NCBI GenBank assembly: GCA_963667175.2
Contig: CAXXXF010000014.1
Span: 32,001 to 96,000 of the forward strand
Length of the DNA stretch: 64,000 bases
From: Candidatus Latescibacterota bacterium
Lineage (GTDB): Bacteria; Latescibacterota; UBA2968; GCA-2709665
Direction: 5' to 3'
The position numbers and the translations under genes were made by a program. The notes beneath the pieces are model-generated. The model saw only the letters and a program-made list of their open reading frames with translations. It ran no database searches and was not told the DNA's origin. Positions 1 through 64,000 of the stretch are shown here, piece by piece. How positions within the stretch are numbered: the stretch's first letter is position 1; every line of letters starts with the position of its first letter.

Positions 1-332
1 ATGAAGTGCTCGCCGCCGCCGCCGGAATCGTGTGCCAGGCGCATTGCGGGCGCGACGAAGGCGTTAACGATCGCTTCGACCGGCGGCGGGCCGTCGGCGG
101 CGGCTTCCTCCCGATCGAGGAGGCGGCGCCGCTCCCGGTTGAGCGGTTCGAGCCGCCGGGCGAAGACGGCTTCGACCAGCGCTTCCCTGGACCCGAAGTG
201 ATAGTGGATTGACGCCAGGTTGGCCGGCGCCTCCGAGGCGATGGCCCGCAAGGACGTGGCCGCGATTCCATGTTCCGCGAACAGATGTTCGGCAGCGTCG
301 AGCAACCGGTTGTGGGTATCGGTCTGGTTCAT
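1..332 (-). CDS. TetR/AcrR family transcriptional regulator (3' end runs off the window)
   Basis: Manual translation of the minus strand from ATG at 332: MNQTDTHNRLLDAAEHLFAEHGIAATSLRAIASEAPANLASIHYHFGSREALVEAVF, a classic TetR HTH. Not in the ORF track because it has no stop in the window. Confidence 0.9.
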   Translation of the reverse strand, partial: MNQTDTHNRLLDAAEHLFAEHGIAATSLRAIASEAPANLASIHYHFGSREALVEAVFARRLEPLNRERRRLLDREEAAADGPPPVEAIVNAFVAPAMRLAHDSGGGGEHF

Positions 333-357
333 GTGATTCAGAGATTTAAAGGAAAAA

Positions 358-393
358 TTAAATCAAACGTATGATTTAAACGACCGTTTAAAT
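358..393. promoter_or_regulatory. Tandem palindromic operators upstream of the TetR gene
   Basis: TTAAATCA-N6-TGATTTAA (358-379) overlaps ATTTAAACG-AC-CGTTTAAAT (374-393). Minus-strand TTGACA at 414-419. Confidence 0.65.
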
Positions 394-543
394 TAATCCA
401 TCCACATGGCAAATGTCAAGAAGATTCGGCTGCTTTTGGAAATTCCCGGGGCTATTGAGAGTCCCTGGTTTCCACCGGGGTGACTGCCGTTGATCGACAC
501 ATCGTGGCCGGGCGGTTCCCCGGCCGAATTATTAATTTTCTAA

Positions 544-572
544 TTGACAAACGTCTAAGATTTCGATATACT
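544..572 (+). promoter_or_regulatory. Sigma-70 promoter for the blaI-like operon
   Basis: TTGACA (544-549), 17-bp spacer, TATACT (567-572). Flanked by ATTAA-N4-(T/C)TAAT boxes at 531-544 and 577-590. Confidence 0.75.
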
Positions 573-761
573 TCATATTAAGGAATTAATCGCACGCCGC
601 CGCTACGCGGTCCATCCCGCGCGAACCGCGGAATCGTTCCGGTCGCGGGCCCCAGGTACTCAGACTGCAGCGGACCGACCATCGTCTCCCGATGACGAGA
701 CCGGCGAGCGGCGCGAAAAGGACTCGTCGATATCGGATGATTATTTATAGGAGCAGACTGT

Positions 762-1139
762 ATGGCAAGGCCGAAGTCACCCACGCTTACCGAAGCCGAA
801 CTCAGACTGATGGACGTGCTGTGGAAAAAGGAGACGGCCACCGTCAGCGACGTTGTCGCGGCGCTGCCCGGCACGGCGCCGCTCGCTTACAGCACGGTGC
901 TGACAACGCTCAGGATTCTCGAACGGAAGGGTTACGTGTCCCACGAAAAGGAGGGCAGGGCCTACGTCTACCAGCCCGTAGTCGGACGCGAGGAAGCCAG
1001 AAGAAGCGTGGTCCGGTACATGATGAGCCGGTTCTTCAACAATTCGCCCGAAGCGCTGATGCTGAACATCGTCGAGAACGAAGCGGTCGACGGGGACGTT
1101 CTCGATCGTTTGAAACGAATGGTGGACGACAACGGTTAG
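762..1139 (+). CDS. BlaI/MecI/CopY family transcriptional repressor
   Basis: LTEAELRLMDVLW...LAYSTVLTTLRILERKGYV...GRAYVYQP winged-helix pattern. AGGAG RBS. Directly upstream of an M56 peptidase. Confidence 0.93.
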   Translation: MARPKSPTLTEAELRLMDVLWKKETATVSDVVAALPGTAPLAYSTVLTTLRILERKGYVSHEKEGRAYVYQPVVGREEARRSVVRYMMSRFFNNSPEALMLNIVENEAVDGDVLDRLKRMVDDNG

Positions 1140-1148
1140 GGATGGCCT

Positions 1149-3296
1149 ATGTTGGCGGCCTATGAGATTTTCGACGCCGTTTCCCGTGTGACGGTGTCCT
1201 CCATGCTTGATGGTCTCTGGAAGGGCATGGTCATCACTCTTGCAGTCGCGTGCCTGCTGAACCTGGCCCGGTGGCTGAACGCCCGGACCCGGTACGTAAT
1301 CTGGGCGGCCACGCTGATCGTGGTATTCGGGCTGACCTGGTCCGGGGTCTGGAGCCCGCCCGATCGTGCGGCGACCGCACGGATGTGGTTTGACGCTGTG
1401 GAAACGGACGTTCACGGGCAACCCGGTTCACGGAGGCCGATCGATGCGGACGCCTCTGATTCGTCGCCGGGCGCTGATCAGCCGGTACACACGGATCGCT
1501 CGGGACCGGCGTTTGCGCCGGAACCTCCCGGGCGGTGGCCTCCGGTCGTCTTCGCGGTCTGGATGCTGGTCGCGTTGGCACTCTCGGCCAGACTCTTTCG
1601 GGGTTTTTGTCTCCTCCGGCGCCTTAAACGGAGCGCGGAGCCCCTTCCCGCCCGATATCAGGGCAAGTTACGCCGTCTGATCCGCTCCTGCGAGACCCGG
1701 CGCTGGGTGCGCCTGTGCAGTTCGGCACACGTGGAGTCTCCCGCGGCGACGGGTCTCTTCAGACCCGTCATTCTGATCCCGGAGACCATGCTGGACGAGC
1801 TGACGGATGAGGATTTCGATCAGGTGGTCCTGCACGAACTGGCGCACCTGCACCGGCTGGACGACTGGACCAGACTCTTCCAGGCGGTGGCGGGGTGCGT
1901 TCTGTTCTTCCATCCGGCCGTATGGTGGATTGCTCGACAGATGGACCTGGATCGGGAGGCCGCCTGTGACGACGTGGTGGTGGGCATTACGGGAGGAGCC
2001 AGAAGTTATGCGGCCTGCCTGACGCGCCTGACAGAGATGATGGCGTCGCCGGTCGGTTCGACGATGGGCTTCGGCGCCGGAGGAGACCGGAAGCAGGTCG
2101 TACGTCGGGTCAAACGGTTGTTGAACGCCAGACGAGGCGCCGAACATCGCCTCTCCCGCTCAGGTCTGTTGCTGGCATCGGGCTTGATTCTGGCGGTGCT
2201 GGTGCAGTGCGGACGCGTGGGCCCCGTGGTCGAGGTTCCGGGCCGTTCCGAAGCGTTCGTGAAGCTGGCGGCGTTCAAGGACCGGCTGCTTGCGCATTTG
2301 CGGCTGGATAGACTGCCTCCCGGTTCCGGACGTGTCGATCTGGTCACGGTAATTGCGGATTCCATGGACGCCCGGACGTTTCGGAAACCTTTCCTGGAAG
2401 TTATGGAGAGGGAAATCCTCACGCCAAGAAAGGAGCGTCTCTACCGTGTCTTGTTCGCTCATCCCGAAGAATTCAAAAGGCTGCGACGCAGGAATATCGT
2501 GATCGCCGCGCCGCTGGACGGTGTCCACGAAGCGGCCGGGCTGGTGCGCTCCCTCGTGCCTCAGGCACACAGAGATGCCATGCGGAACGGAGCAGCGCCT
2601 TTCGTCATCCGGCGGGACGTCTGGGCTGACGACCAGGTTGTGGTTCTGGTTACGGGTGAAGACCGCGATGCGCTGAGAGCCAATATGATGACGGAGGCCG
2701 ATCGGATTTACAGCGCAATCGACGGAAAACGCGATGAACGGGTCGCCGGGAACCTTTTCCGTTTTGGCGAGAGAGAGGCGCTCGCATCGGAGCTGGCGGG
2801 CCGGTTCGGATGGCGTATGCGAATACCCTTCGGGTTCAATCTGATCGATACCCATGCCGATAGCGGGTTTGTCGTGTTCTCCCGAACCCACGCGCGCGTG
2901 ACACAGTGGTTGTTTGTCTACCGCGAGGAAGGCGTGCCTCCGGACCGGCTGACAGAGGCGTGGTGCATCCGGAAGCGGAACGAGATTGCCGCCCGATTCT
3001 TTGAGAACGACGTCGTAGACCGGACAGGCCTGAAGGTGAGTCAGCGGGAGTTGGGGAGCCGGCTGGCGGTGTACCTGGAAGGCATTTGGCAGAACAATCG
3101 TGACTGGAAGGGCGGGCCCTTCAGAAGCTACGTTCTGGTAGACGGGGAGAAGGACAGGCTCTACTTTCTGGATCTCGGGGTTTACGGCCCGAATCGACGA
3201 AAGGAATCCTACCTTCGTCAGCTGGATGTCGTTGCGAGGACGTTCGAGACGGGGCCGTTCCACGACGACCGGCTCGCTACGGCCGCGCGTCGCTGA
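1149..3296 (+). CDS. BlaR1-type M56 metallopeptidase fused to a C-terminal DUF4837-like domain
   Basis: N-terminal TM helices, SPAATGLFRPVILIP, HELAHLHRLD zinc motif, FFHPAVW, REAACDD. C-terminal half has RNI, FGWRMRIP, EGIW..KGGPFRSY, VYGPNRRK, typical of DUF4837. Confidence 0.85.
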   Translation: MLAAYEIFDAVSRVTVSSMLDGLWKGMVITLAVACLLNLARWLNARTRYVIWAATLIVVFGLTWSGVWSPPDRAATARMWFDAVETDVHGQPGSRRPIDADASDSSPGADQPVHTDRSGPAFAPEPPGRWPPVVFAVWMLVALALSARLFRGFCLLRRLKRSAEPLPARYQGKLRRLIRSCETRRWVRLCSSAHVESPAATGLFRPVILIPETMLDELTDEDFDQVVLHELAHLHRLDDWTRLFQAVAGCVLFFHPAVWWIARQMDLDREAACDDVVVGITGGARSYAACLTRLTEMMASPVGSTMGFGAGGDRKQVVRRVKRLLNARRGAEHRLSRSGLLLASGLILAVLVQCGRVGPVVEVPGRSEAFVKLAAFKDRLLAHLRLDRLPPGSGRVDLVTVIADSMDARTFRKPFLEVMEREILTPRKERLYRVLFAHPEEFKRLRRRNIVIAAPLDGVHEAAGLVRSLVPQAHRDAMRNGAAPFVIRRDVWADDQVVVLVTGEDRDALRANMMTEADRIYSAIDGKRDERVAGNLFRFGEREALASELAGRFGWRMRIPFGFNLIDTHADSGFVVFSRTHARVTQWLFVYREEGVPPDRLTEAWCIRKRNEIAARFFENDVVDRTGLKVSQRELGSRLAVYLEGIWQNNRDWKGGPFRSYVLVDGEKDRLYFLDLGVYGPNRRKESYLRQLDVVARTFETGPFHDDRLATAARR

Positions 3297-3529
3297 CCCC
3301 CCCTGTCAACTGGGACAGATTGTCGCCGCTCTTTTTTCTTAAGTATTAAAGAATTAGTCCTACGCGCATTTAGATTCTCCCCCACCCTCTAAATTCCCCT
3401 TTTTCAAGCCCTTTCTTAATGCCGTCGGCAAGAGAGGATACCGCACGGGGCAATCACATCATCTCACGTCTTACGTCTCCCCTAGGTAGGGGGACGGGCG
3501 GTGAGGACCCACCCGAAAGGAGGCTGACG

Positions 3530-4171
3530 ATGATACGCTATAAGAATCCCGATGTAGACCTGAAGCTGGCGTACCCGAAGGTGATGACACGGAGTGTGGC
3601 AATATCCGCGTTGTCTCTACTCGCGCTCGCGGCGATGTTTCCCTCGTTCGAAATGGACGCCTCCGCGCGAAATCGACCGAACGAGGTGCTGGTTTTCGAG
3701 CACGTCCACGAGACCCGGCAGATACGACCTTCGGTTCCCGAGCGGCCCGTCGTGCCCGTGGAAGCCGAGAACGACGAGGTACCGGAGGATGTAACGATCG
3801 AACCGACCGAACTGAATCTCGACCGGGCGCCCGTGGACCTGCCCCCGCCCCTGCGCCGTGAGGCCGCGCCCGTTGAGGAGGAAGTCCTGGAATTCTGGCA
3901 TGTTGAGCGGAGACCCGTGCTGACTCGCAGCATGACGCCGGTCTACCCGGAGGTTGCGATGAGGGCGGGGCTGGAAGGAGACGTTTTCGTCGCGTTCACG
4001 GTTGGCGCCGACGGAAGCGTCACAGACGTGCGGGTGCTGCGGGGTGCGGATATCTTCAGAAGAGCGGCGGTCGAGGCGGTTTCGCAATTCCTATTCGAGC
4101 CGGCCGCGCAGAACGACCGGCCCGTCGCAGTAAAAATGACGATGCCCATCCGGTTTCGGCTGTCCGATTGA
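3530..4171 (+). CDS. tonB: Energy transducer TonB family protein
   Basis: AGGAGG RBS before ATG 3530. N-terminal TM helix, Pro/Glu-rich linker, TonB_C domain (PVYPEVAMRAGLEGDVFVAFTV...FEPA...PIRFRL). Confidence 0.85.
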   Translation: MIRYKNPDVDLKLAYPKVMTRSVAISALSLLALAAMFPSFEMDASARNRPNEVLVFEHVHETRQIRPSVPERPVVPVEAENDEVPEDVTIEPTELNLDRAPVDLPPPLRREAAPVEEEVLEFWHVERRPVLTRSMTPVYPEVAMRAGLEGDVFVAFTVGADGSVTDVRVLRGADIFRRAAVEAVSQFLFEPAAQNDRPVAVKMTMPIRFRLSD

Positions 4172-4185
4172 CCGATACGGCTGCC

Positions 4186-5373
4186 TTACAGTTCTCCAAG
4201 ATCCACCGTGAGCAGTTCCATGTGCTCTTTGTTGACAGAGTACGCGACGATCAGCCGGTCCTTCTCGACCAGCGCGCATGGATACTGATGTCCGTGCGCC
4301 TTGAGGGCGCCGGGAAACGCAATGGCGGTGGGTTCGTTGATCAGAAAGTACTGCCGCTCGAACATCACGCCGTCGGTCGAAATGGAAATCATCAACGGGA
4401 CCCGGTTCAACAGGTCGGCGATGGCATTGTTGATGAGAAAGTAACGCCCGTCCGCCAGGCTCCCGGCGCAGACGCGCGACTTCGAATCGGGAATATTCGA
4501 GAGCATGGGCGGCGTCCAGCTTCTGCCCCCATCCTCGCTGAGCGCCACCCGCAACCGCATTTCGTCCGTCTCGTTCCGGTGAAACAGGAATATCGTGCCG
4601 TCGTCCGTCTGATACCACGACGCCTCGCCGTACGGAAACCTGCCGGAATCCATTCCTCGAGAGCCGTCGTGGGGAATCTCGACAATCTCCGGCTGCTCCA
4701 GCGGACTCTTACCGGGCCACAGAAACACAATTGGAACTCCCCGCCGCGACCCGGCGCACAGCAGCCTGCCCTCCCGCGTCAGCCTGGGCGCTTCGAACCA
4801 GTAACAGTCTTCGGCGACAATCTGCTCCGTCCAGCGCTGGCCGTCCATGGAGATGCAGAGACCGACGCTACAAGTGATTCTCCTCTCGTCGCCGGCGCTC
4901 ATGCCCGGCCTGCGGGCCACCCCGCCCCCCGTCTTCGTCTGCACGAACACGATGAGACGGTCTTCGCAGCCCATGATTCCGCCGGTATTACGCCACATCC
5001 TGCCGGAGACGTCGCCCGGCGCCACGCAGGATGGCCGCGACCAGCCTGACAGATCCTCGCTGCGTACAATCAGTGTCTGCTGGCCGGGCGCCTCTTCGTC
5101 AACAGCGCCGTTCGAGAACACGTACCAGTAGGCCCCCCGCCAACTGCAGATCCCCGCCTGATGATTGTAGGTGCCGAACGCCGTCGTACCCGTTGCCACC
5201 CGCGATCTCCAGACCGGCGCCTGTTCGAACCAGGCCGGCCATTCTTCTCCGTCGGGCCGGGTGCAACCCGCTTTCCTGAACTGCGACGTGATCAGGTTGT
5301 CCCGAACTCTCTGCCTGAGGTCCGGCGTGAGCATGGAGATTCGGGTTTCCGCATAAATGTCCGGTTCGGTCAT
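4186..5373 (-). CDS. Sialidase/BNR-repeat beta-propeller protein
   Basis: Asp-box motifs SEDGGRSW, SMDGQRW, STDG. C-terminal QYP...AYSVNKE typical of BNR_2. Confidence 0.75.
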   Translation of the reverse strand: MTEPDIYAETRISMLTPDLRQRVRDNLITSQFRKAGCTRPDGEEWPAWFEQAPVWRSRVATGTTAFGTYNHQAGICSWRGAYWYVFSNGAVDEEAPGQQTLIVRSEDLSGWSRPSCVAPGDVSGRMWRNTGGIMGCEDRLIVFVQTKTGGGVARRPGMSAGDERRITCSVGLCISMDGQRWTEQIVAEDCYWFEAPRLTREGRLLCAGSRRGVPIVFLWPGKSPLEQPEIVEIPHDGSRGMDSGRFPYGEASWYQTDDGTIFLFHRNETDEMRLRVALSEDGGRSWTPPMLSNIPDSKSRVCAGSLADGRYFLINNAIADLLNRVPLMISISTDGVMFERQYFLINEPTAIAFPGALKAHGHQYPCALVEKDRLIVAYSVNKEHMELLTVDLGEL

Positions 5374-5472
5374 GAGACGTCCCCTGTCTGCAGATCCGGT
5401 CCGACGACTGCACCTTGTGTCGGAAAATCTTCAAAATCGGCGACGACCGTCGCTCCTGAAACCGAGCGAGAT

Positions 5473-5501
5473 TTGACTTATTCTCATAACACACTTATAG
5501 T
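5473..5501 (+). promoter_or_regulatory. Sigma-70-like promoter pointing towards the HNH gene
   Basis: TTGACT (5473-5478), 17 bp, TATAGT (5496-5501), overlapped by an ATAACA...TGTTAT inverted repeat. Confidence 0.55.
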
Positions 5502-5594
5502 CAATATGTTATAGGAACAATCATTCGGACGAATCGCCCGGCTGACACCCTTGGACATGCACAACGACCGCGACGGACATTTATTGGAATGCAC

Positions 5595-5770
5595 CCTGCG
5601 CCGCTCCCTGAGCTTGTCGAAGGGTCGGCAAAGGGTCCCGAGGGTTACCAAACGGCGTGTCCTGAGCCTATCGAAAGGAAATTGAGCGCGCCGCCCTGAG
5701 TTCGTCGAAGGTTAGCCAAGCGTGCGCATTTCGAAATTTCGACAAGCTCAATGCAGGCATGCTCAATGAC
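5595..5770. repeat. Cluster of CCTGAGCTTGTCGAAGG-type REP-like repeats
   Basis: Direct copies start at 5606, 5660 and 5694; inverted copy TTCGACAAGCTCA at 5738-5750. Spacing is irregular. Confidence 0.7.
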
Positions 5771-5797
5771 CACGCTTAGCCAGACCTGCTACCATTT

Positions 5798-6340
5798 ATG
5801 CCCGGACACGGATACACGGGAAGCGGTTCACCGTTTCGTTCGGATCAGCTGCAGCTGCGTTTTCCAGGCTCGACGCGGACGCCCGACGCTCAGGCGGAGA
5901 CCGTCCGGTGTGAACACTGCGGGAAGCCGAATCGTATTCCGGTCTGGATCGCCAGGCGGAAGTTCCGTCTCCACTTCTGCGGCAAAGCCTGCCTGGACGC
6001 GTGGACGTCGGTACTTCCGGACGACGGGAAACGTATGGTCTTGAGGGGACGCCCGGAATACAGGGGCGGAAACTGGAGAGTGCAGGCTACGCGGGCGAGA
6101 AAACGAGACGGCTTCCGCTGCAGGAATTGCGGGGTTACCGAAGCATCGCTGGGCAGACAGCTGGACGTCCACCACGCGACGCCCGTACGTCTGTTCGCGT
6201 CGACGGTCGCGGCCAACCGCCTGGACAATCTGGTCTCGGTCTGCGCGTCGTGCCACAAACGCCTCGAGGCAAAGCTGAGAGACGAACTTCCTCTCTTCCA
6301 CGAGGTGAGACATCCCGGTCAGCGGCGGGTGCAAGAATGA
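5798..6340 (+). CDS. HNH endonuclease with N-terminal Zn finger
   Basis: CEHCGK...FCGKAC zinc finger, then RDGFRCRNCG...LDVHH...NRLDNLVSVCASCH HNH motif. Confidence 0.85.
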   Translation: MPGHGYTGSGSPFRSDQLQLRFPGSTRTPDAQAETVRCEHCGKPNRIPVWIARRKFRLHFCGKACLDAWTSVLPDDGKRMVLRGRPEYRGGNWRVQATRARKRDGFRCRNCGVTEASLGRQLDVHHATPVRLFASTVAANRLDNLVSVCASCHKRLEAKLRDELPLFHEVRHPGQRRVQE

Positions 6341-6709
6341 CGCTCTAAGTCAGAATAATGCAGGGTCGGAACTCAGGGTCAACCCTCCTTTCTGACATCG
6401 AGGAAGGTGTTTTTTCGGTACACCGATGAGTGTGTATCGGGCGACCCGCGTGACACGGTTTCACCTATTATGTCCCTGATGTCGACTCCTCCCACGACGG
6501 CTCTCATTTGCTTTCAGCGCCAGATATGCCGTAGCTGGCTCGCGTTCTTTAAGCCACTCCTTACCCTCAGCGACCGTCCGGTACCCCCGGTACCGCGGTC
6601 AAATCCCCATTACCCTACGAATGCACACTGCATTGCACTCGGCTCGAACTGGAAATGTCCAGAATTTCTAAATTTCAATCCCCCCTGGGACTTGACCGAA
6701 GCCGCCGCA

Positions 6710-7405
6710 ATGGATAAATTACGCTTTATGTATACTGCGACCATTACAATCAAGTCCAACGATGCCGTGCACGCCGCAGTTGCCGCTTCACGGCCCGCCT
6801 TTTGGAGTTCTCGCCGCAAGCGCCGAGCGGACGATTTCGCCGCACTGGATGCTGCTGTATCAGCCCAAGATGCCGATTTCCCCGCGCAGGATGCAACAAA
6901 GGCCGCGAGGACTGCCTCAGTCGTAGCCGCCCAAGATGCCAGGCGTGCGGCTAACTTCGCGTCAGCCGCAGAAAAGAGCAGGTGGAAAAATTACCTGGCG
7001 GCGTGCGCTGCAAGAATCGCCGTAGATAGGGCCACCGATGCCTCCGCAATCGAGGCCGCGCACATTGCCTACGTGGTAGCGTGGGAGACATTCAACGCGA
7101 CTTCACAGATTGCCAAGCGAACGAAACAATTGGCCAAGAAAGCTCAGAGGGCCGCACTGGATGCAGCGAATGCCTCATTAGATGCCACACGGGCTAACTT
7201 GGCGGTAAATATCTCCGCAGACTTCGATGTCATGGATGCAGATATGGCCGCCGTGGATGCCGCTAACTTCGCGGCCGTAGATGCTGCACGCGCAGCAAGA
7301 AGCGCTCAACGCGCCGCCAATGCCGCCCAACGCGCCGCCGGCCGTCTTGGCGCCAAGGTAAAGTACCGCCGGATGCCTGTACACATAAGAAAAACGCATG
7401 AATAA
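6710..7405 (+). CDS. Hypothetical Ala-rich, internally repetitive protein (start uncertain; ORF open from 6407)
   Basis: Long ORF in lower-GC DNA with repeated AANFA, AQDA, AQRAA and ALDAA units and matching DNA duplications. Confidence 0.45.
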   Translation: MDKLRFMYTATITIKSNDAVHAAVAASRPAFWSSRRKRRADDFAALDAAVSAQDADFPAQDATKAARTASVVAAQDARRAANFASAAEKSRWKNYLAACAARIAVDRATDASAIEAAHIAYVVAWETFNATSQIAKRTKQLAKKAQRAALDAANASLDATRANLAVNISADFDVMDADMAAVDAANFAAVDAARAARSAQRAANAAQRAAGRLGAKVKYRRMPVHIRKTHE

Positions 7406-7668
7406 CAACCAGTACCAAGCCGGAATGCGCCGAGATAGCCCACGAGGCGGCAATGGACCCACACGCGACAAGCCTTAATGCCCCAAAGGCCAGAGACGTA
7501 GCGCAAAAAGCCAGCCGTTCGGCGCTAAAACTGGCCATTGTCAAAGGATACGACTCCCGAATTGCTACGCCGACCAACGCCAACAATCCGGTACCGCGAA
7601 AACAAAGACGTGTATCTTCGCTTCGCCTTATCCTGCTCCCTGTACATCATCGCATTTAGTCCGTGGCT

Positions 7669-8268
7669 CTAGCGACATTTGGTGAACCGTCCGTATCCTG
7701 CGGAGTTGAAGAAATCTCGGAATTTTCCGGAGGGGGACGTTACGCGCAAATAGCCGTCAGGATGTGTCTCGGGCCTGAACCAATCTCTCCAGCTCGGTTC
7801 TTCCAAAAGCCTTAGTCTACCTTTTCGAATTAGGAGGTTGCGATGTTCATTCCAGCCCATAATCCTGTAATCGACCGCGACGATATACTCTTCCGACTTC
7901 ATCCATTTGGGTCGATTAACTCCGGTCCGTTGTTGGATCACCTTATTTATGTCCAACCTTGACAAATTGAGAACCCGAGCGACAGTACCTGGCCTCTGGG
8001 TTATCAGGACCAGTTTTCCGGAATTTAGTGCCCATCTTCCACGGTCCATAAATATCCTATTCGAGTGATCCACCGTATATCTATAAATCTCGTACTCGCA
8101 ATTCTCATAAAAACTCATTTTAGGTGATCCTTCAAGTCCACCTGCGTCTTCCCAGAGCCCCGACAACTTCTCGTCGTCGGAACGTCCACAGGCTGTGCCG
8201 GAAAGTATGCCCAGACAGAAAACATGGAATGATACCACGACCAATCTAAGCATCTTTCTTTTATTCAC
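7669..8268 (-). CDS. Hypothetical lipoprotein-like protein
   Basis: GGAGGT RBS before GTG 8268. Basic N-terminus, hydrophobic stretch and GTAC lipobox-like site, then LSGLWE...GRWAL pattern of small beta-rich lipoproteins. Confidence 0.55.
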   Translation of the reverse strand: MNKRKMLRLVVVSFHVFCLGILSGTACGRSDDEKLSGLWEDAGGLEGSPKMSFYENCEYEIYRYTVDHSNRIFMDRGRWALNSGKLVLITQRPGTVARVLNLSRLDINKVIQQRTGVNRPKWMKSEEYIVAVDYRIMGWNEHRNLLIRKGRLRLLEEPSWRDWFRPETHPDGYLRVTSPSGKFRDFFNSAGYGRFTKCR

Positions 8269-8426
8269 TTCGCGACCTCCGGTGGAGATATCGTCACATG
8301 TCGTGTTTAGGGGTGTGCGCGGCCTGTGGAAACAAGCCGCGAATTTGATGCCTCCATCCTGGAGTTCAACGCCCCCGACCAGCAGTTGGGTTAGTCTGTG
8401 ATCGTGCAAGTCTTGCCACGGCTTGT

Positions 8427-8933
8427 GTGCGTGCGAAGCCAATTTGCCGACTATCGTCAATGTGTCATGTCGAGACCAGCATGCTATGGTCTGTCCGGTC
8501 TGACGCCGCACGGTATAAGTTAACGTCCCCCACCAGAACCTACAAAGACTCATGGGATTCTTCGCGCTATGTCGAACCCACCATCAACAAAAAAGCCGAC
8601 GACGCAATCATTCGCGCCTTAGAATCGACACGTGCCGCGACGTTTGACGCAGCCAGAGCACGCTGGCCGCAATCCATGTCCAGGACCCGGCACGTTGCCA
8701 CACTCACAAAAACGTCAGGATTGCGCCAAGAAAACAACTTGAAACGTCTACATGGTCTGGTTATATTTGTCTTCGTAGTACTTATTCTCCAGACAGTCTT
8801 TCAGCCATATTTGTCGAATTTGCTACTTCATTGGAACCCGCTGAGTCGAGTACCTGGAGATATTCAGATTCCGCAACGTACGTCCGATATACTCGGTTGC
8901 GCGAGGGTGGTTCCGGGTCGGGCGGAGGACTGA
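8427..8933 (+). CDS. Hypothetical protein (weak), one TM-like segment
   Basis: 168-aa ORF with LHGLVIFVFVVLILQTVF. No recognisable motif. Confidence 0.25.
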   Translation: MRAKPICRLSSMCHVETSMLWSVRSDAARYKLTSPTRTYKDSWDSSRYVEPTINKKADDAIIRALESTRAATFDAARARWPQSMSRTRHVATLTKTSGLRQENNLKRLHGLVIFVFVVLILQTVFQPYLSNLLLHWNPLSRVPGDIQIPQRTSDILGCARVVPGRAED

Positions 8934-8971
8934 CAGATGGATGGCGGTATTTGGGGAAGAAAAGCGTATAA

Positions 8972-9337
8972 GTGAAACGGGAATCCATTTGGAGTATATC
9001 CAATCGTGAAAAGTTCGCAATTTTGTCTATTGCGCTGTTTGGAATTGGGCTGTTTCTGCGGTATTGGGGTCCGTACGAACTCACGATATCTTTCGCTGTT
9101 GTAGAAGACGTTTTCACGATCATTATGTTTTCCGTCGCCGGTTCGTTTTTCGTGTTGCAAGGAGTTGATCTTATGTTAGGCATCTACGAAGCAGTTAAGA
9201 AGAAGAACCTGGAAAAGGGTCGAGAAGAAGGGCAACAGGAGAGGGACAAGAAATTCCTGGAATGGTATAACAATGAAAAAGGAAAAGGACCGGACGGTTT
9301 CAAATCTCCACCAGGATTTCTGAAGAATTCGTCTTAA
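8972..9337 (+). CDS. Hypothetical two-TM membrane protein
   Basis: Two hydrophobic helices followed by a charged tail (EKGREEGQQERDKK). AT-rich codon usage. Confidence 0.55.
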   Translation: MKRESIWSISNREKFAILSIALFGIGLFLRYWGPYELTISFAVVEDVFTIIMFSVAGSFFVLQGVDLMLGIYEAVKKKNLEKGREEGQQERDKKFLEWYNNEKGKGPDGFKSPPGFLKNSS

Positions 9338-9444
9338 ACCGTCTTGTTTAACCCGGCAAGTCCCTGTTTCAACGGCCCTCCTGCTGTACTTAGCGCCCGG
9401 CCCCATACGTGAGATCTAACGTGAATCAAAACTCCTCCCGTGCT

Positions 9445-9723
9445 TTACCCTGAGTTCGTCTTCAAATTCCTTCTATCTTCTTCCTTGACTTTCTTAAGCT
9501 TCCTCTTTGAATTCCTTCTCGCTCGGTTTATTTCATCAATGAGAAAGTCGGCCGCTCCATCTATCTCTGAAGCCGACCACAATTCTTCGCTTGAGTATGC
9601 GTTTAACAATAAACGGATAAACGGCATACTAAAGACCGGATTTTCGGGATTCCGACCTTCTATCTTGTAGCCTGCTATTTCGAACGCCAAGGCAACACCT
9701 CCGTATGTGTTATTCTGCACCAA
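9445..9723 (-). CDS. Hypothetical protein or gene fragment
   Basis: 92-aa AT-rich ORF with a basic C-terminus and no good start context. Confidence 0.3.
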   Translation of the reverse strand: MVQNNTYGGVALAFEIAGYKIEGRNPENPVFSMPFIRLLLNAYSSEELWSASEIDGAADFLIDEINRARRNSKRKLKKVKEEDRRNLKTNSG

Positions 9724-9952
9724 ATTTCCGCGGGTGGACGCTCCAGATTTCCAAGAATAAAATCCACATCCTTAATAAAAACAACAGGTAACTATCTTCA
9801 TAGGATCAAAACGAACGGTCGACGCATAACTCTTACGATTTTCATTAGAGAATGAAAAGAGGACGAATCGCTTCATCAAGAGCAAATTCGTAAAACGGAA
9901 TTGAATATGGAAGCCGGACGCCGCTCGGAGTAGCGGTGTTAAGTATCGCCCG

Positions 9953-11185
9953 CTAAACCGCGTTCTTCTCGCCGAAGAGACGTTCGCAGACCTTGCCGGC
10001 GCGGTCCTGATAGCCGTCTGGGACAAAGACGTACAGCTTCCAGAGGCGTTCGTACTGGTCCTCCACCGCCTTCACGTCGAACGGCGGACTGTCGAGAGGT
10101 TCGTTGAGGCGGCGAACGCCGTTCCTGGTCTTCGTGAAGACCCTGGCCTCCTTGATGGAGGAGATATCCGGGCAGTACAGGATAACCTGGTCGGGTTCGA
10201 CCACGATCGCGTCGGCGATTTCGCGTTCCACGCGTTGCCTGGATTCGACGGACCTGTTGTACGAGGCGATCAGTTCATCCCGGGCGCGCCTTCCGATTTC
10301 GCCGGTGGACAGCACGTACGCGCGCTTCAGCAGATTGCGGTAGACCACGCCCCGGACGAGGCGATCGATGCGCTCGTCCTTTCTCGCGGTGAGCGACCGC
10401 AGAAGCGCGCCGTCCGTGAGATGGTAGATATCCTCCTGCCGCAGTCCCTGCTGAACCGCCAGTTCCATGGCCTTTGCGATCATGGCGCCGGAAGCGACTT
10501 TCGCGTGGTGAAAATAGACGCGTTCGGTGAGAAAATAGCGCAGGCGAAGAAGATGGAGCAGTTCCGTCCGCGTGCTGAGCTTCTCCAGGCTGATGGCCAG
10601 TTTTCCATCCGCAACCGTGAAGGTACTCAGGATGCGGTCGTCATAGTCGTGTTTCAGTCCGGCGAAATACGCGTCGCGGCGAAGGTAATCGAGCAGGTCG
10701 GCATCGACGGTGCTGGTCACGATCTGACGCATCCAGGGCGGATCGAAACCACGCTCGGTCAGGAGCGCCACCACCGGTTCGCGCTGCCCGGACGCATCGA
10801 GAGCGCCAGCCAGTTCGTCCCGGGAAAGCGCGTGTCGCATCCGTTCCGCGGTATCGTGGCGGGGAAACAGCTTGCGTTCGTCTTCGAACGTGTGGCCGAA
10901 CGGGAAATGGCCCACGTCGTGGACAAGGGCGGCCAGAACGACCGTGGTCTCCTCCTCCGCGCTCACCCCCACACCGGATTCTCTGAGAACCCCGATGATG
11001 CGTCTGGCCATCGCCGCCGTTCCGAGCGAGTGCTCGAACCGCGTATGCGTGCAGCCCGGATACACGAGATAGGCCGTCCCGGTCTGCCGGATGCCCCGCA
11101 GGCGCTGGAACTGTGGGGTATCCATCAGGCGCCGCTCCACGTCATTGAAGCGGATATCTCCGTGAATGGGATCGCGAATGATCAT
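9953..11185 (-). CDS. HD-superfamily phosphohydrolase (COG1078, SAMHD1/dNTPase-like)
   Basis: MIIRDPIHG, RLRGIRQ, HTRFEHSLG, LVHDVGHFPFGH, DADLLDYLRRD and RVYFH motifs. Confidence 0.9.
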   Translation of the reverse strand: MIIRDPIHGDIRFNDVERRLMDTPQFQRLRGIRQTGTAYLVYPGCTHTRFEHSLGTAAMARRIIGVLRESGVGVSAEEETTVVLAALVHDVGHFPFGHTFEDERKLFPRHDTAERMRHALSRDELAGALDASGQREPVVALLTERGFDPPWMRQIVTSTVDADLLDYLRRDAYFAGLKHDYDDRILSTFTVADGKLAISLEKLSTRTELLHLLRLRYFLTERVYFHHAKVASGAMIAKAMELAVQQGLRQEDIYHLTDGALLRSLTARKDERIDRLVRGVVYRNLLKRAYVLSTGEIGRRARDELIASYNRSVESRQRVEREIADAIVVEPDQVILYCPDISSIKEARVFTKTRNGVRRLNEPLDSPPFDVKAVEDQYERLWKLYVFVPDGYQDRAGKVCERLFGEKNAV

Positions 11186-11397
11186 AAACCGAAGCCCCGA
11201 TGGCCGAACGCGTTCGTTACCCGCCTGTCCTGTTCTGCGGCCGTCCAAAGGTAACAAAACGTCATACGCGTAGCAACGGAAACGCCACACGCAAGACGGG
11301 CCGCCCATTCTGGAATCGGGCAGCCCGCCTGGTCAGTTTACGTGATTTGCGTTACACACGGACCTGGCGAATCCGTGCGTTCGCCAGGTCCGCTTGC

Positions 11398-11952
11398 TCA
11401 GAAGTAAAATTTCAGCCCGGCAAACACGCGATCGATATTCCGGGTGCTCTCATCGGCAAAGATGAAGTCCCGCTTGTAGTTGAGGCCGATGCGGATCCGG
11501 TCGTTGAGAATGACGTCGATGCCTGCGCCGGGGGCCAGGCCGAAGTTGCTCTGGCCCTTGACGGGCTTGTAGAGGCCCGCATGCGTCGTGACGTAGTAGA
11601 CAAAGGGATCGGCGTTGTAGTCCATGCGGGAGCCCAGGCTGTAAATGGACAGCTCACTGTCCGAAACATAGGCGTAACCACCCTCTATCGCCAACCAGCC
11701 GTACCGCTCATAGCCCAGGTCCACGCCGTAGAGCAGGCCGGAGCGGTTGCCGGTCGCGGTTTGGTCGAAGCGCCCGGAGCCGAACGCCGGGTTGACGTAG
11801 AATCGGCCGTCCGGACCGCCGAACGGATAGCCGCCGCGGCCCAGTTCGCTGCCCTCGGGACCGTCGGTTCGACCGGGCTCCCCGGCGTCCAGCGGCGTAC
11901 AGAAGAGTGCAGCGCATATGATGACGATGATGGTAAAGCTTGAAGCGTTCAT
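11398..11952 (-). CDS. Outer-membrane beta-barrel protein
   Basis: Signal peptide, alternating aromatic/Gly strands, C-terminal ...AGLKFYF. Confidence 0.75.
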   Translation of the reverse strand: MNASSFTIIVIICAALFCTPLDAGEPGRTDGPEGSELGRGGYPFGGPDGRFYVNPAFGSGRFDQTATGNRSGLLYGVDLGYERYGWLAIEGGYAYVSDSELSIYSLGSRMDYNADPFVYYVTTHAGLYKPVKGQSNFGLAPGAGIDVILNDRIRIGLNYKRDFIFADESTRNIDRVFAGLKFYF

Positions 11953-12002
11953 GGCGCGTTTCCTTTCAGGTTATTCGCAGTGAAAAACCGTCGGGCTGTC
12001 GT

Positions 12003-12599
12003 TCAGAATCCGATGTGACGCTTCTTGTATGCCTTCCGGATTTCCTTTTCGTCGGTCCAGACGATTTCCGAGGTGAGCAGGTTGGTCAATTTGAAGGTCG
12101 CCTTGTAATAGATCAGTTTGTCCTTTCCAACCTCCTGAACGTTCGCCGTAAGCGTGGCCGTCAGCAGGTATTCGGCCCCGGTCTGGCTTCCCGGGCCCCT
12201 GGCCTGAGCCGGGTCCACGTATCCGGACTGCTGGTACTCGTATTCTTCGGCGATCTCACCACGACTCTCAACGTCGGCAAAACGGAATTTGCCGCTCCGA
12301 ATGAGCTGTGTGCGGACTTTGTTCGACAGCATGGTCATGTCGACGTGTTCCGAAGTTCGGTTCCGCATTTTCCCGACCATCACCACCGGAAGGCCGTTGC
12401 TTCCCGCAATATTGGTGGCGGCCATGGACTCGATCATCTTCTTTGCGATGAGTTGCATGTCGTTTTCGCTGAACCGGTCATCCAGCAGCGCAATGGCGTT
12501 CGGATCTTCGTACGTGCCTTTTGTGAAGGCTCTGGGTCCCACGCAGCCGGCGGCGAACGCGAGAACGACGGCGAGGGTGATGCAGATTCCTGGTTTCAT
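12003..12599 (-). CDS. lpoB: Penicillin-binding protein activator LpoB family lipoprotein
   Basis: Lipobox AAGC. Motifs NRTSEHVD, RSGKFRF, YKATFKLTNLLTSEIVWTDEKEIRK. Located downstream of a COG3014 gene. Confidence 0.82.
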   Translation of the reverse strand: MKPGICITLAVVLAFAAGCVGPRAFTKGTYEDPNAIALLDDRFSENDMQLIAKKMIESMAATNIAGSNGLPVVMVGKMRNRTSEHVDMTMLSNKVRTQLIRSGKFRFADVESRGEIAEEYEYQQSGYVDPAQARGPGSQTGAEYLLTATLTANVQEVGKDKLIYYKATFKLTNLLTSEIVWTDEKEIRKAYKKRHIGF

Positions 12600-12684
12600 G
12601 GCAATTCCCCTTTTGTACGTGATGGATGGCACGATTCGGCGGCAATGCGGTTCCACGCGCGGCGCGCCGCCAATGGCTGCGAAC

Positions 12685-13485
12685 TCAATTCCATTCGCAC
12701 TGGAAGTGTGCGGCCGCCATGTGCCACCTGTAGTTCAGCTGAACGTCCTGGCGATAGCGCACCTGGAGCCGGCAGTCCTGCATTGGCGAACTGACGGGAT
12801 AGTCGAATTTGAACTCCCGGACGCCGGCGCGGTCGGAATCCGGAATATCGGACGACCGGAAGAGATCCGGTTTGGTCGAGGTGAAGACCTGAACCGTTTT
12901 GGACCCATACGTCTTCAGCGGCACACGGTCCGCAAACGTGATTCGCCGGACCTGTTTGGGCAGCAGCGGGTCGGTGAGGTCCACCCGTTCGTCGCGGCGC
13001 CAGCGTCCCGCCAGCACGGCGCCGAGATCTGCCGTGAAGACGCGCTCGACCGAACCGTCCGGGATGATCACGTACAGGTAGCGTCTGCGGGCTTTTCGTG
13101 ACAGGCCTTCGAATTCAAGCTGAATGGTAAGGGTCATCGCACGGTTGGGGGGCAGCGCGTGGAGCGAAATCGCCTGAATGACCCTCTGCGATACGCCTGC
13201 CTTTTTAAGCTCGATCAGCGCATCGGCCGAAGCGTTTCCCGCAAACCGGCGTTCGCGAACCATCCGGCTGATCGCGACGTCGTCAAAGTCGTTCCGGCTG
13301 AGATTGATGACGTCGTCCATCGTAAGGGGAAGCTGGTCGGAACGTTCGTATATGGCGGGCAGATTCTTGCCGTCCCAGGTCACGATGTTTATGACGTCGC
13401 CACGGGTGGGGACGTCCGCCGCCCATCCCGCCTGGCTCCACCCCGCGAGGGCCAGGGTCAAGCAGATCCCGATGAGTCGCTTCAT
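12685..13485 (-). CDS. Secreted hypothetical protein
   Basis: AGGAGGA RBS and signal peptide MKRLIGICLTLALAG. Helical LTMDDVINL...LIELKKAGVS module. Confidence 0.7.
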   Translation of the reverse strand: MKRLIGICLTLALAGWSQAGWAADVPTRGDVINIVTWDGKNLPAIYERSDQLPLTMDDVINLSRNDFDDVAISRMVRERRFAGNASADALIELKKAGVSQRVIQAISLHALPPNRAMTLTIQLEFEGLSRKARRRYLYVIIPDGSVERVFTADLGAVLAGRWRRDERVDLTDPLLPKQVRRITFADRVPLKTYGSKTVQVFTSTKPDLFRSSDIPDSDRAGVREFKFDYPVSSPMQDCRLQVRYRQDVQLNYRWHMAAAHFQCEWN

Positions 13486-13511
13486 GGTGTTCCTCCTTTC
13501 GGTTGCCATGG

Positions 13512-14879
13512 CTATTTGTACGTCCGGTAGTTCACGAAGGTTCGGGTTCCCGGTCGGATGCGTATATCCGAAATGGTCCCGGTTTCAATAACGCGTCCCC
13601 GACCGTCCAGCGACTCCAGCGTGAGCGTATGCGTGCCTGCGGGAAGCGCGAGCCTGCCAATCTGAACGTTATTCGGCAGCGAGACCCAGCTTCGAGTATC
13701 GGCCGCCTCGGTGGCGGCGGCGAACAGATTGGCGAGGAAGCCCAGGATTTCGTTCTTCTCTTCTAGCTCTTCCGACGCCATGTACTTGATCAGGCCTCGG
13801 GCGACCGTACGCGTCAGCACGACGGGTTGTTTGTCCCGGAACGTCTGCCAGGCGATGGCCGCCAGGTCTTCCGCAAGGATTGTCGCCGTCTGACGTCCGG
13901 CGGCGCTGACCCTGATGGCATGGGTACGCGGCGCAACGTCCTCGTACGCGGGAAGGGCAACGCGCATCCAGTATTCGACTTTCGATTTGCCCGCATAGTA
14001 TGGTCTGTAGTGGCGGCGCGCGATTTTCCGTGAGAGGCCGTCGAGACGTTTTTTCGAGACGTTTTCGACCTCGTTTTCGTAGATCGGCAGGTTGATTTCT
14101 TCCTGGATCTTGTGGGGCACGAATCCGATTTCCGAGAAGAGAACGAGTTCGCCGTCCGGGGGTGAATCCGGTTCTGCGGATCCGCCGCGGCCGTCCTGGC
14201 GCTCGACGTACCCGAGGTCTTCCTCGACCCGGCGGAGATCCTTCCGGAGGGCCGCCGGTGCTTCCAGGCCGAAGACGTTCTGATACGTCTCGTACGCGTC
14301 CAGGGCGTTCCGGTAAGACACGTAGGCGTCATTGAGCTCATCCGTGGCTTCGTAAATCAGGCCGGTCATATAGTGGATAAAAGCATCGTTCCGGTACGTG
14401 GCGTCATAGTCGGCCTCTGCGGCGTAGCGGTCCAGTTTCAGGTTGGCCTTGCGGCACTCCACAAGCGCCTCTTCGGGTTCACCCAGATACCAGTAGTTGA
14501 GCGCCCGGTAATAGTTGATGAACGCGAGTTCGAACTCTTCGCCGCGATAAGACCGCACCTGGTCGTTCGTGATCAGCGACGCCGCCTCCCGCGACAGCGA
14601 GCGCGTGAAGAGCCGGTCCGCGAGGCGCTCGGCGCCTTCGAAGAACCGGTTGGATGCGTGGTATTCACCTCTATAGTGAGCGATGAGGCCGTTCTCCATG
14701 AGGTAGAGCAGTCGCGCGGGGCCTTTCCTCGCCTTTCCGAGCGTCTGCAGCGCGGTTTCGTAGTGTCCGCGAGCGAGGCTGTTTCTGAACGTGGCGGCGT
14801 TATGGGTATACGTGGCGCAGCCCGTTGAAAAAAAGCAAAGGAACAGGCCGAATTCTATTCTCAACAGGTGTTTCATCAA
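13512..14879 (-). CDS. COG3014 family TPR-like lipoprotein
   Basis: Lipobox STGC. Motifs LLYLMENG, YRGEEFE, ALVECRK, EAADTRSWVSLP. Confidence 0.85.
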   Translation of the reverse strand: MMKHLLRIEFGLFLCFFSTGCATYTHNAATFRNSLARGHYETALQTLGKARKGPARLLYLMENGLIAHYRGEYHASNRFFEGAERLADRLFTRSLSREAASLITNDQVRSYRGEEFELAFINYYRALNYWYLGEPEEALVECRKANLKLDRYAAEADYDATYRNDAFIHYMTGLIYEATDELNDAYVSYRNALDAYETYQNVFGLEAPAALRKDLRRVEEDLGYVERQDGRGGSAEPDSPPDGELVLFSEIGFVPHKIQEEINLPIYENEVENVSKKRLDGLSRKIARRHYRPYYAGKSKVEYWMRVALPAYEDVAPRTHAIRVSAAGRQTATILAEDLAAIAWQTFRDKQPVVLTRTVARGLIKYMASEELEEKNEILGFLANLFAAATEAADTRSWVSLPNNVQIGRLALPAGTHTLTLESLDGRGRVIETGTISDIRIRPGTRTFVNYRTYK

Positions 14880-14966
14880 GGCTCCGGATGTCTACGGGTC
14901 AGCCGGTTTCCCGTTTGGAAAAAGGATAGCTGCCATTGTGCGATCACGCCTGTCGCGGAGAGTGCA

Positions 14967-14982
14967 TGCAATCACCGTGCCA
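14967..14982 (-). promoter_or_regulatory. Sigma-54 (-24/-12) promoter
   Basis: Minus strand reads TGGCAC-GGTGA-TTGCA, an exact TGGCAC-N5-TTGCW match, about 90 bp upstream of the COG3014 start. Confidence 0.75.
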
Positions 14983-15104
14983 AAAATGTAACCGATGTAT
15001 AAACAATAAGATATGAATGCACATGAGCTCGCAAAACTGTTGTGTATCGTCACACTTGTGAACCTGAGCGACATTGTTCGGGCCGAAATACAGACAACAA
15101 AACC

Positions 15105-15530
15105 GGGGAGACGTAAGACGCAAGACGGCAGAGGAAATCCTTGCTCGATAGGTTGCCCCTCTATGCCTCCGGCAAGGTGTGAAACCACACAGGGCAGTCA
15201 ATCTCTCCCGTCTGACGTCTAGCGTCTCCCCGCTCTTCCTAGACCGAGCGCACCCTGCCCTCGACGCGCCCCGTCCAATTTGCATTCGTAGGGGCATTCC
15301 TTGTAGTTGCCCGCTGTTACCCCGTCCGCCCATGACACGGGCGGTTCGAGAACCGCCCCTACGAAGATTTGGTCTCCGGGTCTTGCTCCCCCTTTCCCCC
15401 CGGGAGAGGGGGTTGGGGGGAGAGGTCTGCGCGCCAATCGTCGGTAAATTTCGCAAGGCCGCATCGCCGTCCCGTAGACGCGGGTTATCCTCTCAGGTCT
15501 CACCGCCTTTGACTGACAGCTGATGGCTAT
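15105..15530. repeat. Mosaic of REP-like elements (GTAG-REP inverted pair, CCCCTCTCCC element, heptamer repeats)
   Basis: GTAG-GGGCATTCCTTGTAGTTGCCC at 15288 with inverted GGGCGGTTCGAGAACCGCCC-CTAC at 15339-15362. GGGAGAGGGGGTTGGGGGAGAGG near 15402-15425. GACGTAA/GACGCAA heptamers. Confidence 0.75.
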
Positions 15531-15557
15531 AAAAAAAACGCGCCCTGACAGGACGCC
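15530..15557 (-). terminator. Intrinsic terminator after the sulfotransferase gene
   Basis: Minus strand GCGTCCTG-T-CAGGGCGC hairpin followed by a run of 8 T. Confidence 0.55.
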
Positions 15558-15591
15558 CTTCGGTACGAGCTTGGCGATTTTGAAGTGGGCT

Positions 15592-16170
15592 CTATCGACG
15601 CTGGCGATAGAGCGAGGCATCTACGGAGGCAGCCATGGCCGCTTCGTCGAGGCGGTTGTTCAGAAAGGCGTTGATCCGGGCGGCCTCGCGAGAAGGATTC
15701 GCCAGGACCTGTCGATGGTCAGAATAGAGGGTATGAATGAAAGGTTGTCCGGAAAGCCAGGTTTCCGTCTGCTGAAGATGCTTCCGAAAGATCCGGGCGA
15801 TCTCCCCGCGGTCCGCCTGCCCGCCCGGCGCCACACCGCGCCGGATCAGCATCCTGTCCTGAGAGGCGAGGATTTCCTCCATGGCCCGCCGCATGAAGAT
15901 GACTCTGTAGATATGCGTCTCGGGAAGGTGCCTCAGCAGTTCGGAGATGATCTTGACGGCCTTGCCCGCCGCCCGCGGAAGCCAGCTATTGTCCGTCTTG
16001 AGCGCCTTCACCTTTTCGTATTCGTAATAGCCTCTGAGATTGTCTTCGTCAGCGGTTCTTCGCCCGTCGGTCAGCACGTCCATTCCGCCGGCTTCGAGCA
16101 TCTGCATCATCATCGACGTGCCCGACCGGGGCAGGCCGGAGACCACGACGATAGCATTGGGATCGACCAT
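15592..16170 (-). CDS. Sulfotransferase family protein
   Basis: PAPS-binding VVSGLPRSGTSMMM, N.RGYYE and IFMRR...ILASQ motifs. Confidence 0.85.
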   Translation of the reverse strand: MVDPNAIVVVSGLPRSGTSMMMQMLEAGGMDVLTDGRRTADEDNLRGYYEYEKVKALKTDNSWLPRAAGKAVKIISELLRHLPETHIYRVIFMRRAMEEILASQDRMLIRRGVAPGGQADRGEIARIFRKHLQQTETWLSGQPFIHTLYSDHRQVLANPSREAARINAFLNNRLDEAAMAASVDASLYRQRR

Positions 16171-16228
16171 GGGACTCGTGCGATCGCGCCGCCCGGGGGC
16201 GGTCGGTGGACAGGGACGAAAGAGACCC

Positions 16229-16441
16229 TCAGAGATAGCCCAGAGACTCGAGCCGGTCTTCCATCAGTTTTTTTTCTTCGGGGGAATAGTCCGGACCGGC
16301 TCCCTTATGCTCTTCCCGTGCCATGAGGGATTCCAGCTTTTCCGATGCCCTGACGAGGCGTTCGTATTCGTCGACGTCAAGCAGGACGCCGACGCGGTTG
16401 CCGGACGGGTCCACCACGACGCGCGGCTCCCCTTCGTTCAT
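16229..16441 (-). CDS. Small 70-aa protein ending in EDRLESLGYL
   Basis: ATG overlaps the upstream stop (ATGA at 16438-16441). MNEGEPRVVVDPSGNRVGVLLDVDEYERLV...YSPEEKKLMEDRLESLGYL. Confidence 0.75.
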   Translation of the reverse strand: MNEGEPRVVVDPSGNRVGVLLDVDEYERLVRASEKLESLMAREEHKGAGPDYSPEEKKLMEDRLESLGYL

Positions 16442-17535
16442 TGCAATTTGCCCCGGCCCAGGATGTCCCAGACGGCCTCCACCCGGTCGTTGCGGATGCC
16501 GTAGATCTGGTTGTGGAGGAAGACCGTCATATCGCTGTATCCTGAAATGAGTTCGACCTTCTCGCCGATTTTCAGCGGATCGTCCCGATTCTGCAGTTCC
16601 AGGTACCCGTGTTCCGCGGATAGGCCGACGACGTCGATACCGTCCCTGTGCTTCACCCAGGGCAGGCCGAACTGCGAACTCGTGGTCTTTCGTCCGGCGT
16701 CGATGTAAGCCCGGTCCGGCGCCGGTCGGCTGACCACCGTGGCCAGTATGGAGAGGGCGTGGTCCAGTCCTCTCACGCCCAGCGACGTGGCGTAGAAGGT
16801 GTCCATCATAATCCCGCCGCCGGCCTGGATTTCGGTGAGGCCCGGGCACGCCGGCGTGAAGGCCAGCGTTCCGGTCCCGCCTGCGCTGACGATCGGACAT
16901 TCGATGCCCGACGCCTCGACGCGCTCGCGTGAGCCCGCGAGCAGGGAGACGGCCTCGGCACAGGCGGAGGCTTTCTCCGGATCCGGCAGGTCCATCGCCT
17001 GGCCCTCGTAACCCATCAGGCCGGAGAACCTCACGCCGGGCGCGGCGTCGGCCCGTTGCGCCATTTCCAGAGCGGGCTTCCCGGCGCCCACCCCGCAGCG
17101 CCCCATCCCGACGTCCAGTTCAACCAGCACCCTCACGCTCACGCCCACGGCCTGCGCCGCTTCCGAGATCATGTCGACGTGGACCGGGTGGTCGACGGCG
17201 ACCATGACGTCGGCGTGCCGTTGAAGGTGGGTCAGCCGGGCCATCTTCCTGTCGCCCACAACCTGGTTGGCAACGAGGATGTCCTTGACGCCCGCCGCGG
17301 CCATGACTTCGGCTTCGCCGAGCTTGGCGCAGGTGATGCCGATCGCTCCGGCGTCGAGCAGTTTGTGCGCGATGGCCGGGGTCTTGTTTCCCTTGGTATG
17401 CGGACGCCAGTGGACGCCGCAGGCTTTGCAGCGCGCGGCAATCCGGGCGACGTTGTTCTCCAGAAGGTCCAGTTCGAGCATCAGAGCCGGCGTATCCAGG
17501 TCCCACTTTTCCAGTCCCACGGGAGAGTAGCTCAT
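16438..17535 (-). CDS. DSD1 family PLP enzyme (D-threonine aldolase / D-serine dehydratase-like, fold III)
   Basis: LDTPAL, WRPHTK (PLP lysine), GMGRCGV, GLMGYEG, GGTGT, DAGRK and LSAEHG motifs. Confidence 0.88.
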   Translation of the reverse strand: MSYSPVGLEKWDLDTPALMLELDLLENNVARIAARCKACGVHWRPHTKGNKTPAIAHKLLDAGAIGITCAKLGEAEVMAAAGVKDILVANQVVGDRKMARLTHLQRHADVMVAVDHPVHVDMISEAAQAVGVSVRVLVELDVGMGRCGVGAGKPALEMAQRADAAPGVRFSGLMGYEGQAMDLPDPEKASACAEAVSLLAGSRERVEASGIECPIVSAGGTGTLAFTPACPGLTEIQAGGGIMMDTFYATSLGVRGLDHALSILATVVSRPAPDRAYIDAGRKTTSSQFGLPWVKHRDGIDVVGLSAEHGYLELQNRDDPLKIGEKVELISGYSDMTVFLHNQIYGIRNDRVEAVWDILGRGKLQ

Positions 17536-17562
17536 TCACGATTCCTTTGATGACCGGCGCGG

Positions 17563-18345
17563 CTATTTCTTCTTCGCGATCTCTGCAAGCGTGTCGCCGA
17601 TTACTCTGACGGTGTGGGTATCGACGCGCTCGACGCCGCGGCTGGACGCCCTGGACGCGGCGCTGGATTCGGCCCTGTATTCCGTTTCAAACGTGTAGGG
17701 TCCCCGAACGCGGTACGGCCGGAATTCCGCGATGCGGCGCATGGCCCTTTCCGCGCCTTCCCGGATGAGGTCCCGGGCCTTCGCGGGAGACAGCGTGAGC
17801 GCCGCGGTTCGGCTGAGTCCTTCCTTGACGACCACGCCTTCGATGTTTTCCACGTACTCACGCGCTTCGTCGACGGCTGCCCGGTCGCCGCTGATATAAG
17901 CCGTGGGAACGCCGGCCTCCCCCGCGTGGGCGATATTGAACCCGATTTCACCTATGAGTTCTCCATTCAGCCAGCAGTTGGAAATCACCCGCGAGCTCCA
18001 GCTGTGGCACAGCACGCCCGCGGGGGTGTTTTCCATTGCATGGTGGCCGTAGAGAAACATGGCGTCGAAGTCGATGCCCAGGTCCCAGGCGGAAACCAGC
18101 GGACGGCCGAACATCACCTTCGCTTCGTAGTGGATCATTTCGATGTTGATGCCTCCGCTGCCATGTCCGTCCAGCACGATGACCTGGTCCGCGCCGCCCT
18201 CTCTTGCGCCGTCCACCAGCGCGTTGATTTCGAGGGTGGACAGGTTTTTCGCCTGGTCGTTGTAGCGCGTGTTGTCATAGGTCTGCGTGTGGAAGTCGAC
18301 AACGCCGGCGGCGCCTTCCAGGTCGCACAGCACCATGATATTCAT
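17563..18345 (-). CDS. M55 family D-aminopeptidase (DppA-like)
   Basis: CDLEG, DGHGSG, GHHA, VLCHSWS, GEIG, SGD and VKEG motifs. Confidence 0.88.
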   Translation of the reverse strand: MNIMVLCDLEGAAGVVDFHTQTYDNTRYNDQAKNLSTLEINALVDGAREGGADQVIVLDGHGSGGINIEMIHYEAKVMFGRPLVSAWDLGIDFDAMFLYGHHAMENTPAGVLCHSWSSRVISNCWLNGELIGEIGFNIAHAGEAGVPTAYISGDRAAVDEAREYVENIEGVVVKEGLSRTAALTLSPAKARDLIREGAERAMRRIAEFRPYRVRGPYTFETEYRAESSAASRASSRGVERVDTHTVRVIGDTLAEIAKKK

Positions 18346-18361
18346 AACGGGCACTCCGTGG

Positions 18362-19510
18362 TCAGTCTTCGAACGCCGACGGCGCATAGAGCCTGCCGGC
18401 GCGGATGGTGGATACCGCGTCGAGCTTCTGTTCGCCCGAACGGGTCCTGCCGCGGGTATCGGTGAAAACGAAGCTGCCGGATTTGAGTTCGAGGATGGCC
18501 AGGTCCGCCGCCGCGCCGGGACGTAGCGTGCCGATTTCACCCAGTACGCCCATGGCGCGCGCCGGGGCCGCCGTCACCTTCTCCAGGGCCTGATCCAGCG
18601 ACAGACCCAGGAAGAGGAATTTGGAGACTGTGGTGAGGAGGTCGAACACCGGCCCGCTCAGATTGTAGACGTGCAGGTCGCTTGAAATGGCGTCCGGCGG
18701 GAAGTCCTGGGCCATCGCGGCTTCGGCAACGTCGAACACAAAGCTGCCCTGGCCGTGGCCCACGTCGAAGAGAATCCCGTTTTCCGCGGCCCTTCGCGCG
18801 GCGGGACGGACCGCGCCTGAGTCGTCCAGGATGCCGGTGTCGCTCTGGTGAAAGCAGTGGGTGACGATGTCTCCCGCACGCAATTCGGCGATCATGGCAT
18901 CGAATGACAGGGGGCTGGCGTTGGGGTGGATCATCAGCGGGAGACCGGTGGCGTCGGATATCTCACGCGCCCGATTCAGCCCTTCACGGCCGTTCTCACC
19001 AACCAGTTTCGTCGTCATCCGGATCTTGACGCCGACAATGTCGTCCTTGTATACCTCACACATCCGTACAGCGCGGTCCACGTCGGCGAACCGGAGATCG
19101 GTGAGTTCGCCAATATCGGGCGACAACAAACCCTGGGACGAGACGTGCAGGAAGGCCTTGATGCGGGTTGCGCTGGCGTCGATCACGTATTTCTTGAAAC
19201 CCTGAAACGTGTCTGCGCCCGCGGAACCGGTGTCGTAGACGGTGGTCACGCCTCTGGCCAGGCACGTGGGGTCGGGCGCCACGCCGTAATGGGAGACGCC
19301 CCACCAGACGTGAACGTGCAGATCGATCAGGCCGGGGGTTACCAGGTACCCGGTCGCGTCGACCACGGTCTGCGCCTTCTCTTCGTAGATCTCATCTTCC
19401 AGCGCGGCGATCCGTCCGCCCGCAATCGCCACGTCCCGAACCGCGTGCAGATCCTGCGCCGGGTCGATCACCGTACCGCCCTTGATGAGCATGTCGTATG
19501 GCGCCGACAT
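18362..19510 (-). CDS. Amidohydrolase/deacetylase family metallohydrolase (dihydroorotase-like)
   Basis: TPGLIDLHVH, GVTTVYDTGSAG, GVKIRM, GDIVTHCF, DVGHGQGSF and ISSDLH motifs. Confidence 0.88.
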   Translation of the reverse strand: MSAPYDMLIKGGTVIDPAQDLHAVRDVAIAGGRIAALEDEIYEEKAQTVVDATGYLVTPGLIDLHVHVWWGVSHYGVAPDPTCLARGVTTVYDTGSAGADTFQGFKKYVIDASATRIKAFLHVSSQGLLSPDIGELTDLRFADVDRAVRMCEVYKDDIVGVKIRMTTKLVGENGREGLNRAREISDATGLPLMIHPNASPLSFDAMIAELRAGDIVTHCFHQSDTGILDDSGAVRPAARRAAENGILFDVGHGQGSFVFDVAEAAMAQDFPPDAISSDLHVYNLSGPVFDLLTTVSKFLFLGLSLDQALEKVTAAPARAMGVLGEIGTLRPGAAADLAILELKSGSFVFTDTRGRTRSGEQKLDAVSTIRAGRLYAPSAFED

Positions 19511-19597
19511 AGGATTCCTCGACAATGGGGCTGATAAATGCCCCGGTTTCTGCCGCTTGCAGCCGGAAAATAAAGAAAAAACCCAGTTGCGGCAAAC

Positions 19598-19629
19598 GAG
19601 AAAAGGGGCAACCCGACGGGCGCCCCTTT
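19598..19629 (-). terminator. Intrinsic terminator after mdh
   Basis: Minus strand GGGGCGCCCG..CGGGTTGCCCC followed by TTTTCT. Confidence 0.6.
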
Positions 19630-19655
19630 GGCGTATGAATGCCTTCAACGGACTG

Positions 19656-20666
19656 CTACGCCAGATTCGGGTTGCTGCGCCCCCACTCTGACAGCGGCGG
19701 CAGGATGCCCTCCCGGATGATTTCGTCGCGCAATCCGACCAGATGCGCGTAGGAATTCCTCAACGCCGCGAGATCTTCCTCCGTTCCTACCGGCATCCTG
19801 CAGGTGACGCCTTCCGACGAGAGGGAGGCGGGCATGGCCATCATGATATCGCTGAATTCACCGTTGTTGACGTAGGCGCCGCACGGCCAGTCGTAGGGTT
19901 CGCCGAACAGCCCCCGCAGCATGAAGACGCTCTGCTGCGCGGGAGACTGGAACGACGAGCGGCCGCGCAACCGGATGATCCGGGCGCCGCCGCCGGTCAC
20001 GTGGGCCTGGATGCCGCTCCACGCCTCCGGCGTAAGGCTGACGCCGTTTACGGTCTTTCCCGCCAGGATTTCCGTGAGGGGAATGCCGTCAACCGCGGTT
20101 CCACTCTTGAAGACGGCCATCGTCTCGCCGTGGCCGCCGTACGTCTTGCAGCCGGTGACCAGGTCCTGCTGAATGCCGAAATGCTGGGCCAGCGCCGTCT
20201 GCAGCCGTGTGCTGTCCAGGGCGGCCAGCGTGGACACCCTGCCGGAGGGAAGCCCTGAGTGCACCAGCGTGGTGAGCCCGGTGATATCCGCCGGGTTGAA
20301 AATGATGATGACGAACTTGCATTCCGGACAATGTCGCTTGATATCCAGACCGAGTTGCTTCGCGATCAGACCGTTGTCCCGCGTGAGGTCTTCGCGCGTC
20401 ATCCCTTCTTTCCTGGGCGCCCCGCCCGAACTGATCACGTACGCGGCGCCGGAAAGGGCTTCGGCGACATCGGCGGTCCAAGTGACGTTCGCGCCGGGGA
20501 ATCCGCAGTGGTAGATTTCTTCGGCGGCCCCCTCGAGCCCGGGTTCGAACGGGTCGTACATGGATACCCTGCCGGCGGTACCCGACGCCAGCAGGGTCTG
20601 GGCGAGATTGGAGCCGATGGCTCCGGCCGCACCCAGAACGGCGACTTTCTCATCCGTTAGGTACAT
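19656..20666 (-). CDS. mdh: Malate dehydrogenase (LDH/MDH family)
   Basis: GAAGAIGS Rossmann motif, GAPRKEGMTREDL, IFNPAD, LDSTRL, GGHGE and RGRSSFQSP. Confidence 0.88.
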   Translation of the reverse strand: MYLTDEKVAVLGAAGAIGSNLAQTLLASGTAGRVSMYDPFEPGLEGAAEEIYHCGFPGANVTWTADVAEALSGAAYVISSGGAPRKEGMTREDLTRDNGLIAKQLGLDIKRHCPECKFVIIIFNPADITGLTTLVHSGLPSGRVSTLAALDSTRLQTALAQHFGIQQDLVTGCKTYGGHGETMAVFKSGTAVDGIPLTEILAGKTVNGVSLTPEAWSGIQAHVTGGGARIIRLRGRSSFQSPAQQSVFMLRGLFGEPYDWPCGAYVNNGEFSDIMMAMPASLSSEGVTCRMPVGTEEDLAALRNSYAHLVGLRDEIIREGILPPLSEWGRSNPNLA

Positions 20667-20695
20667 CGGTTCATTCTCCCGGCGGCCGGTCCGAC

Positions 20696-21940
20696 TCACT
20701 CGCCGGCCTGGTCTTGCAGGCTCGTACTCATATTGAAGGCCTCCTCCGCGTTCTTAGCGCTTTTCGATGCCGCGTCGTCCATACCCGCCTCAGACTGCTC
20801 CTGCGAAAGCAGGGCCCACGATCGGGAAAGCGCCTGCCAGCCGGACACGCTGGTGGTTCTCAGGCTGACGACCATCTTGAGGGCATCGATGGATTCCTTG
20901 AGCTTGCCCTGCTTTTCATAAATCCGTCCCAGCCGGAACCAGGCGTCGGCGTCCTGCGGATTGGCCTGGACGCTCTTCAGGAACAGGTTGACGGCCTCGT
21001 CGGTTCTGCCCAGGTTCCGGTAGCACTCCGCGAGATTGAACAGCGTATCGACGTCTTCGGGCCTTTGCGCGGCGACCCTTTCGAGGAGTTCGGCCGCCTT
21101 TGCGTAATTGCCTCCCATCAGATGCATCTGCCCGGCCATGACCAACACGTCCAGATTATCCGGGTCGATGGCCAGGGCTTTCTCCGCGGTTTCGAGGGCG
21201 CCGACCTTGTCGTCCATATACTGCTGGGCGCGGGCCAGGTCGTTCAGATAGTCGGCGTTGTCGGGCACGAGCTCACAGGCCCTGGCGAAGCACTGCATCG
21301 CTTCTTCGTAATTCTTCATATTCATATACGCCCGGCCCAGGTTGACGAACGAAGATGCTTCCGTGCTGTCGAGCTCCACCGCCTTTTCATAGGCGTCGAT
21401 GCCCGCCTGCGCCTGGCCCATGTTCAGGTAGGTCACCCCCAGCGCCTGGTACGTCATGGGTTTCTCCGGCGCCAGCGCGATGGCTCTCTGGAGGGATTCG
21501 ATGGCCGCGCCGTAGTCTTGGGCGCCAATCGCCCGAACCGCGTTGTTGTAGTTCCGGCTCCACCACATGTCCAGGTACGGCTGGATCTTCTTGGCGAATT
21601 TCTTCTTCCCTTTCTTCGTTGCCAGGACCAGTTCGAATTCCTTTCTCATCTCGTCCTGCATGTTCTTCTCGGAATAGATCTCGCCCAACATGAAGTGCGC
21701 CTGTACGTCGTTGGGGTCGCCTTCGATGACGATCAGCAACTGGGCGAGGGCTTTGTCGAACAACCGCTGGCTGATGTAGAGGTGGGCGGACCGCTTGGCA
21801 ATCTTGGCGTCGCCCTTAGTGATCTTCTTTTTCGCGGCGTACAACTCCGGAGGCGCGGTCCCGAAGGAGGCCAACACAAGAAGCGCGAACACGAGAATGC
21901 CCGGTCGGCGCAGGTATTGTATGATGAAGTCCAAAGTCAT
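20696..21940 (-). CDS. Secreted tetratricopeptide-repeat protein
   Basis: Signal-like N-terminus followed by many TPR units (AHFMLGEIY, YQALGVTY, FVNLGRAY, LFNLAECY, WFRLGRIY). Confidence 0.88.
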   Translation of the reverse strand: MTLDFIIQYLRRPGILVFALLVLASFGTAPPELYAAKKKITKGDAKIAKRSAHLYISQRLFDKALAQLLIVIEGDPNDVQAHFMLGEIYSEKNMQDEMRKEFELVLATKKGKKKFAKKIQPYLDMWWSRNYNNAVRAIGAQDYGAAIESLQRAIALAPEKPMTYQALGVTYLNMGQAQAGIDAYEKAVELDSTEASSFVNLGRAYMNMKNYEEAMQCFARACELVPDNADYLNDLARAQQYMDDKVGALETAEKALAIDPDNLDVLVMAGQMHLMGGNYAKAAELLERVAAQRPEDVDTLFNLAECYRNLGRTDEAVNLFLKSVQANPQDADAWFRLGRIYEKQGKLKESIDALKMVVSLRTTSVSGWQALSRSWALLSQEQSEAGMDDAASKSAKNAEEAFNMSTSLQDQAGE

Positions 21941-22076
21941 ACCCCTTTCTATTTTACACCGTACCATCGATTCGGCCGATGTACGTCCAGGCACGGAAAC
22001 ACAGCACGACCCTCTGGCAGGGTTGAACCCATCGTGAATCACACCGCTTTTTCAGAACCAATCGTCGGATCGGTGC

Positions 22077-22105
22077 AATATAGGCGGCCTGTAGAATTCT
22101 GTCAA
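22077..22105 (-). promoter_or_regulatory. Sigma-70 promoter for TPR-mdh
   Basis: Minus strand TTGACA, 17 bp, TATATT. Confidence 0.65.
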
Positions 22106-22231
22106 GGTCAAACGCGCGAAAATCGCGCGCCAGATCACAGCCGACACGTGTAAGGTCGACAAGCGAGGGGAACGTCGCGAGACGGGATGAATCTACGGTC
22201 GAATGGTGACGGATTTCCGGGACAGAACACC

Positions 22232-22423
22232 TTATGTGTCCCTGTCCGAAATCAGCACCCCGCCCACCGACCAGTGGTCGCGGGTCACTTCCTCGATGAC
22301 CACCATCGTGCCTTCCGGTTTCGCTCCACAGAACTTCTGCAGCGCGTCTGTAATGGCCCTGACCAGTTCGCGTTTCTGGTCCTTCGTGCGGCCGTCGAGC
22401 ATCTTCACGTTGACATAGGGCAT
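22232..22423 (-). CDS. 4-oxalocrotonate tautomerase family protein
   Basis: Catalytic Pro1. MPYVNVKMLDGRTKDQKREL...VIEEV...WSVGG. Confidence 0.9.
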   Translation of the reverse strand: MPYVNVKMLDGRTKDQKRELVRAITDALQKFCGAKPEGTMVVIEEVTRDHWSVGGVLISDRDT

Positions 22424-22623
22424 GCGGGCATCCTTTCCGATGACGAAAAACAGTGGAACGCAGGGTCTGACCCTGTCCTGTGACCGAAAACAAAGGGTAA
22501 GGTAAGGAAAAACGTCCGGGTATCAAGTTTGAATCGAATGCAAAACGCAACTGACGAACGCGGTCTGCCCGACCAACGCCCGCACGGCCCACGGAACCTG
22601 CGGACGACAGCGGACGGCGGTGC

Positions 22624-23667
22624 CTACGCCTGGGTTTCGTCGATGACGATCAGGGTCTTGACGGATTCTCCGGCTTCGGCCACGGTCTGAAAACCATCGG
22701 CGGCTTCTTCCAGAGAGAAGCGGTGGGTAACGAGTTTTCTGGCGGTCACCACCCCGAGGCCAACGATGTCCATGGCTTCCACGGTGTCGGGAGGACCGCA
22801 GGAATAACTCGTCAGGAGGGTAATGTCCCTGGAATAGAGATCGTAAGGATCGACAGAGAGGGTCCGGCCGGGTTCGGCCGGTGTGAACAGAAGCACGGTC
22901 CCGCCCACGCCCACCGCGGTTAAACCCGCCTCCATCGCCGTCAGCGTTCCCGGACCGACCACAACCAGGTCGGCCATGTCCCCGCGGGTGGCGTCAGCGA
23001 CGGATTCAGCCAGGTCCTCCACCGTGGCGTCGACGCCTGCGTCGGCGCCGAGTTCCAGGGCTTTTTCCAGCCGGTAGGGCACCATGTCCGACACAATCAC
23101 GGTGGACGCGCCGTAATGCCGGGCGACCAGCGCGAGAAGCTGGCCCATAATGCCCATCCCGATGATCACCACGCGGTCGCCAGGCTGCATGCGGGCGCGG
23201 CGTTTCAGCGCCTGGACCGCGCAGGCCGTCGGCTCGACGAGCGCGCCGTCTTCCAGGGACAGCGAAGCCGGTAGCTTCAGGGTATCGGTTTTGAGGTTGA
23301 GACCGGGAACGCGGACGAATTCAGCGAGTCCGCCGGGGTCCAGCGCGGAGGCCTTCCAGGTGGGGCACATTGAAAAATGCCCCCGGCGGCAGAAACGGCA
23401 GTTCCTGCAGGGGGCATGATGGTGAACGAAAACCCGATCCCCGGGTGAGAATCCGGTGGCTTCGGAGCCGACGTCGACGATGGTCCCGGCGGGTTCGTGG
23501 CCGAGAACGACGGGGGCCTTGCGACGCACGTACCACGGCAGCGTATCGCTGGTACAGATGCCGCAGACTGCCATTTTGACGAGGGCGTCTTCAGGTCCGA
23601 TTACCGGGACCGGTTCTTCTTCGATGCGGACGTCGCCGTAGTCGTACAGACGGGCTACGCGCATCAC
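22624..23667 (-). CDS. Zn-dependent (MDR) alcohol/polyol dehydrogenase
   Basis: CGICTSD, LGHE, CRNCRFC..C, VEPTAC and GMGIMG motifs. Confidence 0.9.
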   Translation of the reverse strand: MMRVARLYDYGDVRIEEEPVPVIGPEDALVKMAVCGICTSDTLPWYVRRKAPVVLGHEPAGTIVDVGSEATGFSPGDRVFVHHHAPCRNCRFCRRGHFSMCPTWKASALDPGGLAEFVRVPGLNLKTDTLKLPASLSLEDGALVEPTACAVQALKRRARMQPGDRVVIIGMGIMGQLLALVARHYGASTVIVSDMVPYRLEKALELGADAGVDATVEDLAESVADATRGDMADLVVVGPGTLTAMEAGLTAVGVGGTVLLFTPAEPGRTLSVDPYDLYSRDITLLTSYSCGPPDTVEAMDIVGLGVVTARKLVTHRFSLEEAADGFQTVAEAGESVKTLIVIDETQA

Positions 23668-24719
23668 CCTGCTTTTTCCGGGCTGGGCTCGGAAGGCACA
23701 ACCGAGTATTTGACGTCGTTGCCCTTCTTCAGAAGAAGATCGAAGACGTGTTTCAGGTCGGACAGGGTATACGTGCCCGAAATCAGACCATTGAGATGGA
23801 TCTTCCTGTCCACCAGCATCTGGTAGGCCTTCTTGACGGCGCTGCGGCTATAGTGAAACACGCCCTTGAGGGTAATCTGATCGTAGTGTAACCGGGTGGT
23901 GTCGAAGGTGGCGACGGTGCCCTTCGGAAGACCGCCGAACAGGACGATCGTGCCCCCCTTGGCGACCAGGTCGGGCGTGCTCTCCCAGACGGCCAACTGC
24001 CCGGTGCATTCGATTACCAGATCCGCGCCGATGCCGCCGGTCAGCTCCCTGACACGGTCGATCGCGTTCTCCGTTTCCACGTCGATGATCTCGTCGGCGC
24101 CGAGCGTGGTGGCAAGTCTGAGACGGTGTTCGCGCTTGCCCGCGACAATCACGCGCTTTGCGCCAAAGGCGCGCACGACGGCCGTATGCATCAGACCGAT
24201 AGCGCCCGCGCCGATGATGAGCACGGTGGCGTCCGGGCCCATTAGCACCTGGTCCATGCCGTAGACCACGCACGAGAGTGGCTCCAGCATCGCCGCTTCT
24301 TCGTAGGAAAGATCGGCAGGCTTTTTGTACATATTGTTTTCGACGACGTGGGCCGGCACGCGAACGTATTCCGCGAAAGCGCCGAATACCATCTCGTCGA
24401 TGGCGTACCGGCATAGGTTCTCCCTCGACTTCCGGCAGTCCACGCATTTGCCGCAGGGCGCGGTGGGCGCGGTCATCACCTGGTCGCCCGGCTTGAATCT
24501 GGTGACCCCCTCGCCGACTTCGTAGATATCGCCGGAGAACTCATGCCCCAACGGCGTTGGCGTTGGAATCTTGGGGTGGCCGCGGCGGAAGGTCTTCAGT
24601 TCGGTGCCGCACGTCAGCGCGGACCGAACCCTGACGACGACTTCCCCGGGGCCAGCGGCGGGAATGTCGACGTCCCGCAGTTCAAGCCGACCGGGTTCCA
24701 GAAGAAGCGATGAAAGCAT
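23664..24719 (-). CDS. Zn-dependent (MDR) alcohol/polyol dehydrogenase
   Basis: TCGTE, LGHEFSG, CGKCVDC..C, LEPLSC and GAGAIG motifs. Stop overlaps the next start. Confidence 0.9.
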   Translation of the reverse strand: MLSSLLLEPGRLELRDVDIPAAGPGEVVVRVRSALTCGTELKTFRRGHPKIPTPTPLGHEFSGDIYEVGEGVTRFKPGDQVMTAPTAPCGKCVDCRKSRENLCRYAIDEMVFGAFAEYVRVPAHVVENNMYKKPADLSYEEAAMLEPLSCVVYGMDQVLMGPDATVLIIGAGAIGLMHTAVVRAFGAKRVIVAGKREHRLRLATTLGADEIIDVETENAIDRVRELTGGIGADLVIECTGQLAVWESTPDLVAKGGTIVLFGGLPKGTVATFDTTRLHYDQITLKGVFHYSRSAVKKAYQMLVDRKIHLNGLISGTYTLSDLKHVFDLLLKKGNDVKYSVVPSEPSPEKAG

Positions 24720-24960
24720 TGTCCTCGCTCCTCTTCAATAGGTGGCGCATCCTGTACAAACCTGCCATATGAAAACTTACTGGAATTCGGTGCGGTTCGC
24801 AAGCGCTTTATCGGTAAATTTCGTCCCGACGCGCTTCCCGGATAACTTTCCGGGTACACTGGCAACGCGAAATCCAAGCACGAAACGTCACACAGAGTTC
24901 ACGCTGCAGCGGGCGGCAGATGCGCTTGCGCCGACAATCGCGGCCCATGCGCCAGGGGGC

Positions 24961-26292
24961 TCAGAAGACGGCTATTTCAGGGACCACAACGCGACCCAAT
25001 GCCGCCTTGCCGCCGTAGACTTTAACGTTAAACGGCGTGAGAAACGTCACCGGAACGTCACCGAGGACCGTGTTGTTCTCCAGGTCGAGGATCTTGAGGC
25101 CATACGATCCGGCAAGCAGATTGACGACGGCGACGTATGCGGTCTTGCCGTCGCGGGAAACCCCGAAATTCACGGCTTCCCCTTCGATCCGAATTTCGCT
25201 CATCTTCTCAAGCGTGCCTGCTTCTATGGTCCAGAAGTAACCGACAAGGACGATACCCAGGGGATGGTTTGCATCCAGAAATTGCCGCCTTACGGTCGCG
25301 TAGAGCTTTTCGCCATTCCGTGACGCCTGGAGGTCGTGCACGATCGTGGTCGAATCCCCTGCCACTACCAGCCCGTCAATAACCTCTTTGGTTTCGGGGT
25401 CGATCGACACGATCCGGACAGACGGGTCGTTGCCGCCCCGGGTTGTTGCGGTATAGATCCTGTCGCCCTCGCTCGAGACGGCCACCCGCCCGTTGCTCCA
25501 TCCGCCAAGTCGGATACTGTCCTCAAGCGACTGTCGAGGGCCGTCGATGACCGAAATCCACGGATATTCCGAATGCCCCACGTAGACCGTGTTACCGTTG
25601 GGAGAGACAGCGATGCCACTTGGCTTATACGAAAGCGGAATGAGTGCGACGGATTCTGCGTCTTTTAGATCGATCACTTCCACCTGTCTGGCGATTTCTT
25701 CGGTGACGTAAGCCAGCCGATGGTCCGGAGAAAGCGCCATGCGGAAGCCGCCGCGCGGGCCCCCGGTTGGCCCTGAAGATTCGGGGGGGTCCTCAAGCGG
25801 CAGCCGGTAGTCGATCTCACTGGATTCGGTGAGCGCGAAGAAGGAGTCGACGCAGGTGACATAAAAGCGCCTGTTGCGAAATGAGTAGGTCACGCTCCGA
25901 GGCTGGCTGAGGGTAACGGAAAGGCCGGGATCGTAGAAGTTGGATTGTGCATCCACCACGAATACCCTGTCCGCCCAGGTGTCGACGACGTAGATCCGTC
26001 GAGGGTCGAAGGGTTCACGATCGCTGTCGTCTGTTGGCGGTTCCGGGACTCCGAATCCCCTCGCGAAGAGGATGAAGTCCTGGAAGTCCACCTCCCCGTT
26101 GCCGTTCAGGTCCAGCCGTGCGTCGAATCCGGCGTCCTGATCGGTTTTCCCGAATCCTCTCGCGAAGATGATGAAATCCGTAAAACCGACTTCGCCGTCT
26201 TCGTCGAAGTCGACGGACGGCGCTTCCTGTGCGACGCCGCTGCTGCTCAAGAGGAGACAGACGCTGAACAGGACGAGTGCGACCCTGGTCAT
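24961..26292 (-). CDS. Secreted protein: dockerin/EF-hand-like pair plus YVTN-type beta-propeller
   Basis: Signal peptide. DFDEDGEVGFTDFIIFARGFG and DLNGNGEVDFQDFILFARGFG. Propeller repeats such as SPDHRLAYV and SPNGNTVYV. Confidence 0.8.
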   Translation of the reverse strand: MTRVALVLFSVCLLLSSSGVAQEAPSVDFDEDGEVGFTDFIIFARGFGKTDQDAGFDARLDLNGNGEVDFQDFILFARGFGVPEPPTDDSDREPFDPRRIYVVDTWADRVFVVDAQSNFYDPGLSVTLSQPRSVTYSFRNRRFYVTCVDSFFALTESSEIDYRLPLEDPPESSGPTGGPRGGFRMALSPDHRLAYVTEEIARQVEVIDLKDAESVALIPLSYKPSGIAVSPNGNTVYVGHSEYPWISVIDGPRQSLEDSIRLGGWSNGRVAVSSEGDRIYTATTRGGNDPSVRIVSIDPETKEVIDGLVVAGDSTTIVHDLQASRNGEKLYATVRRQFLDANHPLGIVLVGYFWTIEAGTLEKMSEIRIEGEAVNFGVSRDGKTAYVAVVNLLAGSYGLKILDLENNTVLGDVPVTFLTPFNVKVYGGKAALGRVVVPEIAVF

Positions 26293-26313
26293 TTTATCTT
26301 CCTCCGGGGTGGG

Positions 26314-27111
26314 TCAGTCCGGATAGAGCTCGGACCGGTACCGCCTGGTGTAGAACCGCGTGGCTTTTTCCACGTCGAGGTCCGCGATGAGAAGGTCTTC
26401 CCTGCCGCGCGGGATGGTTTCGATGAGATCGCCCTGAGGGTCGATGAGGCTGGTGGCCGAGTTCTGGCCCTTCATGGCCTGATTGACGCTGGCGAAGTAG
26501 ACGTTGTTCTCCCCCGCCCGGCACTGCATGGCCTTCTCGTAGAAGGACTCGCCCCACTTCCCGGGCTCCTCTCCTCCTTCGTCGCTGCCCGTGACCTGGG
26601 GTTGAAAGACAATCCGCGCGCCCCGGACGGCGGACCAGCGCACGGTCTCCGGATAGCGCCAGCCTTCGTGGCAGATGGTAATTCCGAATTTGACGCCCTT
26701 TACGGCAAACACCCGTCGCCGCCCGTCCGGCACGTAGTTCTCCGACTCGCCGCCCGGCGTGATCTGGTTTTTGGTCTGATACCCGAGCACCCGGCCCGCA
26801 GGGGAGATGACGAATGCCCTGTTTTCGAGGCCGAGTTCGGACTGCCATTCCATCCCGGCGATCATGGCCACACCGGTATCGCGGCATGCCGCGCGAAGGT
26901 CCCTCAACGCGCGTTCCATGACGGGCTGATCCGGGCGGGGCAGATCGAACGATGCGCCTCTGAGGCCGGGAAGGTACGTCTCGGGCGTGCAGACGATGTC
27001 CACCTGCCGGTCCCGGCACTCGTGGAGGACGGAAATCAGCTTTTCGACTCCTTCCGGCACGGAGGGCCGCTGCTTGAGCGCGGCCAAGCAGACGCGTAGC
27101 GTTTTCGGCAT
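26314..27111 (-). CDS. Carbon-nitrogen hydrolase (nitrilase superfamily)
   Basis: TPE, QTK and ICHEGWRYPE give the Glu-Lys-Cys triad. Confidence 0.88.
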   Translation of the reverse strand: MPKTLRVCLAALKQRPSVPEGVEKLISVLHECRDRQVDIVCTPETYLPGLRGASFDLPRPDQPVMERALRDLRAACRDTGVAMIAGMEWQSELGLENRAFVISPAGRVLGYQTKNQITPGGESENYVPDGRRRVFAVKGVKFGITICHEGWRYPETVRWSAVRGARIVFQPQVTGSDEGGEEPGKWGESFYEKAMQCRAGENNVYFASVNQAMKGQNSATSLIDPQGDLIETIPRGREDLLIADLDVEKATRFYTRRYRSELYPD

Positions 27112-27240
27112 GGGACGAGTCCTTGCTGTTTGTGGGTTCGTACGCAGGACCGGGGATCGAAGCTCAATTGAAACGTGCGGAACCGTTCCGGCAAAAGATC
27201 AACAGAACCAGGGGAATTGTCAACCAGATCGGCGGGAGCA

Positions 27241-29283
27241 TTACGGGTCGGAAGTAAGGAGCGCCGGGCTAGAAACACCCCTCGCGCATCCCAGGAGGGG
27301 TTCGAACGGACCCGTCTGAACCGTACCTTCGGAAAGTCGGTAAAGACGCGACGGGGCATCCCCGGAGATCCCGGGAAACGTCAGGCCGCCGAGATCCGGA
27401 AGTTCGCCGCCTTCGGCGCTAATCAGGGCGTGGATGCCGTCTCCACCGGTCAACGTCCGAACCGTGGCGCCCGGCAGTTCGACGGCTCCAGCATCCTTGC
27501 GCGAAACCCGCTCGCGATAGAGCGCTGAATTCAGGCAGCGCAGTACGTGAAAGACCGGGCGGGGGTTGCAGGACGTGTCCAGGAGCCCGTGAGCCGCGTC
27601 CAGGGTCCGGTCCAGGTCGACAAAGGGATCGAAGTAGACGCGGGTCCCGGGCAACAGGGCGGCGCAAAAGAGCGACTCGGCCGCGGCGTTTGCATTCCGC
27701 GCGTCGTCGCGGGAGGCGAGGGAGACCACAAGGTCCACCGCTTTGACGTGGCTCAGGGCGCCGGGGCCAGGGAGTTCCAGGCCGGTCTTCCACGGTTCGT
27801 TCCCGTCCAGACGGCACACGGCCCGGTCGACGGAGGCGTCGTGTTCGGCCAGGAGCTTGTCCAGGTCGGACAGTTCGGCGGGAAGGTATCCAATCCGGGT
27901 GCGAGGGTGCTGTTTGCCCGGACGGACCTCACCCGGAAGGATAGGCGCCAGAGAGATATGGATGGAATCGTCCTTCCCCATCGCCGCGAGGGCCCCCATG
28001 AGGTCGCCGGAAGGCAGCAGGTCGCCAGGCATCTGGACTTCCCACGCATCGACGGCATCCGCGTGCCGCCGGACGTAACGCAACAGGTCCGCCGCGGAAG
28101 GCGCGGGCAACGTTGCGGTGATCCGCGGACCCTCGTCGCGGAGGACTTCGAGTCTCTCCCTCTGACTGGAATCTTCGAGGTCCGAGGCGGGAAAGCGCAC
28201 GGCGGACGCGCCGAGTTCCACCGCGGCCAGCAGCGGATAGTCGTTCCTGACCCGCTGCCGGACGACGCTCGGAAACGCGATCGGGATATCGGCCCGGTTC
28301 ACGAGAGGATGCAAGAGCGTCAACCCCAGGGGAGAGGCGGGCAACCCGGCCGAAATCCGGGTAAGCAGTCGCTTCGGCCCGTCCGCTGCAGCGTCTTCCA
28401 GGGCGACCGCGCCACCGGTCCGAATGAAGTGCGCGTCTGTACGATCCCGAAAAACGCGGAACAGATGGAAGCCGAGTTTCGGCGCGTCGTCCCTCCCCTG
28501 CTCGGGTGGCGCAGGGCCGGTGAACAGGTGGCTGAAACCTGGGCGCACGAATGAGGTCGAGGGCACGTTGTGGACGCGGGTCGGCCCGATTCGATTCAGG
28601 AACGCAAAATGGACGTGCGCGGCGCAGACCGTGTCGATTCCGTATCTCCCGGTCAGGTCGAGCAACCATTGGCGCGCGGGCTGGCCGATATTGTCGTAGT
28701 TGCCCAGGTGCGGCTCGTCTGGCCGCTCCAGGAAAGGCGGCAGGTGGAGAAAGAGAAAGACGCGGTCCTGCCCATGGGCCTCCAGGTCGCGTTCCAGCCA
28801 GTCGCGCTGGGATACGGATTCAGGCAGTCCGGTGTTGAGAATCTGGGAGTTGATCACGACGAAGTGACAGCCTCGATGGTCGAAGCTGTACCAGGAATCC
28901 CCGAACAGCGCGTGATGCCGCTTGAGGGACCCGGACGTGACGGCCCGGGTGGGCATGGTTGGATCGGGCTTGTCGCCCACGTCGTGGTTGCCGGCAACGT
29001 GGAAGACCTTCACGCCCAGGCGCGTCAGTTGCGCCTGGGCCTCTTCCAATGCCTCCGCATGGCGCCTGGTTTCAGGGTATTCCTGGACCAGGTCCCCCAT
29101 GTGCACAAGGAAGTCCGCGCCCAGAGACGCAGCCTGCCCGAGCGCCGCGTCCGCTCTCGCCGTCTGCTTCCTCCGGGAGTCGAACTCCAGCGTCCGGCCC
29201 CCCGGGTCGAGCATGTAGTGGGTATCCGCCAGAACCACGAATTCGAATTCGGCCGGCGACGTCAGGGATCGATCGAACGTCAT
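27241..29283 (-). CDS. Calcineurin-like metallophosphoesterase with a long C-terminal extension
   Basis: DTHY, GDLV, GNHD, HLPP and AHVH motifs in the first ~250 aa. Confidence 0.8.
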   Translation of the reverse strand: MTFDRSLTSPAEFEFVVLADTHYMLDPGGRTLEFDSRRKQTARADAALGQAASLGADFLVHMGDLVQEYPETRRHAEALEEAQAQLTRLGVKVFHVAGNHDVGDKPDPTMPTRAVTSGSLKRHHALFGDSWYSFDHRGCHFVVINSQILNTGLPESVSQRDWLERDLEAHGQDRVFLFLHLPPFLERPDEPHLGNYDNIGQPARQWLLDLTGRYGIDTVCAAHVHFAFLNRIGPTRVHNVPSTSFVRPGFSHLFTGPAPPEQGRDDAPKLGFHLFRVFRDRTDAHFIRTGGAVALEDAAADGPKRLLTRISAGLPASPLGLTLLHPLVNRADIPIAFPSVVRQRVRNDYPLLAAVELGASAVRFPASDLEDSSQRERLEVLRDEGPRITATLPAPSAADLLRYVRRHADAVDAWEVQMPGDLLPSGDLMGALAAMGKDDSIHISLAPILPGEVRPGKQHPRTRIGYLPAELSDLDKLLAEHDASVDRAVCRLDGNEPWKTGLELPGPGALSHVKAVDLVVSLASRDDARNANAAAESLFCAALLPGTRVYFDPFVDLDRTLDAAHGLLDTSCNPRPVFHVLRCLNSALYRERVSRKDAGAVELPGATVRTLTGGDGIHALISAEGGELPDLGGLTFPGISGDAPSRLYRLSEGTVQTGPFEPLLGCARGVSSPALLTSDP

Positions 29284-31178
29284 ACACCGCCCTTCGCATC
29301 CGTGGTTTCAAGCGTTTCCCACGCCGCGATGCATTCCTCGATCCTGGCCTGGACGCGCCGGCGTTCCTCGGAGACCGACTGGAGGTGCTCCCAATCCGAC
29401 GCCCGGTCGTCCAGCACAAGCTGCCCGTTCAGGCGTTCGAGTTCCGCCTCGAGAACCTGGATCTCCTTCTCGATGGCCTCCAGACGCCGCTGACGCCCCT
29501 CCTGCGCCCTGCGGTCGGCCCGTTTCCGTTCGTAAAGGTCCTTTTGGGATGAATTCCCGCGTGAGCGCGGCTTTTGCGAATCCTTACGCGTCCTCCGCCG
29601 GCGCTGCCAGGCGTCGTAGTTGCCCTCGACAATCTCCCACGTCCCGTTCCCGAGCACGAGCAGTCTGTCCACCAGCAGGTTCAGAAAGTAGCGATCGTGC
29701 GAAACGGCGATGAGGGTTCCGTCGTAGGTCATCAGGGCGGCCTCAAGCACATCCCTGGATGGAATATCCAGGTGATTGGTGGGTTCGTCCAGAACCAGGA
29801 GGTTGGTTTCGGACCTCATCAGTCTGGCCAGAGCCACCCTGCTTTTCTCTCCGCCGCTGAGGTTGCTGATCTTGCGCTCGACGTCGTCGCCCGAGAAGAG
29901 AAATGCGCCCAGCACACTGCGGATTTCTCCCACCGGCGCGTCAGGCGTGACCGCCCAGATTTCCTCCTGCAGCGTGTGTCCGGGGATGAGTTCATCCCGA
30001 TGCTGGTCGTAGTAACCCACCCGAATGTTCGAGCCGGTTTTGACGGTCCCGCTATCGGTCGCGACGCGTCCCGCGAGCACCTTCAGCAGGGTTGACTTGC
30101 CCGACCCATTCGGTCCGATAATCCCCAGCCGGTCGCCGCGGCGGACGAGCAGATCCAGGTCCCGGAACAGGACCTTGTCGCCGTAGGCCTTCGATGCCCG
30201 CTCGAGTTCCGCAACCCGGTTGCCGCCTCTCTCGGCGGCAGTGAAGCTCAGGCGGAACGCCTTCTCCCCCCCGGGGCGCTCGTGTCTGTCCAGTTTTTCC
30301 AGGGCTTTTCTGCGGCTCTGCGCCTGTTTCGTCTTTTGACCCGCGATGTTCCGTCTGATAAAGTCTTCGGTCTTCTGGATGGTTTCCCGCTGCCGCTCGT
30401 AGGTCTTCCGACGCCGCGCCAGACGCTCCTCCCTTTCGGCGGCATAGAAAGTGTAATTGCCAGCGTACCCGGCCAGGACGCCGTTTTCAAGTTCCACGAT
30501 CCGATCGATGGTGCGGTCCAGAAAATACCGGTCATGGGAGACGACCACGAAGGCGCCTTCGAAGGCGGGCAGGAATCCTTCCAGCCACTCGATGGCCACC
30601 AGGTCCAGGTGATTGGTGGGTTCGTCGAGCAGAAGCAGATCGGGTTCGCGAACAAGCAGGCGGGCAAGCGCCAGGCGGTTTTTCTGGCCCCCGCTCAACA
30701 GGTTTACAGGGGTTTCGAAATCCTTCCGACCGAAACCCAACCCGTGCAGGATGGCCTTTGCTCGGCCTTCAATCTCATAGCCGCCCCGGTCTTCGTAGGC
30801 GTGTTGCAGGCGCCCGTATTCTTCCAGCATCGCTGTCTGATTCGCGCCTTCAGTCAGCCGTTCTTCCAGAACGGCCATCCGGCGGTGCATGTCCAGCAGG
30901 TCTGAAAACGCGTCCAGTACCGTGTCCAGCACGACCGATCCGTCGTTCAGCTGCGGGTCCTGCGCCAGATATCCGACGTTCAGATTCCGTTTCGTGTATA
31001 TCCGCCCGCTGTCCGGTTGCAGGCGGCCGGTGATGAGGTGGAAGAGCGTCGTCTTCCCGCATCCGTTGCGCCCGACCAGGCCAAAGCGGCCGCCCGCTTC
31101 GATTTTCCACGTGAGCCCGGTCAGCACAGGATTGGCCCCGTAGGACTTGTGGACGTTTTCGAGTTGAACCAGCGGCAT
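29280..31178 (-). CDS. ABC-F family ATPase
   Basis: Two ABC domains (GRNGCGKT/LSGGQ and GPNGSGKS/LSGGE), DEPTNHLD twice, no TM segments, coiled-coil tail. Confidence 0.93.
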   Translation of the reverse strand: MPLVQLENVHKSYGANPVLTGLTWKIEAGGRFGLVGRNGCGKTTLFHLITGRLQPDSGRIYTKRNLNVGYLAQDPQLNDGSVVLDTVLDAFSDLLDMHRRMAVLEERLTEGANQTAMLEEYGRLQHAYEDRGGYEIEGRAKAILHGLGFGRKDFETPVNLLSGGQKNRLALARLLVREPDLLLLDEPTNHLDLVAIEWLEGFLPAFEGAFVVVSHDRYFLDRTIDRIVELENGVLAGYAGNYTFYAAEREERLARRRKTYERQRETIQKTEDFIRRNIAGQKTKQAQSRRKALEKLDRHERPGGEKAFRLSFTAAERGGNRVAELERASKAYGDKVLFRDLDLLVRRGDRLGIIGPNGSGKSTLLKVLAGRVATDSGTVKTGSNIRVGYYDQHRDELIPGHTLQEEIWAVTPDAPVGEIRSVLGAFLFSGDDVERKISNLSGGEKSRVALARLMRSETNLLVLDEPTNHLDIPSRDVLEAALMTYDGTLIAVSHDRYFLNLLVDRLLVLGNGTWEIVEGNYDAWQRRRRTRKDSQKPRSRGNSSQKDLYERKRADRRAQEGRQRRLEAIEKEIQVLEAELERLNGQLVLDDRASDWEHLQSVSEERRRVQARIEECIAAWETLETTDAKGGV

Positions 31179-31361
31179 TTACGTATTTCTCCACAGGCCG
31201 GCCGTTCCCGACGGGACGAAGGCGCCGCCGCTCGGGTACGATGGATACGCGATTCGACCGCAATACGTACGGACGCGGAAACTGCTGAAGCGTGGCGGAG
31301 ATTCCGGAACGAGGCGAGCGGGACAGGGCACGAAACGTGACGTGAGGGCGAGGAATGACGT

Positions 31362-32177
31362 TCAGGCGACTTCGGGCTTCTGTTCGATGATTTCCACCTG
31401 GTCTTCGGGACTGTAGAAGTATGCGCCGGGGCGCCAGTCACTGCCCAGGTCCCCCAGCAGACGGCGTTGCCGAGGCGTACACTTCGACAGAACTTCAGGT
31501 GAGTGGCCGTTAAAGTCAAACGTCCGGAAACACTGCTGGCTGTAGCAGTAGATGAGGGTCTTCCGGGACCGTCCGGAAAGGTTGGGGGAAACGCCGTGCC
31601 AGAGCGCGTGAGAAAAGACCGCCGCGTCTCCGGCGTCAGCGCATAGCTGCACCGCGCCGGGAGTCCGGGCCGTAATGGGCGCTTCTCCCTCCGGGTAGGG
31701 TCTCAGGTGGCTGCCGGGGAAAATGGTAAAGTTGCCGCGGTCGGGCTTTCTGACGTCCGTGAGAAAATACTGAATCTTGATCTGAAGCGGCCAGCTTGTC
31801 TCGGTAACCCGGATGTGGCGGAGGGCCTGGCCGCCGTCGGTGTGGATAAAGCCCTTGTAGCCCGGGTTTGGCGGTCGCACAACGGCCTCGGCCATGCTCA
31901 ACTGGATGTACGGACCCATCAGTTCCAGAAAAGTGTCAAACGCGCCGGGATGGTCCATGAGATGGATAAACGCGTCGCTGTCCGGGAGTATATTTCTCCG
32001 GTCCAGGCCGGACTTCGGGTCCGCGCCGGCCTTGTTGAGGACAAATTTCCGATGCAGCCGATCCACTTCCCGCCGGAGGCTTCCGGTTTCCTCTGGCGAG
32101 AGGACGCCCTTGAGCAGGATGTACCCGTCGATCGCCCACTGCTGTCTCTGTTCTCGGGTCAGTTTTCGACGTTCCAT
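31362..32177 (-). CDS. Phytanoyl-CoA dioxygenase (PhyH) family Fe/2OG enzyme
   Basis: DGYILLKGVLS, HTD, PGSHL and AGDAAVFSHALWHG motifs. Confidence 0.85.
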   Translation of the reverse strand: MERRKLTREQRQQWAIDGYILLKGVLSPEETGSLRREVDRLHRKFVLNKAGADPKSGLDRRNILPDSDAFIHLMDHPGAFDTFLELMGPYIQLSMAEAVVRPPNPGYKGFIHTDGGQALRHIRVTETSWPLQIKIQYFLTDVRKPDRGNFTIFPGSHLRPYPEGEAPITARTPGAVQLCADAGDAAVFSHALWHGVSPNLSGRSRKTLIYCYSQQCFRTFDFNGHSPEVLSKCTPRQRRLLGDLGSDWRPGAYFYSPEDQVEIIEQKPEVA

Positions 32178-32251
32178 GGCGGCGCCTCCCGGGTTCGATT
32201 CGGCGTTCTGCTTCGCCCGCCGTATTCCGGCGCTGGCTCGCAGCCCTTCAA

Positions 32252-33076
32252 TTACGCGATCGGCAATGCTGCCCGCTCCCGTTCCAGGTCGGCGCGAAGC
32301 CCTTCGGCGGCTTGCCGGGCAGCGTCTGCAAAATCACGGCCGGACGAGGCGTAGAGCACGCTCCTGGATGCATTGACAAGCAACCCGCCTCCGTTTGCGT
32401 CGGCGCCGAACCGGATCACCGCGCCGGCATCGCCCATCTGGGCGCCAACACCGGGGACCAGGATGGGAAGCTCGGGCGCGATACGACGGACCGTCGCGAG
32501 TTCCCCCGGGTGAGTCGCCCCGACCACCAGCCCGCACGGCCCCGTAGCGGACCATTCAACCGCTTTCCTCGCGACGTGTTGGTAGAGAGGACCGTCCGGC
32601 GTGGAAAGACGCTGGAAGTCCGTCGACCCGGGGTTGGAGGTCAGACAGAGCAGAAACGCGCATCGGTCGTCGTAGTCGAGGAATGGGCCCATGGCGTCGA
32701 AGCCCATAAGCGGGTTTGTCGTGACCGCGTCGACGCCGAGCACGTCGTAGGCCATTTGCGCGTACCGGGCGGAGGAGTTGCCGATATCTCCGGCCTTGAA
32801 GTCAAGCAGAACGGGCATCGTATCGGGAATGGCGCCGATAACGTCCCCGAGGCTCTGCCAGCCTGCCGGACCCATCGCGCCGAAGAAGGCGAAGTTGGGT
32901 TTGTAGGCGCAGACAAGGTCCTCTGTGGCGGCGACGATTTCCCTGAGAAAGGCACTGACCGGATTCGCGGCGCCTTTGAGGTGGGCCGGCAGACGTTCAG
33001 GATCGGGATCCAGGCCCACGCACACCCGGCTGTTCCGGGTGTCGACGGCCTGATGGAATTTCTGAAGAAAGCTCAA
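32252..33076 (-). CDS. pyrF: Orotidine-5'-phosphate decarboxylase
   Basis: CVGLDP, YKPNFAFF, LDFKAGDIGNS, LTSNPGS, VVGAT, PGVGAQ and NASR motifs. Probable TTG start with GGAG RBS. Confidence 0.93.
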   Translation of the reverse strand: MSFLQKFHQAVDTRNSRVCVGLDPDPERLPAHLKGAANPVSAFLREIVAATEDLVCAYKPNFAFFGAMGPAGWQSLGDVIGAIPDTMPVLLDFKAGDIGNSSARYAQMAYDVLGVDAVTTNPLMGFDAMGPFLDYDDRCAFLLCLTSNPGSTDFQRLSTPDGPLYQHVARKAVEWSATGPCGLVVGATHPGELATVRRIAPELPILVPGVGAQMGDAGAVIRFGADANGGGLLVNASRSVLYASSGRDFADAARQAAEGLRADLERERAALPIA

Positions 33077-33104
33077 TCCCAACTCCACGACGGGGTGGAT
33101 ATTC

Positions 33105-33484
33105 AGGCAAGCGGGCCTGTAAGCCGAGTTCTGTCGTCCGGCGCGGCGCGCCGGACGGATGGCCATTTATCTGGGACGCCGGTTGCCCGGCGCCTCTGCG
33201 CAGCCTACCCGAGCGTTGTAACGAGACGGGCCGCCTCTCCGCTCCTATTTGGCCTTGCTCCGGATGGGGTTTACCATGCCGCTCCCGTCTCCGGGAGCGC
33301 GGTGGGCTCTTACCCCGCCGTTTCACCCTTGCCCGCAACGAAACCGTGGTCTCGCCCGCTGGCGGTCTGTTCTCTGTGGCACTTTCCTTCGAGTTGCCCC
33401 GACTGGGAGTTACCCAGCATCCTGCCCTCTGGAGCTCGGACTTTCCTCACCCTAAATGGGCGCGGCCATCCGGCCCGCTTGCCC
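33105..33484 (-). ncRNA. rnpB: RNase P RNA (type A)
   Basis: Minus strand has GAGGAAAGTCCGAGCTCC, GAAAGTGCCACAGAGAACAGACCG, GGGTGAAACGGCGGGGTAAGAGCCCACCG and ACAGAACTCGGCTTAC. Ends are complementary (P1). Confidence 0.95.
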
Positions 33485-33514
33485 GAATTGTGGACTCGTG
33501 AACCGCCCGCCGGC

Positions 33515-33937
33515 TCACGAATTGCTCTTCAATGCCTCCGATATTCCCTTATTGGCCAGGCGGTCGGCGTGCTGGTTTTCCGAACGTGAAACGTGACGGA
33601 TCGTAAATCCGTCCATCGAACCGGCAATATCAACGACGAATTCGTACAACGGCAACAGCTTCGAGTTCTTGACTTTATATTCTCCGTTCAACTGTCTGAC
33701 CATCAATTCGCTGTCCGATACGGCGTTGACACGCGTCACGCGCAGCCTTCGGACGATTTCCAGCCCGTAAATGAGCGCCTTGTACTCCGCGACGTTGTTG
33801 GTGGCTTCGCCAATGAATTCCGAATGTTCCGAAAGAACCACGCCCTTGAGTTCGACCCGGACCCCAATGCCCGCGGGACCGGGATTCCCCTTCGCCGCGC
33901 CGTCCACGTAGAGTGTTAGTGTCTCGTTGTCCGCCAT
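33515..33937 (-). CDS. rnhA: Ribonuclease HI family protein
   Basis: YVDGAAKGNPGPAGIG, TNNVAEY, SDSELMVRQ and RSENQHADRLAN motifs. Confidence 0.92.
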   Translation of the reverse strand: MADNETLTLYVDGAAKGNPGPAGIGVRVELKGVVLSEHSEFIGEATNNVAEYKALIYGLEIVRRLRVTRVNAVSDSELMVRQLNGEYKVKNSKLLPLYEFVVDIAGSMDGFTIRHVSRSENQHADRLANKGISEALKSNS

Positions 33938-33938
33938 G

Positions 33939-34652
33939 TCAACCTTCTTCTCTCCACACCAGCATCCGGCCGCAGTTCTCGCAACGGATGATCCTGTCCT
34001 GGCGTCTGACTTCCACGTGAAGCTGTGGCGGCAGTTGTCTGAAGCAACCGCCGCAGGAACCTTTGCCGATCGGCACCACGGCAACGCCGTCCCTCACAAC
34101 GCTGCGGATCCGGTTGTAATTGGACAGCACCGGTTTGTCCACCGATTCTTCGGCAACCGATCGTTTTTTCCGCCATCCGCTGGCCTCGCCATCCACCAGG
34201 TCCAGGCGACCCTGGAGGTCCTTTATCTGGCCGAGATAATCGGCTTCAAGCGACTTGTATGCGCTCTCTTCTTCCTCGAGCATTGTCTTCAGGTCGTCGT
34301 GTTGTTCGATGCTCTCGAGGATCATGGTCTCACTCTCGTCAGCGCGGTTCCCCAGCACTTCGATCTCAATCTGGAGCGCATCGTATTCCCGGTTTGTCTT
34401 CACTTCCATCAGTCGATCCTGGTGTTTCTTCAGATCAGCCTGTATGGTCTCCAGCTCGCCCTCCAGATGACGGCGGTTTTTTTCCAGGTCGGCAGCCTGC
34501 TGCTTCTTGTCGTCCACCGCCTGTTTCGCGGTTTCCAGCTTTTCGCGAAGTTCCGCGATCGCTTCAGGGAAATCCGACTGCACCTTTTTGAGTTTGTCCA
34601 ATTCGCTATCGATGTGCTGCAGATTCAAAAGTTTAAGCAGGCTTTCTTTCAT
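33939..34652 (-). CDS. Coiled-coil protein with C4-type zinc ribbon (CT398-like)
   Basis: LQHIDSEL, long coiled coil, KTNREYDAL, CGGCF...CENCGRML. Confidence 0.9.
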   Translation of the reverse strand: MKESLLKLLNLQHIDSELDKLKKVQSDFPEAIAELREKLETAKQAVDDKKQQAADLEKNRRHLEGELETIQADLKKHQDRLMEVKTNREYDALQIEIEVLGNRADESETMILESIEQHDDLKTMLEEEESAYKSLEADYLGQIKDLQGRLDLVDGEASGWRKKRSVAEESVDKPVLSNYNRIRSVVRDGVAVVPIGKGSCGGCFRQLPPQLHVEVRRQDRIIRCENCGRMLVWREEG

Positions 34653-34663
34653 ACGCGGTCTCC

Positions 34664-34701
34664 AAAAAAACAGGGCGCATTCGTTTATTGAATGCACCCT
34701 G
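34664..34701 (-). terminator. Terminator-like hairpin downstream of tRNA-Val
   Basis: Minus strand CAGGGTGCATTC-N7-GAATGCGCCCTG followed by 7 T. Confidence 0.6.
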
Positions 34702-34763
34702 ACGATTGCCGGCCGTCCCGATCCACCCGTGGACAGACCCGGGCCACCTCGCTTTTCGGATCA

Positions 34764-34840
34764 TGGTGGGCGATACTGGACTCGAACCAGTGACCTCTGG
34801 TATGTGAAACCAGCGCTCTAACCAGCTGAGCTAATCGCCC
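34764..34840 (-). tRNA. tRNA-Val (CAC)
   Basis: GGGCGATTAGCTCAGCTGGTTAGAGCG, anticodon arm CTGGT-TTCACAT-ACCAG, GGTTCGAGTCC, ends in CCA. Confidence 0.95.
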
Positions 34841-34942
34841 ACCTGAAGACATCAGACGGTTCACTTGACGCTTGTTCCCTGTTGTCGGATCGCGTGAAAT
34901 CGTCGCTTCCATAGCGGAAAAGTGCCGAATTCAAGACCTTTG

Positions 34943-35055
34943 AATAAACAAAAACCAGCCGGAATTGTCAAGCGTATTCCAGTGAAGACAACCGCTTACC
35001 GATCCCCTGCGTTCGCGATGATTAACTTGACAGCGAAAAGGGATTTCTATAGATT
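34943..35055. promoter_or_regulatory. Divergent sigma-70 promoters of the two tRNAs
   Basis: Minus: TTGACA (34966-34971), 17 bp, TTTATT. Plus: TTGACA (35027-35032), 17 bp, TAGATT. Confidence 0.65.
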
Positions 35056-35073
35056 TCGACCTTCGATTCGGGT

Positions 35074-35148
35074 GACCCCGTCGTTCAGTGGTTAGGACAC
35101 CGGGTTTTCAACCCGGCAACGGGGGTTCGACTCCCCTCGGGGTCACCA
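35074..35148 (+). tRNA. tRNA-Glu (TTC)
   Basis: GACCCCGTCGTTCAGTGGTTAGGAC, anticodon arm CCGGG-TTTTCAA-CCCGG, GGTTCGACTCC, ends in CCA. Confidence 0.95.
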
Positions 35149-35409
35149 GTTTTTTCGCGCATTCCGTTTATTATTAAAACGTTGCGTTCTCCACCAGCCT
35201 GCCCTTACCCTCTTCCTGTCTCCTTACTTCATCACCAGCTGAAACCAATCTGAAGTCGCTTCCAAGCTGACTCGACGTACCCGTACCGGAACCACGACCT
35301 TCGGGCCCGCCCGAGTTCGTCCCCAGGGGATCCAGGTACTGCAGCGCTAAATAGACTTCCGTTTCACAGATACTGGCGGAATCGTTCGCCGACACCGGAG
35401 AGCTTCGGT

Positions 35410-37278
35410 ATGGTTGATTCCAGCGCCGATCGCCGTGGAACCACTCGCCTGGCGCGGATTCGGATCAGATTCGAGGGCCTTGGATATCTGATCAGGTTGC
35501 TCAGGGGTCACGCCCTCCTCGAGGCGACGCTGCTCATTCTGGTAAGCCTGATATCCGGAGTCGCTACGCCGGTCGTTGTGTGGGGGATGAAAGGTCTTGT
35601 CGACGTGGTGAGCGACAGTCCGACTGTCGGGTGGCCAGACGTCGTTCCGTGGCTTGCAGCCTTCTCTGGTGCTCTGCTCATCCGGAACGTCAACGCGGAA
35701 TACTCCAGATATCTCGCTTCCGCGATTTATCAGCGGGTCGGTGGCGAAATGCAACGTGACGTCGTCAGCAAGTCGGTCTCGGTACCGCTGAACGCCTTTG
35801 ACGGCCGTGCGTACTATGACAAGCTGGAAACGGGCAAGCGGTCGATTGGCCCGGATTTCGTCGACATCATGAATGAGTTCGGTTCATTGATATCGATTGC
35901 GGTCGGCGCCACGGGCTTGCTAGTGCTTTTTGTTGACGCCCACTGGGCGCTGGCCGTTGTACTGGTTATGACGATGATCGTCAACACCGTCATCGGCGCG
36001 AGGCACGTGGCTCAGTTCATTGACGTCAACTACAAGAGCTCACCTCAACGGCAGGAAATCGACTATTGGGGGGCGCTTCTCTCAAGCCGCCGCGCTGCCG
36101 CCGAAATCCGGGCGTATCAGTTGGGCGAATATTTGCTGGGGTACTGGCGGCGTGCCTTTGAACGCTACGTCGCTGTCATTAAAAGTGCCCGCTTTCGGCT
36201 GGCCTTCGTTCAACTGTTAAATTCATGCGCACACGACGTCATTATATGGACAAACAGCCTGGCACTCGTGATCTTGGCTGCGCGGGGAACCATAAGTGTG
36301 GGAACCATGGTGGCTTTGCTCTACGGTATCGTTCGCTTTCGCGAATTGGCACAGTCGGCTTCATTTGGTGTTTCTCAACTGACTCAGCACCTCATCCAAC
36401 TGCGACACCTGCGCGAGTTTCTCGAATTGGCCGACGAGAGTACGAAACCTGGAAACAAACTGCAGCCACCGCGTTCCGTGCAACACAGTATCCGATTTCA
36501 CGGTGTGAGTTTTGCCTACCCGGGTTCGGTCCGCCCTGCGATCACCGATCTCAATTTGACACTATCGCCAGGAGAACGGGTAGCACTCGTAGGTGAAAAC
36601 GGTGCGGGCAAGAGCACGGTCGCCCGATTGCTTCTCGGATTGTACCTGCCGACACGGGGCCGGATTACAGTTGACGGTGTCGATCTCTCCGAAATGGATT
36701 TGTGGGCATGGCGTCTGATGGCGACTGCCGTGTTTCAGGATTTCGTGCGCTATGAACTTACGGTTTATGAAAACATCGGATTCGGGCGGAGTTCGTTGTT
36801 GAACGAGGGAGACCGGGGCGGGGCCGTATCTTCCGAGATCGTTAACGCAGCGCAGAGCAGTGGCGCCATTGACTTTGTAAACGAACTGCCTTTGACGTTC
36901 CGGTCCGTATTGAGCAAGGACTTCGACGGCGGGGTCGAACTTTCAGCAGGCCAATGGCAACGATTGGCGATGGCCAGGGCCTTCGTTCGAAAAAACTGCG
37001 AAGTCGTCGTCCTGGACGAGCCCACGTCGGCGTTGGACCCCAAGGCTGAGGTGCAAGTGTATCGGGTTTTCGGATCCGCAGTCAGCGGGCGATGTACCGT
37101 CTTCATTTCGCACCGATTGGGATCGGCCCGCCTCGCCAGCCGAATCCTCGTCCTGAAGGAAGGTCGCCTTGTGGAGGAGGGGTCACACCGGGCACTGCTC
37201 GAGGCTAACGGCGAATACGCTCGGATGTACCGCCTCCAGGCGGGCTGGTACGCCTGGGAAGATGGAGTTGACGTTTGA
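35410..37278 (+). CDS. ABC exporter, fused permease/ATPase (MdlB-like)
   Basis: TM domain plus GENGAGKS, LSAGQWQRLAMAR, LDEPT and ISHR. Confidence 0.9.
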   Translation: MVDSSADRRGTTRLARIRIRFEGLGYLIRLLRGHALLEATLLILVSLISGVATPVVVWGMKGLVDVVSDSPTVGWPDVVPWLAAFSGALLIRNVNAEYSRYLASAIYQRVGGEMQRDVVSKSVSVPLNAFDGRAYYDKLETGKRSIGPDFVDIMNEFGSLISIAVGATGLLVLFVDAHWALAVVLVMTMIVNTVIGARHVAQFIDVNYKSSPQRQEIDYWGALLSSRRAAAEIRAYQLGEYLLGYWRRAFERYVAVIKSARFRLAFVQLLNSCAHDVIIWTNSLALVILAARGTISVGTMVALLYGIVRFRELAQSASFGVSQLTQHLIQLRHLREFLELADESTKPGNKLQPPRSVQHSIRFHGVSFAYPGSVRPAITDLNLTLSPGERVALVGENGAGKSTVARLLLGLYLPTRGRITVDGVDLSEMDLWAWRLMATAVFQDFVRYELTVYENIGFGRSSLLNEGDRGGAVSSEIVNAAQSSGAIDFVNELPLTFRSVLSKDFDGGVELSAGQWQRLAMARAFVRKNCEVVVLDEPTSALDPKAEVQVYRVFGSAVSGRCTVFISHRLGSARLASRILVLKEGRLVEEGSHRALLEANGEYARMYRLQAGWYAWEDGVDV

Positions 37279-39080
37279 TGAAAGGGCGTGCAATCGGACT
37301 GGGAAGCTGGAATCAAGGACGTCTTTCTTCATTGCGACGCCTCGTTCGGACGATTTTCGCGTTCGATTGCAGTGTGGCGATAAGCCTGCTTGTGCTGAAC
37401 GGTTCACGGGGCCTGGTCTCCGCTGCTCAAGTAGTTCTCTTGTGTCGGTTCATCGATGCCGCGACGGCTGTAGTACGGAGCGAGATCCAATTTGCCGAGG
37501 CCATCCTGTGGGCGGTAGCACTTGTTGGGTTGAACCTGGTTGGATACGGAATAGGCCTGATCTCCGATACCACGGCCCACCACTTTCAAGAGGGTCTCCG
37601 CGGCCATATTGAGGAGCAATGCTATCGAAAGGCCCAAACACTTCCCCTGGCGCAACTGGAAACGGCGGCATTTCACGACCAACTGCAACGCGCGCGGCGC
37701 GGCATTGAGCGGCGGCTATTCAGCACACTGACTTTTATGTGGCGAAGCGTGAGCGACGTCGTAGCTCTTGTGTCCCTCCTGTCTTACCTGGCGAGTTTCC
37801 ACTGGGTGCTGCCACTTATCCTGATCATTGGAACGAGTCCCGGCGTATTCCTTCGCGAACGCGTCAACAGGGCGCGTTATCTTACCGTCCGAGACCTTAC
37901 GCCCGACGAGCGAAAATTTGAAATCTACCAAAGGATATTGTCGGGTCGCGAAGCAGCGGCCGAAGTCCGGATGTTCGCCTTCGGCGCCTGGCTCATCAAC
38001 CGTGCCGACGCGCTGTGGGAAAAGCTTTCCCGAAGGCGAATGCGCCTCGCGAAGAAAGAGGCGAAGCTCGGACTCGTATCGGATGGTCTGAACACTGTAA
38101 CCTATATCGCAGCGGTGACGTTCAGTCTCGGACTCCTCTTTGCAGGTCGCGCGACAATCGGAGCGTATGCCGCCTTCTTTTATGCGATCGAGCAACTTCA
38201 GAGCCACTACCGCAGTCTCGTCTGGGGCGCATCGATCATCTACAATGACCTGCGCTACGTCCAGGACTATTTCGAATTTGTTGATTGCTCAACTGAAGAA
38301 TCGCCAAAAACGCGTCGCTTGTCACGCGCGCTGCGTTCTGGAATAGTCTTGGAGGACGTCTCGTTTATTTACCCGGGAAACGATATTCCGGCGCTTTCCA
38401 ATCTCAATCTCACCATTCGTCCGGGCGAACGCATTGCCGTCGTCGGCGAGAACGGCGCCGGCAAGAGCACGCTGGTGAAGCTGATTCTGGGCCTGTTTGA
38501 CCCGACTGCCGGGCGGATTCTTGTCGACGGGGTCGATCTGCGGGAAGTCGCGCCAGACGAATGGCTCCGGCGCACGGGTGTTGTGTTTCAGGATTACAAC
38601 CGGTATGAACTCACAGCGCGGGAGAATATAGCCTGCGGTTGGATGGAGGCGGAAGCAGGCGCGGTTGAAGACGAGGCGGCGAAGAGCGGTGCTTATCAAG
38701 TGGTTGAAACCCTGCCTCATGGGTTGGATACCCCGCTCGGCAAGACCTATCGACGTGGCAGCGAACTCTCCATTGGCCAGTGGCAGAAGCTTGCAATAGC
38801 CCGTGCATATATGCGCCCGGCAGAAGTCCTGATTCTCGATGAGCCGGCCTCCGCACTCGACGCAAAGGCGGAGGCCGACGTATACACTCACTTTGCCCGG
38901 ATTGCTGAAAAACGCACCGTCATCCTGATCTCGCATCGCCTCGGATCCTGCAGACTCGCCGACCGGATCCTGCTGTTGGGAGACGGTAAAATCGTCGAAG
39001 AAGGCAGTCATCGGGAACTCCTGGCGATGAACGGCCAGTACGCTGAATTGTACCGGAATCAGGCTCGATGGTATCGGTAG
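37275..39080 (+). CDS. ABC exporter, fused permease/ATPase (probable heterodimer partner)
   Basis: TM domain plus GENGAGKS, LSIGQWQKLAIAR, LDEPA and ISHR. Overlaps the upstream stop. Confidence 0.9.
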   Translation: MMKGRAIGLGSWNQGRLSSLRRLVRTIFAFDCSVAISLLVLNGSRGLVSAAQVVLLCRFIDAATAVVRSEIQFAEAILWAVALVGLNLVGYGIGLISDTTAHHFQEGLRGHIEEQCYRKAQTLPLAQLETAAFHDQLQRARRGIERRLFSTLTFMWRSVSDVVALVSLLSYLASFHWVLPLILIIGTSPGVFLRERVNRARYLTVRDLTPDERKFEIYQRILSGREAAAEVRMFAFGAWLINRADALWEKLSRRRMRLAKKEAKLGLVSDGLNTVTYIAAVTFSLGLLFAGRATIGAYAAFFYAIEQLQSHYRSLVWGASIIYNDLRYVQDYFEFVDCSTEESPKTRRLSRALRSGIVLEDVSFIYPGNDIPALSNLNLTIRPGERIAVVGENGAGKSTLVKLILGLFDPTAGRILVDGVDLREVAPDEWLRRTGVVFQDYNRYELTARENIACGWMEAEAGAVEDEAAKSGAYQVVETLPHGLDTPLGKTYRRGSELSIGQWQKLAIARAYMRPAEVLILDEPASALDAKAEADVYTHFARIAEKRTVILISHRLGSCRLADRILLLGDGKIVEEGSHRELLAMNGQYAELYRNQARWYR

Positions 39081-39300
39081 TCTGATCGAAGATCATTCCT
39101 TGAATTGTGTTGCCACCGTCCAGAGGCGCCCGGAATCGCAACGGCATTCAACTGACGTGAAACCAACACGAGCAGGGTTTTCGTAACTTACCTGAGTCAA
39201 AATCCACACGCAAAAGTCCGGATCCAAAGCCTTGAGACTGTCACATTTGAAGCTGGATTTGGAAAGCAGACTTGATCAGTGTACGTGGCCGGCGAGGAAT

Positions 39301-40972
39301 TCACGGCAAGAGGCGACAGATATCGCCGGACTCAGAATTGGCCTGGCCCGAGAGCGCAGCCAGACCGACGTGGAAAACTCCGTCCATCAATTCAAGGGAG
39401 TACGGGAGAGCGCCCACGTCGAACTGTGCCACCTTTGACCACTCCCTCAGGTCCCGAGACCGGTACACGCAGCCGTGGTAAACGGCTTCTTCTTTGCGAC
39501 ACGCGAGGACATAGCAAACATCATCTCGTACCAATATGTCCTGAACCCAGTCATGCAGGAATTGTTGAACTACAACTGCACCCTTCTTTAGATCCGACAG
39601 GAAATATAGCGGTTTCGGCGCCGGTTCTTCCTTCCATCGCATGTACGTATAAAGTACGCCATTCAGGAACGGCGTTACCCGATGAGGTATTTGTCGGTCT
39701 TTCTCCAGGCCTGGAAATTGAGGGATTACTAACCTATCAAGTTTAATATTATTAAAGAGATAGAGGTACTCTTGGCCAGGCGTCACGATCAGACCCTGTT
39801 CAAGTGCCGCCATCTCGATATAACGGCCATCGCTGAATTCATCAACATTGTCGTGACTGAATCGTCTCCATGTTTTTCCCCAATCACTCGATTCGTACAA
39901 CGCTGCCCCCAATTCGGTGTCAGCAGTAACATAAGAGCTTTTGGGCGAAGTAGGCTGCGTCAAACACGTGGACAGCATCTGGAATCGTCCGTTGCTTGCG
40001 CCATTTTCCATTTTCCTTAATGTAGATATTGCCGAAGTTCCAGGACTCAGTGGCGTCTATACCGGGCACGACGAGTCGTCCAGCGCACGTCCGGAAGCGA
40101 TCTACTGACTCGTCATCGACGGTGATTTCATGCTGGAATTGATATTTCGAACGGCTGATCCCCCCTGCAAACGACCATACAGATACCGGCCCCTGATTGT
40201 TAATCCAGTCACCACCGCCAACGTATATGCGTCCGGCGAAATGATGCAAATCCCAGACGCTGCGAGCGAAACTATGTAGCGTATCGTCCTTTGGATAACT
40301 GATACGGTTCGGATTACCGACAACTCGTAACCGGCTGAATCCGGGTCCTGTTGTATCAGCGACTGACTTCATGATATATTGGCGTCCTCGATGAATCCCG
40401 AGGAAAATAGTCGGCGCATACGGTTTCTCACCTTCTACCTCCGGCAAATACCAAATCTCGTGCATCGTCCCCTGAGGATCGATAATTCGTGGTCTCCCAA
40501 TGAGGACACCCTCGAGTCCGGTGACTGGAATAGTAAACTTCATCGAACTGATACGAAGAGGCATCTGGCTTGTGAAGACCAGGTCTTCTGACGGCGACCG
40601 ACGGAAAACGTCGAGACGTAGCGAGTAATTCGGCTGCTCTGAATCGCTGATCCCTGCCTGTTTCGACAAGACTGAGTCGATTTGTCCTGCCAATAGCGGA
40701 TCGAGTTCAGAAAATGGCCAAAAGCCTACGGTGACGTCCAGGGAATCAACGTCAAAGGCATGATGAGGATGGGCCTTGAGATAAACGAGCTCTTTGAATC
40801 CTTCCGTGAGTCTAATGCGACTCAATCCGCTAACGTGCGTTTTACTTTGTGTATTGCGTACCTCATCGGATGCAGGTAAATTCGCGGGTACGATTACCTG
40901 ATAACAAATTAGCACGTTCAGAGCCAGAATTTGTGATCGCATTTTCGCAAAACCCGGCATCTTATTAAACAA
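39301..40972 (-). pseudogene. Frameshifted secreted protein with Asp-box/beta-propeller C-terminus
   Basis: ORFs 39920-40972 and 39301-40011 join into one frame (...FAQKL/YVTADTELGAALYESSDWGKTW) if one base at 39933-39934 is removed. Confidence 0.65.
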
Positions 40973-41040
40973 ACCGCGGTTGTTAACGGGATTCGGATGC
41001 TACAACGAATATATATCGAAACGACACCCAGACCAAGGAC

Positions 41041-41442
41041 ATGACCATCGCAGACAACAGGTCGGCCATTGAATCGGAACTCGTCAGGGAGTTTGTCGCG
41101 TGCGCCCATGGCGACTTCGACCGCGTCAGGGAATTGCTCGGCAAGGAGCCTGCTCTGGTCAATGCGTGCTGGGATTGGGGCGGAGGCGACTGGGAGACGG
41201 GCCTTGGGGCGGCAGCTCATGTCGGCCACAAGGAAATCGCCGCGTATCTGCTGGACAGGGGCGCGCGGATCGACGTGTTTGCCGCCGCGATGCTGGGCAA
41301 ACTCGACGTCGTCCGGGCGGCGGTCGCGGACGATCCGGCGGTCGTAGACGTTAAGGGGCCGCACGGGATTCCACTGATCGTGCATGCCAGGAACGGAGGC
41401 GCGGAGGCGGTCGAGGTCGTGAAATATCTCGAGTCGATATGA
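41041..41442 (+). CDS. Ankyrin-repeat protein
   Basis: AHGDFDRVRELL, ETGLGAAAHVG..IAAYLLDRGA, GPHGIPLIVHA. Confidence 0.85.
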   Translation: MTIADNRSAIESELVREFVACAHGDFDRVRELLGKEPALVNACWDWGGGDWETGLGAAAHVGHKEIAAYLLDRGARIDVFAAAMLGKLDVVRAAVADDPAVVDVKGPHGIPLIVHARNGGAEAVEVVKYLESI

Positions 41443-41541
41443 CAGAAAGCCGGGACAAGATACGGTCGGGCGCCAACTCGCTCCGCAGGACCTGACAATT
41501 CGAACGGTTTGTCTTCGACGCTTCAGAAAGGAGCACCCCGA

Positions 41542-42114
41542 ATGAAAAGAGTCACGTTCGCCCTGCCAATACTGCTCGCGATCGCCGCATTTTCGGTTTT
41601 TGCAGGTGACGACGGTGGTGCGCCCGAAGGAAAAGGCGACTCGCATGCCGCGCCAGCTGCCGGTTCGGCGGAGTTCGAGCGACTGAAAGCGCTGGTCGGA
41701 CGCTGGGAGTCCGAGATGCCGAAGCCCGGCGGCGGTTCCGAAGCCGGGAAGGGCGCGATGACTACGGTTGCAACGGAGTACCGGCTTGCGGCCAACGGCA
41801 GTGTCATCGTGGAGCGCAACTTCCCGGATACGCCGATGGAGATGATTTCCGTGTACCACGACCGGCGCGGCAAGCTGTGGATGACCCACTATTGCGCGAA
41901 GGGCAATCAGCCGCAGATGCGTCTGACGGGCTCAACCGACAGCGTGATCACGATGGCGCTGGTGGAGGGCTCCCTCGATTCGCCCGACGAGGCGCACATG
42001 CACTCCGTCTCGATTGCGTTTGACGGTGAGGACACGATGTCCCAGACCTGGACGATGGTTGAGGGCGGCAAGGAGACGATGGCTCACACCATGACCTACC
42101 GTCGCGTGCGATAG
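41542..42114 (+). CDS. Secreted hypothetical protein
   Basis: AAGGAG RBS and signal peptide. FERLKALVGRW, EMISVYH and MTHYCAKGNQP look like a conserved family. Confidence 0.75.
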   Translation: MKRVTFALPILLAIAAFSVFAGDDGGAPEGKGDSHAAPAAGSAEFERLKALVGRWESEMPKPGGGSEAGKGAMTTVATEYRLAANGSVIVERNFPDTPMEMISVYHDRRGKLWMTHYCAKGNQPQMRLTGSTDSVITMALVEGSLDSPDEAHMHSVSIAFDGEDTMSQTWTMVEGGKETMAHTMTYRRVR

Positions 42115-42118
42115 GCAC

Positions 42119-43519
42119 TCAATCCACGAGGCCGCAGGCTGCCGCCGACAGGATGTCGTAATAGTGCACGTAAGTCAGCCCGTCGATGACGATGCGGTCG
42201 TTTGCGGGCAGTTCCTCTTCCCAGGTCATCGCTTCGCCCCAGTTGTGCGGCGGGACGTCGCTCTTGCCCCAGCGGCTACCGTTGTATCGTCGGAACAGCA
42301 CCGTGCGTCCCGCGCGGGTGATATATGCCACTACCAGGCAGTCTCGCTCAGTGGCGTTTTTCTCGAGGTCAAAGACCCGCAAACAGGTGAACTGACGCCC
42401 GCCGACGTGGACGTCGAACACGCCAGCGCCTGTGAAGGCGGGGGCATCCGGCCCTCTGACCCAGGTGCCATCGGCCCGTTCGGACAAACATCCGCAGTCC
42501 TCGACGATGCGCCTTGAGCCCCACCAGTCGTCGTGGAATCTGTCGTCCAGAAAAGTTTCCAGTTCTCTCACGCCGTCGGCCTCTTCCCTTTCCACGGCGA
42601 TCCACTCCACCTCGTCATCAGCCAAATGCCCCCATATCCTTTTGATGCGGCTCCTTTCCTTGAGTGGCTTCTTCCGGAAACTCATCTTCTCGACCTCCAC
42701 CTCCTCGACATCCACTTCGACACAGGGTCGTCCGTGGATCACCGCCGTCCGGCCCGCGGCCAGCCAGATCGTTTCGGTCAGACGCCAGGGCGCGTCGCTG
42801 TCCTTTCCGCCGTCATAATAACCACAGCCAACGCGATCGCCGATTTCCGGCTTTACGAACCACCATGCCATTTCCGTGAAATCGATCCGTATGGACTTCT
42901 CCGCGCTGGAGTGAATGCTAATCTCCGGGCGATGTCGCGGAAAGTCTTGTTGTCTTGCTTTCATGTCAATCTTCCTCTTCGTTGGGGTGATTCCCAATGC
43001 CCTCCGGATATGGTCGCGTCCGTGCGAAAGCCGGCGTTTGACCGTGCCATCGGGACTGCGGTGGCGGGCGGCGATTTCGGCGATGCTCAGACCGTCCAGA
43101 TAAAATGCCTTCAGGGCGGCGCGCTCGCGTTCAGGTACCTCGTCCATGGCTTCCAGGATAGCCGTGGCGGCCTCCCGCTCCCGTGACTGCGCAAGCCCGC
43201 TGCGGTTGACCAGCGGCGTCAGGATTTCGCTCCTGACGTACAGTTCGCGGCGTTGGGGCGATCTGAAGTAATCGCGGCAGCGGTTACGGGCCACCTGCAG
43301 CAGCCACGGACGCACGTCGCGCGGCGTCATCCGACGCAACCCCATCCAGGCGTGAACCAGGGTCTCCTGCAGCACGTCCTGAATGTGATCGCCGGACCCG
43401 GTCCGGGAGCGGATCAGGCCTGCGAGCACGCGCTCGTAGCGCCGGATCAGGGTAACGAAAGCGGCTTCGCTGCCCTGCTGAACCTGTTTCGCCAATAGTT
43501 GGTCGTATGGATCGGTCAT
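42119..43519 (-). CDS. ECF sigma-70 factor with a ~280-aa C-terminal extension
   Basis: Region 2 (DVLQETLVHAW, WLLQVARN) and region 4 (FYLDGLSIAEIA..GTVKRRLSHGR). Confidence 0.88.
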   Translation of the reverse strand: MTDPYDQLLAKQVQQGSEAAFVTLIRRYERVLAGLIRSRTGSGDHIQDVLQETLVHAWMGLRRMTPRDVRPWLLQVARNRCRDYFRSPQRRELYVRSEILTPLVNRSGLAQSREREAATAILEAMDEVPERERAALKAFYLDGLSIAEIAARHRSPDGTVKRRLSHGRDHIRRALGITPTKRKIDMKARQQDFPRHRPEISIHSSAEKSIRIDFTEMAWWFVKPEIGDRVGCGYYDGGKDSDAPWRLTETIWLAAGRTAVIHGRPCVEVDVEEVEVEKMSFRKKPLKERSRIKRIWGHLADDEVEWIAVEREEADGVRELETFLDDRFHDDWWGSRRIVEDCGCLSERADGTWVRGPDAPAFTGAGVFDVHVGGRQFTCLRVFDLEKNATERDCLVVAYITRAGRTVLFRRYNGSRWGKSDVPPHNWGEAMTWEEELPANDRIVIDGLTYVHYYDILSAAACGLVD

Positions 43520-43704
43520 TTGATCACGTGTCCTTTGCCCTACAAGGCGCGACGTAGCGGGCAAAGGTTCACTCTGGTCTGCTGTCCCGGAAACAGGATG
43601 ACTGATTTCCGCTGATCGGCGAGCCGTTTTTTCACCCTGCTCGACTGCTGGTCGCGCGTTCCGGTACGGACGCAGTTCGGCAGGAGAAAAATAAGAGGAG
43701 CGAA

Positions 43705-44415
43705 ATGAGAACCACGTTCAGGATGCAGAGGACGTCCGTCGCGGCTGCCGTGCTACTCTTCTCGAATTGCTCGGCGGACGTCGACGTTGCCAGAGATGGA
43801 ACTACCATGCCCCGGGACTTCGTGGTGGTCAACGACGAAATACCGTCCCTCGTCTTCGATATCCGGTATAATACGAAAGAGAATTTCCTGGGAACGAAGG
43901 TGCGAGGATACGAAAGCGCGAAATGCCTGCTCACACGGCCGGCTGCCGAAGCCCTCAGGAAAGTTCAGAAGGACGTGACCGCGGAGGGATACACGTTGAA
44001 GATATTCGACTGCTACCGCCCCCAGCAGGCCGTGGACCACTTTGTCGAGTGGGTCAACGATCCGAATGATCGCAGGATGAAAGCGCAGTACTTTCCCCAC
44101 GAAGACAAATCCCGACTCATAGAAAATGGATATATCGCGGACCGTTCGGGCCACAGCAGGGGCAGCACGCTGGATCTGACCCTGGTGGAGCGTAAGGGTT
44201 CAATGGAATTGGACATGGGCACGCCTTTCGATTACTTCGACACACTGTCCAATACCGCGGACCCCCGGATCACCGAAAAGCAGAAACGCAACCGGCAGCG
44301 ATTGCAGACGTTTATGGAAGCGCACGGTTTTGTGAATTACGACAAGGAATGGTGGCATTACACGCTTGAAAATGAACCCTTCCGGGACACGTACTTTGAT
44401 TTTCCGATCGAATAG
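43705..44415 (+). CDS. D-alanyl-D-alanine dipeptidase (VanX/DdpX, M15D)
   Basis: DIRY..NFLG, FDCYRPQ, SGHSRGSTLDLTL, DMGTPFD and EWWHY motifs. Confidence 0.92.
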   Translation: MRTTFRMQRTSVAAAVLLFSNCSADVDVARDGTTMPRDFVVVNDEIPSLVFDIRYNTKENFLGTKVRGYESAKCLLTRPAAEALRKVQKDVTAEGYTLKIFDCYRPQQAVDHFVEWVNDPNDRRMKAQYFPHEDKSRLIENGYIADRSGHSRGSTLDLTLVERKGSMELDMGTPFDYFDTLSNTADPRITEKQKRNRQRLQTFMEAHGFVNYDKEWWHYTLENEPFRDTYFDFPIE

Positions 44416-44432
44416 CCGAAGGGAGAACTTCG

Positions 44433-44936
44433 ATGGAACACGTTGACGGAGCCGCTGCGACAGGTCAACCGGACGCGCCGAACCGGCGATCGTGGGACTA
44501 CTGGAAACTGCCGGTGTGGTTCGGCCTGGGATTCTGCATTCTCCAGATACTGATCGCGGTCATTCGCTTCGGTACGATGCCCGCCGCCAACCCGTATGGG
44601 CTGCTCTATGCGATCCCGAGCATCGTGTCCGGCTTGGTCCTCTTCTTCGTGGCCGGCCTGCTGATCGGACTGCTGGCACAGCGCCTGTTGAGGGGCATTG
44701 TCGGACGAGGGCGCGTGTGGCTGCTGGTCGGATTGGCGGTAGCGACACCGCTCGCGGTTCTGTTCAGCCTCGTTGGCGGACTGCTCGGCCCGCATATGGT
44801 GGTCGTCTACGCACTCGTTCCGTTTCTGGTCCTTGTGGGCATCCCGATGCTGATCCATGCGATCTGGCGCCGTTTTCGAAACTCCGGAACGACCGAATCG
44901 AATCAAACGCCTGGACCGGAAGAAGATGGCGCCTGA
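44433..44936 (+). CDS. Hypothetical membrane protein (about 4 TM)
   Basis: GGGAGA RBS and four hydrophobic segments. Confidence 0.7.
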   Translation: MEHVDGAAATGQPDAPNRRSWDYWKLPVWFGLGFCILQILIAVIRFGTMPAANPYGLLYAIPSIVSGLVLFFVAGLLIGLLAQRLLRGIVGRGRVWLLVGLAVATPLAVLFSLVGGLLGPHMVVVYALVPFLVLVGIPMLIHAIWRRFRNSGTTESNQTPGPEEDGA

Positions 44937-45116
44937 CCTCCGTCAGGATAGAAAACAGGCATAGGGTCCGTTCGAAAGCGCGCTGACCGGCTCGCGCTGT
45001 GTACGGCGCTTTCGAAACACAAAACGCGCCGCCAGCCGGTTTTTCGGGAGCAGCGCGCCGTTTCTTTCAAGGTTAATCGGCAATTTGACGGAAATCGCCG
45101 GCCGGACGCCGGCCGA

Positions 45117-45572
45117 TCATTGTCCGGAATCGTCGTAGAAGCGCTTGAGGTTCACGTCGTGCTCCAGGCGCGCTTTCAGGCTCGCGAAGAAATGGGTCCA
45201 GCCCGAGCACTGATCGAAGGCGCTGTCGATGCCCGCCTGATCGGGTCGCCAACCGGACTCGCTCACCAAAATCCTCGTCCCGCCGTTCAGCGTTTCGAAG
45301 TCGAATACGAACCGCGTCCGGTAACCGACGTCGTTGGATGCCGGCCAGCTACAGACGATCTTCCGCGCCGGAATCACTTCCTCCACAACGACGTCCACCT
45401 CGACGTCGCCGAATCGCCAGAAGACCGTCTTCCCGGCTTCCAGCCCGGCGCTTGCGTCGTCGGTGAAGAATGTACTGATCGATGCCCGGTCGGTGATGGC
45501 CGTGAAGACCTCGTCAACGGGACGGTCGATGATACAGTGAAACGAAAACGACAGCTCTTGACGATTGTCCAT
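45117..45572 (-). CDS. SRPBCC/AHSA1 family protein
   Basis: IDRPVDEVFTAITD, GTRILVSESGW and GWTHFFASLKARLE motifs. Confidence 0.85.
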   Translation of the reverse strand: MDNRQELSFSFHCIIDRPVDEVFTAITDRASISTFFTDDASAGLEAGKTVFWRFGDVEVDVVVEEVIPARKIVCSWPASNDVGYRTRFVFDFETLNGGTRILVSESGWRPDQAGIDSAFDQCSGWTHFFASLKARLEHDVNLKRFYDDSGQ

Positions 45573-45657
45573 GCGCGGGCGATCCATACGAATTGTACTG
45601 TCGATTTACCTTCGTGACAGGGGGAACCGTGACCGATACGTTTGGGGACCGCGCGGT

Positions 45658-46053
45658 CTACTGCGTATCTCGTGGCTTCTCCGCCATCAGAGCCATGAGA
45701 TTCATCTCGGAGTCCCGAAAAAAGGCCATCCACAGCTCATGGTCTGGCATATCGGCAATCTTGTGGGGTCCGCTGTCGAACGAAATGCCTCGCGACCGAA
45801 ACGCGTCATGCGTGCCTTCAAGGTCGTCCACCTTGTAATAAATCACAGATGCGTTTACATCCGACGATTCATCCTCTGAAAGACCCAGCAACAGGCGAAC
45901 ACCCGTACAGTTGAAGAACGCCATCCCGGGAACGCGGAAGAGGAATTGCATTCCCAACTGATCGCGATAGAACTCGACCGCACGGTCGAGGTCCTGAACG
46001 GTCACCGATATCTGACCGATGACCGAAAGGGCTGAGCCGTTGTCCTGAGGCAT
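45658..46053 (-). CDS. VOC/glyoxalase family protein
   Basis: VQDLDRAVEFYRDQLG and AFFRDSEMN motifs. Confidence 0.88.
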   Translation of the reverse strand: MPQDNGSALSVIGQISVTVQDLDRAVEFYRDQLGMQFLFRVPGMAFFNCTGVRLLLGLSEDESSDVNASVIYYKVDDLEGTHDAFRSRGISFDSGPHKIADMPDHELWMAFFRDSEMNLMALMAEKPRDTQ

Positions 46054-46072
46054 GGGGAAACCTCCTTTTTAT

Positions 46073-46530
46073 AAGCCATTAGGCAATAAGCCTTCAGCAG
46101 TCAGCTAAAGGCGGTGAGAGGCTAGAGGTGAGACGGTAGAGGATGTGATTGCCCCGTCCGGTTTCATTTTGTGCCGGAGGCATAAAGGTAGAACCAACCA
46201 GGCAATGATGTCTTCTACCGTCTGCCGGCTCACGTCTCCCCGCTGCTTGGCGACCTCTCCCCCCGGCCTGCCTGCGCCTGCCTTGTCGGCAGACAGGCCG
46301 AGTTCTGCTCGGCAGGCAGGCCCCCTCTCCCGGGGAGCGAGGGGGAGCAAAAGCAGGCGGCGACGTATGCCGAAACCGAAAATGAAATCACACGGAGACA
46401 CAAAGGCACAACGAAATACAAACGGTAATATCCGAAACAGCGGTCAGGCGGGCAACCACAAGGGTTGCCCCTACACAACCCGGCGAGGGCAGGACCTGCC
46501 TGCCGGCAGGCAGGTGCCCTCGATCCCGGG
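46073..46530. repeat. Nested REP/palindrome mosaic
   Basis: Contains GCGGTGAG-type, CCCCTCTCCC, CCTGCCTGC..GCAGGCAGG, CACAAAG and GGGCAACCACAAGGGTTGCCCCTAC units. Confidence 0.8.
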
Positions 46531-46550
46531 AACGTCTCACCCATATCCGA

Positions 46551-47297
46551 TCACAACCTCATCCGCAACGGGTTTCTCGCTGCCATTATCCTGATGAATG
46601 CCAGCGAGTCTGGGTTCGTTCTTTCGGTTTTCTCGGACTCAAGTTTGTCCCAGGCCGCGTCGTCTTCGACGAATTCGCGAAACCGACCGCCGGCGTTCCG
46701 GGTGATCGGGGATCCATGTCCGAAGCACATCTTATCGAATGAACATCCCGCCAACTTGCGAAGGGATTTTCGCGCCAGTGAGAGATCGGCGGCATATTCC
46801 GGGGCGTTGATCCAGATTTCACCGTCCGGAACGCCTCGGTCCCTTCTTCCGCCGCAGACGGCATCCCCCACGATCATCGTGTTCCCGTCTCCCCGCGCCA
46901 GAAACGCGACCTCATCGGGGAAGTAGACTTCCGGAACGTGGATGACTTCAATCCGGTCCCACAGGAGATCTCCGTGCTGAAACGTCTCGTCAATCGTCGC
47001 TTCGGGACATTTCGCTCCGTCGACATGAACAAGGATGTCGCAGCCCCAGCGATCCCTGAAGGCTTCCGATTCGCGCAGGTGGTACTCGCAGGTCAGAAGT
47101 ATATGCGTGGGCCTGCCCATGGCTTCGATCTCGCTCTCTTCTTCGGCGGAAAGTGGAAGCGGGTCGACGAGGACCAGGGCGTCACCGGGATTCGTCCGGA
47201 TGACAAAGCTGTTCCACGGATAGGGCTCGTTTCTGGCCGCGCCATGTATCTCGGACCAGCAGAAAACAGTTGATGAAACCTGCGTCAGCATGATCAT
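46551..47297 (-). CDS. Metallo-beta-lactamase-fold protein (degenerate metal motif)
   Basis: NSFVI..LVDP, THILLTCEYHLR, VGDA and CFGHG motifs. Confidence 0.7.
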   Translation of the reverse strand: MIMLTQVSSTVFCWSEIHGAARNEPYPWNSFVIRTNPGDALVLVDPLPLSAEEESEIEAMGRPTHILLTCEYHLRESEAFRDRWGCDILVHVDGAKCPEATIDETFQHGDLLWDRIEVIHVPEVYFPDEVAFLARGDGNTMIVGDAVCGGRRDRGVPDGEIWINAPEYAADLSLARKSLRKLAGCSFDKMCFGHGSPITRNAGGRFREFVEDDAAWDKLESEKTERTNPDSLAFIRIMAARNPLRMRL

Positions 47298-47631
47298 CGG
47301 CTCCACAGAAGCGGTGAGACGGGAGACGGGAGAGGATAACCCCGCGTCGACACGATATCGATATGGCACGACGGTATCAATTCATCAATTGGCGAGGGCC
47401 TGTGTCTTTTAGGGGCGGTTCGCGAATCGCCCGATATGTGGTTCCGCGCCGAGCGGCGCCAGCGATCGCGTGTCAGTGGAAAGCCGGCGGCTACCTTGTT
47501 GTATCCGAAACAAAATGCAATGCTATCGCGTCGTACTTCTGCGTGTGCGCCGGACCTGAATACCTCAGGAACGCCCTTCGACGTCGTAAACACATCCGGG
47601 TCATTTCAATTTCATTATACGGAGGTCTCCC

Positions 47632-48495
47632 ATGACGGAAGATAGAAACGCCCCTCAGATGAATGGCTGGCTGATGCTGTTCGTAACGCTTGTGCTTCTC
47701 GCCGTGTCCGTGGTGGTGTTTATACATGGTGTGACGGGCGGCGGGGCCGTTCCCATCGTCTCGTCCATCCTGCTTCTCGTCATCGACATTATCCTCATGA
47801 CCGGGTTATTCGCGGTGGAGCCGAATCAGTGCGTTGTCCTGCTGCTCTTCGGCGAGTATAAGGGCACCGAGCCGACGCAGGGATTCCGATGGACCAACCC
47901 GTTCAAGAGCCGGACGAAAGTCTCCCTGCGCGTCAGGAATTTCGACAGCGAACGTCTGAAGGTCAACGACAGCCGGGGCAATCCCATCGAGATCTCCGCC
48001 GTCATCGTGTGGCGAGTGCGCGTCGCCGCTCAGGCCCTGTTCGACGTGGACAACTACGAACAATACGTCAAGGTCCAGTCGGAGTCGGCAATCAGGCATC
48101 TCGCAACGAGCTATCCGTACGATCAGGCGGAGGGCGAAGAGATCAGCCTCAGGTCCTCGATCACCGAGGTCTCCGAATTCCTGGGGAAAGAGATTCAGGA
48201 CCGGGCCCAGGAAGCCGGCGTCGAGATCGAGGAGGCGCGGATCAACCACCTGGCCTACGCGCCGGAAATCGCCAACGCCATGCTCCAGCGCCAGCAGGCC
48301 GAGGCGGTCATTTCGGCACGCGCGAAGATCGTGGACGGCGCCGTCGGGATGGTGGAAATGGCTTTGAGGCGACTGACGGACGACGACGTGATCAAGCTGA
48401 ACGAGGAACAACGTGCGAATATGGTGAGTAACCTGCTGGTCGTCCTCTGCTCTCATGAATCGACGCAGCCCGTGGTCAGCGCCGGACCGCAATAG
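47632..48495 (+). CDS. SPFH/band-7 domain membrane protein
   Basis: Two TM helices, [40 protein letters not shown]. Confidence 0.9.
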
Positions 48496-48618
48496 TGGCG
48501 GACGGTTATCCGGAAGTTATGGGTTTTGACTTTGATCCTGGTTAATTTATATTCTACCTGACAGTGAACGTGGCACTCTTAAGACACGAAGACGTGCGAA
48601 TTATCGTCCGCGGGGAGA

Positions 48619-48849
48619 ATGACTATGGTAACAACGAATTTGAGAGTCGAGCTTCCGTCCGGACTGTCTCTAGAGGAAGCGAAGATACTCCTTGCCATCA
48701 AACTCTATGAGACGGGTAAAGTGTCACTTGGACAGGCGGCTAGAACCACCGCTCAGACCAAGCGCGACTTCATCGGGCTACTTGGCCAACAACAGGCACC
48801 TATCTTTAATTATTCTCCTGAGGAGTTGCGGGAGGAGACCAGCGAGTGA
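48619..48849 (+). CDS. UPF0175 family putative antitoxin
   Basis: LAIKLYETGKVSLGQAA...F..LL...YSPEELREE. TTGACT/TATATT promoter at 48526-48553. Confidence 0.8.
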   Translation: MTMVTTNLRVELPSGLSLEEAKILLAIKLYETGKVSLGQAARTTAQTKRDFIGLLGQQQAPIFNYSPEELREETSE

Positions 48850-48864
48850 GCGAGCGCATTCTCG

Positions 48865-49608
48865 TCAGGATTCGCCCGGCACGAACGCCATCAGGATCGT
48901 GTCCGCGAAGAGCCGCCACACGACGGCGACGTCGTCCAACCCCGCCTCCGTCATCGCGTGGATGAGGTCCTCCGCGCGATGTTCGTATTCATTGTCTTTC
49001 CCCGCCGCCTTCATCATTCGTTTGTATTCCCGCCTGGCGTCGATTTCCTCCCGCGTCACCAATCCTGCGTCGATCGCGCGCTGGACGTGACGTTCGCGGT
49101 ATCGGGTCGATTGCTGCCGCACCGCCGCCGTCCAACCGGGGCCGACCGACATTGTGTCGAACAGGATGAAGCAACCGCCCGGCCGAAGCGCGCCCGCGAT
49201 CCGTGCAAACAGCGCGGGCAGATTGTCGGGATGTAAATGGTGGAAGGTCTTCGCCGAAAACACCACGTCGCACGACCGGAGCGCGCAACGGGTGATGTCC
49301 GCTTCCCGTACTTCGATCCTGGCCGCGTACGGCGTCAGTTTGCGCTGCGCGATCCGCAGCATCTCCGGTTCACTGTCGATACAGATCCCCTCGGCCCGTT
49401 GAAAGCGATCCAGCACCCTCGCCGTCGGCTCGGCCGTGCCGCACCCGAGATCCACGAACTCGAACGGTTCGTCCGAGCCGAAGGGAATCAGATCGACGAT
49501 CATCTCGATACCGGTTGCGTAAGGAGGGCTCAGGACCGGCTGGATCCGATCGTACGAATCCGCGATTTCCGCGAAATAGTTGAAACCTTTGAGCGATCCG
49601 TCGCTCAT
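48865..49608 (-). CDS. Class I SAM-dependent methyltransferase
   Basis: VDLGCGTA, IDSEPEML and ALRPGGCFILFD motifs. Confidence 0.88.
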   Translation of the reverse strand: MSDGSLKGFNYFAEIADSYDRIQPVLSPPYATGIEMIVDLIPFGSDEPFEFVDLGCGTAEPTARVLDRFQRAEGICIDSEPEMLRIAQRKLTPYAARIEVREADITRCALRSCDVVFSAKTFHHLHPDNLPALFARIAGALRPGGCFILFDTMSVGPGWTAAVRQQSTRYRERHVQRAIDAGLVTREEIDARREYKRMMKAAGKDNEYEHRAEDLIHAMTEAGLDDVAVVWRLFADTILMAFVPGES

Positions 49609-49719
49609 GTTGGATCTCCGGCTGGATTCATCGCTGTAACCCGTCAAGATGAGCGCTCTTTCGGCGTTCGGACTCCATCCTGTCTATCGAACTAAGTTCC
49701 TGTTTTTAAATTGGAAAGG

Positions 49720-50169
49720 TTACCCCTCTACAACCGGAATCCCCCTGGCTCCGGCGACGGGGACGAGTTTCAATTCAAACTCGCTTCTTATCGTCTGATT
49801 CGCGGCATGACTCATTCCGCCGAAGTTCACGGTCGTGCCTTTTCCTCCGCTTACCCGGATCTCCATTCCCGTCGCCGCCAGACGAATCTCGGAAATTGAA
49901 TCCCAGGCTATCCTGCGGCCTCTGAAGAGGCCCCTGCTGATTTTCAGATGTCCCTCATGAATCTCGACGGCGTGCCTGTTGATCCGGTCGTAGAATAGAC
50001 CCCACGACAGCCACGACGGACCGAGGACCAGATTCAGGATGCCGAAAAAGCCGTGTCCGGTGCTGAGAAAAAGAGCGCCGCCAATGACGTGAACGATGCC
50101 GAGTATAACCAGAAGAACTCTTAATTGAGGGGGTATCGGGACGGTGAGATCAATTGTCCTGTCTTTCAT
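49720..50169 (-). CDS. Hypothetical membrane protein (2 TM plus PH-like tail)
   Basis: Two TM helices followed by IAWDSISEI. GAGG RBS. Confidence 0.6.
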   Translation of the reverse strand: MKDRTIDLTVPIPPQLRVLLVILGIVHVIGGALFLSTGHGFFGILNLVLGPSWLSWGLFYDRINRHAVEIHEGHLKISRGLFRGRRIAWDSISEIRLAATGMEIRVSGGKGTTVNFGGMSHAANQTIRSEFELKLVPVAGARGIPVVEG

Positions 50170-50213
50170 GTCTATCGTCGTCCTCTCTCAAACCTGCCGT
50201 GACTTCGGGATGC

Positions 50214-50651
50214 TCAGTCCCAGCCGAAGCTGTCGTAGAACCTGCCGTTCAGGTAATTCTCGATCGCACGCCTGACGTACGGCACCATATTTTCGGGGAG
50301 ATCGCGGACCGAATGCCAGGAAAGGTCGTCACAAAGCTCGGGCTCGGCGTTGACAACGTTGCCGCGCCACCTGGAGGCGACAAGAAAGAACGACACCCGT
50401 TCGCCGTCGCTCTTGCGGTGCATGACGCCCACGACCTCGACGTCCGATAACCGGATATGGATTCCCGCCTCCTCCCGCGCTTCCCGGATTGCCGCCGCCC
50501 GGACCTCCTCGTTCCCGTCGATATGCCCTGCGACCACGCTGTACTTCCCGTCCTCGTATCCCGTATTGAAGCGCCTTAACAACAACACTTCACCGCGTCC
50601 GTTTATCAGAAAGACATGCGCTTCAGGAATCAGTTTGAATTTTTCGGCCAT
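50214..50651 (-). CDS. NUDIX hydrolase
   Basis: Nudix box GHIDGNEEVRAAAIREAREEAG. Confidence 0.9.
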   Translation of the reverse strand: MAEKFKLIPEAHVFLINGRGEVLLLRRFNTGYEDGKYSVVAGHIDGNEEVRAAAIREAREEAGIHIRLSDVEVVGVMHRKSDGERVSFFLVASRWRGNVVNAEPELCDDLSWHSVRDLPENMVPYVRRAIENYLNGRFYDSFGWD

Positions 50652-50665
50652 GGATTGCCCCCGGG

Positions 50666-50850
50666 CCACCTCTCCCCCCGGCCGTCGAGAGGCAGCGATC
50701 AGCGGTCAGCATTCAGCCGTCAGCTTGAGTCAAAACCAACCCATTGACCTCAGTGCCATGAAATCACAGGACCAAAAGGTGGTGTTTCGAGGGCAGGACC
50801 TGCCTGCCGGCAGGCAGGTGCCCTCGCTCCCGTGGCCCCTCTCCCGGGGT
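50666..50850. repeat. REP mosaic (split CCCCTCTCCC element containing a CCTGCCTGCCGGCAGGCAGG hairpin)
   Basis: 50788-50826 is identical to 46484-46522. Flanks ACCTCTCCCCCCGG and CCCCTCTCCCGGGG match the element at 46253-46347. Confidence 0.75.
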
Positions 50851-50857
50851 GAAACCC

Positions 50858-52690
50858 TCACCTGTAGTGTTCCGCCTGCGTGTTGAACATGTCGGCGTAC
50901 AATCCACCCGTACCCATCAATTCTTCGTGGGAACCCTCTTCAACCAGTTGACCGTCCCGCAGTATAAGTATGTGCCGCGCCATTCGGACTGTCGAAAAAC
51001 GATGGGAGATAAAGATCGTCATCTTTCCGGTTGTCAGTTCCGCGAACTGCCGGTGCAACTCGTACTCGGCATAGGCATCCAGGGCTGCGGTCGGCTCGTC
51101 CAGAATCAATATCTGAGCCCGGCGCATGAACGCCCGGCTCAGCGCCACTTTCTGCCACTCCCCGCCGGACAGGTCCACCCCTTCGTCGAGCGTTCTTCCC
51201 AGAATCGTATCGAATCCACGGGGTAGTTTCGTCACAACCTCGGTGGCGCCGCCCTTTCGCGCCGCGTCAGCGATCTCGTCCTCAACTTGGAGTCGATCCA
51301 CCTGGCCAAAGCCGATGTTCTCCCGTGCTGAAAGGTCGTAGCGGACGAAGTCCTGGAAAATGACGCCAATATGCCGGTGAAGATCTTTCGGGTCGTAATC
51401 GCGAAGATCCTTTCCGTCCAGCAAGATGACGCCTTCAGTCGGATCATAGAACCGGGCAAGAAGCTTCACAAGCGTCGTCTTTCCCGCGCCATTTTCACCC
51501 ACGATCGCGGCGGACTCACCAGCCGTGATTGTAAATGAGAGATCCTTCAGAACAAAACGATCGGTACCCGGATATCGGAACGATACGTTGTGAAATTCGA
51601 TTCCCCTATCGATTCTCTTCGGCACCGGTGCGGGCGAGTCCGGTATCGGTGCGAGGGCCCCGTCAACCGACGACCGTTCGAGATCCAGAAACTTGAAGAG
51701 AATGCCGGCGAATATCGAATGTTCGTAGAAATAACCCAGATCCGTGAACAGAGATACCAGGCCCGACCTGCTCCGTTCAGCCGCCTGGAAGGCAAGTGCC
51801 ACGTCACCCACCGTGATCTGTCTGCCAGCCGCCCTCACTACGGCATATCCCCAAATCGCCGCCGTTCCCGCCATCGAGAGCGCTCCGAACAGAAACCCGA
51901 GCTTCTCCTGGCGGAACTTCAGCCGGGTCGATTGCTTGACGTAGGTGTTCCAGTAACCGGTGAAGCGTTTCAACAGTTCCTGGTGCAGGCCGAAGATCCG
52001 GATCTCCTTCACCGCTTCACGGGATCCCAATAGCCGCGAGAGGTAATCACTGATTCTCCTGTTCCTGGTGACCGCGCCTTCCAGCGCAAACCTCCTGCCG
52101 GCAAAATAGCCCGCCACAACCACCTGTGGCAGGGTGGTCGCGACAAGAATCAGAACCGCGGCCCAATGCAAATGCAACAACAGGGCCAGCATCGCGATCG
52201 TAGAAACGGATGACGATACGATGCTCACGGACAAGACAGCCAGATTGTTCGCACGGTAGCCTTCACCCCTCGCTTTCTCCATTTCGTCGAAGAACTCGGA
52301 GTTTTCGAAGAAGGCCATATCCATTTCGGATGCCTTTCGGAAAATCAGTGCCTGCGAGTAGTTCCTGACCTGCTGGCCCAATTGCTCAGACAACATTCGC
52401 GAAGCGGACTGGCAGACTCCCCCAGCCATCCAGACCGCGAGAATGGCGCCGATCGGCGACAATAATTCGAGCCAGTCGATGGCATGGGTACCCGAATTGT
52501 CGCCCAGGGAATCCACGACGGTGTCGATAGCCACCTTCGAAATCCAAACCTGCGCAACCGGAACTACCGAGTTGAGAATGCTCAAGCCGAACGCGCAGAT
52601 TGCAACCCACCGTCCTGCCTGCCAGACGAGCTTCAGACACCTGGGGTAAACCTTCACGATCTGGCGGACGGCATTCAGGAAATCGGGCAT
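50858..52690 (-). CDS. ABC exporter, fused permease/ATPase
   Basis: GENGAGKT, LSGGEWQKVALSR, LDEPT and ISHRFST motifs plus a TM domain. Confidence 0.9.
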   Translation of the reverse strand: MPDFLNAVRQIVKVYPRCLKLVWQAGRWVAICAFGLSILNSVVPVAQVWISKVAIDTVVDSLGDNSGTHAIDWLELLSPIGAILAVWMAGGVCQSASRMLSEQLGQQVRNYSQALIFRKASEMDMAFFENSEFFDEMEKARGEGYRANNLAVLSVSIVSSSVSTIAMLALLLHLHWAAVLILVATTLPQVVVAGYFAGRRFALEGAVTRNRRISDYLSRLLGSREAVKEIRIFGLHQELLKRFTGYWNTYVKQSTRLKFRQEKLGFLFGALSMAGTAAIWGYAVVRAAGRQITVGDVALAFQAAERSRSGLVSLFTDLGYFYEHSIFAGILFKFLDLERSSVDGALAPIPDSPAPVPKRIDRGIEFHNVSFRYPGTDRFVLKDLSFTITAGESAAIVGENGAGKTTLVKLLARFYDPTEGVILLDGKDLRDYDPKDLHRHIGVIFQDFVRYDLSARENIGFGQVDRLQVEDEIADAARKGGATEVVTKLPRGFDTILGRTLDEGVDLSGGEWQKVALSRAFMRRAQILILDEPTAALDAYAEYELHRQFAELTTGKMTIFISHRFSTVRMARHILILRDGQLVEEGSHEELMGTGGLYADMFNTQAEHYR

Positions 52691-52827
52691 CGCTTTACCG
52701 GTAGAGACCTTGCCCAGCTCAAAATGGATACTGGCCGTTCACGACGAACCAAACATACCGTCGTTTACTCGCCAAAGCAAATCTCGTGCGGCATGGACTC
52801 CTGGCATGATTCTGCGGCGCTTCGTCC

Positions 52828-52873
52828 TATACATATAATTAGTATTGACTTATATGTATAAAATATACATATT
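52828..52873 (+). promoter_or_regulatory. vapBC promoter/operator
   Basis: TTGACT (52845-52850). Perfect inverted repeat ATATGTATA-AAA-TATACATAT (52852-52872) and an extra half-site at 52828-52836. Confidence 0.7.
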
Positions 52874-52880
52874 ATAGCAT

Positions 52881-53090
52881 ATGCGAACGACACTGAATAT
52901 AGACGATACCCTGCTGAGCCGCGCATCCAGGTTAACCGGAATCAAACAGAAGACCGCCCTGGTCAGGCTGGGCCTCGAAGCCCTGATCGCCCGCGAAAGC
53001 AGCAAACGCCTCGCGGAACTCGAAGGCTCTGAGGAAAGCCTGCTGCCGGTCCCGAGGCGGCGACCGGAAAAACCGGCGCCATGGTCCTAG
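52881..53090 (+). CDS. vapB: VapB family antitoxin
   Basis: MRTTLNIDDTLL...KTALVRLGLEALI RHH pattern, overlapping the PIN gene. Confidence 0.88.
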   Translation: MRTTLNIDDTLLSRASRLTGIKQKTALVRLGLEALIARESSKRLAELEGSEESLLPVPRRRPEKPAPWS

Positions 53091-53443
53091 TCGATACGCC
53101 GATATGGGTCTCGTTCCTTCGCTCAGGGAATAAGCGACTGGGGACGCTCCTTCGTGAAGCCAGGGTTGCCAGCCATCCGCTGATCGTCGGAGAACTCGCC
53201 TGCGGGACGCTGGACAACAGAACGGAATTCCTCGCGCTGATCCAGACGCTTCCGCAGGCATCCGCGGCCAGCCAGCTGGAAGTCCTGCATTTCATCGATC
53301 ACCACCGGTTGTCGGCCGCGGGGGTGGGCTATATCGACGCGCACCTGATGGCTTCCGCCCGCTTGTCGGACCTGTTGCTGTGGACTACCGAGGGCAATCT
53401 GCGGTCGGCTGCGGTTCGCTTGGGAATCGCCTACGGGTATTGA
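53081..53443 (+). CDS. vapC: VapC PIN-domain toxin
   Basis: MVLVDTPIW, GELACG, GYIDAHL and LWT motifs. Confidence 0.88.
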   Translation: MVLVDTPIWVSFLRSGNKRLGTLLREARVASHPLIVGELACGTLDNRTEFLALIQTLPQASAASQLEVLHFIDHHRLSAAGVGYIDAHLMASARLSDLLLWTTEGNLRSAAVRLGIAYGY

Positions 53444-53492
53444 GGGCGGAGTCCCGATCCCGTCATTTCAATCACGAAAGGAGAGCGAGTTC

Positions 53493-53993
53493 ATGTTTCG
53501 ATTTCTCGTACCGGCACTGACGATGTTCTGCCTGCTGGGCGCCGTCGCTACGGATACCCGTGCCCAGATTGCCTTCCGCGCCGGCGGCGGTCTGTACGTC
53601 GAAGAGAAAGAACCCGGCTGGCATGGATCCATCATCCTGCCGTTCGGCAGCAAACCGGCCGGGATCATGCTGGCCGGCGAATACTACACGAAAGACGGCG
53701 GTATCACCGTGCCGATATCTATCCGGGGCCTCTACAAGATCGGTCTCGGAGACAGGCTACACGTTTACGGCGGCTTCGGAAGCGGCGTGATCTATACCAG
53801 ACAGGAATCGGATGCCGCACTGATCGACGGATCGTCCACGAAAGTGCTCGTTTCCGCCGTGGCGGGGCTGAATATCAAATGGCTGGGGCCGGTGCGCATC
53901 TTCGTCGAAACCACTCTGGACCGGGGCGTGGGCGGTAACACGGAGGACAAATACGGCGCGAAGGTGGGCATCTCGCTCACCATCACCGACTGA
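53493..53993 (+). CDS. Probable small outer-membrane beta-barrel protein
   Basis: Signal peptide and Gly/aromatic-rich amphipathic strands (HVYGGFGSG, AVAGLN). Confidence 0.65.
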   Translation: MFRFLVPALTMFCLLGAVATDTRAQIAFRAGGGLYVEEKEPGWHGSIILPFGSKPAGIMLAGEYYTKDGGITVPISIRGLYKIGLGDRLHVYGGFGSGVIYTRQESDAALIDGSSTKVLVSAVAGLNIKWLGPVRIFVETTLDRGVGGNTEDKYGAKVGISLTITD

Positions 53994-54130
53994 GAGACCC
54001 TGAAAGCGCAGGAAAAACACCGCGTATTCAGGAAACACGGTGCGACAATTGCAGACGAAGACGTCTTGTCAGACCCTTTCTGTCACCCGGTTGGCCCCCC
54101 CTGCGTCAACGACGCCACATCCGCCGATAG

Positions 54131-54194
54131 ATTGATTTCTTTCAATAAATAAGTAACTAATTACGTTAAAAAAAATATATTTTATCTTTTTAAC
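54131..54194. promoter_or_regulatory. AT-rich operator region upstream of the Xre gene
   Basis: Inverted repeats ATTGA-N6-TCAAT (54131-54146) and GTTAAAAA-N14-TTTTTAAC (54165-54194). Confidence 0.5.
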
Positions 54195-54268
54195 CATCTG
54201 TATTACTTTTTTCCGGCGGATCATTGTCGCCACCCGTCACCCCGAAAACCGAGCCGCAGACTCGTCCT

Positions 54269-54529
54269 ATGCTGAAATTCCAACTCCATATCCTTATGGC
54301 TGAAAAAGGGCCGGACCGTCCGTACAGGATCTCGGAAATCGCCGGGCGGACGGGTCTTCAGGCCAACACCGTCTCTGCCATTTTCAATAACCGGGCGAAG
54401 CGGATCGATCTGGCCACGATCGAAACGCTCTGCCAGGCGCTGGATTGTACGCCCGGCGACCTCTTCCTATACAATCCCGAATCAGACCCAACGCCCGAGG
54501 CCCCAAGCAAAGGAGACCCGCCACCATGA
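54269..54529 (+). CDS. Cro/C1 (Xre, HTH_26-like) transcriptional regulator
   Basis: ISEIAGRTGLQANTVSAI..RIDLATIETLCQALDCTPGDLF. Confidence 0.85.
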   Translation: MLKFQLHILMAEKGPDRPYRISEIAGRTGLQANTVSAIFNNRAKRIDLATIETLCQALDCTPGDLFLYNPESDPTPEAPSKGDPPP

Positions 54530-55668
54530 AAATCACTGCGATAAAGACCTTTCTCGTCACCTACAGCAACCGTCCCAGGGCGCTGATCAAGGTCGAAACC
54601 GACGAGGGCCTTTACGGATGGGGCGAAGCCTATTCCATCGGGCCGGACCTCTCCGTCGAGCCGATCGTAGATTATATCGCCACGTGGTTCGTGGGCGAAG
54701 ACCCCCGCCGTATCGAATACCTGATGATGAAGACCCATCAGCAGTTCCGATTTCCACCGGGGGGTACCGGCCTGGCCGCCATTTCAGGGATCGAACACGC
54801 GCTGTGGGATATCAGCGGCAAAGCGGCAAACGTACCGGTATACATGCTTCTCGGCGGCAACCTGCGAGACCGAGTGAGAGTCTACCAGAGCTGCGGCGGG
54901 CCAACCGGCGCGGTTGCGGCCGAAGGGGCGCAGCGATTGAACGACAAATGGGGATTCACCGCGTTCAAGACCAGCCCGTTCCTGTTGAGTCCCGACGCGA
55001 ACCGCTGGGGACGGGTCTGTGACGCCGCGGCGACGTATTTCGAAGAGCTCCGCGATTGTACTCCCGACGACTGGGAATTCGCGTTCGATCCACACGCGAA
55101 GATCTTCGAACCCGTCAGGGCCCTGCAACTGGCCAATGCGCTGGCGCCGTATGATCCCCTGTTTTACGAAGAGCCCCTTCGGCCGGAACACATCCCTGCC
55201 TGGCAACAGTTGCGCAGCCAGATGCAGGTACCGCTGGCAACCGGCGAAAGTCTCTACGCGCGGTTCGAATTCCTGAATCTCATCGCCGCCAGGGCCGCCG
55301 ACATCATACAGCCCGACGTCTGCGTCTGCGGAGGCCTGCTCGAAATGCGGAAGATCGCTGCCATCGCCGAGGCCCATTACGTCACCATCGCGCCGCACAA
55401 CCCGATGGGACCGATCGCAACGGCGGTCAACGTGCACTTCGCCGCCGCAACGCATAACTTCAAGATCCTGGAATACGTCATCCCGGTGGGATCGAGATGG
55501 ATGGAGTACGTCCCGGATCCCTACCTGCCGGTGGACGGATACCTGGAACTCAGAGACCGTCCCGGGCTGGGCATCGACGTAAACGAGGACGCGCTTACCG
55601 ATGAAGACGTCCCCCACTGGCAGCGCACGGCCCCCGTCCGCCCGGATGGGTCGACGGGATACATTTAG
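54526..55668 (+). CDS. Mandelate racemase/galactonate dehydratase-like enolase superfamily enzyme
   Basis: VETDEGLYGWGE, ALWDISGK, DPH, YEEP, ATGE, QPD and APHNP motifs. AAGGAG RBS. Confidence 0.9.
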   Translation: MKITAIKTFLVTYSNRPRALIKVETDEGLYGWGEAYSIGPDLSVEPIVDYIATWFVGEDPRRIEYLMMKTHQQFRFPPGGTGLAAISGIEHALWDISGKAANVPVYMLLGGNLRDRVRVYQSCGGPTGAVAAEGAQRLNDKWGFTAFKTSPFLLSPDANRWGRVCDAAATYFEELRDCTPDDWEFAFDPHAKIFEPVRALQLANALAPYDPLFYEEPLRPEHIPAWQQLRSQMQVPLATGESLYARFEFLNLIAARAADIIQPDVCVCGGLLEMRKIAAIAEAHYVTIAPHNPMGPIATAVNVHFAAATHNFKILEYVIPVGSRWMEYVPDPYLPVDGYLELRDRPGLGIDVNEDALTDEDVPHWQRTAPVRPDGSTGYI

Positions 55669-55816
55669 AGCGGTGAGACGGGAGAGGATGTCTGCCCCCG
55701 ATATCCCTTGCAATCCCCAACAATAGATGGTACCATCAACGTCGCACGCTGCGCGACGGGAAGAACGCGATTGGCCGACGGTCCGGCGCCAACGCAACCC
55801 ATCCGGAGATACCCGA

Positions 55817-56998
55817 TTGTCAAACCCGCACACCACGCTCTGGTCCTACCCGTGGGACCTCGCCGACGGCGGGCCCGAAGCCATCGCAAATCGGCTTCGT
55901 AACGAGATCGGCCTGGATGCCATCAGCCTGGCCTCGGCGTACCACACCTTCGAGATGCTGCGCCCGCATTCGCCGACGCAGGTGCTCCTCCAGATTCCTC
56001 AGGCCGCCGTCTATTTTCAGCCCGATCCGAACCTGTATGCCGACACACCCATACAACCTCACGTCAGCCCGCTCATGGGCGGCGAGAACTGGTACGCGGA
56101 CGCCGCCGGGGCCGCGGCGGGCGCCGGTCTGGAACTCATCGCGTGGACGGTATTTCTTCACAACTCGTACCAGGCCGGCCGCCATCCTGAATGCGCTGAA
56201 GTCACCTGTACCGGCGACGTCAGCACCTCCTGGCTCTGCCCGGCCAACCCGGGGGTCCGCGCGTTTGCCGCGGCGCTGGCCAGAGACCTCGCCGAAAACT
56301 ACGGAATCGCCCTCCTGGAGTGCGAGTCCCTCTCCTACGGCGGGTTCGGACACACGCATTATCACGTCAAACACGGCGTCGACCTCGGACCCGGCGGCCG
56401 CTTTCTCCTCTCCCTCTGCTTCTGCGACGCCTGTCGGTCGAGGGCAATAGAAAAAGGCGTGGATCCAAACGCCCTTTCGCGGGCCGTGGAATCCAGGCTG
56501 CGCCAGACCCTGGCATCCGGCGTCCCGCCCGCCGGGTCCCGAGAGGAACTCATCGCCTCGGTGCCGCAACTCGAGGCATTCATCCGGATGCGCGACGAGG
56601 TCGTCGCGAGCCTGCTGGAAGAGGTCAAAGCCGCCGCCGGGGTTCCCGTCTCGTTCATCTTCATGGGCGACCGGTTTCACGCGGCGGTCGACCGCTCGCG
56701 CCTGGCGAACATCGCCGATTACGCGGAGACCCTCGCCTACACACCGGACGCCGACCGAATTCAAGGGGCGATCTCCGAAATTGTGCCCGACCTGAAGAAC
56801 CCGCAGCAACTCGTCGTGGGTCTGCAGGCATACCATCCCGCGTCTCCGGACGCCCGGACACTCAGCGCGAGCGTCGAACGCGCGCTGGGCCTGGGCATCC
56901 GCCGGTTTTCGTTCTACAATTACGGCATTATGCCGAAAGCCAACCTGGCCTGGATCCGGCAGTGCATCGGCGACGCCGGCCGCCCCTGTGACACGTGA
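55817..56998 (+). CDS. Hypothetical TIM-barrel/glycoside-hydrolase-like protein
   Basis: YPWD, LASAYH, AWTVFLHN, LCPANP, SLCFCDAC and FYNYG motifs. TTG start with GGAG RBS. Confidence 0.6.
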   Translation: MSNPHTTLWSYPWDLADGGPEAIANRLRNEIGLDAISLASAYHTFEMLRPHSPTQVLLQIPQAAVYFQPDPNLYADTPIQPHVSPLMGGENWYADAAGAAAGAGLELIAWTVFLHNSYQAGRHPECAEVTCTGDVSTSWLCPANPGVRAFAAALARDLAENYGIALLECESLSYGGFGHTHYHVKHGVDLGPGGRFLLSLCFCDACRSRAIEKGVDPNALSRAVESRLRQTLASGVPPAGSREELIASVPQLEAFIRMRDEVVASLLEEVKAAAGVPVSFIFMGDRFHAAVDRSRLANIADYAETLAYTPDADRIQGAISEIVPDLKNPQQLVVGLQAYHPASPDARTLSASVERALGLGIRRFSFYNYGIMPKANLAWIRQCIGDAGRPCDT

Positions 56999-58095
56999 CG
57001 GCACCGATGGAAGCGCTGGCATTCGTCTCATCTCTCCTCTGCCTGGTCTACGTCGTCGTCGCGGGCGCGATCCATAGAGGTCTGAGTCGCCTGTCGGCCG
57101 GCAGCAACGCCGATACCCCCGACGTCACGGTCGTCATTCCCGCCCGCAATGAAGCCCATCGTATCGACCGGTGTCTCTCGGCCCTCGCCGAACAGACCTA
57201 TCCTCCGGAACGCACCCGGGTCATCGTCGTCGACGACCATTCCACGGATGACACCGCGCGCGTCGCGATGGCGTGGACCGACCGCATTCCCGGCCTCAGG
57301 GTCGTCCAGGCAACCGACGGCCCGCACGCCTGCCCGAAGAAAAATGCCCTGGACACGGGCATCCGCGCCGGCGCCGGGGAAATTATCCTCGCCACGGACG
57401 CCGACTGCATCCCCTCTTCGGACTGGATCGTTTCCACGGTCCGCGCTTTCGATCCCGACGTCGGCATGGTTGCAGGATATGCGCCCCTGATCCCGGAGCG
57501 CGGGGTCCTGTCCGGACTGCTTTCCCTGCAGGGACTCGTGGTGTCCACCCTGACCGCCGGCAGCATCGGTCTGGGTTTTCCGCTGACGTGTTCCGGACGG
57601 AATCTCGCCTATCGCAAGTCGGCCTTCCACGATGCGGGAGGATTCGATTCCATCGGTCATATCCGCGGTGGAGACGACGTCCTGCTGATGAGGCGCATCG
57701 CCTCGAAAACGGCCTGGCGCATCCGATTCAACCCGAACGCGAGCGTGCGTTCATCCCCGCATACCGACGGCCTGTACCGACGCCAGGTCCGCTACCAGTC
57801 AAAGGCGGTCCATTACGGATTTTCGGTCTTGCCTGTCGCGTTGAGTCTCTATATATTCCACGTGGTCCTCGCCGCGGCGCCTTTCCTCGCCTGGCTGCAT
57901 CCCGCGCTCCGATTCCCCTTCGGCATGATAGGCGCGGCAAAAATACTCGCCGACTGGCTGCTGCTGTCCGGCGCCGCCCGCCGTTTCAATGCGCGGAGAG
58001 TCCTCCGGCTGTTTCCGCTCCTTGAACTGATTTCCGTACCGTACGTCGTCGTCATCTGCGCCGCCGGCGCACTGGCGCCCTCCCGCTGGAAATAG
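56995..58095 (+). CDS. Membrane GT2 glycosyltransferase
   Basis: VIPARNE, VDDHSTD, KKNAL, TDADC, NLAYRK, GDD and RQVRY motifs. Confidence 0.9.
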   Translation: MTAPMEALAFVSSLLCLVYVVVAGAIHRGLSRLSAGSNADTPDVTVVIPARNEAHRIDRCLSALAEQTYPPERTRVIVVDDHSTDDTARVAMAWTDRIPGLRVVQATDGPHACPKKNALDTGIRAGAGEIILATDADCIPSSDWIVSTVRAFDPDVGMVAGYAPLIPERGVLSGLLSLQGLVVSTLTAGSIGLGFPLTCSGRNLAYRKSAFHDAGGFDSIGHIRGGDDVLLMRRIASKTAWRIRFNPNASVRSSPHTDGLYRRQVRYQSKAVHYGFSVLPVALSLYIFHVVLAAAPFLAWLHPALRFPFGMIGAAKILADWLLLSGAARRFNARRVLRLFPLLELISVPYVVVICAAGALAPSRWK

Positions 58096-58097
58096 AT

Positions 58098-59156
58098 ATG
58101 CTCTCACTCAGACTGTTGCCCGGGACCGTTGCTCGCTACCATCGGACGCTGACGGTCCGGCGCGTCTGGAACGCCGTCAAGGTGGTTGTCTCCTACGTCC
58201 TCTCGCGCATGGCCGGACGGGATATCCGAATGGGGCGGCCCTTCATCCTGATGCTGGAGCCCACAAACCTCTGCAATCTCAAGTGTCCGCTCTGCCCATC
58301 CGGCAACGGGGGACTCACAAGGCCCCGAGGCACGATGGAATTCGAAGCCTTCAAGCGGATCTTCGAGGAGCAGGCGAAAGACCTCGTGCTCCTGATGCTG
58401 TGGAACCAGGGCGAGCCCTTCATCAACAAGCGGCTGACCGACATGGTCCGTCTGGCCAAAGCCCACAACGTACCCACCATCACCAGCACCAATGTCCACT
58501 ACATCCGAAGCCGAAGCGACGCCGAAGATATCGTCTCCTCCGGGCTGGACGAAATCGTGGTCTCCCTGGACGGAGTGACCCCGGAATCCTACGTCAAGTA
58601 CCGCGTCGGAGGCAACTTCGACCGGGTCCTGGACGGGATTCGCCTCCTCAGCGCGGCAAAGAAGACGATGAACGCGGACCATCCCGTCATCCACCTGCAG
58701 TTCATCATCTTCAAACACAACGAGACCGAGATCGAAGCCGCCCGGAGCCTCGCGCGGGAACTCGGCGTGGACCGGCTGTCGCTGAAAACCGCCCAGGTCT
58801 ATACGGACGCCGAAGCGGAACAGTACCTTCCCGAAGACGAATCTCTCAGCCGCTATCGCTACGACACGGACAAGCTGACAATGAACGGCAGGATAACCAA
58901 TTCCTGCAGACACCTCTGGTACAGTACCGTCGTCAACTGGGACGGGGCCGTTTCGCCGTGCTGTTTTGACAAAGACGTCCACTACGGCCTGGGCAATGCG
59001 CTGGAAAACCCGGACTTCGAAGACACCTGGTCCGGCGAGGCGTACACCGGCTTCAGAAACGCCATCCTCAAGGACCGTTCCGCCGTGCCCATCTGCAACA
59101 ACTGTTCAGAAGGCATCAAGGGGCTATTCTACGACATCGAAGTGGTGAAGCATTAG
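58098..59156 (+). CDS. Radical SAM protein with SPASM/Twitch domain
   Basis: CNLKCPLC, NQGEP, SLDG; C-terminal C..W...CCFD...CNNC. Confidence 0.9.
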   Translation: MLSLRLLPGTVARYHRTLTVRRVWNAVKVVVSYVLSRMAGRDIRMGRPFILMLEPTNLCNLKCPLCPSGNGGLTRPRGTMEFEAFKRIFEEQAKDLVLLMLWNQGEPFINKRLTDMVRLAKAHNVPTITSTNVHYIRSRSDAEDIVSSGLDEIVVSLDGVTPESYVKYRVGGNFDRVLDGIRLLSAAKKTMNADHPVIHLQFIIFKHNETEIEAARSLARELGVDRLSLKTAQVYTDAEAEQYLPEDESLSRYRYDTDKLTMNGRITNSCRHLWYSTVVNWDGAVSPCCFDKDVHYGLGNALENPDFEDTWSGEAYTGFRNAILKDRSAVPICNNCSEGIKGLFYDIEVVKH

Positions 59157-59234
59157 CAGCCCGGAGCGGGGACCCGCGTTCCTGCTCTTTCATTCACACA
59201 CGCCGATTTCAACCCGTTCCCAGCCGGGATACCC

Positions 59235-60413
59235 GTGTCAACCACCCTGATCCATGCGATCCTGATGGTCTCGACGGCTGTGTACGCGGCCGCCGCCCTG
59301 GCGTTTCTGGTCGGCCTGCGGCGACGGATCCGGCGCGCTGACGCCCGCTCCTTTCCGTTCGTATCGGTGGTGATTGCCGCAAGGGACGAAGCGGATCAGA
59401 TCGCCGATTGCCTCACGGGACTGATCGGACAGACGTACCCGGCCGACCGGTACGAAGTCCTCGTCGTCGACGACGGCTCCACGGACGATACCGCTGATAT
59501 CTCGGCCGAATTCGCCGCCAGGCACCCCCGGGTCCGGAGCATTGAAGTCACGGACGCGTTCCGGCATATGGCGGCAAAGAAACGGCCTCTCTCCGAGGGC
59601 ATCCGGGCCGCGCGCGGGAGCATCATCCTGACCACCGACGCGGATTGCGACGTCCCGCCCACCTGGATTTCAGGGATGGTCTCGCATTTCGACGCCGGCG
59701 CGGATGCGGTCATCGGGTTCTCACAGGTAAAAAACACCGGGGACCGGCTGACCCTGGCGGAGCGCATCCAGGCGTTCGACTTTCTCGCGCTCATGTCCGC
59801 TTCCGCCGGCGCCGCCAACCTCGGCGTGCCGCTGGCCGCATCGGGGCAGAATTTCGCCTACCGGAAATCGCTTTTCGAGCGGGTCGCCGGATTCGAGGAC
59901 ATCGCGCAACGTCCGTCCGGCGATGACGTCCTTCTGCTTCAGTTGTTCCGCCGGGCCGGCGCAAAGATCGTCTTTGCAGACGACCCTCACACCTTCGTCA
60001 GCACCCGTCGCGCCGAAACCATGGCGGGATTCTGGACCCAACGGCGCCGATGGGCGTCGAACGCGCGGTGCATGCCGGCGCTCAATCCCCTATTCTTCGC
60101 TTATCTCGCGAACGTGTTTACGCTCAACCTGTTCTTTCCCGTTGCATTGATTTCCGGGATTGCCGGAACCGGCGTCGGTCTGCCGCTGGCCTGTTTCGCG
60201 GCCAGGACCCTGGCGGACCTGGCTGTGGTTTGCAAAGGCGCACGGAGGTTCGGACGGACGGACCTCCTGTCAGTGCTGCCGGTCTGGGAATTCCTGCAGA
60301 TTCCCTACACGGTTCTGGTGGGGCTTTCCGGATCGTTCGGCAGTTTCGTCTGGAAGGGAAGGGTCCACAGGCCGCGCGACACGGGGAAAGCGAGCGTTCC
60401 GGCCCTGAAATAG
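59235..60413 (+). CDS. Membrane GT2 glycosyltransferase
   Basis: VIAARDE, VDDGSTD, TDADC, SGDDVLL and QRRRW motifs. Confidence 0.9.
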   Translation: MSTTLIHAILMVSTAVYAAAALAFLVGLRRRIRRADARSFPFVSVVIAARDEADQIADCLTGLIGQTYPADRYEVLVVDDGSTDDTADISAEFAARHPRVRSIEVTDAFRHMAAKKRPLSEGIRAARGSIILTTDADCDVPPTWISGMVSHFDAGADAVIGFSQVKNTGDRLTLAERIQAFDFLALMSASAGAANLGVPLAASGQNFAYRKSLFERVAGFEDIAQRPSGDDVLLLQLFRRAGAKIVFADDPHTFVSTRRAETMAGFWTQRRRWASNARCMPALNPLFFAYLANVFTLNLFFPVALISGIAGTGVGLPLACFAARTLADLAVVCKGARRFGRTDLLSVLPVWEFLQIPYTVLVGLSGSFGSFVWKGRVHRPRDTGKASVPALK

Positions 60414-60444
60414 ATTGCCGGAATTCGGCCGTCGGAAATACCCA

Positions 60445-60575
60445 CCACCTAGACACGAAAACCAGCTCACACAGAGACACAAAGACACAAAGGGAACCCT
60501 GAAACACCCGAATGGCGGGCAACCACAAGGGTTGCCCCTACAATTTCAACATCGGCGCAGACCTCTCCCCCTGCC
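60445..60575. repeat. REP mosaic (CACAAAG heptamers, GTAG-REP, CCTCTCCCC remnant)
   Basis: GGGCAACCACAAGGGTTGCCCCTAC at 60517-60541 is identical to 46450-46474. Confidence 0.75.
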
Positions 60576-60624
60576 CTACGTACTCCCTGTGATGGCGTTG
60601 AACTCCAAATTCGAGCCTTATTTC

Positions 60625-61773
60625 ATGTTTTTTCGTCCACACTTGTGCAAATGGGGACTCGCCGTCCTCATCCTCGCGCTCGGTTCAGACGCCCGGGGCG
60701 CCGAACGCCCGCGCGCCAGAGGCCTGGGTATCCGAATCGGCGTTCTTCCGCCCGGTCCCCATAACGCCATCACCGATGTATCAGGCGTCATGGTCGGACA
60801 CGTCACCCTCATCAGCGGCGAAGGGGAACTGGTTGTCGGAAAGGGGCCCGTCCGTACCGGTGTGACCGCGGTGGTGCCCCACCCCGACGACGTCTACCTG
60901 AACCAGGTGTACGCCGCTGCCGAAGTGATCAACGGAAACGGCGAGATGACGGGCATGGCGTGGGTCAACGAACGGGGTCTGCTGGAGGTTCCGGTGGTCC
61001 TCACCAACACGTTGAGCGTCGGCGAGGCGTACAGCGGCGTCGTTGCCTATATGCTCCGGCAGGGCCAGGGGCGCGTTCCCCTGCCCGTCGTGGCCGAATG
61101 TTACGATGGCGGCCTCAACGACGTCGCGGGCCGCCATGTAAAGGAGGAACACGTCATCCTTGCGATCGAATCCGCGGCGGATGGACCGGTCGCCGAGGGA
61201 TCGGTAGGCGCGGGTACGGGGATGAGGGCGTACGGATTCAAGGCCGGCATCGGAACGGCGTCGCGTGTACTCACAAAGGCCCAGGGCGCCTATACCCTGG
61301 GCGTGCTGGTCGTGGCAAACTGCGGCCGTCGTCCCAATCTGGTCATCGACGGGGTCCCCGTGGGGCGGCGCCTGCCGGCTACGCGTCCGCCGGACCGGGA
61401 CGGTTCCATCGTCATCCTGATCGCCACCGACGCGCCGCTGATTCCCCTACAACTCCAGCGGCTCTGCAAACGGTCCGCACTCGGCATGAGCCGCACCGGA
61501 ACCTTCTCTCGCACAAGCAGTGGCGACCTTGCTCTCGCGTTTTCCACCGCCCACCGCGTCCCCCGGGACGCGGCGACTGCGGATACCGTCAAGACCCTCC
61601 GGGACCGCCGCCTCAACCCGCTTCTTCAGGCCACCGTTGAGGCCACCGAGGAAGCCATCGTCAACGCGCTCTGCGCCGCGGACACGATGACGGGACGGGA
61701 CAACAGGACGATACCCGGCCTCCCGCTGGACCGACTCGTCGACATCATGAAGCAACACAACCGGATCAAGTGA
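60625..61773 (+). CDS. DmpA-like L/D-aminopeptidase (P1/S58 family), secreted
   Basis: NAITDVSGV.VGH, RTGVT, EGSVGAGTGM, FKAGIGTASR, DG/SIVI..ATDAP autoproteolysis site and SGD. Signal peptide present. Confidence 0.88.
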   Translation: MFFRPHLCKWGLAVLILALGSDARGAERPRARGLGIRIGVLPPGPHNAITDVSGVMVGHVTLISGEGELVVGKGPVRTGVTAVVPHPDDVYLNQVYAAAEVINGNGEMTGMAWVNERGLLEVPVVLTNTLSVGEAYSGVVAYMLRQGQGRVPLPVVAECYDGGLNDVAGRHVKEEHVILAIESAADGPVAEGSVGAGTGMRAYGFKAGIGTASRVLTKAQGAYTLGVLVVANCGRRPNLVIDGVPVGRRLPATRPPDRDGSIVILIATDAPLIPLQLQRLCKRSALGMSRTGTFSRTSSGDLALAFSTAHRVPRDAATADTVKTLRDRRLNPLLQATVEATEEAIVNALCAADTMTGRDNRTIPGLPLDRLVDIMKQHNRIK

Positions 61774-61831
61774 TCGGGAACCCGGCGGCTGCGCCGTCGC
61801 CCGATTCCGGATTCTGCATCCAGGTCACGAT

Positions 61832-63286
61832 ATGCCCAATCTGACGATCATCCTCGGCCTCGCGGCCTATATCCTGGTGACGCTTGCGGTCGGTCTCTAC
61901 GCGGGCCGGCGCGTCAAGGGCTCCGCCGACTTCATCGTCGCCGGCCGGAGGCTGGGAATCTGGCTGGCCACCGGGACTCTCGCGGCCACGTGGTTCGGGG
62001 GCGGGATCGTAATCGGGGCCGCCAGCGAGGCCTACAAGAAGGGATTTATGGGCGTCATCGCCGATCCGTTCGGCGCGGCACTCTGTCTGTTTCTCGCGGG
62101 CTTGTTCTACGTCAGGATCATGCGGAGGATGGGCCTGACCACCATCGCGGGTTTCTTCGAAAGCCGCTTCGGGCGCACGGCGGGCGCGGTGGCTGCGCTG
62201 TGCACCATCCCGGCGTACCTGGGATGGGTGGCGTCCCTGATGGTCGCCTTCGGCAGGGTCATCCAGTCGCTCACCGGAATCGACCCGACACTGGGCATCT
62301 GCATCGGCGCGGCGATCGTCCTCGTGTACACGACGGCGGGAGGCATGTGGGCCGTCACGCTGACGGACTTCATCCAGGTGGCCGTTCTATCCGTGGGGCT
62401 CCTGGTGATCACGCCGCTGCTGCTGAACGATATGGGTGGGTGGTCGGCCATCAGCGCCCGGATTCCCGAAGACCGGTTCTATCTCTACCCCCGGAACGCC
62501 GGTGCGCCCGGCTGGTTCGCCTACGCCAGGGACTGGCTGGTCATCGGACTGGGCAATCTGGCGGGGCAGGACCTCATCCAGCGGAGTCTTTCAAGCAGGA
62601 GTGAGTCCGTCGCCCAGAACAGCGCCTATCTTGCCGGCGCGCTCTATCTTACGGTGGGGCTGCTGCCGGTGTTTCTCGGCATTGCCGGGACCCTCATCTT
62701 TCCCGATATCGCCGATCCGGATATGATCATGATGCAGCTGGGCATGAAATATCTCTCGCCTCTCGCGATGGCGGTCTTTCTGGGCGCGCTCGTCTCCGCC
62801 CTGATGAGCAGCGCGGACAGCGCCCTGCTCGCCCCCGCCAGCGTTATCGGATGGGACCTGGTCCGCTACGTCCGCCCGGACGCCGACGAACGGCTGGTCC
62901 TCAGGATCTGCCGCATCAGCGTTCCGGTCCTCGGCCTGATTGCCCTCTACCTCGCGCTGGCGCACAATACCGTCTATACGCTGATGGTAGATTCATGGTC
63001 GATCCTGCTGGCCACCCTGTTCGTGCCGCTCACCGCCGGCATCTGGTGGTCCCGGGCCAACCTGCCCGGCGCGCTCGCAGCCATGGTCGCCGGATTCGCC
63101 GCCTGGATCTGTTTCATCTACCTCACGCCGGACCTGCCGGCGGACCTGCTGGCCGTCCCGGTCGCGCTGGTCTGTCTGGTCGTTCTCAGCCTGAAGACAA
63201 AGAGCTCTTTCCCGGCGCGACCGCTCTCGGATACCGCCGGCCGCCCCGTTTCCCTCCAGCACCGCCTCGGACTTCGACGCCGGTAG
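61832..63286 (+). CDS. Sodium:solute symporter family protein
   Basis: DFIVAGR, ATWFGGG, YTTAGGMWAVTLTDFIQ and SALMSSADS motifs; about 13 TM. Confidence 0.9.
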   Translation: MPNLTIILGLAAYILVTLAVGLYAGRRVKGSADFIVAGRRLGIWLATGTLAATWFGGGIVIGAASEAYKKGFMGVIADPFGAALCLFLAGLFYVRIMRRMGLTTIAGFFESRFGRTAGAVAALCTIPAYLGWVASLMVAFGRVIQSLTGIDPTLGICIGAAIVLVYTTAGGMWAVTLTDFIQVAVLSVGLLVITPLLLNDMGGWSAISARIPEDRFYLYPRNAGAPGWFAYARDWLVIGLGNLAGQDLIQRSLSSRSESVAQNSAYLAGALYLTVGLLPVFLGIAGTLIFPDIADPDMIMMQLGMKYLSPLAMAVFLGALVSALMSSADSALLAPASVIGWDLVRYVRPDADERLVLRICRISVPVLGLIALYLALAHNTVYTLMVDSWSILLATLFVPLTAGIWWSRANLPGALAAMVAGFAAWICFIYLTPDLPADLLAVPVALVCLVVLSLKTKSSFPARPLSDTAGRPVSLQHRLGLRRR

Positions 63287-63289
63287 CGG

Positions 63290-64000
63290 TTACGACTCTT
63301 GCCTTGATCGGTCCTGCGTCCGCGTGACGAGACTCGCGAAGAAGCCCGCGCCGAATCCATTGTCGATATTCACCACCGCCACGCCCGGCGCGCAGGAATT
63401 CAACGTCCCAAGCAGCGCGGCCAATCCACCGAAACTGGCGCCGTAGCCAACGCTGGTCGGCACCGCAATCACCGGCACATCCACGAGCCCGCCCACCACG
63501 GAAGGCAGCGCGCCCTCCATCCCCGCCGCCACCACGATCGCGGTGGCCCGGTCAATCTGCTCGCGGTGAGCGAAAAGCCGGTGAATCCCCGCCACGCCAA
63601 CGTCGTACATCCTGTTCACGCGGCTGCCCATCGCCTCCGCCGTCACGAATGCCTCCTCGGCGACCGGAATATCCGACGTTCCAGCCGAAATGACCAGCAC
63701 CTCCCCCGCCGCCTCCGCGTGGCCGGCGTCGTCCCCGCGAATCGTCAGCGTTCGGGCCAACGGGTTGTAGTCCGCTTCCGGCAAGGCCGAACGCACGGCA
63801 TCCGCCTGTTCCCGGTCGGCCCGGGTCGCCAGAAGCGCGGACCCCGCCTCCGAGATCCGGCGCGCGATTTCAACCACGTGCTCCGTGGTCTTGCCCTGGC
63901 AGAAGATCACCTCCGGAAATCCCTGGCGCATTGCCCGGTGATGGTCCACGTGTGCGAACCCCAGATCTTCAAACGGCAGCTTCTTCAGCCGATCCATCGC
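63290..64000 (-). CDS. larB: Nickel pincer cofactor biosynthesis protein LarB (5' end off the window)
   Basis: DHHR..RQGFPEVIFC.GK, AGTSD.PVAEEA, DVGVAGIHRL, AGMEGALPSV, PTSVGYG and NIDNGFGA motifs. Confidence 0.92.
   Translation of the reverse strand, partial: AMDRLKKLPFEDLGFAHVDHHRAMRQGFPEVIFCQGKTTEHVVEIARRISEAGSALLATRADREQADAVRSALPEADYNPLARTLTIRGDDAGHAEAAGEVLVISAGTSDIPVAEEAFVTAEAMGSRVNRMYDVGVAGIHRLFAHREQIDRATAIVVAAGMEGALPSVVGGLVDVPVIAVPTSVGYGASFGGLAALLGTLNSCAPGVAVVNIDNGFGAGFFASLVTRTQDRSRQES

Follow-up and report, generated by a model that had tools for sequence, protein, structure and literature searches.

A putative BlaI/BlaR1-type switch with a DUF4837 domain at the sensor position in marine Latescibacterota

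What does a DUF4837 domain do at the position where BlaR1 and MecR1 carry a penicillin-binding domain, and which genes would answer to it? For most BlaR-like proteins, the signals and targets are unknown. The question is raised by a gene in the window analysed here, a 64,000-nucleotide stretch of DNA from a Candidatus Latescibacterota bacterium. The initial annotation described this gene as an M56 protease joined to a complete DUF4837 domain, and proposed a BlaI / M56-DUF4837 / TonB signalling system. The architecture has been borne out. The signalling proposal is supported by the conservation of the unit, the sensor position, purifying selection, and boxes tying tonB to BlaI, while we still infer the sensing by DUF4837 itself.

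The fusion gene and its neighbourhood

The fusion gene (1149–3296, forward strand) encodes 715 residues in one open reading frame without an internal stop. Pfam assigns residues 29–322 to Peptidase_M56 (PF05569; E 5e-35) and residues 393–698 to DUF4837 (PF16125; profile positions 2–295 of 295; E 4e-32; gathering score exceeded), and the fused DUF4837 domain alone scores 115 bits against a cut-off of 25. The top Foldseek matches of the full-length model (pLDDT 86) are the BlaR1 structures 8EXQ, 8EXS, 8EXT, and 8EXP. The gene lies 9 nt downstream of blaI (762–1139, forward strand), which encodes a 125-residue BlaI/MecI/CopY-family repressor (PF03965 positions 1–114 of 115, E 1.7e-32; BlaI/MecI matches in the PDB). 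It is followed by an accessory tonB (3530–4171, forward strand; 213 residues; PF03544, E 1e-21) with its ATG at 3530 and an AGGAGG at 3518–3523, whose product shares 50% identity with the TonB encoded in the genome's exbBD operon. A repressor gene upstream of a gene for an M56 gluzincin with four transmembrane (TM) helices is also the arrangement of BlaR1/BlaI and MecR1/MecI in Staphylococcus aureus and Bacillus licheniformis (PDB 8EXP–8EXT; PMC9834060).

An assembly chimera or a recent accidental read-through could produce such a gene, and two g1 genomes do have frameshifts in the M56 part. This explanation has practically no chance of being right and is refuted by three observations: the fusion is a single open frame in other relatives from two families (34–92% identity), its dedicated linker is conserved, and junction contigs come from two studies. 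One contig, from a run that is possibly the source sample, covers nt 1811–2287 and the other, from a run of a different study, covers nt 2178–2389. The fusion is real. One RNA run gives short, low-depth contigs on the locus, too little to show transcription.

The order blaI, fusion gene, tonB is kept in 32 of the 168 Latescibacterota genomes searched, which belong to two families; these relatives are kin and hence not independent samples. By genus, the locus is present in 15/15 genomes of g1, 1/1 of g4, and 16/21 of g6. The blaI gene is directly upstream of the M56 gene in all 32, two of these loci contain a frameshift, and one has a truncated tonB. The five g6 genomes without the fusion are also without a BlaI ortholog (best match 40%) and the accessory TonB (best match 52–53%), and by this comparison blaI, the fusion gene, and tonB have been lost together within the genus. 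Marine Latescibacterota, as judged from gene content and order, carry a conserved three-gene set with the makings of a BlaI/BlaR1-type switch.

Operator-like boxes and predicted targets

Three operator-like palindromes of the type TATTAA-N4-TTAATA have been found at the locus. Palindrome 1 (530–545; two mismatches) abuts the −35 hexamer of a sigma-70-type promoter upstream of blaI (TTGACA-17-TATACT, 11/12; 544–572, forward strand), palindrome 2 (576–591; one mismatch) is just 3' of the −10 hexamer, and palindrome 3 (3344–3359; two mismatches) is between the fusion gene and tonB. Two such sites in the blaI intergenic region were obtained in 0 of 2000 dinucleotide shuffles, and palindrome 3 was obtained by chance in 8 of 2000. 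The two boxes at the blaI promoter are present in 32/32 fusion loci and the box before tonB in 31/32, with G007 as the exception. Paired palindromes over the promoter are a feature of the BlaR1 and MecR1 systems as well, whereas the BlaI/MecI box has been reported as TACA-NN-TGTA (PMC1935004).

The 5.5-Mb genome contains only six TATTAA-N4-TTAATA sites with at most one mismatch, and of the seven top-scoring PWM sites, five belong to the blaI/fusion/tonB locus or to an unlinked pair of boxes. The core formed by box and −35 hexamer, ATTAA-N4-(T/C)TAATTGAC, is found in 27/27 fusion-bearing genomes vs 0/14 others. In five g6 genomes, matches with one mismatch were fewer than with a reversed-pattern control and only exact matches are informative; each of these genomes has two, all at the fusion locus. 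A second g6 site, ATTAACGTTCAAATTGAC, was left out of the count, being found also in G029, which is without the system. Single boxes at C4:310983, C3:390666, and C11:53406 were likewise set aside, as they lie in AT-rich stretches or are without the two-box layout. The genome encodes a second BlaI, with a unique box of its own, TACTAA-N4-TTAGTA. Sister loci in another family combine a BlaI of 58–62% identity and the same box with an M56 protein that has a different C-terminal domain, and BlaI is the sole regulator common to the fusion loci and the sister loci. The TATTAA-N4-TTAATA box is a likely BlaI operator, and BlaI, which is well conserved (dN/dS 0.07–0.08), would very probably bind the boxes. 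BlaI regulons are described as small and self-regulating (PMC8457756).

The accessory tonB (dN/dS 0.16–0.23) is, with good probability, a BlaI target. No −35/−10 pair has been found before it, so box 3 may work inside a single transcript or on a promoter that is weak. Of the 14 g1 genomes in which an unlinked gene for a secreted TPR-thioredoxin (TPR-TlpA) is complete, 13 have at least one box before it, and in 7 of 15 g1 genomes an inserted TlpA gene separates box 3 from tonB. The boxed thioredoxin targets are limited to genus g1: two g6 homologs are without a box, and the distant TPR-TlpA homologs have none (0/3).

The predicted targets, tonB and TlpA-type redoxins, differ from those of BlaR1/MecR1, as do the diderm host and the DUF4837 domain that stands in place of a penicillin-binding sensor. 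It is very improbable that the fusion is a canonical beta-lactam sensor in control of resistance genes. The fusion and its repressor do match the BlaR1/MecR1 and BlaI/MecI models weakly, but the scores are far under the cut-offs (NCBIfam BlaR1, 83 vs 400 bits) and cover the protease only; the transpeptidase domain (PF00905) is absent from the fusion in Pfam, and no beta-lactamase or PBP gene has been found behind any box examined, where the genes are blaI, tonB, and the TlpA type.

Protease core, predicted cleavage loop, and membrane anchor

The zinc-protease motifs H229-E-L-A-H233 (from nt 1833) and E270-A-A-C-D274 (1833–1970 in all, forward strand) are spaced by 41 residues, as are His201 and Glu242 of BlaR1, and HExxH and RExACD are intact in 25/25 fusions. 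HExxH, ExxxD, the Asp/Tyr/Arg support residues, a flexible loop before helix 9, and an extracytoplasmic domain at the C-terminus are shared with BlaR1 (PMC9834060). In the BlaR1 cryo-EM structures, self-cleavage occurs between Ser283 and Phe284 in the loop preceding helix 9, and Arg294 forms a catalytic salt bridge (PMC9834060). Self-cleavage of the fusion had been assigned to the basic RRVKRLL segment at residue 319, which the comparison does not support. This segment is on the next helix; the BlaR1-equivalent, predicted autocleavage loop comprises residues 302–311 (2052–2081, forward strand), placed by a stretch of pLDDT < 50, the fusion alignment, and the BlaR1 alignment. Position 308 of this loop is F/I/L in the alignment of 21/21 fusions. 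On the repressor side, the P1' Phe at the Asn-Phe site of BlaI is nearly invariant (PMC9834060); in the BlaI cleavage-site region of the fusion loci, Asn is kept and is followed by Ile/Leu in 21/21, which weighs against the proposed switch. Judged by its family, the protease would with high probability cleave BlaI.

By a hydrophobicity scan and the model, the protein has four TM helices and the variable domain follows TM4; the sidedness is inferred from BlaR1 and the lipoprotein paralog. TM4 (residues 337–357) and a conserved helical linker (residues 366–384) occupy 2157–2300 on the forward strand. Cys354, in the QCG at residue 353, had been taken as a relic of the DUF4837 lipobox, which is not supported. 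In the stand-alone lipoprotein, only a few residues separate the Cys from LPxSxG, whereas Cys354 is placed 35 residues further upstream. The residue at its −1 position is Q/H/N/L in 12/12 family-1 fusions, Cys is absent from the position in 9/9 family-2 fusions, and the region resembles the usual TM4 end of unfused M56 relatives. A lipobox pattern is matched by 88 of 120 stand-alone homologs and not by the window fusion. Two related ideas have been rejected. A lipobox as a general M56 trait is matched by just 6/105 M56 relatives. As for an internal start giving a lipidated DUF4837, 21 fusions share no in-frame start preceded by a ribosome site, and none lies in the relevant stretch of the window fusion, against a background of 10/49 in-frame starts elsewhere in the gene that pass the same threshold.

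Constraint varies along the fusion, with dN/dS of 0.5–0.7 in the extracellular loop (the weakest constraint), 0.18–0.23 in the protease core, 0.06–0.21 in the linker, and 0.07–0.10 in the PsbP-like part of DUF4837, which is below the protease core. The fused DUF4837 is under strong purifying selection. DUF4837 could be a membrane-tethered effector or passenger that is co-expressed with a protease answering another cue, such as the state of the membrane or the protease's extracellular loop. G082, which has lost blaI and M56 and retains the promoter box, TM4, linker, and a membrane-anchored DUF4837, fits this explanation, the full-length model leaves the orientation of DUF4837 on the protease unfixed (pTM 0.64), and CenR functions with a largely disordered tail. 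However, DUF4837 occupies the exact BlaR1 sensor position, constraint is weakest in the extracellular loop, and the sister systems exchange the same position for another domain. We consider a passenger role improbable, and DUF4837 is rather likely to be the input.

Predicted fold, origin, and possible input of DUF4837

The DUF4837 domain (residues 388–705; 2310–3263, forward strand) is modelled with confidence (pLDDT 96.5, pTM 0.92) and is predicted to consist of an N-terminal alpha/beta domain and a C-terminal PsbP/Mog1p-like domain (about residues 535–703). The predicted C-terminal half aligns with PsbP (2XB3) over 148/155 residues (Z 13.8, rmsd 3.0), and Foldseek on this domain gives E 6e-7 and prob 1.0. 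The Mog1p/PsbP-like proteins (PsbP, Mog1, Tsi3, TplEi, LpqN, DcrB, BT_1490) match it with Z 8–14 over 120–155 residues but at 8–17% identity, and DUF4837 differs in its additional N-terminal domain. A sequence search of the PDB with DUF4837 gave no match below E 0.5, and an Atlas search returned DUF4837 clusters only. The nearest folds include partner-binding proteins deposited as complexes (PsbP, TplEi with peptide, Tsi3 with Tse3, and Mog1). PsbP-like folds are also shared by proteins with different roles or with none assigned, and fold likeness proves no function.

The fused domains and the order's own stand-alone DUF4837 domains form one group (SH-aLRT 100), by which the fused domain appears to be a copy of an uncharacterised lipoprotein from the cell's own envelope. 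A single clade of all fused domains is compatible with the tree but unsupported (p-AU 0.5). The family-conserved positions P582, R586, and W592 are partly or wholly altered in the fusions, so the specificity may have shifted. P0021, which seems to be a fragment, groups with the fused domains.

In the genomes sampled, DUF4837 is present in 68/151 of the Bacteroidota phylum and 67/81 of the KSB1 phylum, in most cases once per genome. Beside the stand-alone genes, no neighbour is kept from phylum to phylum, so the neighbourhoods point to no single partner. An MltD-type SLT/LysM gene adjoins stand-alone DUF4837 in 12/62 Bacteroidota-phylum loci (62 of the 68 being covered). MltD was rejected as a universal partner, with 11/30 of the best-scoring loci but 1/32 of the further ones, and is a lineage-limited lead; the MltD-like gene of the window's own genome is unlinked. 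An LPG-synthase-TM gene is adjacent in 12/25 KSB1-phylum loci, alanine racemase in family f2, and UppP/BacA is fused to DUF4837 in one cluster.

These neighbours, together with TonB as an uptake protein and the resemblance of the N-terminal domain to GH84/GH115/GH67 accessory domains and BcsB (Z 7–9), would suit the same switch with a glycan or small molecule as the ligand of DUF4837, for example a peptidoglycan fragment, a lipid-carrier-linked sugar, or a nutrient, and TonB induced for uptake. This is a doubtful reading. The Z-scores are close to the tool's stated background level, the neighbours are mostly housekeeping genes that vary by lineage, and at the sites examined, no box adjoins a TonB-dependent receptor or catabolic gene. 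We give an even chance to a periplasmic protein or peptide, and not a small molecule, as the input.

In the mechanism we propose, BlaI likely represses its own operon, the spare tonB, and the thioredoxin-like genes through the shared boxes, and the periplasmic DUF4837 likely meets the protein partner normally bound by the stand-alone lipoprotein. Contact with the partner is predicted to make the membrane protease cleave BlaI, which would turn on the spare TonB energy coupler and the thioredoxin-like genes. The response may, less securely, serve outer-membrane uptake or envelope-protein upkeep. As a whole, a BlaI/BlaR1-type set with a duplicated-lipoprotein input that meets the lipoprotein's protein partner and a tonB and thioredoxin-like output stands at about even odds. 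More tentatively, the protease-borne copy of a conserved single-copy FCB envelope lipoprotein could act as a decoy that reports across the inner membrane when the partner is free, misplaced, or attacked, the answer being membrane redoxins, of which one may be a selenoprotein, and a spare TonB. If this is true, and if the sister loci join another host protein to the same BlaI, box, and protease, copying an own envelope protein as a sensor would be a general design rule of M56 switches, and the fusion would be a ready-made reporter for DUF4837 binding partners in Bacteroidota.

The predicted operator, small predicted regulon, confidently predicted fold, and natural domain-swap control make the switch rebuildable as a reporter, with the limits that the host is uncultured and that exchanged sensors are known to be frequent among M56 proteins. 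DUF4837 is widespread and mostly single-copy, and neither it nor PF16125 is mentioned in the library of papers searched, so its function would come within reach with a working reporter.

The locus had also been put forward as a candidate for an undescribed system, which is overstated. Non-penicillin sensors make up ~94% of M56 proteins, and with 254 architectures sensor swapping is the norm (bioRxiv 10.64898/2026.04.08.717257); DUF4837 is not named in that preprint's figure legend on common architectures. Since such swapping is common, the DUF4837 switch amounts to an undescribed variant of a widespread type. What is newly found is the shared palindromes, the predicted DUF4837 fold, and the kinship of the fused copy with the order's own lipoprotein. 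Among the papers listed for BlaI, M56, and TonB, none by its title concerns an M56-DUF4837 system, and PMC12578637 was a false lead. C. difficile CenIR, which controls envelope genes (bioRxiv 10.64898/2026.04.08.717257), and P. aeruginosa PvmSR (bioRxiv 10.64898/2026.08.03.742534) similarly combine BlaI and M56 without a transpeptidase domain and are not tied to beta-lactam resistance. The CenR tail is short and largely disordered, whereas the fusion has a folded module of 320 residues and two domains, itself a copy of a lipoprotein of the host. M56-TonB_C, the second commonest M56 architecture (bioRxiv 10.64898/2026.04.08.717257), also ties M56 to TonB biology with a sensor built from copies of host envelope proteins. 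Unlike in those fusions, TonB at this locus is a separate, complete, box-bearing gene, and is therefore likely an output and not a sensor. The window's own genome has an M56-TonB_C fusion as well, with five TonB_C domains.

The M56-DUF4837 fusion protein

Nucleotides 1149-3296 of the window form a single open frame of 715 residues, in which Pfam identifies Peptidase_M56 (aa 29-322) and a complete DUF4837 domain (PF16125, aa 393-698), bearing out the initial annotation of both domains in one protein. A BlaI-family gene precedes it at a gap of 9 nt, and a TonB gene follows it. The NCBIfam BlaR1/MecR1 models match the protease part only, far under their cut-off. Contigs from two studies cross nt 1811-2287 and 2178-2389, respectively, with no joint listed in the junction region, which speaks against an assembly artefact. 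The datasets best matching the locus are sponge metagenomes.

The HExxH and RExACD motifs are present in 25/25 fusions, and spacing and alignment equate Asp210, Tyr261, and Arg294 of BlaR1 with Asp238, Tyr287, and Arg320 of the fusion. The best structural matches of the full-length model (pLDDT 86, pTM 0.64) are the BlaR1 cryo-EM structures. Where PMC9834060 deals with BlaR1 self-cleavage, it places it in the loop preceding helix 9. By analogy, the predicted counterpart is aa 302-311, and RRVKRLL, first taken for the self-cleavage segment, is helix 9 itself. The proposal that Cys354 is a relic of the DUF4837 lipobox has also been abandoned, since this residue lies 35 residues too early for the lipoprotein cysteine. 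The -1 position does not fit a lipobox in 12/12 family-1 fusions, and the cysteine is missing at this place in 9/9 family-2 fusions. Two distant fusions (P0017 and P0018) do satisfy the lipobox. No conserved internal start was found in the fusion gene.

The system shares its working mode with BlaIR and differs from canonical BlaR1 in having neither a transpeptidase domain nor a resistance target. It belongs to the non-canonical BlaIR class, which bioRxiv 10.64898/2026.04.08.717257 puts at ~94% of some 15,000 M56 proteins, spread over 254 architectures. Cases that have been studied are CenIR and PvmSR. No papers on DUF4837 or PF16125 were found in the literature library searched. The M56-DUF4837 system is genuine and conserved and adds a new variant to this class, one for which an operator and a regulon can be predicted.

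Distribution and origin of the fused domain

A search at E 1e-40 across the phylum (168 genomes) found the fusion in 32 of them (genus g1, 15/15; g4, 1/1; g6, 16/21), which belong to two families within a single order. Two g1 copies carry a frameshift and two loci are broken across contig ends. The gene order, with blaI upstream and tonB downstream, is conserved in all 32 (tonB is truncated in G012), and the five g6 genomes that have no fusion contain neither the BlaI ortholog nor the window-type TonB. A relic in G082 (L289:1516-2728) retains a promoter box followed by TM4, linker, and DUF4837, with blaI and M56 deleted; it sits upstream of genes resembling GntR and ABC genes.

A DUF4837 profile search gave 2161 matches among 50%-identity representatives. 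The best 150, in which architecture was read, include four M56 fusions and one UppP/BacA fusion, the remainder being mostly 330-400 aa. DUF4837 occurs in 68/151 Bacteroidota-phylum and 67/81 KSB1-phylum genomes, and none of the matches listed there lies in a frame >605 aa. In P0128 (cluster of 5), DUF4837 is joined to the undecaprenyl-diphosphatase UppP/BacA, and in a subgroup of ~390-440 aa (P0074, P0098, P0104, and similar proteins) an N-terminal membrane anchor replaces the lipoprotein signal.

A stand-alone DUF4837 is retained in all 32 fusion genomes; in the window's own genome it is 42% identical to the fused domain. The fused domains cluster with the stand-alone domains of the order and apart from other homologs (SH-aLRT 100); stand-alone copies from the two families make up a group of their own (SH-aLRT 98). 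This grouping fits a duplication inside the lineage. A possible single origin of all fused domains is not rejected (p-AU 0.5).

Family f4 contains sister BlaI/M56 loci (G099, G101, and G116; L160:5097-7170, L161:4732-6918, and L162:5392-7415) with a box identical in type and a BlaI 58-62% identical. Their M56 proteins carry a good lipobox closing TM4 (LSAC, LATC, and LGAC) and then a different, unnamed 200-aa domain, which has no Pfam family and resembles stand-alone proteins of ~190-230 aa. The own genome's second BlaI/M56 pair (L082:6143-9419, contig C6) has an M56 with five TonB_C domains. One idea is that the sensors of such M56 proteins are copied from host envelope proteins.

Operator-like boxes and predicted regulon

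Two palindromes of the type TATTAA-N4-TTAATA (530-545 and 576-591) flank the blaI promoter (TTGACA-17-TATACT), and box 3 (3344-3359) precedes tonB, before which no promoter consensus was found. Of 2000 shuffled controls, none gave two sites and 8 gave one. The double box is present at 32/32 fusion loci and the tonB box at 31/32. Of the seven sites in the genome that score highest under a matrix built from relatives alone, five are the three window boxes and a pair at C7:38312/38351. This pair has the promoter layout seen at blaI, and the gene behind it encodes a secreted TPR protein with a TlpA-type CxxC. At least one box precedes this gene in 13 of the 14 g1 genomes with the whole gene (two boxes in 11), and none precedes its three distant homologs. 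In 7/15 g1 genomes, another TlpA gene has been inserted in front of tonB.

BlaI is the likely binder of the boxes, because loci of g6 and f4 retain the box without having the divergent TetR gene upstream. The paralogous BlaI of the L082 pair has a unique perfect TACTAA-N4-TTAGTA box, related yet distinct. BlaI dimers would most likely repress blaI-blaR and tonB, and in g1 the redoxins too. The zinc protease would be switched on by a change at the periplasmic DUF4837 copy and would then cleave BlaI. The window tonB is a paralog that shares 50% identity with the tonB of the exbBD operon; the genome has four stand-alone TonBs.

Several further features surround the locus. The divergent TetR-family gene (1-410) has upstream a conserved repeat-like stretch of its own (AAACGTATG...AAACG) and adjoins several of the family-1 loci but not those of g6. 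A short repeat between box 3 and tonB (3411-3500) matches 12 places in the genome by BLAST, counting its own, and is the origin of many loose contig ends. Downstream of tonB lie a convergent BNR-repeat (sialidase-like) gene (4186-5373) and an HNH endonuclease gene (5798-6340). Outside the window, the inserted TlpA gene (L026:8291-8860; equivalents in L028, L029, L031, L032, L043, and L165) has an in-frame TGA in 7/7 copies, which separates a signal-anchor stretch of ~32 aa from the thioredoxin domain. In 5/7 copies, a conserved hairpin whose loop starts with G is predicted ~17 nt past the TGA, 6/9 codons after the TGA are invariant vs 27/79 elsewhere, and tRNA-SeC is present in the own genome. 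The gene is a candidate for a selenoprotein or read-through.

The DUF4837 domain and its possible input

The domain model, built from 143 sequences, has a pLDDT of 96.5. Its C-terminal half is predicted to be PsbP/Mog1p-like (Z 13.8, rmsd 3.0, 148 residues), with TplEi, BT_1490, Mog1, LpqN, and Tsi3 as further matches. The N-terminal half shows a weak likeness, near background (Z 7-9), to accessory alpha/beta domains of GH84/115/67 enzymes. Median dN/dS values (g1/g6) are 0.10/0.07 for the PsbP-like half, 0.22/0.14 for the N-terminal half, 0.18/0.23 for the protease core, 0.67/0.52 for the extracellular loop, 0.08/0.07 for BlaI, and 0.23/0.16 for the accessory TonB. Most family-invariant residues are retained in the fused domain; in one loop, two residues are inserted and the P/R/W positions are changed.

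Two reasons favour a protein or peptide input, overall at about an even chance: the half under the strongest constraint shares its predicted fold with several partner-binding proteins, and the domain is a copy taken from a lipoprotein of the host. Recognition of a small molecule or glycan is considered rather unlikely, and a non-sensing role of DUF4837 quite improbable.

The gene neighbours of stand-alone DUF4837 differ by lineage: an MltD-type gene at 12/62 Bacteroidota-phylum loci, an LPG-synthase-TM gene at 12/25 KSB1-phylum loci, a methyltransferase at 10/25 loci, and elsewhere alr-sbcCD or trpA. These neighbours single out no partner and suggest an envelope housekeeping role. In the own genome (L045:1730-6963, contig C11), the stand-alone gene is preceded by genes for a TPR/periplasmic-binding-domain protein and a helix-hairpin-helix protein and is followed by DUF502.
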